Positions 1 to 64,000 of a stretch of DNA of 64,000 nt are shown in pieces. A program made the position numbers and the translations under genes. Below the pieces are notes generated by a model. It made no database searches. It saw only the letters and a list, made by a program, of their open reading frames with translations, and had not been told where the DNA came from. The stretch comes from Mobula hypostoma (taxonomy: Eukaryota), in NCBI RefSeq assembly GCF_963921235.1, contig NC_086108.1, positions 62,436,001-62,500,000 on the forward strand. The letters are read 5' to 3'. Numbering within the stretch: position 1 is the first letter of the stretch; every line of letters starts with the position of its first letter.

Positions 1-340
1 GGTGGTTGTGTCTGGGAGGAGGATGCTGCAGAAGCCGTGGAGCATTATGGACAATCCCTCCATGCATACTGGACAAACACAGGAGCACTTTTAGAATCAG
101 ACTGATTCCACCGAGGTGCACCACTGAACGCCACAGGAGATCCTTTCTCCCTGTGGCAATAAGATTCTACAATTCCTCAAGTGTATAAGTATATGGTTTC
201 ATTGCACATTTTGTACAAATGTTTGTATTTTTTTCATACCTCAATGCTTACATTTTGCATTTTAAAGTATATATTTCTGACTAAGCAACCTTGCTACAAT
301 AATTTCCATCCGGATAAATAATGTTTTATCTTATTTTATA
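1..340 (+). mobile_element. Rex1/Babar-clade LINE, 3' end fragment
   Basis: ORF tail RLIPPRCTTERHRRSFLPVAIRFYNSS matches the C-terminus of the copy at 31755-32102, followed by an AT-rich 3' UTR. Confidence 0.75.
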
Positions 341-431
341 TGATGTGCAAATGTCATTAAACAAAAATCAATATAAAGCTGGATACAAAGGATGGTTATC
401 GCTTCATACAAGTAGTTAATTAAAATCAATT

Positions 432-815
432 TGTTAATGATTTTAATAGGTCTCAATAGGTACATTTAATGTCAGAAACATGCATATAATACACATCCTG
501 AAATTCTTTTTCTTCGCAAGCATCCTCAAAAACAGAGGAGTGCCCCACAGAATGAATGACTTTTAAATGTTAGAACCCCAAACCCCCCAGCTCCCCCTCC
601 CACGTGTAAGCAGCAGCAAATGATGGAGCCCCTCCCCCACCAGCACTGCACCCTCCACAGAGTATGAAACGCGCAGCAAAGCATCAATTAAGACATATAC
701 TTGCAGTACCCCAAAGACTACTCGTTCACCCAGTAATTCGACATACCACAGGCTCTCTCGCTCCCTAATAAGAGGAAAAAAGGTGTCCCTGCTAATCACA
801 GCAACTTTGTGTTAC
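432..815 (-). repeat. Non-autonomous interspersed repeat with a LINE-type 3' tail
   Basis: Starts with tacatttaatgtcag...tacacatcctgaaattctttt, resembling the reverse-complemented Rex1/Babar tails at 24570 and 28860. No coding capacity. Confidence 0.4.
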
Positions 816-1084
816 TAAAGTTTGGTGCAATATATGTCAGAAAGACACTAAGTCGAATGGATGCCTAACTCATCTCTTGTGTGATGTTCTGATTTTAAAA
901 TATATGTTTACTTTACTTCCATGCAAAATTGTTTTGAACTTGCTGTTGGCATAGAGATTCTCAGTGGCAGGAATTCAGTGCAAAGGTACAGTATGGCATG
1001 GCTCATCATGTGCACAAAAATAAATTAGAAAAATGCAGGTCTCCTAATACCAATGCAATTGTCATGGAATTGAATTAGGAACCA

Positions 1085-1275
1085 AATTCCACACAGTACT
1101 AGCATGCAAGAGGCTCCTGGATAGGCGCATGAATGTGCAGAAAACAGAGGGTTATGGATTATTGCAGAAAGTGAAGAAGTTGATATAGTTAGGTATTTCA
1201 TTACTAGTTTACTTAGTTTGGTACAACATGGTGAGCTGAAAGGCCTGATGCAAAATTGTAATGTTCTATGTTCTA
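1085..1275 (+). mobile_element. CR1 (HER1-like) LINE 3' terminus
   Basis: ggtacaacatggtgagctgaaaggcctg...(GTTCTAT) tail, same type as the 3' end at 35980-36037. Confidence 0.7.
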
Positions 1276-2371
1276 CATTAATAATTTATGTCACATCACT
1301 CTGACATTGCAACTAAATTTAAATCAATTACAAAACTAGTAATTTAGGAACTTTCAAGAAAGACAATGTTGACAATTTCTTTATTCTAGATGAAGGGCAG
1401 AAGCGTGGAAGGATTTGCAGAATTATTTCGCCCAAAGACACCATGTCAGAAGCCGCCATAAGCTACCTATTGCGAGAGCTGAACCCAAAGCCATCTGAAA
1501 TAATAATGAAATGTACAGATTAGAATGTAAGTGAATGATTTTTGCTCTCTGTCTTTGCTGGAATACATATATCTTAAGGCTAATTCTTTTACCTCACTTC
1601 CTCCTTCCTTCATACTTGGGGAATCAAACCCAGTCAGTGCTTACAGATCTGCAGGAAAAGTAAATCCTAACACTGAAGTAGAGGACTTGCCTCACGAAAT
1701 GAAAACTCTGAAGCATTTCAAAGAAAAGAAAAATCACAGAGTTGTACCATAGCTGCTCTAATATCATGGCTTATCAGGGAACACAATATCTGGAGGTATT
1801 ATTAATTCCTAGAGTTTCTATTTTTCTTATTTTCTTTTCCGGTTTCATTTAAAGGATCTGTTTTCAATTAGCATTGGGTATTTCATGCTGCTTTCCCCTT
1901 ACAGAGCGCCCACTATTTTTTCACAAAAACCTTTATAAGTCATCTGAACCAGATGGTTCTTAAGCACATGCAGATTACTTTTTGTCAGTAGGTTTTGTTT
2001 GGTAATTGTAGAACCTCTGGGATTGCTGTTAACCCCACACAATGGGCTTTATTAGATCGGGGTGGGGGGCCATGGTTACAAATTTAAAACTGAAAAATGT
2101 AACCCTATTCTGATGTGTTGCACCTCTTGGGACACTTTAACATTTTATGACATTTAAATTAAGCTCCCACAATGTGATGACTACAGGTTTGAGCAGCCAG
2201 CTGCAGTGATGAAAAGAAAATCGACTTCCCCCCTCCACCTCGACCCTGGTTCTCAGCACCTCTGTGAATCCTGCTGGACTTGATTTTGGAGCCATGAATG
2301 ACTTCTTCTCCCCTTTTGCTTCCAACTCCTATGTACTAATCAGAGACTACAAGTCTCCTTCCCAGGTAATT

Positions 2372-2576
2372 CAATCACAAACAAGAGAAAATCTGCAGAA
2401 GCTGGAAATCCAGGCAACAGAAACAAAATGCTGGAGGAACTCAGCAGGCCAGGCAGCATCTAAGGAAAAGAGTACAGTCAACATTTCGGGCCGAAGGGTC
2501 TCGGCCTAAAACATCGACTGTACTCTTTTCCATAATACTGCCTGGCCTGCTGAGTTCCTACAGCATTTTGTGTGTG
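2372..2576. mobile_element. Fold-back (inverted pseudo-LTR) Penelope-like derivative
   Basis: Arms aaaatgctggaggaactcagcaggccaggcagcat / ctgcctggcctgctgagttcc...cagcatttt are inverted copies of the Penelope 3' end at 47381-47478. Flanking repeat ttcccaggtaatt (2359-2371) / ttcccaagtgatt (2577-2589). Confidence 0.8.
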
Positions 2577-2594
2577 TTCCCAAGTGATTGGTAC

Positions 2595-3150
2595 GTTCTG
2601 AGGCTTTATAAGGTATTAGTTAGACCACATTTGGTCTGATCAATTTGCAAGCAGCTTTAGGCCCCATATCTAAGAAAGTACGTGCTGACATTGGAGAGGG
2701 TCCAGAGGAGGTTCTCAAGAATGTTACTGGGAATGAGAGGGTCAACCTATGAGGAACATTTAATATCACTGGGCCTATACTCACTAGAATTTAGAAAAAT
2801 GTATATTGAAAGGCCCAGATAGATTGGATGTGGAGAGAATGTTTCTAATTGTGGGGTAAGTCTAGGACCAGAGGGCACAGCCTCAGAATAGAAGGATTTA
2901 GTACTGAGTTGCAGAGGATTTTCTGTAGCCGAAGGGTGGTGAATCTGTGGAACTGATTGCCACAGGCAGCTGGATATATTTAAGGTGGAGGTTGATAGGT
3001 TTTTGATTAGTAAGACTGTCAAAGGTTATGGGAGAAAACAGTAAAATGGCGTTGAGAGGGGAAATGTGTCCGCCATGGTCGAGTAGCAGAGCAGACTCGA
3101 TGGGCTGAACAGCCTAATCCTGCTCCTGTGTCTTATGATCTTGTGTCTTA
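2595..3150 (+). mobile_element. CR1 LINE 3' fragment, degenerate
   Basis: LYKVLVRPH...LERVQRRF remnants and 3' end gactcgatgggctgaacagcctaatcctgctcctgtgtcttatgatctt. Confidence 0.85.
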
Positions 3151-3679
3151 TAATTCTCAGCATCCTTACTTTCAATGATCACTGCAAATGATCCTGGCAG
3201 CCTTCAGACCTCTCCCACAGGATTTTACAGACTGGCAGCAAGCCAAAAGGGAAGCAAGATTAAGAACCCATAGAGGCCCAGTTGTTAAATCTGGACCTCT
3301 GCAATTTCCAGCTTTGCTGACCTCTTTCTCACTACCCTGGTCCCACATGCTTCTTCATAAGTATCAGGGTGTTTGTATCTGACTAGGCCGAATATTTCCT
3401 CATTTAATCCATGAATTATTTTCTATCTGTGGGGTAAAACTTCGTCTTGGTCAGTTCTGCAGCTGATGTGGTGATGTTGCACAACTGACCACATCCCCAC
3501 TAGATGCCCATGTGATGAGCCTTCATTTCAATACCATGCAGATGGGAGTAAGAGAACGAACACAAGAATGCGATGTGTAGAAGAATAAATTATTCAAAAT
3601 GTACTTCCTTTGGTAAGCTAAGTTACACCACTTGCTGGCTTTTTGTAAAAGGCAGATTTACTGCCCAATCTTTCAGTGA

Positions 3680-3945
3680 TGCAGGAACTCAGCAGGCCAG
3701 GCAACATCTATGGTGGGGAATAAACAGCTGAAGTTTCAGCCTGAGTCCCTTCATCAAGACTGGAAAGGAAGGGGCAAGAAATCCCACCTTCTTATTCCGG
3801 CTTCTTCTCCCTTCCTTTCCAGCCCCGATGAAGGGTGTCAGCTTAAAACATCGATTGTTTCTTCCTCACCATTGATGCTGCCTGACCTGCTGAGTTCTTC
3901 CAGTAACTTGTGAGTGTTCCAGTATCTGCAGGATCTACTATTTAT
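3680..3945. mobile_element. Fold-back Penelope-like derivative
   Basis: ggaactcagcaggccaggcaacatc ... gatgctgcctgacctgctgagttc inverted arms with degenerate hammerhead cores. Confidence 0.75.
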
Positions 3946-4939
3946 GTGTGATTTGTTTTTACTGTTTGGACTACTGTGCTGGACTTTCAGAACCTGGCTT
4001 TTACAAAGAAGTACAAGAGTAAAATTGTTTCAAGCAAATAAAATCCTGTATGAAAACCAACTCCTCAATTAAAAAGCTTGCCCTGTGCATTATTTTGAGC
4101 ATTTTTGATTTACCTTGGCACAGTTAAGGGTTGATAGGGTGGGATGTAAGCAAGGTGTCTGATAAAATAATCCAATGACCCTCATATCCCCTGTATAATT
4201 GCAGTAAGAACTGGGCTCACGTCCTCTGTATTGCTCAGCTAATTAACCTGCACACACGGCAGAGAGCAAGTACATGCCACGGTGTCAGATTGCTTTCAAA
4301 ATAAAATGATCCTAAGCTATTATTTCTCCCCCTCCTTGCCCTGAGGACTAAACTCTAGACACTAGCCATTCCCAAGGAGAGAATTTTAAAAACAAATTTG
4401 AACGGTGTGTTGTTGAGGAAAATATTCTAACTGGCATCTTTGCCAGTATGGAATGCAGAAGATATGAGATTACTGCTCACCTGCCTTCATATATATAGAA
4501 TCTTTTCCAGCACGAATATTTTTTATTTCAAACCTGAACTTATTCAAAATAAAAAAGGTAGACAAAAGAAGAAACTCTGCAAAAAAATCTTTTACATTCA
4601 TTGCCATTACATTCAGTAGTGTAAACTTTTTTCTTCAATAAACAAACATAGCACAAACAACTTTTATTGCCCCCACCCTCCAGAGGCGCTATGTTCTTTT
4701 CAAAGTTTGAGGGACTTCTGCATCTAAATTCTGCCTTTTCATGCACATGCAAAAGGATTGATTCTAGATTGCCGTCCCTCCCCACAGAGATTTAGCATTG
4801 GTAGCACCAAGTTTCAGTGCGTCCCTCAGCTTCTGGAGACGTAGTCTTGTCCTACATCTGTTCCTTCAACCTGAAACAACTGGCAGTGAAATGCCAACTG
4901 TTCCAGCTTCTACAGGCATTCTCTGCCCTCATCCTGACT

Positions 4940-7145
4940 GCAGTCTACTTCTCATCGCAGGCAGACATCTAGCTAGCACATTGGAACAAAGTCCGGTGAT
5001 CAACAAGAATGAAGCAGCATATTCCGACACTTGTCAGATCATGCTGGGAGACTTTAATCAAGCAGGATTAGAAAAATCTCATCCTAACTACTATCAATGC
5101 ATCACCTGCAAAACTAGAAGATTTACCACACTCATCCACTGCTACACCACCATCAGGAATGCCTACCGCTTCATCCCTCACCCACGCTTTGGCAAATTTG
5201 ACCACTTGGCTGTACCTCTTCTGCTTGTATATACAGACTGAAGAGTGTGGTCTGGTAAAGAAGACTTTGAAAGGCTAGATGCCAGGAATAGAGGATTGAA
5301 TTTGGGATTGTTTCAAGACAATGGATTGGACTGTGTTCAACAATTGTTTTAAATAAATATGCTGAAGTTGTTGCTGAATTCATAAGGACAGGTGTGGATG
5401 AGTGTGTACCCAACCAACATTCCAAGTCTTCCCAATTTGAGATTGGGTAGCATAAGTGACAGGGCACCAAGATGAAGTCAATGCATTTTATGTGCTCTTG
5501 ATGGGGTGAACTATGGCACACTCATACATCTCTAGATGACCCTGTGATCTCTGTCTCTGGAGATGATGTCCAGGCATCCTTCAAGAGGGTGAATCCACCA
5601 AGGGCATATCTAAACAAGTATTAACATCTGTGCAGACCGACTGGCTGGAGTATCTACGTACAAAGTCAATCTCTCGTTTCTACACTCCAAAGTTCCCACT
5701 TGCTTCAAAAAGGCAACTGCTGTACTGATGGCCAGGAAGAGCATGGTGACCTGCCTCAGTTACTGCCATCTGGTAGCACTTACATCAACCATGATGAAGT
5801 GCTTTAGGGGTTGGTTATGATGCAGATCAACTTCTGTCTCAGAGGTGACCAAGATCCTCTGCAATTTGTCTACAACCACAATAGGTCAATAGCAGATGCA
5901 AGTTCCGCTGGTTCTTCACTCTACTCCAGACTGTATGGACAACAGAAACTCATATGTCAGGCTGCTGTTTATCAACCACAGTTCAGTGTTCAACACTATC
6001 ATCCCACCCAAACTTATCATCATCGATCTTCAAACTCAAGCTTCTGTGCTTCCTTCTGCAACTGGATACTTTACTTTCTCAACAGCAGACTTCAGGTAAT
6101 GAGAATTGGTAACATCTCCTCCTTGCCGGTCGGCGACACAGGTACATTTCAAGGTTGCATGTTTAGGCCCGTACTCTCTTCTCTATACATAAATGGCTGT
6201 GTGGCTTTGCATTATCTCCAAAGTCATCTTCAAAGTCACTGAGAACACTTCTACTGTTGGATGAATCACAGGTGGTGTTGAGTTGCCTTCATGAGTGAGA
6301 TAGCATAGCTGGTCAAGTGATGCCAGAACAACAATCTCTTGCTCATTGTCCACAAAGCTAAAGAGCTGACTGCTGACTGAAGGAAGGTGAAGGAGGACGA
6401 TCATGTATCAGTCTACATTGAAGGATCAGTGATGAAGAAAGCCAGCAGCATTAAACTCCTGGATGTTAGCATATTAGACAACCTGTCCTGGGTCCAGCAC
6501 ATAGAGGCAATCATAAGGAAAGTTCACCAGTGCCTTTACTTCCTAAGGAGATTTAGCAAGTGAGGCTTGTCACCGAATACTCTAACGGACATCTATAGAT
6601 GTACTGTTGACAGTATCCTGGCTGGTTGCATTATACTCTGGTATGGTAATTTGAATGTTCAGGAATGCAAGAAGCTGCAAAGAGAAGTGGATTCTGCCCA
6701 ATACATCTCTGGCATGTTCCTCCCCACCATTGGTAGTGTCTACATGAGGCACAGCCTCAAGAAAGCAATATCCATCATTGAACGTCCCTACCATCTGGGC
6801 CATCTTTTTCAACTATCATCAGGCAGAAGTACAGAAGGCTGAAGTTCCACACCACTAGTTTCAAGAACAGCTTCTATCCTTCAGTCATTCAGTTGTTGAA
6901 CCAGCCAGAAAAACCCTAATCACCAGTACAATTTTAACAACATCAGTCTTATCACCTCACACTAAAATGGACTTCTTTTTCACTTTAATTGTGTGCTTTT
7001 TTGGTAAAAATTGTGTCTAATTTATGTTTAATGAATGCTTTTCTTGTAAATGCTGCTTATATGATGTTCTGCACCTTTGATGCTGCTCCAAGAAAGTTTT
7101 TCATTGCACTTGCGCGTATATATGTACATGTACTTATAACAAAAA
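4940..7145 (+). mobile_element. Rex1/Babar-clade LINE, degenerate ORF (APE-RT-C-terminal domain)
   Basis: Frameshifted fragments LGDFNQA, GKFDHLAVPLL, DPLQFVY, YVRLLFINHSSVFNTIIP, QGC, LTDIYRCTVDSILAGCIILWYG. Confidence 0.88.
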
Positions 7146-8349
7146 ACTCAAAATACTCCTGGAGCCAGGACTGTACCAGTGTGCAGCATTCCCTTACAGA
7201 CATCCAGTAAACCCAAAAAATCCCAGAAAACTTGTTGAGACGGTGGATGGATAGCAGGACCGTCAAAGTGGACAAAGCACTTTTTGGTGAGGCTGAGTTA
7301 GCTATGCTTCCCGCCCTTTTAATCATTATCTAGTGACTGCTGCCTGAAGGCATAATTACACTGTTTATGAAGAGGTGATCTTGTTCTGCACTGCACTCCT
7401 GACAGAGCCTTGCCTGTGAAGGTAGGGAAGGGAAAAACCTGGTAATGTAATGTAATTTTCATTTCAATATTCTGGTTGATGAGTGGAAGCTGACATTGTT
7501 ACAGGCTGCTTTGCACCTGGTATTAGGGCATTCCCATCCAAATGAGCATCATATATTGTGAATAGAGTATTCCTGACTTGACATCGGAAAGTCTTATTTT
7601 TGAGTTGATCTAAGCTCTTGATGCAATCTCAGACTCCCCAGTGCCAAAGTAGTTTCTGTCTACTCTATCACCCCTCTAAATATATAATTTCCAGAAAAAT
7701 ACAGTAGTCTAATATAGTTACTTTCAGCATAAGCACTTTCACATGATTTATCTGTTTATTCATTTACATAACTTACAGTCATTTTCATGACTTGCACTGT
7801 ACTGCAGCCACAAAACAACAAATTTCAGTGATAATAAACGTGATTCTTATTCTGAATCCAGAACTTTCATCCTCAGTCTGTAACATCTGATATAGCAGTA
7901 GCTGGTTCTGAAATTTACCTCTGTTAACTTCAAAGTAACTGAATATTGGAAATGAGATATAATAATCAAGCTCTATTATGAATGAATGTTTCATGTTTGC
8001 AAAAGAAAATAAATTTTAAGGTGATCATCTGTGTGACCCCTGAGCTCAGCCAATTTCTTGGTCAGGTGATAATGTGTCTTCAAATCCATGAACTCTGAAC
8101 ATATTTTCTATGTGGCCATCTCCCAATGTCTGCTGGAAGTCTGTAATAATGACACTGATTGTTGTCCCATTATATACAGTATATCATGGAAGACTTACTC
8201 TTTATATATCACTGCTAAGTTTCATGCTCACATTATCCTTAATAATAAACTAATATTTTTCCCGATGTTAACCTAACTCCTCCAAATTTCCATAGTTTCC
8301 ATCATATATATTAGCATAACATTCTCCATTTTCAAATTTAAAGTAACAT

Positions 8350-9021
8350 TTGATTGGGGACTTCTTCATCAAGCATTTTTGCTCCATCTGTGTAACAGCC
8401 AGGATCCTGGGTGGCCACTCATTTTAATTCCACTACAGGTGGAATTACACCTATACAGACATACAGACATTCCTGTCTATGGCCTCTCCTACTGCCAAGT
8501 TAAGACTAGATGCCAATTAGAGGGTCAACACCTCATATCTGTTTTGGGGGTCTTGAACCTGATGGTATCAATGTCGATTTCCTTAACTTCTTTGTTGCTC
8601 CCTTCCACCTTAGTTTTATTTCATTCATTCCTCATTCCTTTATTTTCCCCTCCCTCTCCCTCCCAACCTGCCCATCACCCACACCTTCCTTTCTCTGGTT
8701 CCCCACCTTCTCCTCTGTCCTCTCCAATCAGATTCCATCATGTTCAGCCCTTTGCCTCTCCTATCACTTTGCACCTTCCCACATCACTCCCACTTTCTGC
8801 CTCCACCGACCTATCTACCTTCTCCCCTCATCTGAATTCACCTATCACCTCCCAACTTGTGCAGTTCCCCCTCCTACCATCCCTTATCCAGGTTAAAGGG
8901 TTCCTGAAGTGTTAAAGGGTTGCAGTCCGGATGAAGGGTTTCACTGTAAAGCACTGATTGCTCATTTCCCTCCATTGATGCTGCCTTGCCTGCTGAGTTC
9001 CCCTAGCATTTATTGTGTGTT
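8350..9021 (+). mobile_element. Penelope-like element 3' part (GIY-YIG end, pyrimidine-rich UTR, pseudo-LTR)
   Basis: VYGLSYCQ...LEGQHLI, LEPDGINVDFLNF, homologous to 48526-48915. Confidence 0.8.
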
Positions 9022-9270
9022 GGTCAATACTTATGCCATTGGGTTTTAGATGTCCCTGGTCGAATATAAGGTGCTGTTCTTCCAGTTTGTTTATGGGCTT
9101 CATCCTGGCAGTAGAAGAGGCCAAGGATAGACAGGTCAGTGTAGGAATGGGAAGGGGAGTTGAAATTGTCTGCAACTGGGATCTCAGGATAGCCATTGTG
9201 GACAATGTGTAGGTGTATGTGAAATGGTCACTGAGTCAGCACTTAGAATTGCCGATGTAGAGGAGTCTAT
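9022..9270 (-). mobile_element. Penelope-like GIY-YIG fragment, tail-to-tail with the previous copy
   Basis: KLEEQHLIFDQGHLKPNGISID on the minus strand. Confidence 0.8.
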
Positions 9271-10368
9271 TTGAACTCTCTGGATTTCTTGTTTAGTAAC
9301 AAAACCTTTTACGCCAAGACCTGCAATCTTTCAGTTAGCCAGGAAATCAGAATTATCCTATTGACACATACTTTAAGATGTTTCCTGAGTCTTTAGAAGT
9401 TTGTGTGACCTGTCACTTACATCAATATATTAACACAGTTAATTGTGTTCTATATTTGCCTCGTTTATCCTGTCAAGCAGATTTGGAGGCTGTCAGCAGC
9501 ACTGGAACAGCTGCATACACACAGGATTAGTGCAGTTATAATTCACAGGGTGATCCATAGAAACCAACAATGTGAATAATTTTAGCACATCCCAGGACAG
9601 GTCAACACGGCAGCTCCAATAACAACCATTACCTTTTGCCCCAGAGAAATGCCGACTACCTCACTTATATCCAAGCACAGCCACCAGTTACTGGCTGCAT
9701 TTTAATTGTGATAAGGAAAAGATTCAGCTCTGTTGCATGAAAGGGTAACAAATGCTACGTTGCAATAATATACAAATTAATCAAGATCATCGCCCAAAAC
9801 TTACTTAACCTGATGTGCTCTTCAATTAGATGGTATCTTCCTTAAATAATTTAACTGACATTGCTATGGGAACGGAATCAATAAATTTTCCATGTTACCT
9901 CATATATTTTACTGAAATGCCAGAAGATAAATTCTTATAGATATATACGATAGTTGTGGTATCAGTTCTTGAAAGGGAGATTTTGTTTGAAGTTATGCTT
10001 GGCATGCAGTTTCAACTGTTAAAGGCTACTGTGGCATCTTTGCAAAGACAGCAGTAACTGGATACCCTGATCACACATGCTCAAGGCAAATTCTGATGGT
10101 TTGGCAGGACTCCAGAGTAAACACTGTAGATTTCTACAAAGAACTCCAGAGATGTGTGATCTGTGCCAGACTGTCATTAGTTCTGGATAGATGAGAGCTT
10201 TGGGTGGTCAAGGATGAATTGGGCAGGATTTGAGGTTGGACAGGTATTGTTCAGTTTTGTTAATTGTCCTTCTGGTATAAGGAGAAGATTTTCAGAAACT
10301 TTGCTGGGGAGTCATTTGGTTATTAAATCACTGGTGGCAATTGTAAAGCAACACAGAAGTAAATGAGG

Positions 10369-10585
10369 TAAGTAACACACACAAAATGCTGGATGAACTC
10401 ACAGGACAGCCAGGATCAATGGAAAGGAATGCAGTTGACATTTTGGGCTGAGATTCTTCATCAGGCCTGATGAAGGTTCTCAGCCTGGAATGTCCACTCT
10501 TTATTCCTTGCCTGATATGCTGAGTTCCTCCAGAATTTTATGTGAGTTACTCTGAATTTCCAACCTCTGCAGAATCCCTTGTACT
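10369..10585. mobile_element. Palindromic Penelope-like derivative (two pseudo-LTR ends head to head)
   Basis: Perfect 20-bp centre CTTCATCAGG|CCTGATGAAG (10456-10475), inverted arms, TSD-like AGTAAATGAGG (10358-10368) / AGTAAGTGAGG (10586-10596). Confidence 0.8.
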
Positions 10586-11804
10586 AGTAAGTGAGGAGAC
10601 ACTCTGTACTTGCAAATTTATTATGAATTCATGTAAATTTCACAAACACAGGAAATTCCTAATTAGGTTTTTCTTCCTAATCCAGTATCTCTGAAGACTT
10701 CCAAGGTGTATCTCTGAGCCATCATCTCTTCCCCACCACATTTTATATCTTGGCAAAATCACCTGGAGATGGGATTGAAATCTATAGGAAAGCTGTTAGC
10801 ACTCAGCTATTCTTACCCACCGTCACTCTAAACACATCCATTGGCTCTGCACTGTTACACAACTGTACAATGCCAGTTAAACAAGAAATTTCAATTTTAT
10901 TATCTTCAACCCCCACACGAGTACCCCCTCTCCACGGATTTGATCTCCCTTTCCAGCCATTAATTCAGTCTCCACTACTCAATTTGCATTTGTGGCATTC
11001 TATTTGAACTGCAGTTTAATATCTAATCCCAAATCTCACACTTCCCTCTTTGAGTGAAGAAGGGCTACATGGTAGTTTTTATTATGTGTGAAATCACAAT
11101 GTGAGTATCAGAGCCTAGTTATCATGATTATTGATGATGTAGAAAGAAGGGTTTGTGTTTCAATCTTTCAAGTAATACCATCCGAACTTCTGGATACAGT
11201 TACAGAGCTGTAATTCAGTCCCCTGAGTCTATCAATTTGAGCTCAGGGTCATGAAGTGCATGAGTATGCCACAGAATCCGAAGAATCCAGTACTCAAGTA
11301 GTTAACTGATTCTGTGCAAGGCTCTGGCTGTCTGCTGTGGATTCAATGTTAGTGGCATTAGGGCTGTTGAAGGACAGTTTCTGTTCAAAAGGAAAACATT
11401 AGGGACTTTCCATAACTCTACAGTCAAAGTGCCTGTGTGCATCTGTCTGTGTAGGTAATTGTGTGGGAAGGCAAATGTTTTGCTCAGTATACAAAGTGAC
11501 CTTGAAAGGCGCATGAGAGAAGAAAATTGGAGACAATAAGTGCCTACGAGTTTCTGGTTAATGTAGTACTCTGCTATTTCCATATCCATCATTACTTAGT
11601 ATTTGAGAAGCAGCTTGGGGCAAAATTTATAATAAATACTTCTAAGGTCTAAAATGTTAATATTACAAAATTAATGCTTTTTCATTCTAGACATCCAGTG
11701 ACTGGAAGAGCTGCTTTTAGATCAAGTAGGTAAATGACAAATATCATAAAAGCTCACCTATAGAGTTGCAGCAATGTACAGATTGATAGTGTTATATGAA
11801 ATTC

Positions 11805-11940
11805 CAATAACTGCAGATACGGAAAACCTGAAATAAAAGCACAAAATGGTGGAAACACTCAGCAGGTCAGGCAACATTTGTGGAAAGAAAAAAAAGTTAA
11901 AGTTTCAGATCAAAGATATTTTCTCAAAACTGGAAAAGAA
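11805..11940 (-). mobile_element. Penelope-like pseudo-LTR remnant
   Basis: actgcagat...aaaatggtggaaacactcagcaggtcaggcaacatttgtgg. Confidence 0.6.
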
Positions 11941-13548
11941 AGCTTGCCAATAATACAAGAGGATACCAAAAGTTTTTTTTAAACAGATATATACAGTAAA
12001 GAGTAAAAGACAGGTAGATATTGGACAGCTGGGAAATGATGCTGGTGAGGTAGTAATGGGAGACAAAAAATGGTGGACAAATGTAATATGTACTTTGCTG
12101 TAGAAGACACTAGCAGTATGCCAAAAATTTGAGAGTGTCAGGGGGTGGAAATGAGTATAGTTGCTCTTACTAGGAAGAATGTGCTTGGGAAGCTGAAAGG
12201 TCTGAAGGTAAATAACTCACCTGGTCAGATGAACTGCCCCACTGGGTTCTGAACAAGTTAGCTGAAGAGATTGAGTAGGCATTAGTAATGATCTTTCAAG
12301 AATCACTAGATTCAGAAATGATTCCAGAGGACTGAAAAATTGCAAATAGAACTCTACTCTTTAAGAAGGGAGGGAGGCAACAGACAGGAAATTATAGGCC
12401 AGTTAGCGGACTCCAGTGGTAGGTGAGATGTTATAGTCCATTATTAAGTGTGATGTTTTGGGGCACCTGGAGGCACACAGGTTGAAGTCAACATGGTTTC
12501 CTTAAGGGGAAGTGTTTGCCTGACAAATATGTTGGAACTTGAGGAAGTAACAGATAGGATAGACAAAGGAGAGTCAGTTGATGATTTTCAGAAGGCCTTT
12601 GACAAGATACCATGCATGTGGCTGCTAAAGAAAATAAGGGCCCATGATATTACAGGAAAGATGCTAGCATGGATAGAAGATTGCTTGACTGATAGGAAGC
12701 AAAGTGTAGGAATAAAGGGAGCAGGTGACTAGTGGTTTTCTGCTGGGATTGGTGCTGGGACCGTTTCTTTTCAGATTACACCTCAGTCATTTAGATGATG
12801 GAATTGATAGCCTTTTAGCCAAATTTGCAGACAATACAAAGCTGGATGGATGAGCAAGTGTTGATGAAGGTTGAGTCAGTGGCAAGGAAGGCAAATGGAA
12901 TGTTAGCATTTATTTCAAGAGAACTAGAATATAAAAGCAAAGGTGTAATGATTAGACTTTATAAGGCCTTGGTCATACCGCACTGAGTATTGTGAGCGCT
13001 TTTGGGCCCATTATCTAAGAAAGGATGTGCTGGCGCTGGAGAGGGTCCAGAAGAGTTGTATGCGATTGATCCCGGGAATACAAGGGTTAACATACATATG
13101 AGGAGCATTTGTTGGCTCTAGGCCTGTACTTGCTTTAGCTTAGAAGAATGAGTGGGGGGAAGGATGATCTCATTCAAACCTATCCAATAGTGAAAGGCCA
13201 AGAATAAGTGGATGTGGAGAGGATGTTTCCTACAGTGGAGAGTCTAGGCCTAGAGGGCACAGCCTCAGAACAGAAGAACATCCCTTTAGAACAGAGTTGA
13301 TGAGATATGCATTTGGTCAGAGAGTGGTGAATCTGTGGAATTCATTGCTACAGATGACTGTGGAGGCCCAGTCACTAGATATATTTAAAGCAGAGATTAT
13401 TGATTAATGTAGGTGCCACATATTATGGGGTGAGGGCAGGAGATTGGGGTTGAGAGAGGTTCTGATTCAAATATATCAGCCATGATGAAATGGTGCAACA
13501 GACTTGATGGGTCGAATGGCCTAATTCTGCTCCCATGTCTTATGGTCA
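11941..13548 (+). mobile_element. CR1 LINE, 5'-truncated and degenerate, with an internal deletion
   Basis: DFQKAFDKIP, KFADNTKL and RVVNLWNSL remnants, (CTTATGGT)-type 3' end. Same family as 19193-21437. Confidence 0.88.
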
Positions 13549-14729
13549 AGTCTTGGGGAGGGATATACAGGATGGATAGAACATTGTGATATGGTGAGTC
13601 AAGGGTGGCGATGGATTAATGGGGGATGTCAGAGGGAGAAGCTAGATACCAGGGAATGTAATCAGTTGCAAAATGCTGAGCTATAGGACATGCCAAGTAG
13701 GTCACCCTGTACCAATATCATAGATAGATGACTCAATATAAATTAAACCATGCAGCCCCACTTCCTCTACCTCCCTTGTAACTACAGTGCTGGCATTAAA
13801 GTCAAGGGTTCCTGAAGCCCATTTTGGAAGTGAAGACAGCATGTGGGCACCTTATATGGAAGTAAGGTTAAAGACTTATGTACAGTCCAATGGCTCAATC
13901 TATGTTCTCATTGCATGGGAAATGATGCCTTCAGGTTCTACACTGTTGGCTGTAGTACAACTTCTACTGTTACTGAAAATGGTCTCTTATTTGTTGGCGG
14001 TGATTCTTTCATACACTATGGGTTTGTCCCAGAATAACAGGCAGAGTATAACTGAGTTGCAGCATTGTTGAAGTTGTATCCTAGTCCTTCTGAGGTAAGA
14101 AAAGAAAGAAACAGAGTGTTGATGCCAAGTATTGCGTCTGCAGCATGACTATTTATGGTGCAGCGCTGCAGGGGGTGGGGGGGGTGGTGAGGGTGACCCT
14201 TGTGGAATAAAATTTGAAGCTGTGTCTGCAACAGAAGCATGGAGAGAAATGAGACATGCTAACTAAAAATTTGAAATTAAGGTTGTTTATATCATAGGCA
14301 AAGTATGTTGTGAAGACTAACATGATCTGGATAGCATTATTTGCAAAGAAATGTTTAAGTTTCAGTCTCACTAATGCACACAATAATTATTGGGCTTTTT
14401 ACTCTTGTGTAACAGTAATCTTTACTTAATCAATCAAGAGCAAATATTTATCTGTACTGATGTTCATTTCACTGCTTACTAAGACTGTACACTGTCTTTT
14501 CTTAAAGTTCTCCATCTGTTCTTAATATTTCAATTTTTTTAACACCATTTTTCTCCTCCTCCTGAGCTGACAGTTTCAAAGACATCCGAAGTCCTACCTT
14601 ATCACGTCTGCTGAAAGTTCATGGACTGAAATGCTTACTCTCCTTCTCTCTCCACAGATGTTGCCTGACCTGTTGGCTACTTCTGACATGTTCTGCTTTG
14701 CTTTCACATTAGAACATTCTGGCATCTAT

Positions 14730-14995
14730 GTACAAGTACAGGCAGGCAGAGAGTCTTCCTTCATTCACCTGACAGTTGAGATTTCCAGCAGACATCACTA
14801 GTTTGTGACCAAATGCAGAAACCTTGGCTGGATTTTCCCCTCCTCCATCTTGGGTCATTGAAATCGTTTGCAACATAACCAATTAGCATGTCTGCTGAGA
14901 TCAGCTGAATAGAGCGGCGGCTGATTCCAGCGCTAGTCTACAGGATTCATAACTACACTAGACAATATATTTACACCTGAGCCAGCAAAGGCTCC
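14730..14995 (-). mobile_element. Ancient tRNA-derived SINE remnant, AmnSINE2-like
   Basis: Blocks ccttggctggattttcccctcc, gctgagatcagct and tttacacctgagcca are colinear with my recollection of the AmnSINE2 consensus (reverse strand). Confidence 0.45.
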
Positions 14996-15992
14996 AAAGT
15001 TGGAGTCAGGTCACATTTTCCAGGCCTCAGGGAAACTTTAGTACAGTGTGACTGCAATTCGTACAGATTATTTAAAGCATGGTGCCAGGTGCTGAATTTG
15101 CCATTGGCAACCTATCATTCTGCATTTAACCACGTTACATTGCCAGGCCTTGAAGATGTAAAGCTGAGCCTCGGATGTAAATGTAAGAACAGGTAAACAG
15201 TTCTTTTTTTCTGCCCATTGAGTTTCGAGGGAGATTGCAGAAACTGGCAGTGCTGTAACCTTGGTTTTGCTTATGAGTTAAATATCACAAGGCAGAAAAG
15301 AAAATGTGGAGAAAAGGTAAAATGAAGTACACAAATTGCCACAAAATGCTGCAAAATATATAAACAGGCCTTTTGCTACATAATATGCAGTGGAGAAACA
15401 AATGGTCCTTGGAACAAATATAAAAATATCTAATTTCAGTTTTGACAAATACAAAACACATTCCTGTCAATTTTTGTCAACAGCGCAGAAACAGATCTCC
15501 GTGTCCGTGCTGTTGACAGAACTTATTTCTGTCAATTTCTGTCACCAACACTTGATCCATTGTCTCCTGTGCCTTGGAAATTCAAGAACGCATCCATTTT
15601 GTGTGGTTTAAAATTTTTGAAAATATCCTGATAATCACTGGCTGGGAATTTTTTGTAGCACCCCTCCTGATGTGTTGCATTGCTGGAAGAAGTGTGGTGG
15701 AAATAACAACTGCCCCAAGGCCATTAATTAACCTTCATCATGTGTTCCACAGAAATAAAATAACACTTCATTGCAACAATGAATTGTCACCACAGCAAGC
15801 AACTTCAAACCAGCCTCTTGTGCAGACCCGAGGTGCAAATGTTAATTTATGATTTCATCCAATAACTAATCTGGGTCTGGAAGGTAGTGCTTTCAGTAAG
15901 ATGATAAAGGGGAAGTTATCAAAGGAAAATATGCCTTTGTTAATACTTCTGTCCAGCTCTCTTGAAAGATGATTTAAAAAAGCTGCTGATAG

Positions 15993-16283
15993 CTACACAC
16001 ACAAAATGATGGAGGAGCTCAGCAAGTCAGGCAGCATCTATGAATAAACAGTCGATGTTTTGGCCCAAGACTCTTCTTCAGGACTGGAAAGGAAGGGTGA
16101 AGCCAGGTTGGTTTGAAAGATCAAGGGCTGAAGAGAAAGGAATTTGATAGGAGAGGAGCGTAGACTTAGGAGAAAGGGAAGGATGAGGGGACCTGGGGGG
16201 GAGGTGATAAACGGGTGTGAAGAAGTAAGAGGCCAGTGTGGGGAATAGAAGTTGAGGGAAGGGGAAGGGAATTTTTTTACTGG
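15993..16283 (-). mobile_element. Penelope-like 3' end / pseudo-LTR
   Basis: acacacaaaatgatggaggagctcagcaagtcaggcagcatc, degenerate hammerhead (cttcttcaggact), purine-rich UTR. Confidence 0.75.
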
Positions 16284-16712
16284 AAGGGTTGAGGAGTAAT
16301 AACTATTTCTGAACCTTGTGGTGTGAAGCTCCTGTACCTTTTTCCTGATCACAACAGATAGTAGAGAGCATGTCATGTGTGGTGGGGGTCCCTGATGATG
16401 GATGCCGCTGCATTTCCTGCAACAATACTTTGTGTAGATGTGCATGACCTGAGACGGACTCGGCTGCATCCATTACTTTTTGTTGGATTTTCCATTCAAG
16501 GGCATTGGTGTTTCCATTCCAGAATATGATGCAACCAGTCCATATACTCTTCACTACACATATATTGAAGTTTGTCAAAGTTTTAGATGTCATGCCAAAT
16601 CTCTACAAACTTCTAAGAAAGTAGAAGTGTTGCCTTGCTTTCTTTGTAATTGCATTTGCATGCCAGGTCCAGGTCAGACCCTCCGAAATAATAATGCTGA
16701 GGAATTTAAAGT

Positions 16713-18866
16713 ACGGATCTATCAGCGGTGTCAGCAGAACTCTGCGAACTAAATAAAAGTACAGAAGGGATAAGCAGAGCGGCCATTGTTGGGAGTAGGC
16801 CAGTGGTGAGAGAAGAAGCGACAGGATTTGGTTCGAAATAGGCTTCAGTACAGAAGAGGCATCGGCTCTGTGTAAAGCGTCTGTTAAGGTTTCCTGTTTT
16901 TTCCCTCTCTTGTACCATTTAAAATAGCTGTGGTGTGCTCTTTGTGCCAGATGTTGGAGAACTGGGAGACCCAGAGTCTCCTGGGGAACTACATCTGCGT
17001 GAAGTACATCTGGCTGCAGCTCCTTGAAGACTGTGTTAGGGAGCTAGGGCAGCAACTGGATGACCTTCGGCTTCTACAGGAGAGCGAGGATATAATTGAT
17101 CAAAGTTATAGGGGAATAGTCACCCCGAAGCTGCAGGAGGCAAGTAGCTGGGTGGCCGTAAGGAGAAATGAAAATAGGCAGTTAGAGTGAAGTACCCCTG
17201 TGGCCATTCCCCTCAAAAACAAGTATACAGCTTTGGATACTATTGTGGGGGATAACCTCCTGGGAGAATGCCATGGCGACCAGGTTACAGGCACCGAACA
17301 TAGGTCTGTGGTGCAGAAGGGAAAGACAGAAGAAGGGAGCAGCAGTGATAGGGAACTCAATACTGAGGGGAACAGACAGGAGATTCTGCGGACGTGAACG
17401 GGACACCCAGATGGTATGTTGCCTCCCAGGTGCCAGGGTCAGGGATGTCTCAGAACATTTTGGAGAGGGAGGGGGAGCAGCCAGTCGTCCTGGTACATAT
17501 TGGTACCAATGACATAGGAAGGAAAAGCAAAGAGGTCCTGAAAAGAGGATTTAGAGAGCCAGGCAGAAAGCTGAGAAGCAAGACCTCCCAGGTAGTAATT
17601 TCTGATTTGCTGCTTGTGCCACGCACCAGTGAGGGTAGAAACAGGATGATTTGGCAGATACATATATGGCTGAGAAGCTGGTACAGGGGTCAGGGCTTCA
17701 GGTTCTTGAATCATAGGGGTCTCTTCTGGGGGAGGTATGACCTGTTCAAAAGTGACAGGTTGCACCTGAACGCGAGGGGGACCAAAATTCTCACAGGCAG
17801 GTTTGTTAGGGCTGTTGGGGGGGGCGGGGTTTAAACAAAATTGGCAGGCGGGTGGGAACCAGAGTGAAGGGACTCATGATAGGACGGATAGTAAAAAAGT
17901 AAAGATAGCATGCAGTCAGACTGTCAGGAAGGGCAGGCAGGTGATGGGAGTTAGTTGCAGCCAGTAGGATGGGTATCAAAACATTAGGGATACAGAATCA
18001 GAAAGAATAGCAAATATGGTACTCAAGGTGTTGTATCTAAATGTGCTTAGTAAAAGAACTAAGGTATTGCACTACTACAGGTTGCCAGGTATGATGTTGT
18101 GGCCATCAGTGAATCGTGGCTGAAGGATGGTTGTAGTTGGGAGCTGAATGTCCAAGGTTACACGTTATATCAGAGGGATAGGAAGGTAGGTGGGGGTGGG
18201 GGGTGGGTGAGGCTCTACTGGTAAAGAATGGCATCAAATCAGTAGAAAGATGTGACATAGGATCGGAAGATGTTGAATCATTGTGGGTTGAGTTAAGGAA
18301 CTGCAAGAGTAAAAGGACGTTGTTGGTAGTTATATACAGGCCTTCCAACAGTGGCTGGGAGGTGGGCCACAGATTACAACAGGAAATAGAAAAGGCATGT
18401 CAAAAGGGCAATGTTATGGTAGTCATGGGAGATTTTAACATGCTGATCGATTGGGAAAATCAGGATGGGTAATGGATCTCAAGAGAATGATTTTGTTGAA
18501 TGCCTAAGAGATGGCTTTTAGACCATAAGTCTGCTCCGCTATTCAATATGGCCGGTGAGAGAGTCTAGGACAAGAGGGCACAGCCTCAGGATAGAAGGGT
18601 ACCCTTTAAACATGCGGAGAAATTTCTTTAGCCAAAAGGTGGTGAATTTGTGGAACTTGTTGCCACATACAGCTGTGGAGGCCAGGTCCTTGGGTGTATT
18701 TAAGGCAGGGGTTGATAGGTTCTTGATTGGACATGACATCAAAGGTTACGGGGAGATGGCCGGGAAGTGGGTTGAGGAGGAGCGAAAGAAAGGATCAGCC
18801 ATGATCGTATGGCAGAGCAGACTCGATGGGCCAGATGGCCTAATTCTGCTCCTACATCTTATGCTC
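16713..18866 (+). mobile_element. CR1 LINE with 5' UTR, ORF1 (Cys-rich N-terminus plus SGNH-esterase-like domain) and APE start, joined to a CR1 3' end
   Basis: VCSLCQM..YICVKY; VIGNSILRG, CLPGARV, VHIGTNDIG, DRLHLN; VAISESWL, VMGDFN. TSD TAAAGT at 16707-16712 / 18867-18872. Confidence 0.88.
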
Positions 18867-19192
18867 TAAAGTTGTTGACCCTCTCCACCTCTGATCCTTC
18901 AATGAGAACCGGCTCGTAGTCCTCTTGTTTCCTCCTCCTGAAGCCAATAATCAGTTCCTTGATCTTGCTGACATTGAATGAGAGGTTGTTGTTATGGCAC
19001 CACTCAGCCAGATTTTCAATCTTACTCCGATATGCTGACTCATCACCAAATTTGATTCAGCCTATGACAGAAAGTCATCAACAAACTTGACTACGGCATT
19101 GGAGCTGTGCTTAGCCACAGTCATAAGTATAAAGCGAGTAGAGCAGGAGGCTAAGCACACAGATTTGTGTTATGTCTGTGCTGAGGAGAATG

Positions 19193-21437
19193 TGACCATA
19201 AGACCATAAGACAAAGGAGCAGAAGTTGGCCATTCGGCCCATCGAGTCTGTTTCGCCATTTTATCAGGAGCTGATCCATTCTCCCATTTATTCCCACTCC
19301 CCCGCCTTCTCACCATAACCTTTGATGCCGTGGCTACTCAGAAACCTATCAATCTCTGCCTTAAATACACCCAATGACTTGACCTCCACTGCCGCCCGTT
19401 GCAACAAATTCCATACATTCACCACCCTCTGGCTAAAAAAATTTCTTCGCATCTCTGTTCTGAATGGGCGCCCTTCAATCCTTAAGTCATGCCTTCTCGT
19501 ACTAGACTCCCCCATCATGGGAAACAACTTTGCCACATCCACCCTGTCCATGCCTTTCAACATTCGAAATGTTTCGATGAGGTCTCCCCTCATTCTTCTA
19601 AACTCCAAGGAATACAGTCCAAGAGCGGACAAACGTTCCTCATATGTTAACCCTCTCATTCCCGGAATCATTCTAGTGAATCTTCTCTGTGCCCTCTCCA
19701 ACGTCAGCACATCTTTTGTTAAATAAGGAGACCAAAACTGCCCACAGTACTCCAAGTGAGGTCTCACCAGCACCTTATAGAGCCTCAACATCACATCCTT
19801 GCTCCTATACTCTATTCCTCTAGAAATGAATGCCAACATTGCATTCGCCTTCTTCACCGCTGACTCAACCTGGAGGTTAACCTTAAGGGTATCCTGTACA
19901 AGGACTCTCAAGTCCCATTGCATCTCAGAACTTTGAATTCTTTCCCCATTTAAATAATAGTCTGCCCATTTATTTCTTCTGCCAAAGTGCAGAACCATAC
20001 AATTTCCAACATTGTATTTCATTTGCCACTTCTTTGCCCATTCTTCCAATCTATCCAAGTCTCTCTGCAGACTCTCTGTTTCCTCAGCACTACCGGCCCC
20101 TCCACCTATCTTTGTATCATCAGCAAACTTAGCCACAAAGCCATCTATTCCATAATCCAAATTGTTGATGTACAATGTAAAAAGAAGTGACCCCAACACG
20201 AACCCCTGTGGAACACCACTGGTAACCGGCAGCCAACCAGAATAGGATCCCTTTATTCCCACTCTCTGTTTCCTGCCAATCAGCCAATGCTCTATCCACG
20301 TATGTAACTTTCCCGTAATTCCATGGGCTCTTATCTTGTTAAGCAGCCTCATGTGTGGCACCTTGTCAAAGGCCTTCTGAAAATCCAAATATACAACATC
20401 CACTGCATCTCCCTTGTCTAGCCTACTTGTAGTTTCCTCAAAAAATTGTAATAGGTTTGTCAGGCAGGATTTTTCTTTAAGGAAACCATGCTGAGTTCTG
20501 CCTATCTTGTCATATGCCTCCAGGTACTCTGTAACCTCATCCTTGACAATCGACTCCAACAACTTTCCAACCACCGATGTCAAGCTAACAGGTCTATAAT
20601 TGCCTTTTTGCTTCCTTGCCCCCTTCTTAAATAGCAGAGTGACATTTGCAATCTTCCAGTCTTCCGGAACCATGCCAGAACCTATCGACTTTTGAAAGAT
20701 CATCGCTAATGCCTCCGCAATCTCCACAGCTACTTCCTTCAGAACACGAGGGTGCATTCCATCTGGTCCGGGAGATTTATCTACCTTTAGACTATTCAGC
20801 TTCCTGAGTACTTTCTCTGTCATAATTGTGACTGTGCACACTTCTCTTCCCTGCCACCCTTAAGTGTCTGGTATACTGCTGATGTCTTCCTCAATGAAGA
20901 CTGATGCAAAATACTCATTCAGTTCCTCCGCCATCTCCTTATCTCCCATTACAATTTCTCCAGCATCATTTTCTATCGGTCCTATATCTACTCTCACCTG
21001 TCTTTTACTCTTTATATACTTGAAAAAGCTTTTAGTATCCTCTTTGATATTATTTGCTAGCTTCCTTTCATAGTTAATCTTTTCCCTCTTAATGACCTTC
21101 CTAGTTTCCTTTTGTAAGCTTTTAAAAACTTCCCAATCCTCTGTCTTCCCACTAATTTTTGCTTCCTTGTATACCCTCTCCTTTGCTTTAACTTTGGCTT
21201 TGACTCCTCTTGTCAGCCACGTTTGCATCCTTTTTCCATTTGAAAATTTTTTCTTTTTTGGAATATACCTGTCTTGCACCTTCCTCACTTCTCGCATAAA
21301 CTCCAGCCACTGCTGCTGTGTTGTCCTTTCCACCAGTGTCCCTTTCCAGTCAACTTTAGCCAGTTCCTCTCTCATGCCACTATAATTTCCTTTACTCCAC
21401 TGAAATACTGACACATCAGATTTCAGCTTCTCTTTTT
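19193..21437 (-). mobile_element. Young 5'-truncated CR1 LINE
   Basis: Two long ORF2 segments (20860-21414, 19288-20841) and a (CTTATGGT)n 3' tail at 19193-19212. Confidence 0.95.
19288..20841 (-). CDS. CR1 ORF2 reverse transcriptase domain, open for 517 codons (no endonuclease or promoter, so not autonomous)
   Basis: KSPGPDG, NYRPVSLTS, YLDFQKAFDKVPH, GVPQG, KFADDTK, RPHLEYC. Confidence 0.85.
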   Translation of the reverse strand: MCTVTIMTEKVLRKLNSLKVDKSPGPDGMHPRVLKEVAVEIAEALAMIFQKSIGSGMVPEDWKIANVTLLFKKGARKQKGNYRPVSLTSVVGKLLESIVKDEVTEYLEAYDKIGRTQHGFLKEKSCLTNLLQFFEETTSRLDKGDAVDVVYLDFQKAFDKVPHMRLLNKIRAHGITGKLHTWIEHWLIGRKQRVGIKGSYSGWLPVTSGVPQGFVLGSLLFTLYINNLDYGIDGFVAKFADDTKIGGGAGSAEETESLQRDLDRLEEWAKKWQMKYNVGNCMVLHFGRRNKWADYYLNGERIQSSEMQWDLRVLVQDTLKVNLQVESAVKKANAMLAFISRGIEYRSKDVMLRLYKVLVRPHLEYCGQFWSPYLTKDVLTLERAQRRFTRMIPGMRGLTYEERLSALGLYSLEFRRMRGDLIETFRMLKGMDRVDVAKLFPMMGESSTRRHDLRIEGRPFRTEMRRNFFSQRVVNVWNLLQRAAVEVKSLGVFKAEIDRFLSSHGIKGYGEKAGEWE

Positions 21438-21589
21438 TGAAATGAGAAAAAGAGGAGATGTTGTTGCCAATCAGAACTGACTGGGGTCTTCAAGGTGCAA
21501 GGTATAAAAGTGTGGATTCTTCCATCTATTCCCAGTTTTCCAGCTGAATCTAATTTTCGTTTATCCCATATGCCTTTTCCAGTGATATT

Positions 21590-22209
21590 TAGATTATGAA
21601 GACACGTCGTCCTCTTTTATTGTCATTTAGTAATGCATGCATTAAGAAATGATACAATATTTCCTCCAGTGTGATATCACAAAACACAGGACAGACCAAG
21701 ACTGAAAAACTGACAAAACCACATAATTATAACATATAGTTACAACAGTGCACAATACCATAACTTGATGAAGAAGTCCATGAGTACAGTAAAGTTCAAA
21801 GTTTCTCAAATGTCCCACATCTCACGCAGACGGGAGAAGGAAGAAAAACTCTTCCTGCCATGCCGACCACAATCCGACTCTGAGTCATCCGAAAACTTCA
21901 AGCTCTGATCAGCTCTCCAACACCGAGTACTGAGTGCCATCTCTGTCCGAACGATTCGACCTCCTTCTCAGTCGCCAAAAGCAGGCAAGGCCGGGGATTT
22001 TGAGGCCTACCCTCCGAAAGAATTCACGACCACAGAGCAACGACAGCAGCAAACGCGCGTTTCAGAGATTTCTCCAGGTGTTCCTCTGTGCTTCCACGTC
22101 CATTCTCCATCAAATCAGAATTGTCCATGGCCCCTATTTAACAAATATGATATCATTTTTCACCGGAGGGCTGCGCACACGCAGGCACGCTGCCATCTTC
22201 TCCTCCCGA
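21590..22209 (-). mobile_element. Non-autonomous ~620-bp retroposon-like element
   Basis: Minus strand begins GGGAGGAGAAGATGGCAGC (LINE-like 5' end), is CpG-rich relative to its flanks, and ends TGACAATAAAAGAGG...ATAATCTAAA. Confidence 0.5.
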
Positions 22210-22269
22210 ATTTTAAGGTGATTGTGAAAGTAGGATATTCAAAATTCAGAATCCTATAGTTTTGAGGAA

Positions 22270-22865
22270 CCAAAGGGACTCCAGACACTGGAATCTAGAA
22301 CAAAAGCTGCTGGAAGCAATCAGTGAGAGCAAAATACAAACTTGAGCATAGCATTCTCCAATTTCTGGTAACCTGCTGTCCTGTCTTTCTTCTCTCTCCT
22401 ACAAATCTACCCAGTTCCTCCCACACGCGTCCAACCTGCACCCTGTCCAGAAAATTCCCCAGCCACCCTGTTTCTTTTACTTCCTCTGCTTACTTCATCT
22501 GCCTATCATCCACACTCTCCTTCCACTGACTTCCCTCCCCATGTACCCTCTCCCCCTCCTTTATCCGGTTTGTACTCCACAATCCTTTCCTGTCAGATTC
22601 CTTCACCCACAGCCTTTTGTTGCCTCCACCTATCACCACCTAGCTTCTGCAACTTTTTCCACTCCTCCCTCCTCTATCGGCCTATCGCTCCATCTCACCT
22701 GGATCAACATACTGCTTGCCAGCTCCTACTCTAGCCCTTTCCTAATCTCATTATACTGGCTAACTCCCCATTATTCTTTCAATTGAGGTGAAAGTACTCA
22801 ACCCGAAGTATCAACACTCTTCCTGACCGATTGAGTTTCCTTGACAGCTCGTTGTTTGCTCTAGT
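22270..22865 (+). mobile_element. Degenerate Penelope-like 3' UTR/pseudo-LTR with a short inverted end
   Basis: Pyrimidine-rich UTR similar to 8640-8890; ends cctgaccgattgagtttccttgacagc. Confidence 0.55.
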
Positions 22866-23384
22866 TTTTGGTGATACAGGTACATGGTCAGATCAAAAAT
22901 GGCTGACTCATAATTTCATAGGATGGGTGGTGTTGGGTGCTATTATGGAGAAAATGTTCTCATAGAAAAAGTTGCTATTAGTGTGAGAATAATGTCCTTC
23001 ATCAACATGCAACACAAAGCTAATGCCAGCTCTGCTAAATTGGAATTCAAGACAAGAACTTAACTTAATGATGCACTGCTGGACATGTGATCAACAGTTT
23101 GAAACAGGCCTCACCAGTGCCTGTTAGAGAGATCACCAAGTTGCTTTTTATTAGCTTTTGGCTCGTGTATTTCTATTAGTGCTTGGTGATTAATTGATCT
23201 CTTTAAAGTTGCTGAAGTCCAGAGGGAACAATCTGCCAGGTACTGAAGGACTTTGTCCCGACTTCAAAGCTTTTTGCGTGACTTTGCTGCTCCCAAACAT
23301 GGTTCTATAAACAGACATCACAAGACAAGGAAGACAAGGTAGTATTGATGAATGCCATTTCAGCCACAAATGGACTATTGTAAG

Positions 23385-23915
23385 CATAAGATTCTGCTGA
23401 TGCTGGAAATCCAGAGCAACACACACAAAATGCTGGAGGAACGCAGCAAGCTAGTCAGTATCTATGGAGAGGAATTCACAGGTGAATTTCTGTCCGAAAC
23501 TGTTCATCAGGACTGGAAAAGAGAAGAAAGCAGAATAGTAAGGTGGGGGGAGGGGAAAGAGTACAAGCTGATAGGTGAGACCAGGTGAGGGGGAAGGTGG
23601 GGGAGAGGGGATGAATTAAGAAGCTGGGAAGCGATAGGTGAAAGAGGTAAAGGGCAGAAGGGTGGAGGAGAGGTCAGTGGACCATGGAAGATGGGAGAGG
23701 AGGAGGGGCAGCAAAGAGAGGACATTGGCAGGTGAGGAGAAGAGAAGGGGAGGAGGGAGGCCAGAAAGGGGAAGGGGGCGAGAAATTACCAGAAGTTATA
23801 GAAATCGATGCTTAGACATCAGGTTGGAGATACACATACATAGATGTTAAGGAGATGCTTCTCCAACCTGAAAGTGGCTTCATTGTGTCTGTCGAGGAGG
23901 TCATGGACCGGCATG
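23385..23915 (-). mobile_element. Penelope-like 3' end
   Basis: gattctgctgatgctggaaatccagagcaacacacacaaaatgctggagg, purine-rich UTR, GIY-YIG terminal remnant. Confidence 0.8.
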
Positions 23916-24330
23916 TTTATTGCGTCCACTTCTGGCTGCCAAACTTCAGGAGCAACGTAAAAATGCAGAAAAGATTTACTGGAATGATTGCAGGTATAAG
24001 GAATTTTAATTACCTGGACAGTCTGGATAATCTAAAGTTGTTTTCCTTGAAGCTCAAAGGAGATTGTGGGAGGATTTGAGAGAGATATGTAATATCATGG
24101 GGCGTCTAGACAGAGTAGATAAAGAGAAACTGTTCCCATTGATGGAAGGATTTAAAAACAGAGAGCGTAATTGGTAAAAGGACCAAAAATGCCACAAGAT
24201 AAAACTTTTGTTTTACTGCTGTGCATGATTAGGATCCTGGAATGCACTGCCAGGACTTTGGTAGAAGCACATTCAGTTGCTTCATATGTAATACAGATAA
24301 GTATAGCACTTGAAAGGGAAAAAGGGAGGA
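23916..24330 (+). mobile_element. Old CR1 3' fragment
   Basis: YCVHFWLP, MQKRFTGMI remnants. Confidence 0.65.
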
Positions 24331-24544
24331 AAGCAGGGAAAAAGCCTGTCTACAGGTGACCGCATATCTCGGGTCAATTCTCGTACCTGGATCTCAGTGG
24401 GGTATTTTACAGTAGATACCAGTGATTCAGTAAGGAAATTTGCCACTAGCTCTAGCTACTTTGTAACCCCCCCCCCTTCAGAAGGACCTGTTTGCCTTGA
24501 AGAGGCAGAGACAATATTGAAGCAGTGCAAACCTCTCTTAATTT

Positions 24545-25690
24545 TCAAAGTTCAAAGTTCAAAGTAAAATTTATTATCAGAGTACATACATGTCACCACA
24601 TACAACCCTGAAATTCTTTTTCCTGCAGGCATACTTAGAAAATCTATAGAACAGTAACTGTAAACTATAAACAAACTGTGCAAATACAGAGACAAGCAAA
24701 TAGCAATAAATAACAAAACATGAAATAACAAGATAAAAGAGACCTTAAGTGTGTGTAACTATCCCCTTTTGTTCAAAGCCTGATGGGTGAGGGGTAGTAA
24801 CTGTTCTTGAACCTGGTGGTGTGAGTCCAGAGGCCCTTGCACCTTCTACCTGATGGCAGCAGGGAGAAAAGAGCTTGGCCTGGGTGGTGAGGATCCTTGA
24901 CGATGGATGCTGCTTTTCTATGGTAATATTTCATATAGTTGTGCTCAATAGTTTGGAGGGTTTTACCCATGATGTACTGGGCTGAATCCACTACTTTTTG
25001 TAGGATTTTCCACTTAAAGGCATTGGTGTTCCCATACCAGGCCATAATGCAACCAGTCAGCACACTTTTCACCACATATTTATAGAAGTTTGCTAAGGTT
25101 TTCGATGACATGCCAAACCGCCACAGATTCCTGAGGAAGTAAGGTACTGTCATGCCTCCTTTGCAATAATATTTATATGATGGGTCCAGGACAGGTCCTC
25201 TGTGAGAGAGACACCCAGGAATTTAAAGTTACTGACCCTCTCCACTTCTGATCCTCTGATGATTACTGGCTCATGTAGCTTTGGTTTCCCTCTCCTGAAG
25301 TCCACAATCAGTTCCTTGGTCTTATTGACATTGAGTGAGAGGTTGTTGTTATTACACCACTCAGCCAACTTTTCATTCTCTTTCCTGTGTGCTGATTTAT
25401 CACCCCTTTTGATCCAGCCCACAACAGTGGTGTCATCAGCAAACTTGTATATGGTGTTGGAGCTGTACTTAGCCACACAGTCACAGGTATAAAGCGAGTA
25501 GAGCAGGTGGCTAAGTACACAACCCTGTGGTGCTCCTGTGTTGATGGAGGTTGTGGAGAAGATGCTTTTGCTAATCTGAACTGACTGGGGTCTACAAGTG
25601 AGGAAATCCTGGATCCAATCGCACAAGGGGGTATTGCGGCCCAGGTCTTGGAGTTTACTGATTAGTTTTGAGGGGATGATGGTGTTAAAT
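24545..25690 (-). mobile_element. Rex1/Babar LINE RT and C-terminal fragment
   Basis: [39 protein letters not shown]; (TTTGAAC)n tail at 24545-24565. Confidence 0.92.
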
Positions 25691-26499
25691 TTTGAGAACT
25701 CAGCTAAGGCAATTGAATTAATTAGTGGCATGAAGTTGGGAAGGCATGAAGCTGAAGCACAGGGAAGTACCACATTGTATGGACTGTTAAATTTGTTGAT
25801 TTACGTGTTGAGGAAATGCGTAATTAAAAAAAACTCTGTAGTTCCATTTAATTTTGAAGGGCTATCTGTCTTACTAGACTTTTTACTGGGAAGGCAAGCT
25901 GAAGGACAAAGGAAATGAACCTGCTCTGCTGGCTGGTTTTGATGCCCAGAAAACAATCACTGGTCACCTGGAATTCCAAGGAGTTATGTCTTTTCCATTC
26001 CTCAAGTGCAGTAGAATCAGAGCCAGACTGGGCTAATTCCGTCAAACGTGCATTCACATTCAAACACAATACTATTAGAAATACTGGAAAATCTTGCTGA
26101 ATATGAATTACTTAGGAGGCTTAGAGAAAATTCCTTCCTGCAACAGCTTTCAAGAGTACCTATGAGTGACATGAACAGTTGGCTCAGCTATCATTAGGAA
26201 TGCCAGTTCTTCTGAAATACTTCTGATAGGGCTCCAAGACATCCTTCTTCTACCTATTCCCATATTCCTATCATGGTCACTCCACTTCCTCAACCATAAT
26301 ATTTTTAATGTGCCTGGATTGCTTGCTGAAATCAGATCAATCTTTTATTCCCAAACTATGACTACCCTATCTGTGATATACCTCATGGTAAAATAGCTTG
26401 CTGAAATATAGAGTCCCACATACTGTATATGGAAATGTAATTGGGCGGGATGTGATAAAATGAAGGACTTATGAACTTCATCACAGCATCTCAGAAGAA

Positions 26500-27335
26500 C
26501 AAATAAATTATGCCTCTTACATGCCTTTCAGAAAATATCCCAATTATTTTACAGCCACTTGAAGGGCAATCATCTTTTTGTAAGGGCAATCATTGTTTTT
26601 GTACATTCCAGGCATTTTGACCATAGCTATCTTTCCCAAATAGCAATGTGATGGTCTTTTCATATATTTGTGGGTCTTTTTTGGGAGGGGAGATCTGGCT
26701 GTCACAGAAAGGCCAGCCTGTATTACCCCTCTCTAGCTGCCCATGAGAAAGTGGCATTCAGTTGTCTTCTTGAACTGATGTTGTTCTAGAGGATGTATAC
26801 CTGTGTGCTGATGAGAATGGTGTTTCAGGATTTAAACACAGTAATGACAAAGGAACAGGAACAAATTAGAATGGTGCAGAATTTGAAGCTGGTGGTGTTG
26901 CCATGTAGCTGCTGCCCATGTGTTTGTGATTTGGGAGGTGCTGTTAGAGTGGTCAGGGCAAGTAAGAGCAGTGCATTTTATGGATGGTATTCTCTATGGC
27001 CATAATGGGCAGCTGTTGGAGATAATGACTAATTAGTGTAGTTGATGGGATGCTAGTTAAATTTGCCCCCTTTGTCCTTAATGTTGCTGAGCTTCTTGAG
27101 AATTGTTCTTGTTTCACACCAACAACCAGATGCTGGTTGAGGGATTAATATTGGTGAGTACACAAGGAATAAACTTTCTCTCCCTTTCCAAAATTATACC
27201 ATAGAATCAATTAGTAATGAAGACCAGTGCTCAGTTTAATCCCTCATTAGAAAGATGGGATTTCTAAACCTGCAATAGCCCTTCAGGCCTGGACAGAAAT
27301 GTGAGCCAAGAACTTACTGTTTAAGTCTCCTTAAG
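26500..27335 (-). mobile_element. Deu-domain SINE (SacSINE1/AmnSINE1-like), interrupted by an old LINE fragment at ~26665-27115
   Basis: Blocks gcctttca..tcccaa..tttacagcca, tagcaatgtgat, ggttgagggattaatattgg and tcagtttaat..ctcat..gaaaga are colinear with the remembered Deu-SINE consensus. Confidence 0.6.
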
Positions 27336-28489
27336 GAGGAGAATGTAGTTATGATGGTTTCCAGTTCTTTACTGATATGGATGAGCTATGAGTCCTGAGG
27401 AATGAGTAAACTGGCTTATCTCTGCACCATTAAACTATTTACTCGGAAATGCTACTGAAAGGTTCAAAAGATTACACAAGGGAGCTTTGTGAAAAAAAAG
27501 CATTAGTGTATCAGTTCAGGAGTACAGCCAGCCACAGAGAGCTGTGTTAAGCGGTTCTGAGAAATGCCAGTAGATAAAGCTGGTGCCAGGTGGCAACTGT
27601 TTCTACAAATATGTCAAGGTTTGTTTTCATTTGATTCTTCTTTGTACCAAGTGACCCTGATATGCATGCTTACAGAGAAAGGAGCCCCATACCCAATGTA
27701 AATTCTGGCAGCATAGCCACCGATGGCTTATGATTTGAATCTAGCATCCGGCCACCCTGATAAGGCCTAACTGAATGCACGGAGGCAAGTTGCCTTGGCT
27801 TCAGTGAAAGAAAATATTTTGCTGCACATGTTATCATGAGCATTTCAGTCAATATTTCTCAGTCCAGTCATTCAGTGATGGGAGAAAGCAGAGATTTACC
27901 ATAACCAAAAAATACTGATAGATAACTTCGGTAAGAGCAGAAGCTCAAAACATTGATTTTAGTGGAAGAGTTATTAGACTTTCTATTGTTATGATTTTGT
28001 TATTTTCCCCTTTTCTTGTTGTAAGGATGCTGATTTGAGGCTGGCTTCTTTCTATACCTTATGCAGGTTATTCTTTGTTTGGAACCCTGCACCAAAATTG
28101 CATTGAAGCATAATTCTACCTGAGAAGCTTTTAATGATACTGATCAGCTTTGGAGAAATTTAGCCAATTTGCTGTCTTGTCTGCCTGGAATTCCCAAAGG
28201 CAGTTTTACTGTCTGAAGGTTAATGTTCAGATCTCAGGACTTGTAATTAGATTGGGTTTTGTTCAGTGACAGAAATATATACATACAGACTGCTGAGCAA
28301 ATTTGTATCCGAACAGAACTTTATCACTGTGATGCAGGCCACATAAGCTCAGCTGAAGATTTACCAGTAGAAGTTCAACTGACTGCAGCAGGGAAAGCAG
28401 CCATTAAGCCCATTTGGTCCCAGAAGAGCAATCTCAATCATCTTCTCTTTATTTTCTCTTTAGCTCAGCATCTTACTCCCTCTTGTGTT

Positions 28490-28787
28490 GGTGCGTGGCC
28501 AAGTGGTTAAGGCGTTGGTCCAGTGATCTGAAGGTTGCTGGTTCGAGCCTCAGCTGAGGCAGCGTGTTGTGTCCCTGAGTAAGGCACTTAACCACACATT
28601 TTTCTGTGACGACGCTGGTGCCAAGCTGTATTGGCCCTAGTGCCTTTCCTTGGTGTGTGGAGAGGGGAGACTTGCAGCATGGGCAACTGCCAGTCTTCCA
28701 TACAACCTTGCCCAGGCCTGCGCCCTGGAAACCTTCCAAGGTGCAAATCCATGGTCTCACAAGACTAACGGATGCCTATATATATAT
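28490..28787 (+). mobile_element. tRNA-derived SINE with a CORE-like central block
   Basis: A box TGGCCAAGTGG, B box GGTTCGAGCC, gtgtccctgagtaaggcacttaacc, (TA)n tail, TSD tccctcttgtgtt (28477-28489) / tccctcttatatt (28788-28800). Confidence 0.85.
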
Positions 28788-28839
28788 TCCCTCTTATATT
28801 CACATCTCCCCTTTTGACTCTTTTTTGCCAATAGCTTAC

Positions 28840-30492
28840 AAAGTTCAACATTCAAAGGAAATTTATTATCAAACTACATATGTTTCACCATATACAACCC
28901 TGAGGTTTGTTTTTTTTGCAGGCATACTCAATAAATTAAATAATAACCATGACAGAATCAATGGAAGACCGGACCAACTTGGGCATTCAAGCAATGTGCA
29001 CAAACCAACGAACTGTGCAAATACAAAAAGAAAGAAACAATAATAATAATAAACAATACGTATTGAGAACACGAGATGAAGAGTCTTTGAAAGTGAGATC
29101 ATAGGTGGTGGGAAAGTCTCGGTGATGGCGCAAGTGGAGCTGAGTGAAGTTATCTTGTTTAGTTCAAGCGCCCGATGGTTGGGGGGTAATAACTATTCCT
29201 GAATCTGGTGGTGTGAGTTTGAAGGCTCCTGATGGAAGCAGCGAGAAGAGAGTATGACCTGGGTGATGGGGGTCCCTGATGATAGACACTGTTTTCCTGG
29301 GCCGCTTCATGTAGAGGTGCTCAGTGGTGAGGAGGGATTTACCCATGATGGACTGAATCATCTGCTACTTTTTGTAGGGTTTTCCATTAAAGGGCATTGG
29401 TGTTATAGTCTGCAGAGCAGACTCAATGGGCCGAATGGCCTACTTCTGCTCCTTTGTCTTATGGTCTTGTGGTGTTTCCATACCAGGCTCTGATGCAGCC
29501 AATCCATATACTCTCCACTACACACCAATGGAAGTTTGTGAAAGTTTTAGATGTCTTGCCAAATCTTTGCAAACTCCTAAGGAGGTACAAGCAATGATGT
29601 GCTTTCTTTGCTGGGCCCAGGACAGGTCCTCTGAAATTGAGGAGTTTAAAGTTGCTGACCCTTTCCACCTCTGATCTTCTGATGAAGACTGGGTCATGGA
29701 TCTCTGGTTTCCTTCTCCCAAAGTCAATAATCAGCTCGCTGGTCTTGCTGACATTGAGTAAGAGGTGGTTGTTATAGCAACACTCAGTCAGATTTTCAAT
29801 CTCCCTCCTATATGCTGGCTCATCACCACCTTAGATTTGGCCTGTGACAAAGTTGTCATCAGCAAACTTAAAAATGGCATTGGAACTGTGCTTAACCTCA
29901 CAGTCATAAGTGTAAAGTGAGTAGAGCGGGGGGCTAAACACTCAGCCTTGTGATGCACTTGTGCTGATGGAAATTGTGGAGATGTTGTTGCCAATCTGAA
30001 TTGACTGGGGTTTGCAAGTGAGGTAATTGAGGAACCAATTGCACAAGGAGGTATTGAGGCCAAGGCCTTGAAGCTTAATGATTAGTTTTGATGGGACGAT
30101 GGTACTGAATACTGAGCTGTAGTTGATAAAGGGCATCCTGATGTATGCATCTTTGCTGTCCAGATGTTCTAGGGTTGAGTGAAAAGCCAATGAGAAAGTA
30201 TCTGCTGTGGACTTGTTGTTCTGGTAGGAAAATTGGAGTGGACCCAAGTTGCTACTTAGGCAGGAGTTGATATGTTTCATCACCAACCTCTCAAAACAGT
30301 TCATCACTGTGGATGTAAGTGCTACTGGGTGATGGTCATTGAGGTAGGTCACCGCGTTCTTCTTGGACACCAGTATAATTGAAGCCAGCTTGAAGCAGGT
30401 GGGTACCTCAGACTGCTGGAGCAAGAGGTTAAAGATATCAGTGAACACTCCAGCTAGTTGATCAGCACAGGTCTTTAGTCCTTCTCCAGGTA
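28840..30492 (-). mobile_element. Rex1/Babar LINE, 5'-truncated, with a 65-bp CR1 tail inserted at 29405-29469
   Basis: [43 protein letters not shown]. Inner TSD TGGTGTT at 29398-29404 / 29470-29476. Confidence 0.9.
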
Positions 30493-30514
30493 CGCCATAT
30501 GAGTCAATAGAGAT

Positions 30515-30640
30515 GGTTTCTATTTGCCAATTAACCTGCCAGCACATCCTTGGAAAATGGAAGGAAACTGGATCATCCAGGGAAACCCTCATATTCACAG
30601 GGAAAACATACAAACTCCACACTGAGAGCACCAGAAATCA
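30515..30640 (-). mobile_element. V-SINE fragment
   Basis: ggaaaccc...acagggaaaacatacaaactccacac is the reverse complement of the V-domain. Confidence 0.7.
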
Positions 30641-31612
30641 GAATTGCCAGAGCAATTGCTCATACACTGGGAAGTCGCATTTACTTGAGCATTTGATGTG
30701 CAAAGAATTCATTTCAGCTATGATTCAACTTGCACTTGAAAGGGCTGTTAATGTTTACTAAACAGATTGCCTACTGGTGGACAATAGTTTCAGGTGAGAT
30801 AACAGAGGCCTGTGCTGCTGATGGAACTATATTTCAGCACAACTTACTAATTCCATGTGGTGCAAGGGAGTGCTGGGAAAAAGAGAACTAGCTATTTTGA
30901 TGTTTTTGCCAGATACATAATACAGGCAATTTCTGTAAATTTAATTTGGGTCGCAGCATTTTTATGTTGTAATTTCAGTTAAATTATTCTTCAGTTAAAT
31001 CTACTGTAAAGCAGACTGAAAGCTAAAAGTAGAAAACATTAGTCATAATTATTTTTGGCTAAATTTTTGGATTCAGTTTCAACGTCCATAAGCAATATGT
31101 AAAATATTGCCTACATACACAAAATATATTTACTAGGCATGGTTTCCTTTCAATCACTTGTATTTAAGAATAGTTTGACTTAGAGGAATTTCAATGTTGC
31201 AATGATGCACGTGGACTGTAATGTATCTCCCAATCTGGGATCCACTCGTATTCAAATATAGCATAACTGCTCATTGCTTGGGACAACAGACATCTTGACA
31301 CCAGTCTTGATCCACTGAGTGAGTGCTGGGCTGGAGATGGTCAGTTTAAATAACAAGTGTGTACACTTTGTTCTGGAGCCATTAACTGGAAGACGAACAT
31401 CACCGTCTAAGAGTGTGTTTCACTGTCCAGAATAAGCTGGTCTGGCAGTTCAGTGACTCCCCCTGTAGAATTATTGAACATCATCTGACCATTTGTCTCA
31501 CTCTATCATAGAACTAACACACTATATGGTCATTAGTGCATAAACCATCCATCTAGAGGCATTGTGGACTCTGTGACAGCTCCAAAGACATTTCAGGAAG
31601 CCACACGTCTTA

Positions 31613-32108
31613 CTATAGTCATAGTCATACTTTATTGATCCCGAGGGAAATTGGTTTTTGTTACAGTTGCACCATAAATAATAAATAGTAATAAAACCAT
31701 AAATAATTAAATAGTAATATGTATATTATGCCAGGAAATCAGTCCAGGACCAGCCTAGTGGCTCAGGGTGTCTGACCCACCAAGGGAGGAGTTGTAAAGT
31801 TTGATGGCCATAGGCAGGAATGACTTCCTATGACGCTCAGTGCTGCATCTCGGTGGAATGAGTCTCTGGCTGAATGTATTCCTGTGCCCAACCAGTACAT
31901 TATGTAGTGGATGGGAGACATTGACCAAGATGGCATGCAACTTGGACAGCATCCTCTTTTCAGACACCACTGTCAGAGAGTCCAGTTCCATCCCCTCGAC
32001 ATCACTGGCCTTACGAATGAGTTTGTTGATTCTGTTGGTGTCTGCTACCCTCAGCCTGCTGCCCCAGCACACAACAGCAATCGTGATAGCACTAGCCACC
32101 ACAGACTA
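31613..32108 (-). mobile_element. Rex1/Babar LINE 3' fragment
   Basis: VVASAITIAVVCWG...SHPLH...RHRKSFLPMAIKLYNSS; (TATGAC)n tail. Confidence 0.85.
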
Positions 32109-32489
32109 GGCCTCATTAAAGCCTTAAACTCCAAATAGAATCGGCTATGGAACATCCTCTTCAGATTCAGCTGTCCTTAGAAAATTGTCTTCAGGATGAC
32201 ACACAAGTCATGATATTTACCAATTAAATGCAACAGAACCAATCCCAGTGGTGTTAAACAGGCTATATCTTTGCTCCCAACACTTTTCATGATTTTTCGT
32301 CCATTGACTATCACAAATCACTGACCTATGATATTGGACATGGAGAAGGCGTAGTTGGGCTGGATTAAGAACTTCAAGTCCATGCATTGGGAGCAACAGA
32401 TCCCCATATCAGTGGCAGAAGGAATGAACAATCTCTTATATGCCCAACCCAACAGACATCTACTGCCTCTTCTATAAAGAGCCTACAGT

Positions 32490-32765
32490 GCTTATTTAGA
32501 GATACAGTGTAGAACAATGCCTTCTAGCCTACCGAGTCTTACCACCTATCAACCCACCTATTTAACACTAGCCTAATCACAGAGCAATTTACAATGATCA
32601 ATTTACCTACTAACAGTATGTCTTTGGACTGTTGGTGGAAACGGGAGCACTTGGAGGAAGCCCATGTGGCTCAATATGAGAACATACAAACTCCTTATGG
32701 ACAGCGCCTGAATTGAATTTAGATCTGTAAGAGTATTTCATTAACTGCTATGCTACTGTGGCACT
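32490..32765 (-). mobile_element. V-SINE (HE1-like) with a CR1-derived tail
   Basis: V-domain (ggaaacgggagcacttggaggaagccca...gagaacatacaaactcc), degenerate tRNA head at the right end, CR1-type 3' end at the left. Confidence 0.75.
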
Positions 32766-32999
32766 CAAATTAGCTCAAGTCTCATAAAACTAGAATGGAG
32801 GCTAGTTATCCTTGATCCAGAGGCATTGTCAGGAAAGGCGAGGAGAATGTTTGCATTGACTGCTGGAAAACTTGCAGGAAAGGAAGTTGCTGTTCAGAAA
32901 ATATTCTCCAAATGTGATCAGCTGGGACAACAGTTGCATTTTAACCTGGCGGAAACCTGACAGAAAGGCAGTCAGATACTTAAGGGAACTTATCTGTTC

Positions 33000-35900
33000 C
33001 TTTGCAGGTAGGTTTGCTAGCATGGTTCGGGAGGGTTTAAACTAATTTGCGAGGGGAGTGGGACCCAGATCGATAGAGCAGTGAAAGAACTGCATGGAGT
33101 AAAGCCAGATCTAACCTACAGAGAGGCTTTGAGGAAAGAGAAGCAGAATAAACAGTGTAAAGACAGTAAGGTAGAAGGGCTGAAATGTGTGTACCTCAAT
33201 GCAAGAAGCATCAGGAACAAAGGTGATGAACTGAGAGCTTGGATACATACATGGAATTATGATGTAGTTGCCATTACAGAGACTTGGCTGGCACCAGGGT
33301 AGGAATGGATTCTCAATATTCCTGGATTTCAGTGCTTTAAAAGGGATAGAGAGGGCGGAAAAAGGGGAGGAGGGGTGGCATTACTGGTCAGGGATACTAT
33401 TACAGCTACAGAAAGGGTGGGGAATGTAGCAGGATCCTCTTTTGAGTCAATATGGGTGGAAGTCAGGAACAGGAAGGGAGCAGTTACTATACTGGGGGTA
33501 TTCTATAGGCCCCCTGGTAGCAGCAGAGATACAGAGGAGCAGATTGGGAGGCAGATTTTGGAAAGGTGCAAAAATAACAGGGTTGTTATCATGGGTGACT
33601 TTAACTTCCCTAACATTGATTGGCACCTGATTAGTTCCAAGGGTTTAGATGGGGCAGAGTTTGTTGAGTGTGTCCAGGGTGGATTCCTGTCACAGTATGT
33701 GTACAGGCCGACTAGGGGGAATGCCATACTAGATCTAGTACTAGGTAATGAACTGGGTCAGGTCACAGATCTCTCAGTGGGTGAGCATCTGGGGGACAGT
33801 GACCACCGCTCCCTGGCCTTTATAATTATCATGGAAAAGGATAGAATCAAAGAGGACAGGAAAATTTTTAATTGGGGAAAGGCAAATTATGAGGCTATAA
33901 GGCTAGAACATGTGGGTGTGAATTGGGATGATGATTTTGCAGGGAAATGTACTATGGACATGTGGTCGATGTTTAGAGATCTCCTGCGGGATGCAAGAGA
34001 TAAATTTGTCCCGGTGAGGAAGATAAAGAATGGTAGGGTGAAGGAACCATGGGTGACAAGTGAGGTGGAAAATCTAGTCAGGTGGAAGAAGGCAGCATAC
34101 ATGAGGTTTAGGAAGCAAGGATCAGATGTGTCTATTGAGGACTATAGGGAAGCAAGAAAGGAGCTTAAGAAGGGGCTGAGAAGAGCAAGGAGGGGGCATG
34201 AGAAGGCCTTGGCGAGTAGGGTAAATGAAAACCCCAAGGCATTCTTCAATTTTGTGAAGAACAAAAGGATGACAGGTGTGAAGGTAGGACCGATTAGAGA
34301 TAAAGGTGGGAAGATGTGCCTGGAGGCTGTGGAAGTGAATGAGGTCCTCAATGAATACTTCTCTTCGGTATTCACTAACGAGAGGGAACTTGATGACGGT
34401 GAGGACAATATGAGTGAGGTTGATGTTCTGAAGCATGTTGATATTAAGGGAGAGGAGGTGTTGGAGTTGTTAAAATACATTAGGACAGATAAGTCCCCAG
34501 GGCCTGACGGAATATTCCCCAGGCTGCTCCACAAGGCGAGAGAAGAGATTGCTGAGCCTCCGGCTAGGATCTTTATGTCCTTGTTGTCCACGGGAATGGT
34601 ACCGGAAGATTGGAGGGAGGCGAATGTTGTTCCTTTGTTCAAAAAAGGTAGTAGGGATAGTCCGGGTAATTATAGACCCAGTGAGCCTTATGTCTGTGGT
34701 GGGAAAGCTGTTGGAAAAGATTCTTAGAGATAGGATCTATAGGCGTTTAGAGAATCATGGTCTGATCAGGGACAATCAGCATGGCTTTGTGAAGGGCAGA
34801 TCGTGTCTAACAAGCCTGATAGAGTTCTTTGAGGAGGTGACCAGGCATATAGATGAGGGTAGTGCAGTGGATGTGATCTATATGGATTTTAGTAAGGCAT
34901 TTGACAAGGTTCCACACGGTAGGCTTATTCAGAAAGTTAGAAGGCATGGGATCCAGGGAAGTTTGGCCAGGTGGATTCAGAATTGGCTTGCCTGCAGAAG
35001 GCAGAGGGTGGTGGTGGAGGGAGTACATTCAGATTGGAGGATTGTGACTAGTGGTGTCCCACAAGGATCTGTTCTGGGACCTCTACTTTTCGTGATTTTT
35101 ATTAACGACTTGGATGTTGGGGTAGAAGGGTGGGTTGGCAAGTTTGCAGATGACACAAAGGTTGGTGGTGTTGTAGATAGTGTAGAGGATTGTCAAAGAT
35201 TGCAGAGAGACATTGATAGGATGCAGAAGTGGGCTGAGAAGTGGCAGATGGAGTTCAACCCGGAGAAATGTGAGGTGGTACACTTTGGAAGGACAAACTC
35301 CAAGGCAGAGTACAAAGTAAATGGCAGGATACTTGGTAGTGTGGAGGAGCAGAGGGATCTCAGGGTACATGTCCACAGATCCCTGAAAGTTGCCTCACAG
35401 GTGGATAGGGTAGTTAAGAAAGCTTATGGGGTGTTGGCTTTCATAAGTCGAGGGATAGAGTTTAAGAGTCACGATGTAATGATGCAGCTCTACAAAACTC
35501 TGGTTAGGCCACACTTGGAGTACTGTGTCCAGTTCTGGTCGCCTCACTATAGGAAGGATGTGGAAGCATTGGAAAGGGTACAGAGGAGATTTACCAGGAT
35601 GCTGCCTGTTTTAGAGAGTATGCATTATGATCAGAGATTAAGGGAGCTAGGGCTTTACTCTTTGGAGAGAAGGAGGATGAGAGGAGACATGATGGAGGTG
35701 TACAAGATAATAAGAGGAATAGATAAGAGTGGATAGCCAGCGCCTCTTCCCCAGGGCACCACTGCTCAATACAAGAGGACATGGCTTTAAGGTAAGAGGT
35801 GGGAAGTTCAAGGGGGATATTAGAGGAAGGTTTTTTACTCAGAGAGTGGTTGGTGCATGGAATGCATTGTCTGAGTCAGTGGTGGAGGCAGATACACTAG

Positions 35901-36037
35901 TGAAGTTTAAGAGACTACTAGACAGGTATATGGAGGAATCTAAGGTGGGGGCTTATATGGGAGGCAGGGTTTGAGGGTTGGCACAACATTGTGGGCCGAA
36001 GGGCCTGTACTGTGCTGTACTATTCTATGTTCTATGT
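33000..36037 (+). mobile_element. Near-complete CR1 ORF2 (APE plus RT), recently inactivated
   Basis: YLNARSI, VAITETWL, MGDFN, GDSDH, KSPGPDG, MDFSKAFDKVPH, GVPQGS, KFADD. One stop (~33300) and frameshifts near 34680 and 35725. (TTCTATG)n tail. Confidence 0.95.
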
Positions 36038-37534
36038 TTACCAATCTGATCCAAAGGCCTAGAATTTTATTATGTAGACAGCAAGGTCTTTCACCCAAGC
36101 AAACTTTAAATGTGAAGATCAAACTTCAATAATCATTTAACCTTTTGTCCAAATCATTAAACCCTTTTGGGGTCTCCAAGTATTGGTTCTTTTCTTTTTC
36201 ATGTTGGGGAGAGGAGTTGATGTCTTTTCTTTCATCAACACCCATGGTCTTTCTGTATTTCATGGCTACTTGGAGTAGACAAATATCAGAGTTGTGTCGT
36301 ACATGCATACTTTGACAATAAAATGAACCTTTGAACCTTTTGAAGAGTAGATGCAGATTTTGTTAAAAGAGATATTCAAAATTCTGTATATAGCTACCGC
36401 TTCCTGATCATTTGGACATGCAAGTGCAATCAAAGCTTTCTCCATAAGCACCAATAAAAAAATCTGCCAATACAATCTCAAAATGTGCAGGCACCATTTG
36501 ACCAATGGGATATTGTCCAATACTTTCTCTTTATTTATTTTAGTTGCTGTTGATTTCTTAATTATTAGGATGGAAAAGTAAATTTTGGAATCAATCTTCC
36601 AGTCTGCAATACTAACTGGCATAAAGCACATAAAGCAGCTTCACTGTGCTCCTGAGCACGAAGTGAAAGATTCCTTTGGGGTTCCCATTCCTATTACGAT
36701 CCATTCAAGCTTGGTGGCAATTTGTTATGAGATGGGGAGAGATTCAATGCTAAAGTAAAGATACCAGTAAACTGCCAGAACCTTAGTGTCACCTCTGTTC
36801 TGCAGCTAGTGCCTAAGGAACAGAATCAGTGGTTTTGAAAGCAAACATAAGTTAAAGATAAAGAAGGAAAGTATAAGGGAAGAAAAGCTCGGCAAGATTG
36901 GCTGGTATCCACTCCTTCTGTTTATGGGCCTAGATGCAAATAATTCCCATCTGAACAAAGACTTCAGTTAACAAATAAAGCCAATTTGGACTTGATCCCA
37001 GAATAGATCAGGTCCAAATGAGCAGTATGAGTACACGATGAACTGAGAGCAATGCTTTAAGTGCTTTTGCTTGGAACTGTCACCAATATATACTAATGAT
37101 TTACTGGTCTGTAATATAATGATAGCTTGCTCCTATCACTCCTGATGGCTAACAGCATTAACCCATTAAGGATATGTTTGCTAGAAATTGGATTTCACTC
37201 ATATTTAGAGTTCTATATGCACTGAATTTTGTTAATGCCCAATTAGTTCACCAGCAATGTATAACAAAATCGACTAAAAACAGCTATAAAAAATGTCTGG
37301 GATGGTATGCACTTGTCAACAAGTTTTAAAACAGGACCTACAGAGACCTCAACCAATGTACTGCACTTGCAAATGATTGCTTGCACAGCAATACCAAGAG
37401 GATGGTAATCCTTAAAGGTACATGCCGCATCAGAGGCTGACAAGAGGAATGCAAATTCTGTCTGCTAGGAAGGAGAGCTAGATAGATCCTAGATTGACCA
37501 GGGGGATGTTGAGGTTCCAGTGCTTCAAATAGAT

Positions 37535-38774
37535 TCATAGTCACATAGTAGTGCAGCACAGATATAAACCCTTCCACCCAATAAGTCCATACTGACCGTG
37601 TTCTGCACCTAGCTAGTCCCACTTTTCTGTGTTCAACACTTATTCCTCCAGGTCCCTCCCTTCCGTGTACCTATCCAATTGCTTTGTAAATGATGCTCTT
37701 GAACCTGCCTCAACTACTTCCTTTGGCAGCTCATTCCACAGTCTCACCTCCCTCTGCATGAAACAGTTCCCCCTCAAGCCCCATTTAAATTCTTCCTCTT
37801 GAAGCTTAAATCTATGCCCTCAAGACTTGAACTCCCTTACCCAGGGGAAAAGACTGATACTGTACACCTTCCATAATTTTAAATATTTTTGAGGTTGCCC
37901 CACCCCCACTGTTCTTGTACATTCCACAGAATAAAGAGTTAGTCTGACCAACCTCTCCCTATAACTCAGGCCTTCTAATCCTGGCAACATCACCATAAGT
38001 CCTTTCTGCATTGTTTACAGTTTAACCACATCTTTCCTGTAGTGCAGTGACAAAAACTGTACTCCAAGTGTGGCCCTATCAAGGACTTATACAACTGCAA
38101 CATAATGTTCCAACTCCAATATAAGTGTCCCGACTGCTGAAGGACAGTGTACTAAACACCCTTTCCACCACTCTGCCTAGTTGGGACTCTGCTTTCAGCG
38201 AGCTATGTGCTTGGACCACTTAATTCATCAATTCCATTACAGTCTCTTTTGCCCTGCCATTCATAGTACAAGCCCTACTCTGGTTTGACTTTCAAAATCT
38301 ATCTCTGCACACTTCTCTGTATTAAAATTCATTTGCCACTCCTTAGCCCACTTCACTAACTAATCAACTTTCCCCTGAAATCTACAATAAACTTCATCAC
38401 TATCAACACCAACTCTTAATTTTGTGTCATTTGTAATCTTGCTGATCAAGCCTTGTGCATTTGTAACAGAATTATTTCTATAAATAACAAATAACAAGGG
38501 TCCCAAAACTGACCCCTGTGGTATACCATGAGATTCAGATTAATTTACTTATTACATCTACATTGAAACATATAGAGAACTACATTGTTTGCTTAACAGC
38601 CAGCACAACCTCAGGATGTGTTGGTGGCAGCCCGCAAGTGTCACCACACATACTGGAGTTAAAATTGAAGACCAGCAATGTTCCAAGAGCAATACAAGCA
38701 GCAACAACAACAATAATGGCAACAAAACAAAGCTACAACAATAAAAAATGCCCCTTTCTTCCCTCCCATGCACC

Positions 38775-38813
<39 letters not shown>

Positions 38814-40130
38814 CTCTAATCCCAGGGCAGGCTATGGTCTTTAACCTTTAGACTTTGACCTCAAGTTCAATTACCACCCTCAGCTTCCTATCTCTGTCCA
38901 ATTTTGAATCTACTTAACTCTCCCTGGATTACAGACTGACCTACCAGGCCAACCTACCATGTGAGACTTGGTCGACGGCCTTGCTAGAGTCCAGATAGAC
39001 AATTTGCACTGCCCTAACCTTATCTACCCTCAGGGTATCTCTTCAAAGAACTCTCAAGGATTCATCAAACACTATTTCTCACACACAAACCCATGCTGAT
39101 CCCTCTTGATCAAACTCTATCTGTCCAAATGCTGTTACATCCTATACCTCAGAATTCCCTCCAGCAAATTCTGTACTACTGCTGACTGGCCTATCATTCC
39201 CTGGTTTGTCCTTGCTACCCTTTTTAAACAATAGAATGACATTAGCCATTCTTTTGGAACTTCACCAATTGCTAATGATAAACAAGTACCTCCGCAAGAG
39301 TTTATGTAGTTTCTGCTCCAGCCTCCCATAAAGTCCAAGGATGCAATCGGTTAAGCACTGGGATTTATCCACATTAATGTACTGTAAGGGTGCAAATACC
39401 TCCTCCCTCATTATATGATTGTTCTCCAAAATATCTCCATAAATCCTGAGCAGCCATGATTTTCTTCTCAATAAACACCAAGAAGGCATATTCAATAAAA
39501 ATCCCACCCATCTCCTGCAGCTCAAAACATAGGTAGCCCTGTTGATCTCTGAGGGTATCTACTCTCTCTCTAGCTACTCTCTTGCTCTTAACATACTATA
39601 TGTATAGAACCTCTTGGTATTTTTTGAACATTACCTGCCAGATCCACTTCATATCCTCAGTTTGCCCTCCTGATTTCCCTCCTGAGTGCATTCTTAATCT
39701 TTTTATAGTTCTCAAGGAATACGCTCATGCATGAACTAAACCAAATGTGTGCTTCCTTTTTTCTAGAGCAGAGCCTTAACACCTCTCAATAGCCAGGTTT
39801 TCCTAGACCTGCCAGGTTTAGCAACATGTTTCCCTGGGCTTTTCTAACTCATTCTTAAAAGCATCTGGGCCACTCATTCCTTCCTTTCAACCAGATTGAC
39901 CTGCTAGATCCCACTTAATTCCCTCAAAATTAGTCCTGCTCCACCTTAGGACACTGAGCTGTGGAGTTGATCCATTCTTTCCCATTGCTATCAGAAAACC
40001 AGTAGAATTATGTCGCTAGAATCAAACTGCTCCCTGACTGCCAACTCAGTTACTCGCTCTGCCTCACTGCACAGGAGGAGGTCGAGTATTGCATCCTCCT
40101 GTGTAGGTCCCTCTTTATATTGACTCAGGC
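37535..40130 (-). mobile_element. Old CR1 LINE, with a non-autonomous insert at ~38528-38880
   Basis: Scattered ORF2 remnants (GLEGLSYRERL, NVDKS, LLEGILR) and a CR1 3' end at 37535-37600. Confidence 0.8.
38777..38811. repeat. (CA)n microsatellite
   Basis: About 17 AC units, read directly. Confidence 0.95.
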
Positions 40131-40884
40131 AGAATTGCTAGGAAGTGAGGTATCTGCACCAGGAGAGTAGTAGAGCAGTAAGCTGCCTTAGAAGCCCCCT
40201 AAGCATGCCTGACAAGCTGTCAGCTTGCAATGAATGTCCTTTAACTACTGAGTAATGCCAGAAGCAGTTCCGTGATTTGCAGTATATGTAAACATGAGCT
40301 GTATAGCCGATAAAATTGCTCCTACTTACTCTCTCACATACACACACTATTAACATTCCTAATTTTCCACCATCCATACATAACTCAAGCTTCCAAAGGC
40401 CCAAGAGTGTGTAAAGTAACCTCAATGTCCTACATCTCCTCCATTTAGACAAGCGGTCCAAAGAAATAATAGTTTACTGGTGCTCTCTGCAATCTGCAAA
40501 GTAATATTTCATGCTGATTACTATTTCCTCTTTGTTTGATTAACTGTTCATATTACCACGACCCTGTGCACTGCTGCTGCAATATCACAGTATATTTGTT
40601 GTAGCTTACAAGGCGTGTCATTGACAAGGTGAGGAGGAGATTGTGAAAGAGGAGATGGGGAGGTGCTCACTGATTACAATGGAGGAGGTTATACTTCGAG
40701 TGGGAGGCCTGAGGCCCACAGAATAATTAGTCTGCTGGAGCTGCCTGTAATCTGCAAAGAAACATTTCATGATGATTGCAATTTCCCTTTTGATTAGCTA
40801 GGAAACAGGTTCTTAAAGAGTTGAGGCAGATTCAATAGTATCATTTAAGAAAGTAAAGAAAGCAAGCAACCATGGTTATGGAGT

Positions 40885-41430
40885 CATAGAGGCATTGAGA
40901 AAATCTGTATGGATACAGGCCCTTCAGCCCAATGAGTCAATGCTGACTTTGGTATCCACCCAACGTCTCTCTATTTCCTGTGTCCAATAAATATCTGAAT
41001 CCAACCCCTGTGCATACTTATCTTAAATGATACCATTGTATCTACCTGAACCAATTCCTCTGGCAGCTCGTGACATATACTCACAGCCTTCTGTGTACAA
41101 AGGTCCCTTTTAAATCTTTCTCATCTCATCCTAACCTACTTCCCTTAGATTTGTATTCTCCTACCCTGAAGAATAGGTTGTTACCTTATCTATGCTTTCC
41201 ATGATTTTAAACATTTCTATAAATTTATTCATCATTCTCTTACATTCCAAAGAATAAAAACTTTGCATATCCAACCTCTCATATCCAACCTCTCTTTATA
41301 ACTCAGACACTCTAGTCCTGGGAATATCCTCACAAATCTTTTCTGGACTCTTTCCAGTTTAACCACATCTTTCCTGTGACAGGGTGACAAAAACTGTACA
41401 CAATTCACCAACGATGTGTACAACTGCAAC
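40885..41430 (-). mobile_element. CR1 3' fragment
   Basis: LQLYTSLV..CVQFLSP..KDVVKLERVQKRF. Confidence 0.85.
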
Positions 41431-41494
41431 ACTATGAGGGGTCCTCGTTAAATGTGAAGATAAAACTTCAATGACCATTTTAACCTTTGTCTGT

Positions 41495-43000
41495 GTGTGG
41501 GTTCTGAAAGACTGTGCAGCCCAACTGATGGAGGTGCTACCGGATATATTCAACATCTCTCTGAAACAGTCTATAGTCCCCTCAGTTTACAAGGCGGCTA
41601 CCATCATCTCAGTGCCAAAGAAGGCTACAGTAACCTGTCTAAATGACGATTGTCCAGTGGTACTTACATCAACCACTATGAAATGCTTTGACCGCTGGTC
41701 ATGGAGCACAGTAAAGTCTTTCTCCGGGCTACAGTGGAGCCTTTCCAGTTTCCTTATCGCTCAAATCGATCCACTGATGATGCAATAGCCTCTGCCCTCC
41801 ACTCTGTCCTGTCCCACCTGGAAAGTGGCAGGTTGTTATTTATAGACTTCATTTCAGCACTCAGCACCATTGTACCCCTGAAACTGGTGGGAAAACTGTC
41901 CTAGCTGGGTCTTAACATCTCCCTCTGCAATTGGATACTAGACTTCTTAACAGTACGACTACACTCAGTCTGTGTGGGCAGCAACGCTCTCGTCCCATTA
42001 CACTGAGCACTGGTGCTCCCTAAGGCTGTGTGCTCAGCCCACTGCTGTTCACACTGCTGATGCATGACCGTGTCACAGGATTCAGCTCAAGTTTGTGAAT
42101 GACACAAAGTCCCTGGCCTTATCAAGAACAATGATGAGATGGAGTATAGAGAGGAAGTAGAGTGGCTGGTGGATTGGTGTGAGAAGAACAGCCTAACGCT
42201 GAATATGGAGAAGACAAAGGAAATCATTGTGAACTTCAGGAAGGTGCAGACAAAGCATCCTCCTCTGCGAATACATGGCTCCTCCGTAGAGGGAGTCAAG
42301 TGCGCCAAGTTTCTGGGAGTTCACATCATGGATGACCATCGCTGGTTCCTTAATACTACCTCACTCAACAAGAAGGCACTGCAGCACCTTCACTTCCGAA
42401 GAAGATTGAGGTAAGCAAGGCTCCTGCAGCCCAACTGTGTTTTACAGGAGCACCATTGAGAGCATCCTGACAAGTTGCATCTCCATCTGGTATGGGAGCA
42501 GTCCAGAATCAGACCTGAAGTCCCTACAAAGGACTGTGAGAACAGCTGAGAGGATCATAGGGATCTCCCTACCATCCATCGAGGACATTTATCAGAAGCA
42601 CGACAGATGCAGGGCCCTTAGTGTTATTAAGGACCACACCCATCCATTCGTCATCTTCTCTGACTTTCTGCCATCAGGCAAGAGACTATGATGCATAAAA
42701 ACAAGAACGGTCAGGATGAGAAACAGTTTCTTCCCTCAGGCCGTTGGGCTTCTGAACTCCTGGTCACATTGTATTCAAAGTGTCACTGGTTAATCTGTTC
42801 CACACTTTACAATATCTAATATTAATGGACTTTAGTTTGTTATTTATGTGTAATTCATCTGTAGATTTTATCCTTACTTTACAAGTTATTGTGTGTTATG
42901 TGATTTACACCCAGGTTGAAAGAAACATTGTCTCATTTCTACATACGTGATATGGTTATATATGTTATATACATGTATATAATTAAATGACAATAATCTT
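41495..43000 (+). mobile_element. Rex1/Babar LINE, 5'-truncated
   Basis: [67 protein letters not shown]. Confidence 0.92.
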
Positions 43001-43197
43001 CATGTTACACTTAACTAGTTGCAAATTTCATGAAATAGTCCAAGTTCCATATTGAAGGAATCTGAGGGACAGGAGGGGAAAGTGCAGAGAGGAGTGTAGT
43101 CACAGGGAAACAAGAGGGAGGGAAGGAGAAAGAGTGAAGTTGAGCACAGTTCATCATTGCTTTTGAAACCAAACTTCAAAGTCTGATTCTGTGACCA

Positions 43198-44090
43198 TAA
43201 GCACAAAATAATCTGCAGATGCTGGGGTCAAAGCAACACTCACAACACACTGGAGGAACTCAGCATGTCGGGCAACATCTGTGGAAAAGATCGGTCGACG
43301 TTTCGGGCCGGAACCCTTCGTCAGGACTGTAGGGGGAAGGGGCAGAGGCCCTATAAGGAAGGTGGGGGGAAGGTGGGAAGGAGAAGGCTGGTAGGTTCCT
43401 GGTGAAAAACCAGTAAGGGGAAAGATAAAGGGGTGGGGGAGGGGAAGCAGGGAGGTGATAGGCAGGAAAAGTGAAGAAAGAATAGGGGAAAACACAATAG
43501 TAGAAGGAGGCGGAACCATGAAGGAGGTGATAGGCAGCTGGGAGGGGGGCAGAGTGACATAGGGATAGAGGAAGGAACTGTGAGGGAATTACCGGAAGTT
43601 GGAGAATTCTATGTTCATACCAAGGGGCTGGAGACTACCTAGACGGTATATGAGGTGTTGCTCCTCCAACCTGAGTTTAGCCTCATCATGGCAGTAGAGG
43701 AGGCCATGTATGGACATATCTGAATGGGAGTGGGAAGCAGAGTTGAAGTGGGTGGCTACTGGGAGATCCTGTCTGTTGTGGCGGACAGATTGGAGGTGCT
43801 CGATGAAGCGGTCCCCCAATCTGCGTCGGGTTTCACCGATGTAGAGGAGGCCACACTGGGAGCACCGGATGCAATAGATGACCCCAACAGACTCACAAGT
43901 GAAGTGTTGCCTCACTTACAAGGACTGTTTGGGGCCCACCATCTCCTTCCCACCCTCCCCCCATCTTCTTTATAGGGCCTCTGCCTCTTCCCTCTACAGT
44001 CCTGACGAAAGGTTCCGGCCCGAAACATCGACTCATCGTTTCCACGGATGCTGCCCGACCCGCTGAGTTCCTTCAGCGTATTGTGAGTGT
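43198..44090 (-). mobile_element. Penelope-like (Neptune-type) element, 5'-truncated, with an inverted pseudo-LTR
   Basis: GIY-YIG ORF 43589-43915 (VIYCIRCSQCGLLYIGET..R..EH). 43936-44090 is an inverted copy of the 3' end. Perfect 14-bp TSD TGATTCTGTGACCA at 43184-43197 / 44091-44104. Confidence 0.93.
43293..43328 (-). ncRNA. Minimal type I hammerhead ribozyme motif
   Basis: AGTC-CTGACGA-A-GGGTTCCGGCCC-GAAAC-GTC-GACC on the minus strand. Confidence 0.75.
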
Positions 44091-45154
44091 TGATTCTGTG
44101 ACCAGTGAAAGATGAACATATTTTGTTAGAGGGATACACACCATAGGGAGATACATCAGGTGCCCAGAGGCTACACTGGTTACCAGGTGAAGGGAATTTT
44201 TTATTGTAAGTGAAAGAGAGCAGCTTTCCAGCATCCAGACTGAAGTCTCACAGGGTCATTGCAATATAATGCTGGAACCTGTTAATCCATATATAAGACC
44301 ATGAAATACTAAATACCAATGTGTAAATACAAAAAGATATATTTTCCATTCCATTTGCAATTGGCAAAATTTTTTGAATGCACCCACACTAATGAAATGC
44401 ATTTTATGCAAATAACATCTGTCATTTTGGAGTTGCACATAAGTCACATTGGTGTGGTAGCTGATGGCTTCACTGAGCACTTACATCAACAGTGATAAGT
44501 GTTTTGAGAGGTTAGTGATGAAACAAATCAACTCCTGCCTGAGAAGTGATTTGGATCCGCTCCAGTTTGCTTACTGAAACAACAGGTCCACGGCATATGA
44601 CATCTCATTGGCTCTTTACTCAGCTCTAGAACATCTGGACAGCAAAGATGCATGCATGAGAATACCCTTTACTTGCTACATCTCAGCATTCCATACCATC
44701 CTCCCATCAAAACTAATCAATACATTTCAAGACCTTGGCTTCAATGCATCTTTGTTCAATTGGATCCTCGATTTCCTCACTTGCAGACCCAGTTAATTTG
44801 AATTGGCAACAGCAACTCCTCTACAATCTTCATCAGTATAGGTGCACCACAAGGCTGTGGGCTTAGCTCCCTGTTCTACTCACTTTACACTAAGCACAGC
44901 TCCAGTGCCATGATTAAGATTGCTGATGACTCCACAATCGTAGGCCGAATCAGAGGTAGTGACTGTTGTAGCGTGGATGAAATCATCGGAGAGACAGAGT
45001 CACTGGTAGATACAAAGCAGCTGCTTTATTCCACACAACAAGGTCCCTTCCTACTTATACAACAGGAATTCTGCAGATGCTGGAAATTCAAGCAACACAC
45101 ATCAAAGTTGCTGGTGAACGCAGCAGGCCAAGCAGCATCTATAGGAAGAGGCGC

Positions 45155-45190
45155 AGTCGACGTTTCAGGCCGAGACCCTTCGTCAGGACT
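45155..45190 (-). ncRNA. Minimal type I hammerhead ribozyme motif
   Basis: AGTC-CTGACGA-A-GGGTCTCGGCCT-GAAAC-GTC-GACT on the minus strand. Confidence 0.8.
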
Positions 45191-47380
45191 AACTGAAGGA
45201 AGAGTGAGTAAGGGATTTGAAAGCTGGAGGGGGAGGGGGAGATGCAAAATGATAGGAGAAGACAGGAGGGGGAGGGATAGAGCCGAGAGACGGACAGGTG
45301 ATAGGCAAAAGGGGATACGAGAGGATCATGGGACAGGAGGTCCGGGAAGAAAGACGGGGGGGGGGGGTGACCCAGAGGATGGGCAAGAGGTATATTCAGA
45401 GGGACAGAGGGAGAAAAAGGAGAGTGAGAGAAAGAATGTGTGCATAAAAATGAGTAACAGCTAGGGTACGAGGGGGAGGTGGGGCCTAGCGGAAGTTAGA
45501 GAAGTCAATGTTCATGCCATCAGGTTGGAGGTCCCCCCCATCCCTCCCCACTGATCTCCCTCCTGGCACTTATCCGTGTAAGCGGAACAAGTGCTACACA
45601 TGCCCTTACACTTCCTCCCTTACCACCATTCAGGGCCCCAAACAGTCCTTCCAGGTGAGGCATCACTTCACCTGTGAGTCGACTGGGGTGATATACTGCG
45701 TCCGGTGCTCCTGATGTGGCCTTTTATATATTGGTGAGACCCGACGCAGGCTGGGAGACCGCTTTGCTGAACATCTTCTGTCTCTGTCTCTGGAGACAGC
45801 TTATCCACTGATATCTACTATAAGCCTACTAACTCTCACAGCTATCTGGACTATTCCTCTTCTCACCCTGTCTCTTGCAAAAACGCCATCCCCTTCTCGC
45901 AATTCCTCCGTCTCCGCCGCAACTGCTCTCAGGATGAGGCTTTTCATTCTAGGACGAGGGAGATGTCTTCCTTTTTTAAAGAAAGGGGCTTCCCTTCCTC
46001 CACTATCAACTCTGCTCTTAAACGCATCTCCCCCATTTCACGTACATCTGCTCTCACTCCATCCTCCCGCCACCCCACTAGGAATAGGGTTCCCCTGGTC
46101 CTCACCTACCACCCCACCAGCCTCCGGGTCCAACATATTATTCTCCGTAACTTCCGCCACCTCCAACGGGATCCCACCACTAAGCATATCTTTCCCTCCC
46201 CCCCTCTCTCTGCATTCCGCAGGGATTGCTCCCTTCGCTACTGCCTTGTCCATTCGTCCCCCCCATCCCTCCCCACTGATCTCCCTCCTGGCACTTATCC
46301 GTGTAAGCGGAACAAGTGCTCACATGCCCTTACACTTCCTCCCTTACCACCATTCAGGGCCCCAAACAATCCTTCCAGGTGAGGCAACACTTCACCTGTG
46401 AGTCGACTGGGGTGATATACTGCGTCCGGTGCTCCCAATGTGGCCTTTAATATATTGGCGAGACCCGACGCAGACTGGGAGACCGCCTTGCTGAACATCT
46501 ACGCTCTGTCCGCCAGAGAAAGCAGGATCTTCCAGTGGCCACACATTTTAATTCCACATCCCATTCCCATTCTGACATGTCTATCCACGGCCTCCTCTAC
46601 TGTAAAGATGAAGCCACACTCAGGTTGGAGGAACAACACCTTATATTCCGTCTGGGTAGCCTCCAACCTGATGGCATGAACATTGACTTCTCTAACTTCC
46701 GCTAGGCCCCACCTCCCCCTCGTACCCCATCTGTTACTCATTTTTGTGAGAGAAAGAATGTGTGCATAAAAATGAGTAACAGATGGGGTACGAGGGGGAG
46801 GTGGGGCCTAGCGGAAGTTGGAGAAGTCAATGTTCATGCCATCAGGTTGGAGGCTACCCAGACGGAATACAAGGTGTTGTTCCTCCAACCTGAGTGTGGC
46901 TTCATCTTTACAGTAGAGGAGGCCGTGGGATAGACATGTCAGAATGGGAATGGGACATGTCTATCCACGGCCTCCTCTACTGTAAAGATGAAGCCACACT
47001 CAGGTTGGAGGAACAACACCTTGTATTCCGTCTGGGTAGCCTCCAACCTGATGGCATGAACATTGACTTCTCTAACTTCCGCTAGGCCCCACCTCCCCCT
47101 CGTACCCCATCTGTTACTCATTTTTATGCACACATTCTTTCTCTTACTCTCCTTTTTCTCCCTCTGTCCCTCTGAATATACCTCTTGCCCATCCTCTGGG
47201 TCACCCCCCCCCCCGGTCTTTCTTCCCGGACCTCCTGTCCCATGATCCTCTCGTATCCCCTTTTGCCTATCACCTGTCCGTCTCTCGGCTCTATCCCTCC
47301 CCCTCCTGTCTTCTCCTATCATTTTGCATCTCCCCCTCCCCCTCCAGCTTTCAAATCCCTTACTCACTCTTCCTTCAGTT

Positions 47381-47416
47381 AGTCCTGACGAAGGGTCTCG
47401 GCCTGAAACGTCGACT
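47381..47416 (+). ncRNA. Minimal type I hammerhead ribozyme motif
   Basis: AGTC-CTGACGA-A-GGGTCTCGGCCT-GAAAC-GTC-GACT; stem I AGTC/GACT. Confidence 0.8.
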
Positions 47417-47478
47417 GCGCCTCTTCCTATAGATGCTGCTTGGCCTGCTGCGTTCACCAGCAACTTTGATGTGTGTTG

Positions 47479-49308
47479 CCCTTCCTACTTATGTTCGTGA
47501 CACTTCTCACGCTCTTAAACTTTTTGATGATTTTAAGTTCCCTGGCCCCCACCGCTTTATTTTCACCATGGATGTCCAGTCCCTATATACTTACATGCCC
47601 CATCAGGAAGGTCTCAAAGCTCTCCGCTACTTTTTGGATTCCAGACCTAATCAGTTCCCCTCTACCACCACTCTGCTCTGTCTAGCGGAATTAGTCCTTA
47701 CTCTTAATAATTTCTCCTTTGGCTCCTCCCACTTCCTCCAAACTAAAGGTGTAGCTATGGGCACCCATATGGGTCCCAGCTATGCCTGTCTTTTTGTTGG
47801 CTTTGTGGAACAATCTATGTACCAAACCTGTTCTGGTATCTGTCCCCCACTTTTCCTTCACTACATCGATGACTGCATTGGTGCTGCTTCCTGCACGCAT
47901 GCTGAGCTCGTTGACTTCATTAACTTTGCCTCCAACTTTCACCCTGCCCTCAAGTTTACCTGGTACATTTCCGACACCTCCCTCCCCTTTCTAGATCTTT
48001 CTGTCTCTATCTCTGGAGGCAGCTTATCTACTGATGTCTACTATAAGCCTACTGACTCTCACAGCTATCTGGACTATTCCTCTTCTCACCCTGTCTCTTG
48101 CAAAAATGCCATCCGCTTCTCGCAATTCCTCCATCTCCACTGCATCTGCTCTCAGGATGAGGCTTTTCATTCCAGGACAAAGGAGATGTCCTCCTTTTTT
48201 AAATAAGGTCCTCCACCATCAACTCTGCTCTCAAACGCATCTCCCCCATTTCACGCACATCTGCTCTCACTCCATCTTCCCGTCACCCCACTGGGAATAG
48301 GGTTCCCCTGGTCCTCACCTACCACCCCACCAGCCTCCGGGTCGAATATATTATTCTCCATAACTTCTGCCACCTCCAACGGGATCCCACCACCAAGCAC
48401 ATCTTTCCCTCCCCCCCCCCGGCTTTCCGCAGGGATCGCTCCCTACGCAACTCCCTTATCCATTCGTCCCCCCCATCCCTCCCCACTGATCTCCCTCCTG
48501 GCACTTATCCTTGTAAGCGGAACAAGTGGTACACATGCCCTTACACTTCCTCCCTTACCACCATTCAGGGCCCAGACAGTCCTTCCAGGTGAGGCAACAC
48601 TTCACCCGTGAGTCGGCTGGGGTGATATACTGTGTCCGGTGCTCCCGATGTGGCCTTCTATATATTGGCGAGACCCGACGCAGACTGGGAGATCGTTTTG
48701 CTGAACACCTACGCTCTGTCCGCCAGAGAAAGCAGGATCTCCCAGTGGCCACACATTTTAATTCCACATCCCATTCCCATTCTGATATGTCTATCCATGG
48801 CCTCCTCTACTGTAAAGATGAAGCCACACTCAGGTTGGAGGAACATCACCTTATATTCCGTCTGGGTAGCCTCCAACCTGATGGCATGAACATTGACTTC
48901 TCTAACTTCTGCTAATGCTCCACCTCCCCCTCGTACCCCATCCATTATTTATTTAAATACACACATTCTTTCTTTCTCTCTCTCTTCTTTTTTCCCTCTG
49001 TTCCTCTGACTATACCCTCTGGCCATCCTCTGGGTTTTTTTCCCCCTCCCCCTTTTCCTTCTCCCTAGGCCTCCTGTCCCATGATCCTCTCATATCCCTT
49101 TTGCCAATCACCTGTCCAGCTCTTAGCTCCATCCCTCCCCCTCCTGTCTTCTCCTATCATTTCGGATTTTCCCCGCCCCGTCCCACTTTCAAATCTCTTA
49201 CTAGCTCTTCCTTCAGTTAGTCCTGACGAAGGGTCTCAGCCCAAAACGTCGACTGTACCTCTTCCTAGAGATGCTGCCTGGCCTGCTGCGTTCACCAGCA
49301 ACTTTGAT
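47479..49308 (+). mobile_element. Penelope-like (Neptune-type) element: RT, Cys-rich linker, GIY-YIG, pseudo-LTR; disabled
   Basis: TMDVQSLYT, GVAMGT..GPSYA, YIDD, FLDL, YYKPT; CKRNK; VIYCVRCSRCGLLYIGET. Stops and frameshifts at 48206-48570. Hammerhead at 49219-49254 has GAAA>AAAA. Confidence 0.93.
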
Positions 49309-51384
49309 GGATCTTACGGATGGAGACGCTTTCGGGAGAAAGGTCTGCTAGCTCAATGTAGGCTCGATATTCATATGCTAAACACAAAGGCAATCGCTAC
49401 TACTTAAAAAGTTATAGACAATGCTTAGACAATGCTTCCTTTTGAAGCTACATACAAACATCACACCTTCGGATTTCATCCTTTCCTTCTGACGCCAACA
49501 TGTCCGGGTTGGTATCCACAGCCTTTAGTCCAATCCACAATACATTTATTTAGCATTTTACGTGCTAACATAGAAGACAATTAATATTTATAATGTATAG
49601 ATAATACTGTCTTTGAAACTACAGCATCTGGTCAAACTATGGTGCCAGAAGCATCTGGTATTCACACCTTTTAGGAAGCCCATTGTGGTGGACTCAATCC
49701 ACAGTCCTTTGTCAAACGGTTAAAATAGAAGTCTGGTGGCCAAAGTCATTTAAATGTAAAGAAATCATCTACTTAAAAAAAACTCACTCTAACAGTGACA
49801 AATCAGCATATAGGAGGGAGATTGAAAATCTGGCTGAGTAACAACCACCTCTGACTCTGTCAGCAAGACCAAGGAGCTGATTAGTGACCTCAGCAAGAGG
49901 AAACTAGAGGTCTATGTGCCAGTCCTCTTTGTAGATCTGGAAGTGGAGAGGGTCAGCAGCCTCAAATTCCTCAGTGTTATCATTTCAGAGGGTCTGCCTG
50001 GGCTCAGCATGTAAGTACAATTACAAAGAAAGTATGGCAGTGCTTCTACTTCCTTGTGAGTTTGTGAAGATTCTGCATGATATCTAAAATGTTGACAAAC
50101 TTCTATAGATGTGTGGTGGAGAGTATATTGACTGGCTGCATCAGAGCCTGGTATGGAAACACCACTGCCATTGAACAGAAAAAAAGTAGTGGATGCAGCC
50201 CAGTTCATTATGGGTAAAGCCCTCCACACCATTGAGCACATCGACATGAAGCCTTGTTGCAGGAAAGCAGCATCCCTCATCAGGGACTCCCACCGCCATG
50301 GTTCAGGGACAGTTATTATGCCTCAACCATCAGGCGCTTGAACCAAAGGGGATATCTTCACTCAACTTCACTTGCCCAACAATGAAATGTTACCACAACC
50401 TCTGGACTCACTTCCAAGGACTCTTCATCTCATGCTCTCAATATTTATTGCTTATTTATTTATTAGTATTATTTCTTTCTTTTTGTATTTGCACAGTTTA
50501 TGACTTGTGCACTCTGGTTGAATGCCCAAGTTGGCGTGGTCTTTCAGTGATTCGGTTATGTTTATTATTCTATGATGCATTTATTGAGTATGCCCACAAG
50601 GAAACAAATCTCAGGGCTGCGAACGGTTTCTTCCATAATAAATTTATTTTCAGCTTTGAATACACTGCTATGCATCATCTAGTGATGTCTTTTATGCTAT
50701 GGATCTTATGCTAATGTGCCTGAGCATAAAGTTAATTGGTATGATGCTTCTCCATTAAGCTTATCATCTCATTGCCATGATTGTGAGAGATATACACTTG
50801 TATCACTGCTGCAGAGTTGGTCTGGCAATGATTGTGTGTGTGACCTCTGATGTTACTACCTGACTGTGACTCATCTTTGATTATTCAGCTCTTAGAATGT
50901 TTGTCATGGACATTGCTGAGAAAACCAGCCTTCGGAGAGGCTTAGGAAACGAGCCTTTGGAGAGGCAGAGTAACATGGTGTTCCACTGTGTCTCTTTCCT
51001 TGAGTGCCACCTGTTATTTGAGGCATTGAAAGGGCTGTGAAGTAATAACTTCTGTCAGGAAGCATTGCACAACATTAATTAGAACATATTGCTGAGATCT
51101 GAGTGAAACTCTGTGCTCTAGCTGTTGGTAATTCAACTGTTGTGCCTATTGTGTCCCTTGAAATTATTATTTGATGTAATAACATAAAATAAACCCCACC
51201 AGAAGCCTCACAAGAAAGTTTTGTTGGTGAATAGGTATGGATTTCACTGGCTTGAAATGTTTGACCCTCGGTGGCTTCCCTTGCTATCCCTTGAATGTCA
51301 ATCTGATCAAAACATTGTTATTACTCATAAAGTGCTGTAGTTATATTTCCTGCTGGTTTTCAGTGTTCACTCATCTAGAACTGC

Positions 51385-51613
51385 TGATGAGATCCAAAGC
51401 CAAGAAAAAGAACAAAACTGGAACATGAAATAAACTTCATTTAGTGAAACCACACAACTACAAAAAAATCTCAAAATCCAAAAGTGCATCCCAAAACACA
51501 ACTACATAAATGGTTTGCCCTAGAGCATTTGGAATGCTGATAGGAACGATGACCGGTCAGTGAAAGTCAGCCTGAGATAGGTTGTCAACAGGTTGTTTCG
51601 GCTCACCATAACA
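51385..51613 (-). repeat. 3' LTR of the minus-strand Gypsy element
   Basis: TGTTA...CATCA on the minus strand, next to the PPT, homologous to 62610-62840. Confidence 0.75.
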
Positions 51614-51635
51614 CCTCACTCTTGAAGATGATAAC

Positions 51636-51833
51636 TGTGTTATTATGTGTATACATAATAAAGAACTTCAGTTCCCAATGGGCAATGCTTGTGGTTCACA
51701 TGGAACCGAAAGGATACAGGTGTTTATTGCATGAGCTCAGGCTGGAGAAATAGCTATTGCTGTAAATGTGTAAATAAAATAGTTCTCATGTTTTTACCCA
51801 CGCTGTTTGTCTTTACAAAGAATAAGCATAGCA
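51636..51833 (+). repeat. 5' LTR
   Basis: TGTGTTATTA...CATAGCA with AATAAA; direct repeat of 53991-54190. Confidence 0.9.
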
Positions 51834-51851
51834 TGGTGTCAGAGTTGGAAT
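51834..51851 (+). promoter_or_regulatory. Primer-binding site, tRNA-Leu-like (degenerate)
   Basis: TGGTGTCAGAGTTGGAAT immediately after the LTR; compare TGGTGTCAGAAGTGGGAT, complementary to the tRNA-Leu 3' end. Confidence 0.75.
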
Positions 51852-52223
51852 GATGTCAAAATACAGACAGTAAATGAATACCGTGAGTGACAGAAGAAAG
51901 AGATACAAGACAGAGCAAGACACAGCGAGTGAGGTCGGCCAAGGAGGTGGCATCGCTCGTTGTGTCCAGAAGTTCACCAAAAGATTCAGGTGGGAGAAAG
52001 CCGAAACATTCTGTTATGCACAACTGAAGTTCACCTTCACCTATGCAGTTTACCAGCAATCTAATGGATAACTGGAAACACTTCAAACAGTGATTCAATA
52101 TATATATTAGTGGCGAGTAGAGCAAGAGGGGTGGATGAAAAATTGAAAATGTCTATCTTTCTGCTTGTAATTGGTAAATATGCTTTGGACATCTATAACA
52201 GCTTTCAAATTGATGAGACAGCC

Positions 52224-52356
52224 TAAGCACCTTTAAAATTCCACTGGTCTAGATTTGACCAGGCATCACCCCTGAAGAAGATGGCAGAGTTGTCATTGAA
52301 ACACCGATTATAACCGATACCCATACCCTGCTGTAAACCTGAGAAGTGTCTATTCA
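52224..52356 (+). mobile_element. 133-bp insert in gag, probably the pseudo-LTR of a second Penelope-like family
   Basis: TSD tgatgagacagcc (52211-52223) / tgataagacagcc (52357-52369); hammerhead-like CTGAAGA-A-GATGGCA-GAGT-TGTCATT-GAAAC. Confidence 0.7.
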
Positions 52357-53148
52357 TGATAAGACAGCCCTTGCATTGGACTCTCTGATGGCAAAATTTG
52401 GGGAGTATTTTGTCCCAAGTAAAAGGGTCAGGTTAGAGAGATATAAGTTCTTTTCCTCTGACCAGAAACAAGGTGTTAGCTTTCATCAATATTTAGCTGA
52501 GCTTTTCACACTAAGTAAATCCTGTGAGTTTGGAGATTTGAGAGACGCACTAGTCAGAGACAAAATAGTTTGTGGAGTCCCAGATAATGGGCTCAAAGAA
52601 AGCTTGCTCCGTGAAAAAGATCTGATGCTGGGAAAGGCTATGAATATGTGTTGGGCAGTAGAGACCACACGAACAAAGCTGGGGCAACCAAGATAAAAGT
52701 GCACATTGTTGCTGAGGAAATGGAGGAAGTGTTTGTGGATACTCTGCAGACTGCTGGTGCTGGTACAATAGAATGGATTGTCCCAGTGACTGTGAATGAG
52801 GCAGTAATTCCATGCAAGCTTGGCACCAGAGCCCAGGTAAGTCTGTTATCCATGGAGGATTACAAGACTCTCAAAGTAAAGAGCAAGATTTACCCAGTGA
52901 AGTTAAGAGACAGGCTATACTGGAGAGAACGTTCCAGTAAAAAGGGGCTGTATAATGACCTTCAAGCACAAGGGGCTGCACCTAAAGGAACAGCTACTGA
53001 TTGTAGAAAAGTGAGTACAGCCAGTACTTATTCTGAATGCATGTGAAAGGCTCAACCTGGTAGAAAGGGTTTTTGTCATCGCTTCACAGATGGCTATGCA
53101 GCATTCATGGAAGAGCATGCAGATGTCTTTGAGGGACTCAGATGCTTA

Positions 53149-53676
53149 CTTGAGGTTACTTGAGAAACTCATTACAGCATCCATGGGAGCTCAGAGAGCT
53201 TACGCAAGGAAAGCACAATAACTCCACCTTCCATAGATATCTGTACGAGCTACAGTCAGAATGCCAGTGCTTGATCATGATGACAAAGATGCCAGTCTTG
53301 CTTCCACATCACGCAGCTTTGGTTCAACATCTGTCTCTTATCAACTTCCAGTTAAAGACTGGAAATCAAAACTACCTCCATGAACCTCTCTGAAGTTGAA
53401 GAGGAAGAGTAAAATGGAAGATGGGGTGACCACATGGAGCCAAAGGTCAGAACATCAGCAACAGTGCAAAACAAGCCAACAGGATGAGTTGCTATCTATG
53501 ATACGTAGCCAACAGAAGGCGCTCTGTGAATTGAGACAGAATTCATTGGAACTTGTGCAACAACTCACTGATTGTATGGATGTAGTCCAGGGCTCCATTA
53601 TAAGGCATATGGAGCAAATTATGGTCACACAGCAAGAACGAAACAGAAATGAACTGATAGGATCTTGGCAGAAGGA
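53149..53676 (+). pseudogene. EDC4: Intronless fragment of enhancer of mRNA-decapping protein 4, captured inside the Gypsy element
   Basis: Translates (with frameshifts) to EVT*ET...QGKHNNSTFHR...QNASA..DHDDKDASLASTSRSFGST...LPVKDWKSKLPP*TSLKLKRKSKMEDG...SEHQ...QQKALCELRQNSLELVQQL...QK*TDRILAEG. Colinear with remembered human EDC4 DITRET...QEKHKSLAFHR...QDASAEQSDHDDEVASLASASGGFGT...LPAKDWKTKGSPRTSPKLKRKSKKDDG...TEHQ...QQRELAELRHSQEELLQRL...QRRLERALAEG. Confidence 0.9.
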
Positions 53677-53990
53677 TGTGAAAAAATTGAACATATTGAT
53701 CAGAGTTCTCAGAAAGACACTAATATTAACACAGCAAGTGAAAGTAATTCACCTGTGGAGACAAATAGTGGACCAAAAAAGATCATCAAACCACCTCAGA
53801 GACTGATTGAGAGTTTAAGAGTGAATAAAGGACTGTATATGCTCATTACAATTGGTTAATGTAAATATCTGTGTTGGAAAGCTCATTACAGTTAAAGTTA
53901 ATATAAATACTTTTGTTGGAAAGGATGATTGTTTCTTGCAGGTTTGTGAGGACATAGTATTGTGTTTGTTTTTTTTCTTTAATGAGAAGA

Positions 53991-54190
53991 TGTCTTATTA
54001 TATGTGTACATAACAAAGAACTTCAGTTCCCAGTGGGCAATGCGTGTGTTTCTTGCGGAACCAGAAAGGATGCAGGTGAGCTGCTTACACACACTCGGGC
54101 TGGAGAAAAAGCCATTGCTGTGAATCTGTAATAAAATAGTTCTACCATTTTTACCCATGCTGTATGTCTTTACAAAGAACAAACCTAACA
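53991..54190 (+). repeat. 3' LTR
   Basis: TGTCTTATTA...CCTAACA, preceded by the purine tract AATGAGAAGA. Confidence 0.9.
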
Positions 54191-55213
54191 ATAGTATGTA
54201 AGATTTGTGCAGAGGGTTGATGTGGATTGGAACAAATGGCTTATGCTTGCTATCCGTCCTTCTTACTGGTTGCAGGCTCTGACTTTCTTGTGACATTGCT
54301 TGCGGCTGCACTGATACTGGAGATTAGTTCAGTTGGCGTAAATCAAACACTTCCAGGAGGAGATGAAGGCCCAGCTCTGTGTTTGATGATCTGCCCAATG
54401 AACTTGTTGTGCTGTCAAGAGCACATGGCTGCAACTGGTTGATATGGCAAAGCCAGTGATGTTTGTTTATGATAACTTTGTAGAGCACTTTCCCTATTTG
54501 TTTGATAATCTTACTTGATATCCAGTGGTCTTGCCCATTGCAATACTATCCGGCCAACACTGCGGCTCCGGGTTTGAATGACTTCACCTATCAAGGTCTA
54601 TGGCTGCCTTTATCCACCTGACCATCTTCTGTCTTGAATTTTGATACTTTGGAGCATTACATCCAACACTGTGCAGTTTTCTTCCCAAAAGCACTTCAGC
54701 TGCAGACTTCCTCTTGAGGTTTGGATGTGGTCTAATGCGCTATGTCAGCAGAAATGTATTGAGCGCCTCAGCTGATGCTTCTTCCCTTCTTGATTTCAGT
54801 AGTGACCATTTGAAGGTATCCACAACCCTCTTTGTTTGGTTGTTGCACTGAGGATGATAGGGGGGTGAGTGGATGTGGATAATTCTGTTGTTCTGGAAGA
54901 ATGCAGCGAACTGAATCGAGTGCCATTGTTGAGAAACAATTGTTTCTGGCATCACAAAATGGCTAATGATCTGCAGCAGATGTTGAGTGGTAGCCTCTGT
55001 TGTTGTTGACTTCATAGATAAGACTTTTGGGCATTTGGAAAAGGTGTCAACCAGGACAAGGGAGGTACACCCATTGATTGGGCCAGTGAAGCTAATATGT
55101 ACTCGACTCCAAGGTCTGGTGGCCTGAGGTCATGGTTGGGGATCGACTCTACTTGGATTCTTTGCCACCAAAGAGCACTGAGTATTCTGTTTGCACGCAG
55201 ATGTGATGTCTTA

Positions 55214-55668
55214 GTTTCACCAAGTTGATTCCAGAGATGAGGGGGTCAGACTATGAGGAGAGATTGAGTAGCCTGGGTCTGTACTCACTGGAATTCAGAA
55301 GAATGAAAGGAGATCTTGTAGAAACATAAAATTCTGAAAGGGATAGATAAGGCAGAGGCAGGAAAGTTGTTTCCACTGATAGGCAAGATTAGAACTAGGG
55401 GACATAGCCTCAAGATTGAGGGGAGTAGATTTAGGACGGAAATGAGAAACTATTTTTCTTAGAGGGTGGTGAATCTGTGGAATTCTCTGCAAATATATTT
55501 AAGACAACTTGGATAGATCTTTTCATAGTAGGGGAATTAAGGGTTATGGGGAAAAGGCAAGTAGTTTGAAATGAGTCCATGGCCAGATCAGCCATGATCT
55601 TATTGAATGGCAGAGCAGGCTTGACAGGACAGATGACCGACTCCTGCTCCTACTACTTACGTTCTAAT
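55214..55668 (+). mobile_element. CR1 3' fragment inserted in the Gypsy integrase region
   Basis: ttcaccaagttgattccag...gtggtgaatctgtggaattc...ctcctgctcctac. Confidence 0.88.
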
Positions 55669-58600
55669 GTTATATTCTTCATCTGTGCCCAGCCAGTACA
55701 TTGCGTTCCTTGCCAGAACTTTCATTGAATTGATTTCCAGGTGACTATGCTGTATTTGTTTCAATACTTTTGGTTGAAGTGTTCATGGAATCACTATCCT
55801 GTCTCCAATCAATAGGCAGGAATCCACAGTTGATAGCAATGCATGAAGTTGTTCGATGGATATGACATCTTCCTCAACCTTGATTGGCCATCTGTCAATG
55901 TGGTATTTGGAAATACACTGAAGAAGACGATCTGCTGTTGTTTCTACTCTTGAGCTTGTCAACCGTGGCTGGAAGATTTTCAGCAGCATCCGATACTACA
56001 CAATGGCCTTCACAATCAATTGAAATCACAGCCACAACTGCGTCTTTGCTTTCAGTAACCTGCTGATTCATAAGTCAGGAGAGGGTATCTGTCTGACTAA
56101 GTTGACATGAACTTGATTTCAAAATCATAGGCTTGATTTCAAATCATCATTGCCCACATTAGTAGATGGTTAGCTATATACATGGGATCCCTTTCTTAGA
56201 CTCAAAGATGGACAACAGTGGCTTGTGATCAGTAAGGAGAGTAAGGTGTTTGCCGTAAAGCATCTTGTGGAATTTCTTCATGGAGAAGATGATTCCAAAA
56301 GTTTCCTTCACTATTTGTGCAAAGTTCCTTTCTGCTGTATGCATGACAGCTTTTTCAGAACCATCAGGGAAGATGTAGGATATAATAGATCACAGCAGGA
56401 TGCATCTCATCATCAATGATTGGCAACACTAGATTCAAATGTGTCTAGGGAAGGTCAGATGACAGCATATGATCAAAAGCCTCTTGACATTATTTGGACC
56501 ATTTGCATGTGGCACCTTGTTGAGCAGGGCATTGAATGACTCCCTCAGCTGGTGCCTGGCTGGGAGAAATGCTGAAACATGACTGATCATGCTCAAAAAT
56601 GATCATAAAGTGCTGACATCTGATGGTGGAGGCATCTTTAAGATAATAGTGTTTTTTTTTTCAGGATCTGGGCAAAGACCGTGCTCATCCGTGATGAATC
56701 CCAGATACATGAGGAGGCTGCATTTTTCTGCCTGACGATGCAATCCAAATTCTTGTAGTTTGGTCAGCACGTGGTCCAGGTGTTGGCATAGTTGTGTCTG
56801 ATCCCTCCTCTTCACACTGATGGCATGGAGGTAAATGACATCATCATCAATACCAATCAGCATGGTGTCAATAAACTGTTGGGAAATTGAGGGAGCCACC
56901 TTTATCCTGAAAAGCAGGCAGATGATGGAAAACACCCCTTTACATGCTGTAATAGTGAGAAGCTCCTGTGAATTATCTGTCACCTCTACCTGGAGGTAGG
57001 CTTCAGCCAAGTCCAACTTCACAAAGTTGTGACCACTTTTCAATTTTGTGAAGCGTTCTGCAGGTAGCAGCTACTGGTGTGTCTCTAGAGCCACTCTGAG
57101 ACCAGTTGAGAAATCTGCACACAACCTCACTGTAACATTGGCTTTCTTGGCAATGACTGTTGGAGCAGCCCAACATAAGTAGTTGACAGCTTTGATAACA
57201 CCAGCTTGTTGCAGGCCAGCTAGCTCTTGCTCCACGATTGGTATTGTACTGTGTTTTGTGCTAGTCTTTTGGGACAGAGGACTAACTTTTTGTCTGGATG
57301 GAGATTGAGTTATGCTTGCAGTTTGGTGCAGCAACATAAACCTTCTGGAAACTCTGCTGCATAGCGTTACTGCAGTTGTTGTTGTCCGGTCTCACATACT
57401 AATGGCGGTATGGTGTCAACATGATTTGAATAGCCAATGTCTTTGTACAGACCTCAACCAGAGTGATGCTTTAGAGACCATCCAGTCAATGCCAAGGATA
57501 TTCAGTTCTGGCTGGTCTGTTGGGTAACACATACTTTTGACTTGGTTATCCTTCAGCATCACCATGCAGTGAGCTCGACAATCAGCTGAGACGTTCCACT
57601 TGATGCACTCCAGGCAGAGTGATGAGTTGATTTGACTGCTGGTCACCAAAGGGCCCGCCACATGTGTTTGGAGATGATAGTGATGTTTGATGCCATATGG
57701 AGTTGTAGTTGTAGATTGTTGATAAATAAATTGACATACCATCTCCTGGGGGGTGAAGTCAACTTTGATCGTGATCATTATCTCCTTGTAGATTTTGATG
57801 GCTTTTGAAACTTCTCGTGCTTGTGTTTTACTGGCCTAGAACACAGTGAAGGATGGCAAAAGCCTTCTTTGTGACCATTGCGTTGGCATTTGCTGAAAAT
57901 GTTTTTCTTGTATTGGAAGTTTCTTGCGTAATACCACGCACCACTGTTCCACAAGCTGTGCTTAGTCACCTGTGGACCTGCTGAGTGATGATGTCGGGGT
58001 TACTGGAAAATCTTTTTTACATCTGTTCTGTAGGTTGAACTCCAAGGCTGCTCACAGTAGTCCAGATTATGCCTCACCAGTGTCTTATACAATTTCAACT
58101 TAACATCCCAACTCCTGTACTCAGTACATCGATCTATGAAGACCAATGTGGCAAAAGCTTTCTTCATGACCTATCTACCTGTAATACCACATTCAAGGCA
58201 TTATGACTCTGTATTCCCAGATCCCTCTGTTCTACCATACCCCTCAGTACCACTCACCATGTAAGACACACCCTGGTTGGCCCTCCCAAAATGCAACACC
58301 TCATACCTAACTGTGTTAAATTCCATCTGCCATTTTTTTAACCCATTTTTCCAGCTGGTCCAGATCTCACTGCAAGAAGTGATAGTCTTCCTCACTGCCC
58401 ACTACACCCCAAATCTCGGTGTCAAACGCAAATTTGCTGATCCAGTTTACCACATTAACATCCAGATCATTAATACAGATGACAAACAACATGGGACCTT
58501 GCACTAATCCCTGTGGCACACCACTAGTCACAGGCCTCCAGTCAGAGAGGCAACCATCTACAATAACTCTTTGGCTTCTTCCGTGAAGCCAATATCTAAC

Positions 58601-59351
58601 ATAATTAATTACCTTTTCTTGAATGCCGAGCAACTGAACCTTTTTGATCAGCCTCCTATATGGAACCTTGTCAGAGTCCTTGCTGAAGACTATGTAAGCA
58701 ACATCTACCGCCTTCTCTTCATCAACTTTCCTGGTAACTTCCTCAAAAAACTCTATAAGATTGGTTAGACACAACTTACCATGCAAAAAGCCATGTTGAC
58801 TATCTATGATCAGTCCATGTCTATACAAATACTTGTATATCTGGTTCCTTAGAATACATTCCAATTACTTTCCCACTACTGATGTCAGGCTTCCTAGCCT
58901 ATAATTTCCTGTCTTATTCTTACAGCATTTCTTAAACAATAGAACAACATTAACTATCCTCCAGCACCTCACCTGTGGCTAAGAATATTTTAAATATCTC
59001 CACTGGTCCCTGCAATTTCTGCAATAGCCTCCCACAAGGTTTGATGGAACATCTTGTCAGGCCCTGGGAATTTATTCACCCTAATTTCCTTCAAGATAGC
59101 AAATACCTCCTCCTCTGTAATCTGTATATGGTCCATGATCTCACTGCTGCTTTGTCTCACATTTATAGACTCTGTATCTATCTCCCAAGTAAATACAGAT
59201 ACAAAAAAAAAATCCATTTAAGGTCTCCCCCATCTCATTTGGCTCCACACATAGATTACTAATCTGATCTTCCAGATGACCAATTTTGTCCCTTGCTATT
59301 TTTTTGCTTTTAATATATCTATAGAAGCCCTGAGGATTAGAACAACCTCAT

Positions 59352-60368
59352 GTTCCACAGGGATTGGTGTTGGGACCGTTGCTTTTTATGATGTATGTCA
59401 ATGATTTGGACTATGGGATTAATGGATTTGTGGCTAACTTTGCCAATGATACAAAGATAGGTGGAGAAGCAGGTAGCGTTGAGGAAACAGAGAGCCAGCA
59501 GAGAGACTTAGATAATTTAGGTGAATGGGCAAAGAAGTGGCAAATGAAATACAATTTTGGAAAGTGCATGGTCATGCACTTTGGTGGAAGAAATAAACGG
59601 GCAGACTATTATTTAGATGGGGAGAGAATTCAAAATGCAGAGATGCCAAGGGACTTAGGAGGCCTTGTGCAAGATACCCTAAAGGTTAACCTCCAGGTTG
59701 AGTCGGTGGTGAAGAAGGTGAATGCAATGTTGACATACATTCTATACCTCTAGAAATGGAAGAGCAGGGGTGTGATGTTGAGGCTGTATAAGGGACTCGT
59801 GAGACCACACTTGGAGTACTGTGTGCAGTTTTGGGATCCTTATTTTAGAAAGGATATACTGACATTGGAGAGGGTTCAAAGAAGATTCACGAGAATAATT
59901 CCAGGAATGAAAGGGTTAGGGTATGAGGAACGTCTGGCAGCTCTTGGGCTGTATTCCCTGGAGTTCAGGAGAATGAGGGGGGGATCTCATAGAAACATTC
60001 TAAATGTTAAAAGGCCTGAACAGATTAGATATGGCATAGTTATTTCCCGTGGTAGAGGGGGGTTCTAGCACAAGAGGGTTCGACCAGGATTGAAGGACAT
60101 CCATTTAGAACAGAGTTGCGGAGAAATTACTATAGTCAGAGGTGGTAAATCTGTGGAATTTGTTGCCACGAGCGGCTGTGGAGGCCATCATTGGGTGAAT
60201 TAAGGCAGAGATAGATAGGTTCTTGATTGGCCAGGGCATCAAAGGGTATGGGGAGAAGGCAGTGGAGTGTGGATGACTAGAAGAATTGCATCAGCCCATG
60301 ATTGAATGGTGGAGCAGACTCGATAGGCCAAATGGTCTACTTCTGCTCCTATATGTTATGGTCTTATG
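59352..60368 (+). mobile_element. CR1 3' fragment nested in the opposite orientation
   Basis: VLGPLLF..NFANDTKIGG, RPHLEYCVQFW, 3' end ...atgttatggtcttatg. Confidence 0.92.
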
Positions 60369-61107
60369 TCTTCTTTTAGCCCTCCTGAGTTCCTTCTTAA
60401 ATGTTCTCTTGCAGTCCTTATACTCCTCAAGTGCCTCATTTGTTCTTGCTTGCCTAAACCTGCTATGCACCTCTTTTTTTTTTAACCAGGGCCTCAATAT
60501 CTCTTGAAAACCAAGATTCCATAAACCTGTTATCCTTGCCTTTCATTCTGACAGGCAGATACAAATTCTGTACTCCAAAAAATTTCTCTTCTGGGAGCCT
60601 CCCACTTACCAAGTATGCCTTTGCGAGAAAAAAACCTATCCCAATCCACATTTGCCAGATCCTTTCTGCTGCCATCAAAATTGGACTTTCTTCAATTTAG
60701 AATCTTAACTCGATAACCAGACCTATCCTTTTCCATCATTAACTTGAAACTAGTGGCATTATGATCACTAAATGCAAAGTGTTCCCAAACACGGGCTTTT
60801 GTCATCTGGCCTATCTCATTCCCTAATAGGAAATCTGGTATCACTCTCTCTCTCTAGTTGGGACTTCTAAATGCTGAAAAGGAAACTTTCCTGAACACAT
60901 TTGACAAACTCATTCCTATCCAGCCCTTTTACAGTATTGAAGTCCCAGTCAACAGATGGAAAGATAAAATCAGCTACTATCACAACCTTATGTTTCTTGC
61001 AGCAGTCTGTGATCGCTGTACACATTTACTCCTCTGAATTCATGGACTACTGGGTGGTCTATAATATTATTCTATCAATATGGAATTATATTCTTATTTC
61101 TTGTTTC

Positions 61108-61218
61108 TCAGTTCTGCCTATCAAGCCTTTCCTATTCCTCAGTTCTGCTGATAAAGCCTTTCCTGTTCCTCAGTTCAGCCAATAAAGCTTCTCTTATTCC
61201 TCAATTCTGCCAATAAAG
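61108..61218. repeat. 31-bp minisatellite, ~3.6 copies, inside the CR1 endonuclease region
   Basis: tcagttctgcc(a/t)at(a/c)aagcctttcctattcc units starting at 61108, 61139, 61170 and 61201. Confidence 0.85.
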
Positions 61219-62609
61219 TTCTCCAGTCTGTCCTGACTGTACACTGTCATGACATTTTCCCTGACAACTAAATGCCACCCCTCCCCCTTGTAATTCCTCC
61301 TGCTCTATCACATCAACAACAATGAACCCTGGAACACTGAGCTGCCCCTCCTGCCCCTCCTGCAACTAAGACTCACAAACGACAACAATGTCGTAATTCC
61401 ACATCTGATCCATGCCCTTTCACCTGCCTTTCCTACAATACTCCTTGCATTGAAATATTTGCAGCTCAGAACATTAATCCCACCATGCTCAACATTTTGA
61501 TTCCTGAACTTGTATGTAACCTTAGCATCTTTCTCCACAACCCCTCTACTATCTGTTCCAGCACTCTGATTCCCATCCCCCTGCAACTCTAGTTTGAACC
61601 TACCCCCTCCCCCTGCCTGTAACCTTCTCACTAGGATACTGATTCCCCTCCAGTTCAGGTGCAAACCATCCCTTCTGTACAGATTGCACTGTCCTGGGAA
61701 GAAAGCACAATGATCCAAAAATCCACTGCCCTCCCTCCTGCACCAGCTCCTTAGCCACACGTTAAACTGTGTGATCTCCCTATTGCTCACGTCACTGGCA
61801 TGTGGCATGAGTAGCAATCCTGAGATCCTCACCCTCCAATTTAAGAATGCTGTGGACTTGCTTTGAAATGTGCCTGACCCTGGTATCTGGTCAGCAAGAA
61901 ACCCTTTGGGAATCTACAGAGCTCTCCTGTCTCTTCCCCTAACAAACAAACTCCCTGTCACTGTAGGTTGCCTCTTCTCCCTCCTTTCCTTCTGAGCTAC
62001 AGAGTCAGACTTAGTACCACTGTGGCCTTCCTCTGCCAGGTCATTCCCCCCCCCCCACAACAATATCAAAGCAGTACACCTGTTGTTGAGGGAAACAGCC
62101 ACAGGAGTACTCTGCACCAGCTGCCTATCTCCTTGCCACTCTTGACGGTCACCCAGTAACCTATGTCCTGCACCTTGGGTATAACTACCTCCCTGTATGT
62201 CCTCTCTATCACCCCTTTGACCTCCTGAATGATCTGGAGTTCATCCACTTCCAGCTCCATCTTCTTAATGCAGATCGATAGAAACTGCAGCTGGATGCAC
62301 TTCGTGCAAGGGTAGTCATTAGGGACATTGGAGGACTCCCTGCCTTTCCACATCTCGTAAATGGAGCAAGAGGCTGGCCACTCTGCTTAATCCTAATTTA
62401 TTTTTATCTGTCCTTGCCAAGTGCCGAATTATGTGCAAGCCAATGCCTCCATGGGAACTGTGGCATGCAAAATGTGCGGACTGCTCCAGCTCACTTCTTT
62501 TAAACTCTCTCTCTAAGCAGTCCAATGACTCCTCAGGACTGCGGCACACAAAATGCACTGACAGCTCCCACTTGCTTCTTTTAAACTCTCTCCCTCCCTC
62601 TACACAATC

Positions 62610-62840
62610 TGATGAGGCCCCAAGCCAGAAGATAGAACAAGGCTGGAACATGAAATAAACATCTATTTAATAAAGCCACTCAACTGCAAAAATCTCAAGA
62701 CCCATCAGTTCATCCCAAAGCACGACTACTTAAATAGTTTACTCAAGATCGTTCGAGACATTGATAGGATCAGTGACCAGTCCACTGGGATTGGTTGCCA
62801 GCTGACCAACAGGCAATCATTGTTTTGGTTTGCCATAAAT
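62610..62840 (-). repeat. LTR homologous to 51385-51613 (candidate 5' LTR or solo LTR)
   Basis: Shared blocks tgatgag, ctggaacatgaaataaac, aaaaatctcaa, catcccaaa, tgatagga, ttgttt.gg...ccataa; nearly the same length. Confidence 0.75.
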
Positions 62841-63769
62841 TGAGCAGGTATCCAAAGAGTTAGTGTGCAGATTTGTGCTCTTTTTGCAAGATGACAGGTC
62901 ACAGAGTTCAGATCTGAGAGCAAGCTATTTATGTATGTTGCATGTCATGTCAACACACCACAATAAATACCGATAGATAGATGGATATATATATATTATA
63001 ATAAAAGCTTGATATTTACTATTTGGAGCAGGATTCTGTGATGATAAGAACAGATAGATGTGAAGGATTACAGTATGTCAGATTCTCTCAGATGATTCTG
63101 GCTGAGTTATACTTCATTAAAAAATTTTGTGATGGAAAGAGCCTTTATTTCTACAGGGCAGACCATGGCTTTGCACGCTTATTATGAAAATTATCTATAC
63201 ATAAGAAATCCAAAAGTTGTTTTGAAAATATTGCCTTCCTCATTCACTTCCTTCTTCTTTTGCTTCTGTAGGTCCTTGTTCTGTGCTTGCACTTCATTGT
63301 GCTTTAGAATTGATCTTCTTCCCTCCAACGTTTGCAGCTGTCTCCGAAAGGCAAGGTTATGGTGCTTGCCTCAGATAATGATAAAGTTAATGACAGCGCA
63401 TCAACCTGGACCTTTCCATCAACAAAGAAGATAAAGCTTTAGATACTCTATGGAAGTTGTCACTGAGATTTATGGCATTCTGTACAAAGACCTTTTGACC
63501 ACGCCCTTGCAACGGACTTCTCTTACCCTCAGGGTCTAAGTCACATTGACTCTCAACTTTCTTAGCATCAGGTTGCTAAAGTGACCACTATCGATGTCTG
63601 CTTCAGCACAGACATCATGGAGATATTGTATTGAAAAGGAATGACTTCAATTAGAATGTCATCCACTGGGATTTGCTGGTGGTGCTTGTTTCCTATGAGA
63701 ACTGGCAGCTACTAGCAGTCCCTGCGTGCCCAGAAGAGCTCCAATTAGTAATCCAATATTTTCATCAAT

Positions 63770-63990
63770 GGTAGCAAGATCAGAAAATCCTGGAAAAAAA
63801 ATCAAAAGGTCAGTCAATGTCTGTAGAAAGAGCAACAGAGTTCATGTTTCAGGTCAGTGAAATATTGTTGGAACAGTGCTGGTTCTAGCATAGTGTCAGT
63901 ACCACTGTTTCTCTCGCCTCAAATTTTACCTGACCAAATGAGAATTCATGGCATTTTCCACTTCTGTTTCATATTTCCAGCATCTGATGT
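63770..63990. mobile_element. Very degenerate fold-back Penelope-like remnant
   Basis: aaaatcctggaaaa...ggtcag...tctgtag and cctgacc...gag...gcatttt...tttccagcatctg arms. Confidence 0.5.
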
Positions 63991-64000
63991 AGCATGTTGA

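What the first reader, a model, noticed from the sequence alone, without database searches (positions are those of the whole stretch)
51636..54190. Gypsy LTR retrotransposon carrying a captured, intronless piece of the host decapping/P-body gene EDC4
Seen: two ~200-bp LTRs, a tRNA-Leu-like PBS, gag and protease, then ~530 bp (53149-53676) translating to a non-transposon protein, then an integrase C-terminal tail, PPT and 3' LTR. RT, RNase H and the integrase core are absent. Established (from memory of the protein): the insert is colinear with vertebrate EDC4, from the end of the Ser-rich linker (DHDD..ASLAS, KDWK, KLKRKSK) into the C-terminal helical region. LTR-mediated retroposition by RT template switching onto a co-packaged mRNA is a known mechanism. 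Inference: this is a transduced spliced EDC4 mRNA fragment in a non-autonomous element. I know of no described example for EDC4 or for cartilaginous fish. EDC4 scaffolds P-bodies, and yeast Ty3 particles assemble with P-body components, so the cargo may not be random (speculative).
Basis: partly seen in the sequence, partly recalled or inferred. Interest (0 to 1): 0.92.

Follow-up and report, generated by a model that had tools for sequence, protein, structure and literature searches.

The report
Retrotransposon family carrying captured EDC4 fragment
An old, crippled gypsy-type jumping gene in a ray-like fish genome swapped its own copying enzymes for an intron-free piece of the host's EDC4 (mRNA-decapping scaffold) gene and then multiplied, cargo included, to hundreds of copies; the capture mechanism is a known one, but the scale is unusual for a vertebrate.

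Summary
Window 51636-54190 is a decayed 2.56-kb LTR element with two ~200-bp LTRs, a PBS, gag, protease, the first ~13 residues of RT, ~540 bp of EDC4, the last ~41 codons of pol, a PPT and a 3' LTR.

The cargo matches host EDC4 residues 828-1016. It runs colinearly over six exons of the host gene on contig C55, so five introns are missing.

A related autonomous Gypsy element in the same genome (L067) shows that the cargo replaces about 2.4 kb of RT-RNaseH-integrase. Short homology lies at both junctions, and both junctions are in frame.

The window copy is one member of an old family:
- 37 of 39 scored genome matches span both junctions.
- A junction-specific 27-mer occurs 116 times, against 0 in the control.
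- Different 5-bp target duplications flank different copies.
- LTR-LTR K2P averages 0.21.
- Contigs of two other coded organisms bridge this very insertion's 3' end.

No selection signal on the cargo was detectable.

Three other captured-mRNA Gypsy chimeras were noted earlier by this scan in the same genome. I did not check them. They make a special role for EDC4 less likely.

Verdict: a real, well-supported new member of LTR-mediated retroposition, unusual in how far it amplified.

The parts
51631..51635 (.). Left target-site duplication (ATAAC), decayed
   Evidence: ATAAC before the 5' LTR against ATAGT after the 3' LTR, 3 of 5 alike. Other copies have perfect 5-bp duplications (GTGCT, CTTGG).
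51636..51833 (+). 5' LTR (198 bp, TG...CA)
51834..51849 (+). Primer-binding site TGGTGTCAGAGTTGGA. Other copies have TGGTGTCAGAAGT...
   Evidence: sequence. The tRNA-Leu assignment is recalled, not tested.
51995..52687 (+). gag remnant. It is interrupted by a foreign short repeat at 52225-52356. It lacks about 170-210 bp, the zinc-knuckle part, that other copies have near 52675.
   Evidence: P0014 aa 67-247. (the gap relative to other copies). (zinc knuckles in other copies).
52225..52356 (.). Secondary insertion of a ~125-bp high-copy short repeat. It is absent from the other family members.
   Evidence: the other copies skip it. (1094 first-look candidates, 80-83% identity).
52654..53109 (+). 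Aspartic protease and the PR-RT linker
   Evidence: P0014 aa 305-483. (Asp_protease_2 at P0014 349-434).
53110..53149 (+). First ~13 residues of reverse transcriptase (EEHADVFEGLRCL), up to the left junction
   Evidence: the autonomous alignment ends at 53149; a loose end at 53149 continues as the RT of the autonomous type.
53150..53690 (+). Captured spliced EDC4 mRNA fragment, host aa 828 to ~1016. Exon pieces: A 53150-53189, B 53190-53271, C 53272-53425, micro-exon 53426-53458, D 53459-53644, E 53645 to ~53690. In this copy it has 3 stops and several frameshifts.
53691..53823 (+). Last ~41 codons of pol (integrase C-terminal tail), in frame with the cargo
53979..53990 (+). Polypurine tract
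   Evidence: purine run directly before the 3' LTR. Other copies have AAAGGGGGAAGA or AAAGGTGGAAGA.
53991..54190 (+). 3' LTR (200 bp)
54191..54195 (.). Right target-site duplication (ATAGT), decayed

Best explanation
This is one decayed copy of a multi-copy, non-autonomous Ty3/Gypsy family that arose once.

Origin (inferred). During reverse transcription of an autonomous Gypsy element, the enzyme switched from the element's RNA onto a co-packaged, spliced host EDC4 mRNA. It switched at a patch of similarity near the end of pol, copied about 565 nt (aa 828-1016), and switched back at a second short homology just inside RT. The product kept LTRs, PBS, PPT, gag and protease. It lost RT, RNase H and integrase. 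It encoded one open frame: Gag-PR-(RT start)-EDC4 fragment-(pol tail).

Spread. Lacking enzymes, the chimera was copied and integrated by the autonomous family in trans, making 5-bp target duplications. It spread in one old burst to several hundred copies, which have since decayed neutrally.

Shown here: the anatomy, the intron loss, the exact replacement, the junction homology, both in-frame joins, the many dispersed copies, their age, and the presence of the autonomous relatives.

Inferred: template switching in a particle, and supply of RT and IN in trans.
For: Cargo identity. 12 of 12 significant hits are EDC4, with 71% identity over aa 876-998.

Intron loss. The host gene on C55 has the matching exons separated by introns of about 2.2, 2.0, 2.2, 1.4 and 5.0 kb, including a 34-nt micro-exon. 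The window aligns to these exons back to back.

Replacement. The autonomous relative L067 aligns with the window up to 53149 and again from 53675. It holds about 2430 bp of RT-RH-IN in between.

Left junction. The element reads TTACCTG(G/A)TGTACAC in 4 copies, the host GCACCTGATGTAACTC, and the chimeras TTACCTGATGTAACTC. The shared ACCTG is exact, and 9 of 10 positions agree. At random junctions P is 0.0066 for 5 or more exact and 0.0003 for 9 of 10 or better.

Right junction. The crossover lies in a patch that contains the exact GTGAAA, where host and element agree at about 11 of 15 positions.

Reading frame. ORFs in copies L025 and L026 read from protease across ...VFEGLGCL|PDVTRETRN... into EDC4. 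The window ORF 53653-53859 reads from EDC4 into the pol tail.

Family size and spread.
- 39 non-self matches were scored of 669 first-look candidates, and 37 of the 39 span both junctions.
- 32 of 33 scored protein matches are chimeric copies.
- The copies are colinear over the whole element, with unrelated flanks.
- The left-junction 27-mer with up to 3 mismatches occurs 116 times, against 0 in the reversed control. 15 of 43 sampled copies match it, which gives roughly 330 copies.

Target duplications. Of 7 copies read at both ends, 2 are perfect and differ from each other (GTGCT, CTTGG), 4 agree at 3 of 5, and 1 is unclear.

Age and shape.
- LTR-LTR K2P has a mean of 0.213 (n=15). The autonomous L067 has 0.271.
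- Copy-host identity is 85.6% and copy-copy identity 81.8%. The tree is star-like.

Partner. The autonomous family is multi-copy at the same divergence: 671 and 483 first-look candidates, 72-82% identity.

Other organisms. Contigs of coded organisms B and C bridge this insertion's 3' LTR-flank junction, with 9/386 and 20/371 differences.
Against: - Only one to four decayed autonomous copies define each junction, so the exact ancestral microhomology is uncertain. Copies differ (G or A) at one position on the left, and the right junction needs gaps to align.
- Sequence alone cannot separate RNA-level template switching from DNA-level joining of an element cDNA with an EDC4 cDNA.
- The window's own TSD agrees at only 3 of 5 positions.
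- The copy number is an extrapolation from a sample biased toward well-preserved copies.
- A contig join 51632->54338 in runs of organisms B-D is unexplained. It is not a precise empty site: it lies 148 nt beyond the LTR end, and the flanks are themselves repetitive.
Confidence: 0.92

Rival explanations
1. DNA-level origin. An ordinary EDC4 processed pseudogene or free cDNA recombined with an element copy or element cDNA by microhomology-mediated end joining or ectopic recombination. The resulting chimera was then transcribed and mobilised.
For: Microhomology of 5-10 nt is also what end joining leaves. The cargo is intronless either way.
Against: Two independent microhomology joins replace the internal part exactly while keeping the frame at both ends. 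That pattern is the one reported for RT template switches (PMC5131818, passages read). No poly(A) or pseudogene flank travels with the cargo. All 32 EDC4-like matches scored outside the host gene are chimeric copies, so no stand-alone EDC4 retrocopy was seen. Only 33 of 4636 candidates were scored.
Confidence: 0.05
2. Nested insertion. A LINE-made EDC4 processed pseudogene landed inside a Gypsy copy, and later deletions removed RT-RH-IN.
For: The window copy does carry one unrelated nested repeat, at 52225-52356.
Against: The cargo is an internal mRNA piece (aa 828-1016 of 1398) without 3' end, poly(A) or flanking duplication. The same two junctions are shared by 37 of 39 scored copies on many contigs, each with its own flanks and TSDs. 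So the chimera itself transposed.
Confidence: 0.01
3. Cargo with a function. The in-frame Gag-PR-EDC4 fusion helped the chimera, for example by tying its particles or RNA to P-body or decapping machinery, or by interfering with host EDC4. That would explain why it amplified as much as its autonomous partner.
For: - Both junctions are in frame.
- No stop is shared by more than 49% of 43 copies, and no indel by 30% or more, so the founder's frame was probably open.
- First-look candidate counts are equal for the chimera and the partner, 669 against 671.
- Ty3 particles assemble with P-body components (PMC4589538; search listing and start of abstract only).
Against: - Copy-copy dN/dS in frame is 0.60, against 0.63 and 0.79 out of frame. 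The phylogeny is star-like, so the test has little power.
- Capture and burst were nearly simultaneous. Host-branch dS of about 0.15 roughly equals per-copy decay of about 0.15 (derived). An open frame therefore needs no selection.
- 0 of 43 copies is stop-free now.
- Unrelated cargoes are reported in the same genome (unchecked).
Confidence: 0.1

Closest known systems
LTR-mediated retroposition: chimeric retrocopies flanked by discontinuous LTR-element sequence (Tan et al. 2016, PMC5131818; passages read)
   Same: - Partial spliced host mRNA replaces an internal part of the element's ORF.
- Microsimilarity lies at both fusion points. The paper reports a median of 6 bp, and 10 bp in a mouse IAP case.
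- There is no poly(A).
- The paper notes chimeras that behave as non-autonomous elements, and it includes zebrafish cases (5 of 7).
   Different: The paper's cases are single or few-copy young loci, with two Drosophila retrocopies at more than one site. Here one capture gave a family of hundreds of old copies, in frame at both ends, in a cartilaginous fish.
Maize Bs1 and rice LTR elements with captured gene fragments (as cited in PMC5131818; originals not read)
   Same: A non-autonomous LTR retrotransposon keeps gag and carries host gene fragments in place of pol.
   Different: These are plant cases. Bs1 is low-copy and carries pieces of three genes. Here there is a single fragment and a high copy number.
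Host mRNA capture by crocodilian endogenous retroviruses: KIT-ligand, nectin3 (Chong et al. 2014, PMC4299795; passages read)
   Same: A vertebrate LTR retroelement captured a spliced host mRNA, partly at the expense of a viral gene. The carriers then multiplied, and the capture predates speciation.
   Different: Those are retroviruses. They carry near full-length ORFs reported to be under purifying selection, in a handful of copies. Here a Gypsy element carries an internal fragment with no detectable selection, in hundreds of copies.
Non-autonomous LTR elements mobilised in trans (LARD/TRIM type; recalled, no call)
   Same: They keep LTR, PBS and PPT, lack RT and IN, and depend on an autonomous partner with matching ends.
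   Different: LARDs and TRIMs usually carry no recognisable host coding cargo. This one keeps gag and protease and carries host exons.
Other captured-mRNA Gypsy chimeras noted by this scan in the same genome (e1-7790823 SUDS3, e1-7790852 RBM25, e1-7791871 myosin; AI notes, unchecked here)
   Same: Same genome, same kind of element, pol replaced by spliced host mRNA, and the chimera is multi-copy.
   Different: The cargoes differ. Whether these derive from the same Gypsy lineage as this family was not tested.

Membership tests
Ty3/Gypsy (Metaviridae) LTR retrotransposon | Direct LTRs with TG...CA ends flanking the element | tested here: met
Ty3/Gypsy (Metaviridae) LTR retrotransposon | PBS next to the 5' LTR and polypurine tract next to the 3' LTR | tested here: met
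   TGGTGTCAG... in all copies read, and a purine run before the 3' LTR. Which tRNA primes was not tested.
Ty3/Gypsy (Metaviridae) LTR retrotransposon | gag with zinc knuckle and aspartic protease, related to a polyprotein with the order PR-RT-RH-IN | tested here: met
   P0014 is 64% identical to a copy's PR ORF. P0014 carries Asp_protease_2, RVT_1, RT_RNaseH, Integrase_H2C2 and rve, in that order; gag and PR hits in the window; zinc knuckles in other copies. The window copy lacks that piece.
Ty3/Gypsy (Metaviridae) LTR retrotransposon | Own RT, RNase H and integrase (autonomy) | tested here: not met
   only about 13 RT residues and about 41 pol-tail residues remain. It is therefore a non-autonomous derivative.
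Ty3/Gypsy (Metaviridae) LTR retrotransposon | Short (4-6 bp) target-site duplication | tested here: met
   Of 7 copies read at both ends, 2 have perfect 5-bp TSDs, 4 agree at 3 of 5 (including the window), and 1 is unclear.
LTR-mediated retrocopy / transduction by template switching | Cargo lacks the introns of the parent gene | tested here: met
   five introns are absent.
LTR-mediated retrocopy / transduction by template switching | Cargo replaces internal element sequence instead of interrupting a continuous element | tested here: met
   about 2430 bp of L067 is replaced.
LTR-mediated retrocopy / transduction by template switching | Microsimilarity between mRNA and element at the fusion points | tested here: met
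   Simulation: P = 0.0066 and 0.0003 for the left junction. The right junction is imperfect (about 11 of 15 positions with gaps) and was not simulated.
LTR-mediated retrocopy / transduction by template switching | The switch happens at RNA level inside a particle | not testable with these tools
   Inference only.
LINE-made processed pseudogene | 3' end of the mRNA with poly(A), and a 7-20 bp target duplication around the retrocopy | tested here: not met
   an internal mRNA piece with no A-run and no flanking repeat.

The most novel reading that the evidence does not exclude
Ray genomes may harbour a Gypsy lineage that serially packs spliced host mRNAs in frame behind Gag-PR and amplifies them to hundreds of copies. 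That would be a retroelement counterpart of Pack-MULEs.

In this reading the EDC4 piece was more than ballast. It comprises the end of the Ser-rich linker plus the start of the helical region. Fused to Gag-PR, it would have tied the chimera's particles to the host's decapping and P-body scaffold, or blunted it. That would have helped the chimera match its autonomous partner in copy number.
Probability: 0.1. Interest if true: 0.85.

Novelty: new member of a known kind. Interest (0 to 1): 0.5.

Why it matters
It is a fully dissectable vertebrate example of LTR-mediated gene capture. The parent gene, the autonomous donor element, both breakpoints with their homologies, and the amplified product all lie in one genome.

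It shows that such a chimera can match its autonomous partner in first-look candidate counts and scatter hundreds of host-exon fragments through a genome. These fragments can confuse gene annotation as EDC4-like hits, and they are raw material for exon shuffling.

The earlier notes of other cargoes in the same genome are unchecked. If they hold, gene capture by Gypsy elements may be recurrent in batoids, and that would be worth a genome-wide survey.

EDC4's role in P-bodies makes a functional cargo conceivable, but nothing here shows it.

Tried and rejected
- Pfam on seven window ORFs gave nothing meaningful. A PDB sequence search with the 140-aa ORF also gave nothing. Only EDC4 aa 1266-1386 has a solved relative, 2VXG, so no structure covers the cargo.
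- A near-length protein search with a copy's junction-spanning ORF gave 0 significant hits among 88 candidates. No annotated chimeric protein was found in other assemblies at those lengths.
- The eight best genome matches to P0014 (L059-L066) are not the partner. They share only an ~80-bp gag stretch at 70-72% identity. L068 also showed no DNA match.
- The PBS-tRNA identity could not be tested. No tRNA gene lies in the window, and I did not type a tRNA from memory.
- Scan notes searched by sequence gave nothing.
- Complex prediction with two copies of EDC4 aa 925-1016 gave no verdict. This is neither for nor against self-association.
- Sequencing runs: no RNA holder is listed. Run X1 is only guessed to be RNA. 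Its exact low-depth contigs over the locus do not show transcription.
- The contig join 51632->54338 in runs X6, X11 and X12 was considered as an empty site and rejected. It ends 148 nt past the LTR, and the flanks are repetitive.
- The bacterial promoter and terminator scan and the composition profile are irrelevant here.
TSDs therefore rest on 7 copies, and each junction on 4 autonomous sequences.
- Literature: I found no paper on EDC4 capture or on captured-gene LTR elements in cartilaginous fish. Search terms were 'EDC4 / LTR retrotransposon / captured', 'EDC4 / retrocopy / retrogene / processed pseudogene / Ge-1', 'elasmobranch / LTR retrotransposon / non-autonomous / stingray / transposable elements' and 'non-autonomous LTR / host gene fragment / gene capture / vertebrate / Gypsy'. 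Repeat databases such as Repbase and Dfam could not be searched.
Full report
**What is in the window**

Positions 51636-51833 and 53991-54190 are direct repeats. One search finds three blocks at 84-85% identity. One search aligns 197 nt at 82.2% identity (K2P 0.206). The repeats start TG and end CA. A PBS-like TGGTGTCAGAGTTGGA follows the first repeat, and a purine run precedes the second.

Between the repeats, tblastn with an autonomous Gypsy polyprotein (P0014, found) marks two regions:
- gag at 51995-52687;
- the protease region at 52654-53148.

It finds no RT, RNase H or integrase inside the element.

Pfam alone saw nothing in the decayed ORFs.

**The cargo is EDC4**

I read frame 53237-53806 with X at its single TGA and searched it against longer proteins. 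Twelve proteins reached E<=0.01 among 269 candidates. [quoted passage not shown] The best is Hemitrygon akajei at E 1.6e-42, with 87 of 123 residues identical over aa 876-998.

Neighbouring frames extend the match upstream (KHNNSTFHRY) and downstream (TDRILAEG).

In Pfam terms the captured aa 828-1016 lie between Ge1_WD40 (124-447) and EDC4_C (1266-1386). From recall, this is the end of the Ser-rich linker and the start of the helical region. No solved structure covers it.

**The cargo is intronless**

The window's genome is 3.48 Gb in 200 contigs. It holds the real EDC4 gene on contig C55, and its exons encode protein 97-100% identical to Hemitrygon EDC4.

After refining the splice sites and finding a 34-nt micro-exon that tblastn had missed, the region has six exons. 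Introns of roughly 2.2, 2.0, 2.2, 1.4 and 5.0 kb separate them.

The window aligns to these exons back to back:

| Window | Host exon | Identity |
|---|---|---|
| 53148-53189 | end of exon A | 81% |
| 53188-53271 | B | 77% |
| 53272-53425 | C | 88% |
| 53452-53639 | D | 85% |
| 53651-53710 | start of E | 82% |

The micro-exon sits in the gap between C and D. Five introns are therefore missing, which means the cargo came from spliced mRNA. It is an internal piece of the message, with no A-run and no flanking duplication of its own.

**It replaces pol exactly**

P0014 is a 1373-aa polyprotein with domains in the order Asp_protease_2, RVT_1, RT_RNaseH, Integrase_H2C2, rve. Its RT begins ...FKDVFEGLGCLPGEHKIHVD, and it ends ...RPKRTVQPPKRLIESC.

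A decayed autonomous relative in this genome is L067 (C91, minus strand). It aligns with the window at DNA level over the LTR, gag and protease up to 53149, and again from 53675 to the 3' LTR. About 2430 bp of RT-RH-IN lies in between.

The autonomous family is itself multi-copy at the same divergence:
- 671 first-look candidates, 40 scored, 77-82% identity;
- 483 first-look candidates for the integrase tail, 40 scored.

**Junctions**

With four autonomous sequences at each side:

- Left junction. The element reads TTACCTG(G/A)TGTACAC, the host GCACCTGATGTAACTC, and the chimeras TTACCTGATGTAACTC. The shared ACCTG is exact, and 9 of 10 positions agree. In 200,000 random junction pairs between L067's interior and the host CDS, 5 or more exact occurred with P = 0.0066. 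Nine or more of 10 occurred with P = 0.0003.
- Right junction. The crossover (about 53685-53691) lies in a patch that includes the exact GTGAAA. Host GTGAAAGAAATGGAC and element GTGAAAAATAAAC agree at about 11 of 15 positions when gaps are allowed. I did not simulate this junction.

Loose ends of contigs in run X1 leave the window at 53149 and continue as autonomous RT. Others join before 53699 coming from autonomous pol. Both agree with these breakpoints.

Both joins are in frame:
- ORFs in copies L025 and L026 read ...VFEGLGCL|PDVTRETRNSI....
- The window ORF 53653-53859 reads from TDRILAEG into the pol tail ...KKIIKPPQRLIESL.

The founder therefore encoded Gag-PR-(about 13 RT residues)-EDC4(828-1016)-(about 41 pol residues).

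**It is a family, not a single event**

- A 651-nt query spanning both junctions gave 669 first-look candidates. Of 39 scored non-self matches (77-81% identity), 37 span both junctions and all 39 span the right one.
- With EDC4 protein as the query, 32 of 33 scored matches are such copies. The other one is the host gene.
- Forty-two distinct copies were compared with the window. They are colinear over the whole element, and their flanks do not match the window's flanks.
- Relative to these copies, the window copy has an extra ~132 bp at 52225-52356, a foreign short repeat. It also lacks about 170-210 bp with the gag zinc knuckles.
- Seven copies could be read at both ends. Two have perfect and different 5-bp duplications (GTGCT, CTTGG). 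Four, including the window, agree at 3 of 5. One is unclear.
- A left-junction 27-mer with up to 3 mismatches occurs 116 times in the genome, and 0 times for the reversed control. Fifteen of the 43 sampled copies match it. That gives about 330 copies. The estimate is rough, because the sample favours well-kept copies.

**Age and mode**

- LTR-LTR K2P in 15 chimeric copies averages 0.213 (range 0.146-0.269). The autonomous L067 has 0.271.
- In the cargo, copies are 85.6% identical to the host CDS but only 81.8% identical to each other. The protein tree is star-like with long tips (quick tree).
- Nei-Gojobori estimates give copy-copy dN/dS of 0.60 in frame, against 0.63 and 0.79 in the two wrong frames. 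That is no sign of selection among copies. Copy-host dN/dS is 0.42, against 0.71 and 0.85, as expected from constraint on the host gene.
- Subtracting half the copy-copy distances leaves a founder-host branch of about dS 0.15 and dN 0.04. That dS roughly equals the per-copy decay, so capture and burst were close in time (my derivation).
- None of the 43 copies is stop-free in the cargo. No stop is shared by more than 49% of copies, and no indel by 30% or more. The recurrent stops are CGA->TGA. The founder's frame was therefore probably open.
- In the tree, the copies attach next to host and Hemitrygon EDC4. Narcine plus the sharks sit behind a branch with SH-aLRT 88. This is weak evidence for capture within the stingray-type lineage.

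**Other organisms**

Coded runs of organism B hold 31-39% of the locus's sampled words.

When laid on the locus, a contig of organism B covers 54006-54391 with 9 differences. A contig of organism C covers 54130-54500 with 20 differences. Both bridge the 3' LTR-flank junction. A contig of organism D (52967-53538) bridges the left cargo junction.

The 5' junction is reached by only 29-30 letters in the LTR, which is below the tool's 31-letter rule.

This insertion's LTR divergence (0.206) is about four times the A-C divergence at the locus (about 0.054). The insertion is therefore much older than that split. I give no absolute date, because no calibrated rate came from a tool.

**Mechanism and comparison**

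The anatomy matches the published model of LTR-mediated retroposition (PMC5131818, passages read). In that model, RT starts on the element's RNA. A microsimilarity moves it onto a co-packaged mRNA, and a second one brings it back. The paper reports a median microsimilarity of 6 bp, cases in zebrafish, chicken and mouse, and chimeras acting as non-autonomous elements.

Vertebrate ERVs that captured KIT-ligand and nectin3 mRNAs are a second precedent (PMC4299795, passages read).

What differs here is the scale (hundreds of copies) and the in-frame fusion. The cargo and the host group also differ. Four literature searches found no report of them. Repeat databases could not be checked.

**Cargo function**

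Ty3 does use P-body components (PMC4589538; listing and start of abstract only). The selection tests here are powerless or neutral. A self-association prediction gave no verdict.

Earlier notes of this scan report SUDS3, RBM25 and myosin fragments captured by Gypsy elements in the same genome. I did not check those notes. If they hold, capture is recurrent and the choice of cargo is probably incidental.

**Verdict**

This is a new member of a known kind. It is notable as a complete, amplified vertebrate example, and it may be part of a wider capture habit of Gypsy elements in rays.

Noticed in passing
window 52225-52356: A ~125-bp short repeat sits inside gag of this copy only. It is flanked by a 12-14-bp near-repeat (GATGAGACAGCC / GATAAGACAGCC). 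The genome holds many relatives (1094 first-look candidates, 80-83% identity), and some hits are adjacent inverted pairs, so it may be MITE- or SINE-like.
   Followed up: partly
window about 52675: The window copy lacks about 170-210 bp that other family members have here. That piece includes the gag zinc knuckles.
   Followed up: partly
window 54740-56938, minus strand: Remnant of a different Gypsy-like pol lies next to the element. An rve-like ORF at 54740-55129 scores 27.6 bits, E 3.7e-06, below Pfam's cut-off of 32.6. P0014 aligns at 27-37% identity over 55660-56938.
   Followed up: partly
host gene, G000:C55:21385717-21385684 (in L051): EDC4 has a 34-nt micro-exon (ETTQSPRTEQQ) between two larger exons. 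tblastn missed it. The captured cDNA contains it.
   Followed up: yes
L030 and L036 (G000:C5, about 75 kb apart): Two chimeric copies are nearly identical (tree branches 0.004 and 0.014, against a median of 0.22). This is most likely a later segmental duplication, not a young transposition.
   Followed up: no
EDC4 cargo of 43 copies: The recurrent stops are nearly all CGA->TGA at five Arg codons, in 12-21 of 42-43 copies each. This indicates strong CpG decay, consistent with germline methylation of these elements.
   Followed up: partly
L044, gag region: One copy carries a tandem expansion inside gag: a repeated ~10-residue unit, read as ...EGQSTRHFPT..., in a 228-aa ORF.
   Followed up: no
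P0014 (Logan contig, 4405 bp): An uninterrupted 1373-aa gag-pol ORF of the same Gypsy lineage exists in a public run of unknown organism. The best matches to it in this genome all carry stops.
   Followed up: no
window 51300-51635 and 54296-54500: The flanks of the insertion are themselves repetitive. Summed contig depth there is tens of times the single-copy level in three runs.
   Followed up: no

What the first reader, a model, noticed from the sequence alone, without database searches (positions are those of the whole stretch)
53107..53810. Both EDC4 junctions are in frame with pol: a former protease-EDC4-integrase-tail fusion ORF
Seen: at the 5' junction, ATG GAA GAG CAT GCA GAT GTC TTT GAG GGA CTC AGA TGC TTA CTT | GAG GTT ACT TGA GAA ACT reads directly from the Gypsy pre-RT motif (DVFEGL.CL) into EDC4 (cf. 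PDITRET). At the 3' junction, ...ILAEG | CEKIEH...KKIIKPPQRLIE continues in the same frame into the integrase tail. The TGA stops in T*E, P*T and K*T fall on EDC4 arginine positions, consistent with later CGA>TGA decay. Two in-frame junctions are expected by chance only 1 time in 9. Inference: the ancestral chimera had an open frame and could have made a protease-processed EDC4 fragment, or openness was selected to avoid nonsense-mediated decay. This copy is now dead: it has frameshifts, and the gag zinc knuckle also appears deleted near 52680.
Basis: partly seen in the sequence, partly recalled or inferred. Interest (0 to 1): 0.75.

Follow-up and report, generated by a model that had tools for sequence, protein, structure and literature searches.

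The report
Gypsy family carrying in-frame EDC4 piece
This is one dead copy of an old jumping-gene family in a fish genome that carries a spliced piece of the host mRNA-decay gene EDC4, joined in frame at both ends, in place of its own copying enzymes; the family spread to at least 92 places, likely with borrowed enzymes, and nothing shows that the fused protein mattered.

Summary
Both junctions are in frame. The insert is six spliced EDC4 exons (187 codons) replacing about 2.4 kb of RT-RNaseH-integrase, with 9-of-10 and 7-of-8 nt microhomologies to the parental Gypsy. At least 92 dispersed copies exist (390 search candidates), with distinct 5-bp target duplications and LTR divergence near 0.20. 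No frameshift is shared by more than 5 of 80 copies, and stops are mostly CpG decay. So the replicating template had one open Gag-protease-EDC4-tail frame of about 640 codons. Selection on it is not shown: two in-frame joins arise by chance about 1 time in 7, and the copies give no internal branch to test. The scan found such captures before on other DNA of this genome. I tested four: all join in frame, but one SUDS3 subfamily multiplied with 13 shared stops. Verdict: a new member of a known kind (LTR-mediated retrocopy), with a testable hint that in-frame captures spread better.

The parts
51631..51635 (+). left target-site duplication candidate (3 of 5 bases match the right flank 54192-54196)
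   Evidence: sister copies show perfect 5-bp duplications
51636..51833 (+). 5' LTR (TG...CA)
   Evidence: K2P distance to the 3' LTR 0.207
51834..51845 (+). primer-binding-site-like sequence directly after the LTR (tRNA identity not tested)
   Evidence: sequence
51980..52698 (+). gag remnant (start approximate); private 132-nt insertion at 52224-52357; private deletion of about 200 nt (zinc-knuckle region) at 52674-52680
52699..53147 (+). protease and pre-RT spacer of the Gypsy pol, frameshifted in this copy
53148..53157 (+). 5' junction: 10-nt tract shared by parental Gypsy and host EDC4 (9 of 10 identical), same codon phase
53149..53688 (+). spliced EDC4 mRNA piece: end of one exon, four whole exons, start of a sixth (561 nt, 187 codons in the host); here 3 stops and 4 deletions
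   Evidence: gene identity
53686..53693 (+). 3' junction: 8-nt tract shared by host EDC4 and the parental integrase tail (7 of 8 identical), same codon phase
53689..53820 (+). integrase C-terminal tail (43 codons) up to the family's stop position; the stop is lost in this copy
53981..53990 (+). polypurine-tract-like run before the 3' LTR
   Evidence: sequence
53991..54191 (+). 3' LTR

Best explanation
This is a dead copy of a Gypsy LTR retrotransposon family in which a spliced piece of host EDC4 mRNA stands in place of RT, RNase H and most of integrase, joined in frame at two short shared tracts, likely by two template switches during reverse transcription. The chimera kept LTRs, primer site, purine tract, gag and protease. 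It was likely copied in trans by enzymes of the intact parent family (inferred: it has no RT or integrase, yet copies have new target duplications). Its template carried one open frame of about 640 codons (shown by the absence of shared breaks). The frame was most likely open because both switches happened to fall in phase and the burst came soon after capture (inferred). A weak filter that favours in-frame captures is possible, but it is not required. No role for the EDC4 peptide is shown.
For: Insert matches six exons of the single host EDC4 locus without introns; these exons lie between Ge1_WD40 and EDC4_C exons on one strand. Parents with RT-RNaseH-integrase between the same flanks are in the genome (11 of 30 loci lack EDC4), with about 2.4 kb at the place of the insert (L173, L174). 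Microhomologies of 9/10 and 7/8 nt. 92 distinct chimeric loci among 121 matching loci; 390, 352 and 340 first-look candidates. Of 41 copies examined, 16 had both LTRs whole: median K2P 0.204, range 0.17-0.33; three show perfect and three show 4-of-5 five-base duplications, all different. Largest shared indel 5 of 80; stops at four of the five most-hit CGA codons are matched by CAA in similar numbers (36/26, 32/21, 31/26, 24/21, 19/23), as expected from CpG decay after insertion; 0 of 80 inserts intact. Private changes have N/S about 2.7, as for neutral decay. Synonymous host-family differences 11, against 12.3 per copy since insertion. Chance of two in-frame joins 0.13-0.15. A SUDS3 subfamily (5 of 30 loci) multiplied with 13 shared stops in its reading phase.
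Against: The first join is in frame in 5 of 5 amplified capture families that I tested; chance 0.006-0.009 before ascertainment. 3' joins to the integrase tail are also in frame in the RBM25-labelled and rabaptin families. High-frequency host-family differences are 11 N to 11 S against 2466 to 918 among private changes (Fisher p 0.027). That is purifying selection somewhere between host and template; I assign it to the host lineage, but it is not polarised. Host synonymous sites may change more slowly than dead repeats, which would leave more time on the template branch.
Confidence: 0.65

Rival explanations
1. Same origin, but an RNA-level filter decided which captures multiplied. Chimeras whose Gag-protease frame runs on through the cargo to a stop near the 3' LTR escape decay or stay coupled to translation and packaging, so amplified families are enriched for in-frame joins whatever the cargo.
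For: One phase is free of shared stops across gag or pol and the host piece in the EDC4, SUDS3-labelled, rabaptin, RBM25-labelled and myosin-labelled families (30 copies each for the last four). In yeast a chain-terminating mutation next to the Gag start destabilises Ty1 RNA (PMC4974528, passage read).
Against: The antisense piece in the SUDS3 family has 13 shared stops, the first 36 nt in, and still multiplied (5 of 30 loci). About 7 of 29 rabaptin-family copies share a 2-nt insertion in a gag A-run (counted by eye), and 90% share a stop in the tail. The four families were picked from earlier AI notes, partly retrieved with the word 'frame', so ascertainment favours in-frame cases. The element has no intron after the insert, so junction-dependent decay would not apply (own knowledge).
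Confidence: 0.27
2. The EDC4 peptide itself helped the element. The Gag-protease-EDC4 fusion, or a fragment cut by the protease, brought a nuclear localisation signal and the start of the helical self-association region, and steered particles to P-bodies or the nucleus.
For: The frame was open. The piece holds a basic KLKRKSKK stretch. Human EDC4 has a bipartite NLS at 910-927 and a helical, self-binding C-terminus from 935 (PMC9987799, passages); that the piece covers this boundary rests on my recall of the human sequence. Ty3 particles assemble at P-bodies (PMC4974528, passages).
Against: No constraint on the insert can be assigned to the element branch. No intact copy among 80. The piece lacks both Pfam domains of EDC4 and ends about 29 kb of gene before the EDC4_C exons. 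Unrelated cargoes multiplied as well or better (735, 740, 2558 and 724 candidates). No cleavage site was tested.
Confidence: 0.06
3. A LINE-made EDC4 processed pseudogene inserted into a Gypsy copy, then spread by segmental duplication or gene conversion.
For: A 2026 preprint attributes non-mammalian retrocopies mainly to LINEs (10.64898/2026.06.26.734816, passages).
Against: The piece is internal to the coding sequence, with no poly(A). It replaces about 2.4 kb rather than interrupting pol. Both ends lie in microhomologies. Homology between copies stops at the LTR ends, with different target duplications.
Confidence: 0.02

Closest known systems
LTR-mediated retrocopies (pseudo-LTR retrotransposons) of animals, Tan et al. 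2016, PMC5131818 (12 passages and section 8 read; supplements not read)
   Same: Internal ORF part replaced by a spliced mRNA piece, microsimilarity at both switch points (median 6 bp there), both LTRs kept, further rounds of retroposition as a non-autonomous element.
   Different: [quoted passage not shown] Here at least 92 copies exist and the cargo is in frame with the element's own Gag-protease and tail.
Maize Bs1 and HERV-K/FAM8A1 capture (seen only as cited in Tan et al.)
   Same: Host mRNA pieces inside an LTR element.
   Different: Bs1 carries pieces of three genes and is cited as possibly coding; FAM8A1_r is a single untranscribed case. The papers themselves were not read.
Other host-capturing Gypsy families of this genome (SUDS3, RABEP1/SH3KBP1/SLU7, RBM25, myosin; earlier AI notes)
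   Same: Pol core replaced by host coding sequence, hundreds of candidates, first join in frame (tested).
   Different: Their enzyme and LTR regions gave almost no DNA match to this family's parent, so they are independent captures. Only the rabaptin label was confirmed by Pfam; the other gene names come from the notes.

Membership tests
LTR-mediated retrocopy (Tan et al. 2016) | Insert derives from spliced mRNA (introns absent) | tested here: met
   six exons joined, five introns absent
LTR-mediated retrocopy (Tan et al. 2016) | Insert replaces part of the element's ORF rather than interrupting it | tested here: met
   about 2.4 kb RT-RNaseH-integrase of parents L173 and L174 absent
LTR-mediated retrocopy (Tan et al. 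2016) | Microsimilarity at both switch points | tested here: met
   9 of 10 and 7 of 8 nt
LTR-mediated retrocopy (Tan et al. 2016) | Both LTRs present; no poly(A) tail or LINE-type hallmarks at the insert | tested here: met
Non-autonomous LTR retrotransposon family | Dispersed copies with their own target-site duplications and no RT or integrase | tested here: met
   92 loci; 3 perfect and 3 near-perfect 5-bp duplications among 16 copies with both LTRs
Gypsy/Ty3 (Metaviridae-like) parent | Order protease-RT-RNaseH-integrase | tested here: met
   parents align in this order to P0004 and P0002, which carry RVT_1, RT_RNaseH, Integrase_H2C2 and rve
Gypsy/Ty3 (Metaviridae-like) parent | Clade placement by RT phylogeny (Mag-like is a recalled resemblance) | not tested
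   no RT tree was built
Functional chimeric retrogene | At least one intact copy under purifying selection | tested here: not met
   0 of 80 near-full inserts are free of stops and frameshifts; the 80 are a part of up to about 390 candidates
Functional chimeric retrogene | Transcribed and translated | not testable with these tools
   no RNA holder listed

The most novel reading that the evidence does not exclude
In these fishes, Gypsy elements that capture host mRNA multiply to hundreds of copies mainly when the cargo extends their Gag-protease frame. Reading-frame continuity would act as a filter on non-autonomous spread. The EDC4 family would be the sharpest case, a retroelement polyprotein carrying a nuclear-localisation and helical piece of the P-body scaffold at which such particles assemble.
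Probability: 0.2. Interest if true: 0.72.

Novelty: new member of a known kind. Interest (0 to 1): 0.4.

Why it matters
It is a clean vertebrate germ-line case of retrovirus-style gene capture in which parent, host gene, both crossover tracts and at least 92 descendants survive in one genome. Such families inflate retrocopy counts: a 2026 preprint lists SUDS3 and SLU7 among the top retrocopy parents of cartilaginous fishes and credits LINEs for non-mammalian retrocopies, while families noted here with those cargoes spread as LTR elements. With several independent captures in one genome, the question whether an open frame helps a non-autonomous LTR element spread becomes directly testable.

Tried and rejected
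Homologue search with a window piece of the insert: 0 of 6 candidates scored. No outgroup EDC4 was obtained, so the 22 host-family differences are not polarised. Pfam on 7 window fragments: no family over its cut-off. Subfamily structure in the insert: 0 of 5307 variant pairs significant. In the protease-spacer region 3 of 729 pairs were significant and three weak clades appeared, one with a parent (79 of 94 rows kept): a hint of several templates or of recombination with parents, too weak to use. Re-crossover inside the 5' tract: the parental base occurs in 4 of 80 copies, equal to the background rate of 3.8%, rejected. Expression: no RNA holder listed; run X1 is only guessed to be RNA, so it was not used. 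tRNA scan of the window: 0 genes. Look-up of earlier findings by sequence: nothing. Pfam confirmed 1 of 4 other cargo labels (Rabaptin, E 8e-29). Literature: six searches listed no paper on EDC4 capture or on frame selection in non-autonomous LTR elements. I saw only listings there, the library lacks most subscription papers, and supplements of Tan et al. and of the preprint were not seen. Rows dropped: 29 duplicate loci and 12 of 92 copies with large insertions or truncations; 25 of 41 copies without two whole LTRs.

Full report
What is in the window. An element of 2.55 kb lies at 51636-54191, between two LTRs of about 200 nt. It holds gag, protease, a 540-nt foreign piece, a short integrase tail and a purine run. 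The genome has 3.48 Gb. Earlier notes call it ray-like; I did not test this.

The foreign piece is spliced EDC4. Ge1_WD40 exons lie at G000:C55 21.42-21.44 Mb and EDC4_C exons at 21.35 Mb on the same strand. Between them, six exons match the insert in order: the last 41 nt of one, four whole exons of 102, 153, 34 and 187 nt, and the first 44 nt of a sixth. No intron sequence is present. The piece is 561 nt, or 187 codons, in the host.

The parent survives. Searches with the two flanks returned copies without EDC4 (11 of 30 loci; many). Whole parents align to natural Gypsy proteins in the order RT, RNase H, integrase. In L173 and L174 about 2.4 kb stands where the chimera has the insert.

Junctions. 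At the 5' side parent and host share 9 of 10 nt in the same codon phase (window 53148-53157). CEKI is decayed RERN, and the join lies in a tract with 7 of 8 nt shared, again in phase (53686-53693). The tail frame agrees with the ends of natural proteins P0001 and P0002. Of 80 copies, 64 keep the 5' register and 46 the 3' register over 60 nt; the rest have scattered indels or lack an anchor.

A family, not one copy. The insert search gave 390 candidates, of which 40 were scored at 76-81% identity to this copy. I hold 92 distinct loci and analysed the 80 with near-full inserts. They are a median 85.5% identical to the host and 81% to each other, at most 88%. Sixteen of 41 copies had both LTRs whole, with median K2P 0.204; this copy has 0.207. 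Three copies show perfect and three show 4-of-5 five-base target duplications, all different. So the copies arose by retrotransposition. Contigs of organisms B (X6) and F (X16) bridge the 3' LTR and flank of this very insertion, with 9 of 404 and 11 of 152 other letters. The insertion therefore predates those splits.

Was the frame open? Yes. No indel in the insert is shared by more than 5 of 80 copies. The common stops sit on five CGA codons where TGA and CAA are about equally frequent, as CpG decay after insertion gives. In the EDC4 phase no stop column reaches 60% over about 410 codons upstream, against 28 and 30 in the other phases (41 copies). Downstream the first shared stop is tail codon 44. 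The template thus carried one frame of about 410 + 187 + 43 codons. All 80 inserts are now broken. This copy's knuckle deletion, 132-nt insertion and four insert deletions are private.

Was it selected? For this family alone it cannot be shown. Chance microhomologies between 1,089 nt of host coding sequence and 22,467 nt of phase-known parental pol are in frame 36-39% of the time (45% for exact 8-mers), so two joins give about 0.14. Private changes are neutral, with N/S about 2.7 outside 30 CpG-type sites. Differences carried by at least half of the copies are 11 N and 11 S (Fisher p 0.027), so purifying selection acted somewhere between host and template. Each copy gained 12.3 synonymous changes after insertion, as many as separate host and template. 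The simplest reading puts these changes on the host branch and the burst soon after capture. This is inferred and not polarised. The insert shows no linked variants, so there is no internal branch on which to measure selection.

Other captures as a test. Earlier AI notes report further host-capturing Gypsy families in this genome. I took four and ran the same phase test on 30 copies each. One phase is free of shared stops across the element-to-host join in all four. The 3' joins to the tail are also in phase in the RBM25-labelled and rabaptin families. Five of five first joins have a chance of 0.006-0.009. The families were chosen from notes, partly with the word 'frame', so this is an upper bound on the surprise. 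Against a strict requirement: the antisense piece in 5 of 30 SUDS3-family loci has 13 shared stops in the SUDS3 phase, the first 36 nt in. About 7 of 29 rabaptin-family copies share a 2-nt insertion in gag, 90% share an early stop in the tail, and roughly half of the RBM25-family copies differ by one base in a T-run of the tail. An open frame to the end is therefore not needed for spread, though it may help.

Mechanism. Shown: spliced origin, replacement of the pol core, shared tracts, in-phase joins, dispersed copies with new target duplications, one open ancestral phase, neutral decay. Inferred: co-packaging of EDC4 mRNA, two template switches, copying in trans by parental enzymes (chimera-parent identity 80.3% in the protease region, like 80.2% among chimeras), and a short time between capture and burst. 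Untested: translation, protease cleavage and any effect of the peptide.

Comparison. The structure meets the features of LTR-mediated retrocopies in Tan et al. 2016 (PMC5131818; 12 passages and section 8 read). It differs in scale and in the fusion to the element's own frame. Human EDC4 has an NLS at 910-927 and a helical C-terminus from 935 (PMC9987799; 12 passages), and Ty3 particles assemble at P-bodies (PMC4974528; 12 passages). These make the peptide hypothesis attractive but give it no support here. A 2026 preprint (8 passages) names SUDS3 and SLU7 among the top retrocopy parents of cartilaginous fishes, does not mention EDC4 in its main text, and credits LINEs. Six searches listed no paper on this capture (listings only; supplements not seen).

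Verdict. The open ancestral frame is shown; selection on it is not. New member of a known kind; interest 0.4, carried by the copy number and by the testable frame pattern across families.

Noticed in passing
window 52224-52357: A 132-nt insertion private to this copy. Similar sequence lies inverted in the tail of copy L003, and many contigs of related species cover it: probably a small mobile repeat.
   Followed up: no
window 54200-55250 and 55700-56500, minus strand: Remnant of another LTR-element pol directly downstream of the element (read from sequence and translation; label recalled).
   Followed up: no
window 43200-49300: Cluster of direct and inverted repeats up to 440 nt with 99% complementary arms, likely nested copies of a young repeat.
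   Followed up: no
L254, L256, L236, L241, L249 (SUDS3-labelled family): Shared insert of about 950 nt between 9-nt repeats. It has many stops on the element strand and only one shared stop column in one phase of the opposite strand, so it is an antisense coding piece.
   Followed up: yes
L258-L287 (rabaptin family): 90% of 29 copies share an early stop inside what looks like a duplicated purine-tract piece in the integrase tail; about 7 share a 2-nt insertion in a gag A-run.
   Followed up: partly
L318-L347 (myosin-labelled family): Copies are 95-97% identical, much younger than the EDC4 family, with one stop-free phase over at least 570 codons. The youngest capture family seen and the best one for a selection test.
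   Followed up: partly
L061, L094: Parent-family copies in which gag or the pre-RT region is followed closely by the integrase tail, without EDC4: possible internal-deletion derivatives.
   Followed up: no
EDC4, rabaptin and other cargoes: The captured pieces look rich in charged helical or coiled-coil sequence (translations; Pfam Rabaptin). This may reflect purine-rich similarity to pol or a real bias.
   Followed up: no
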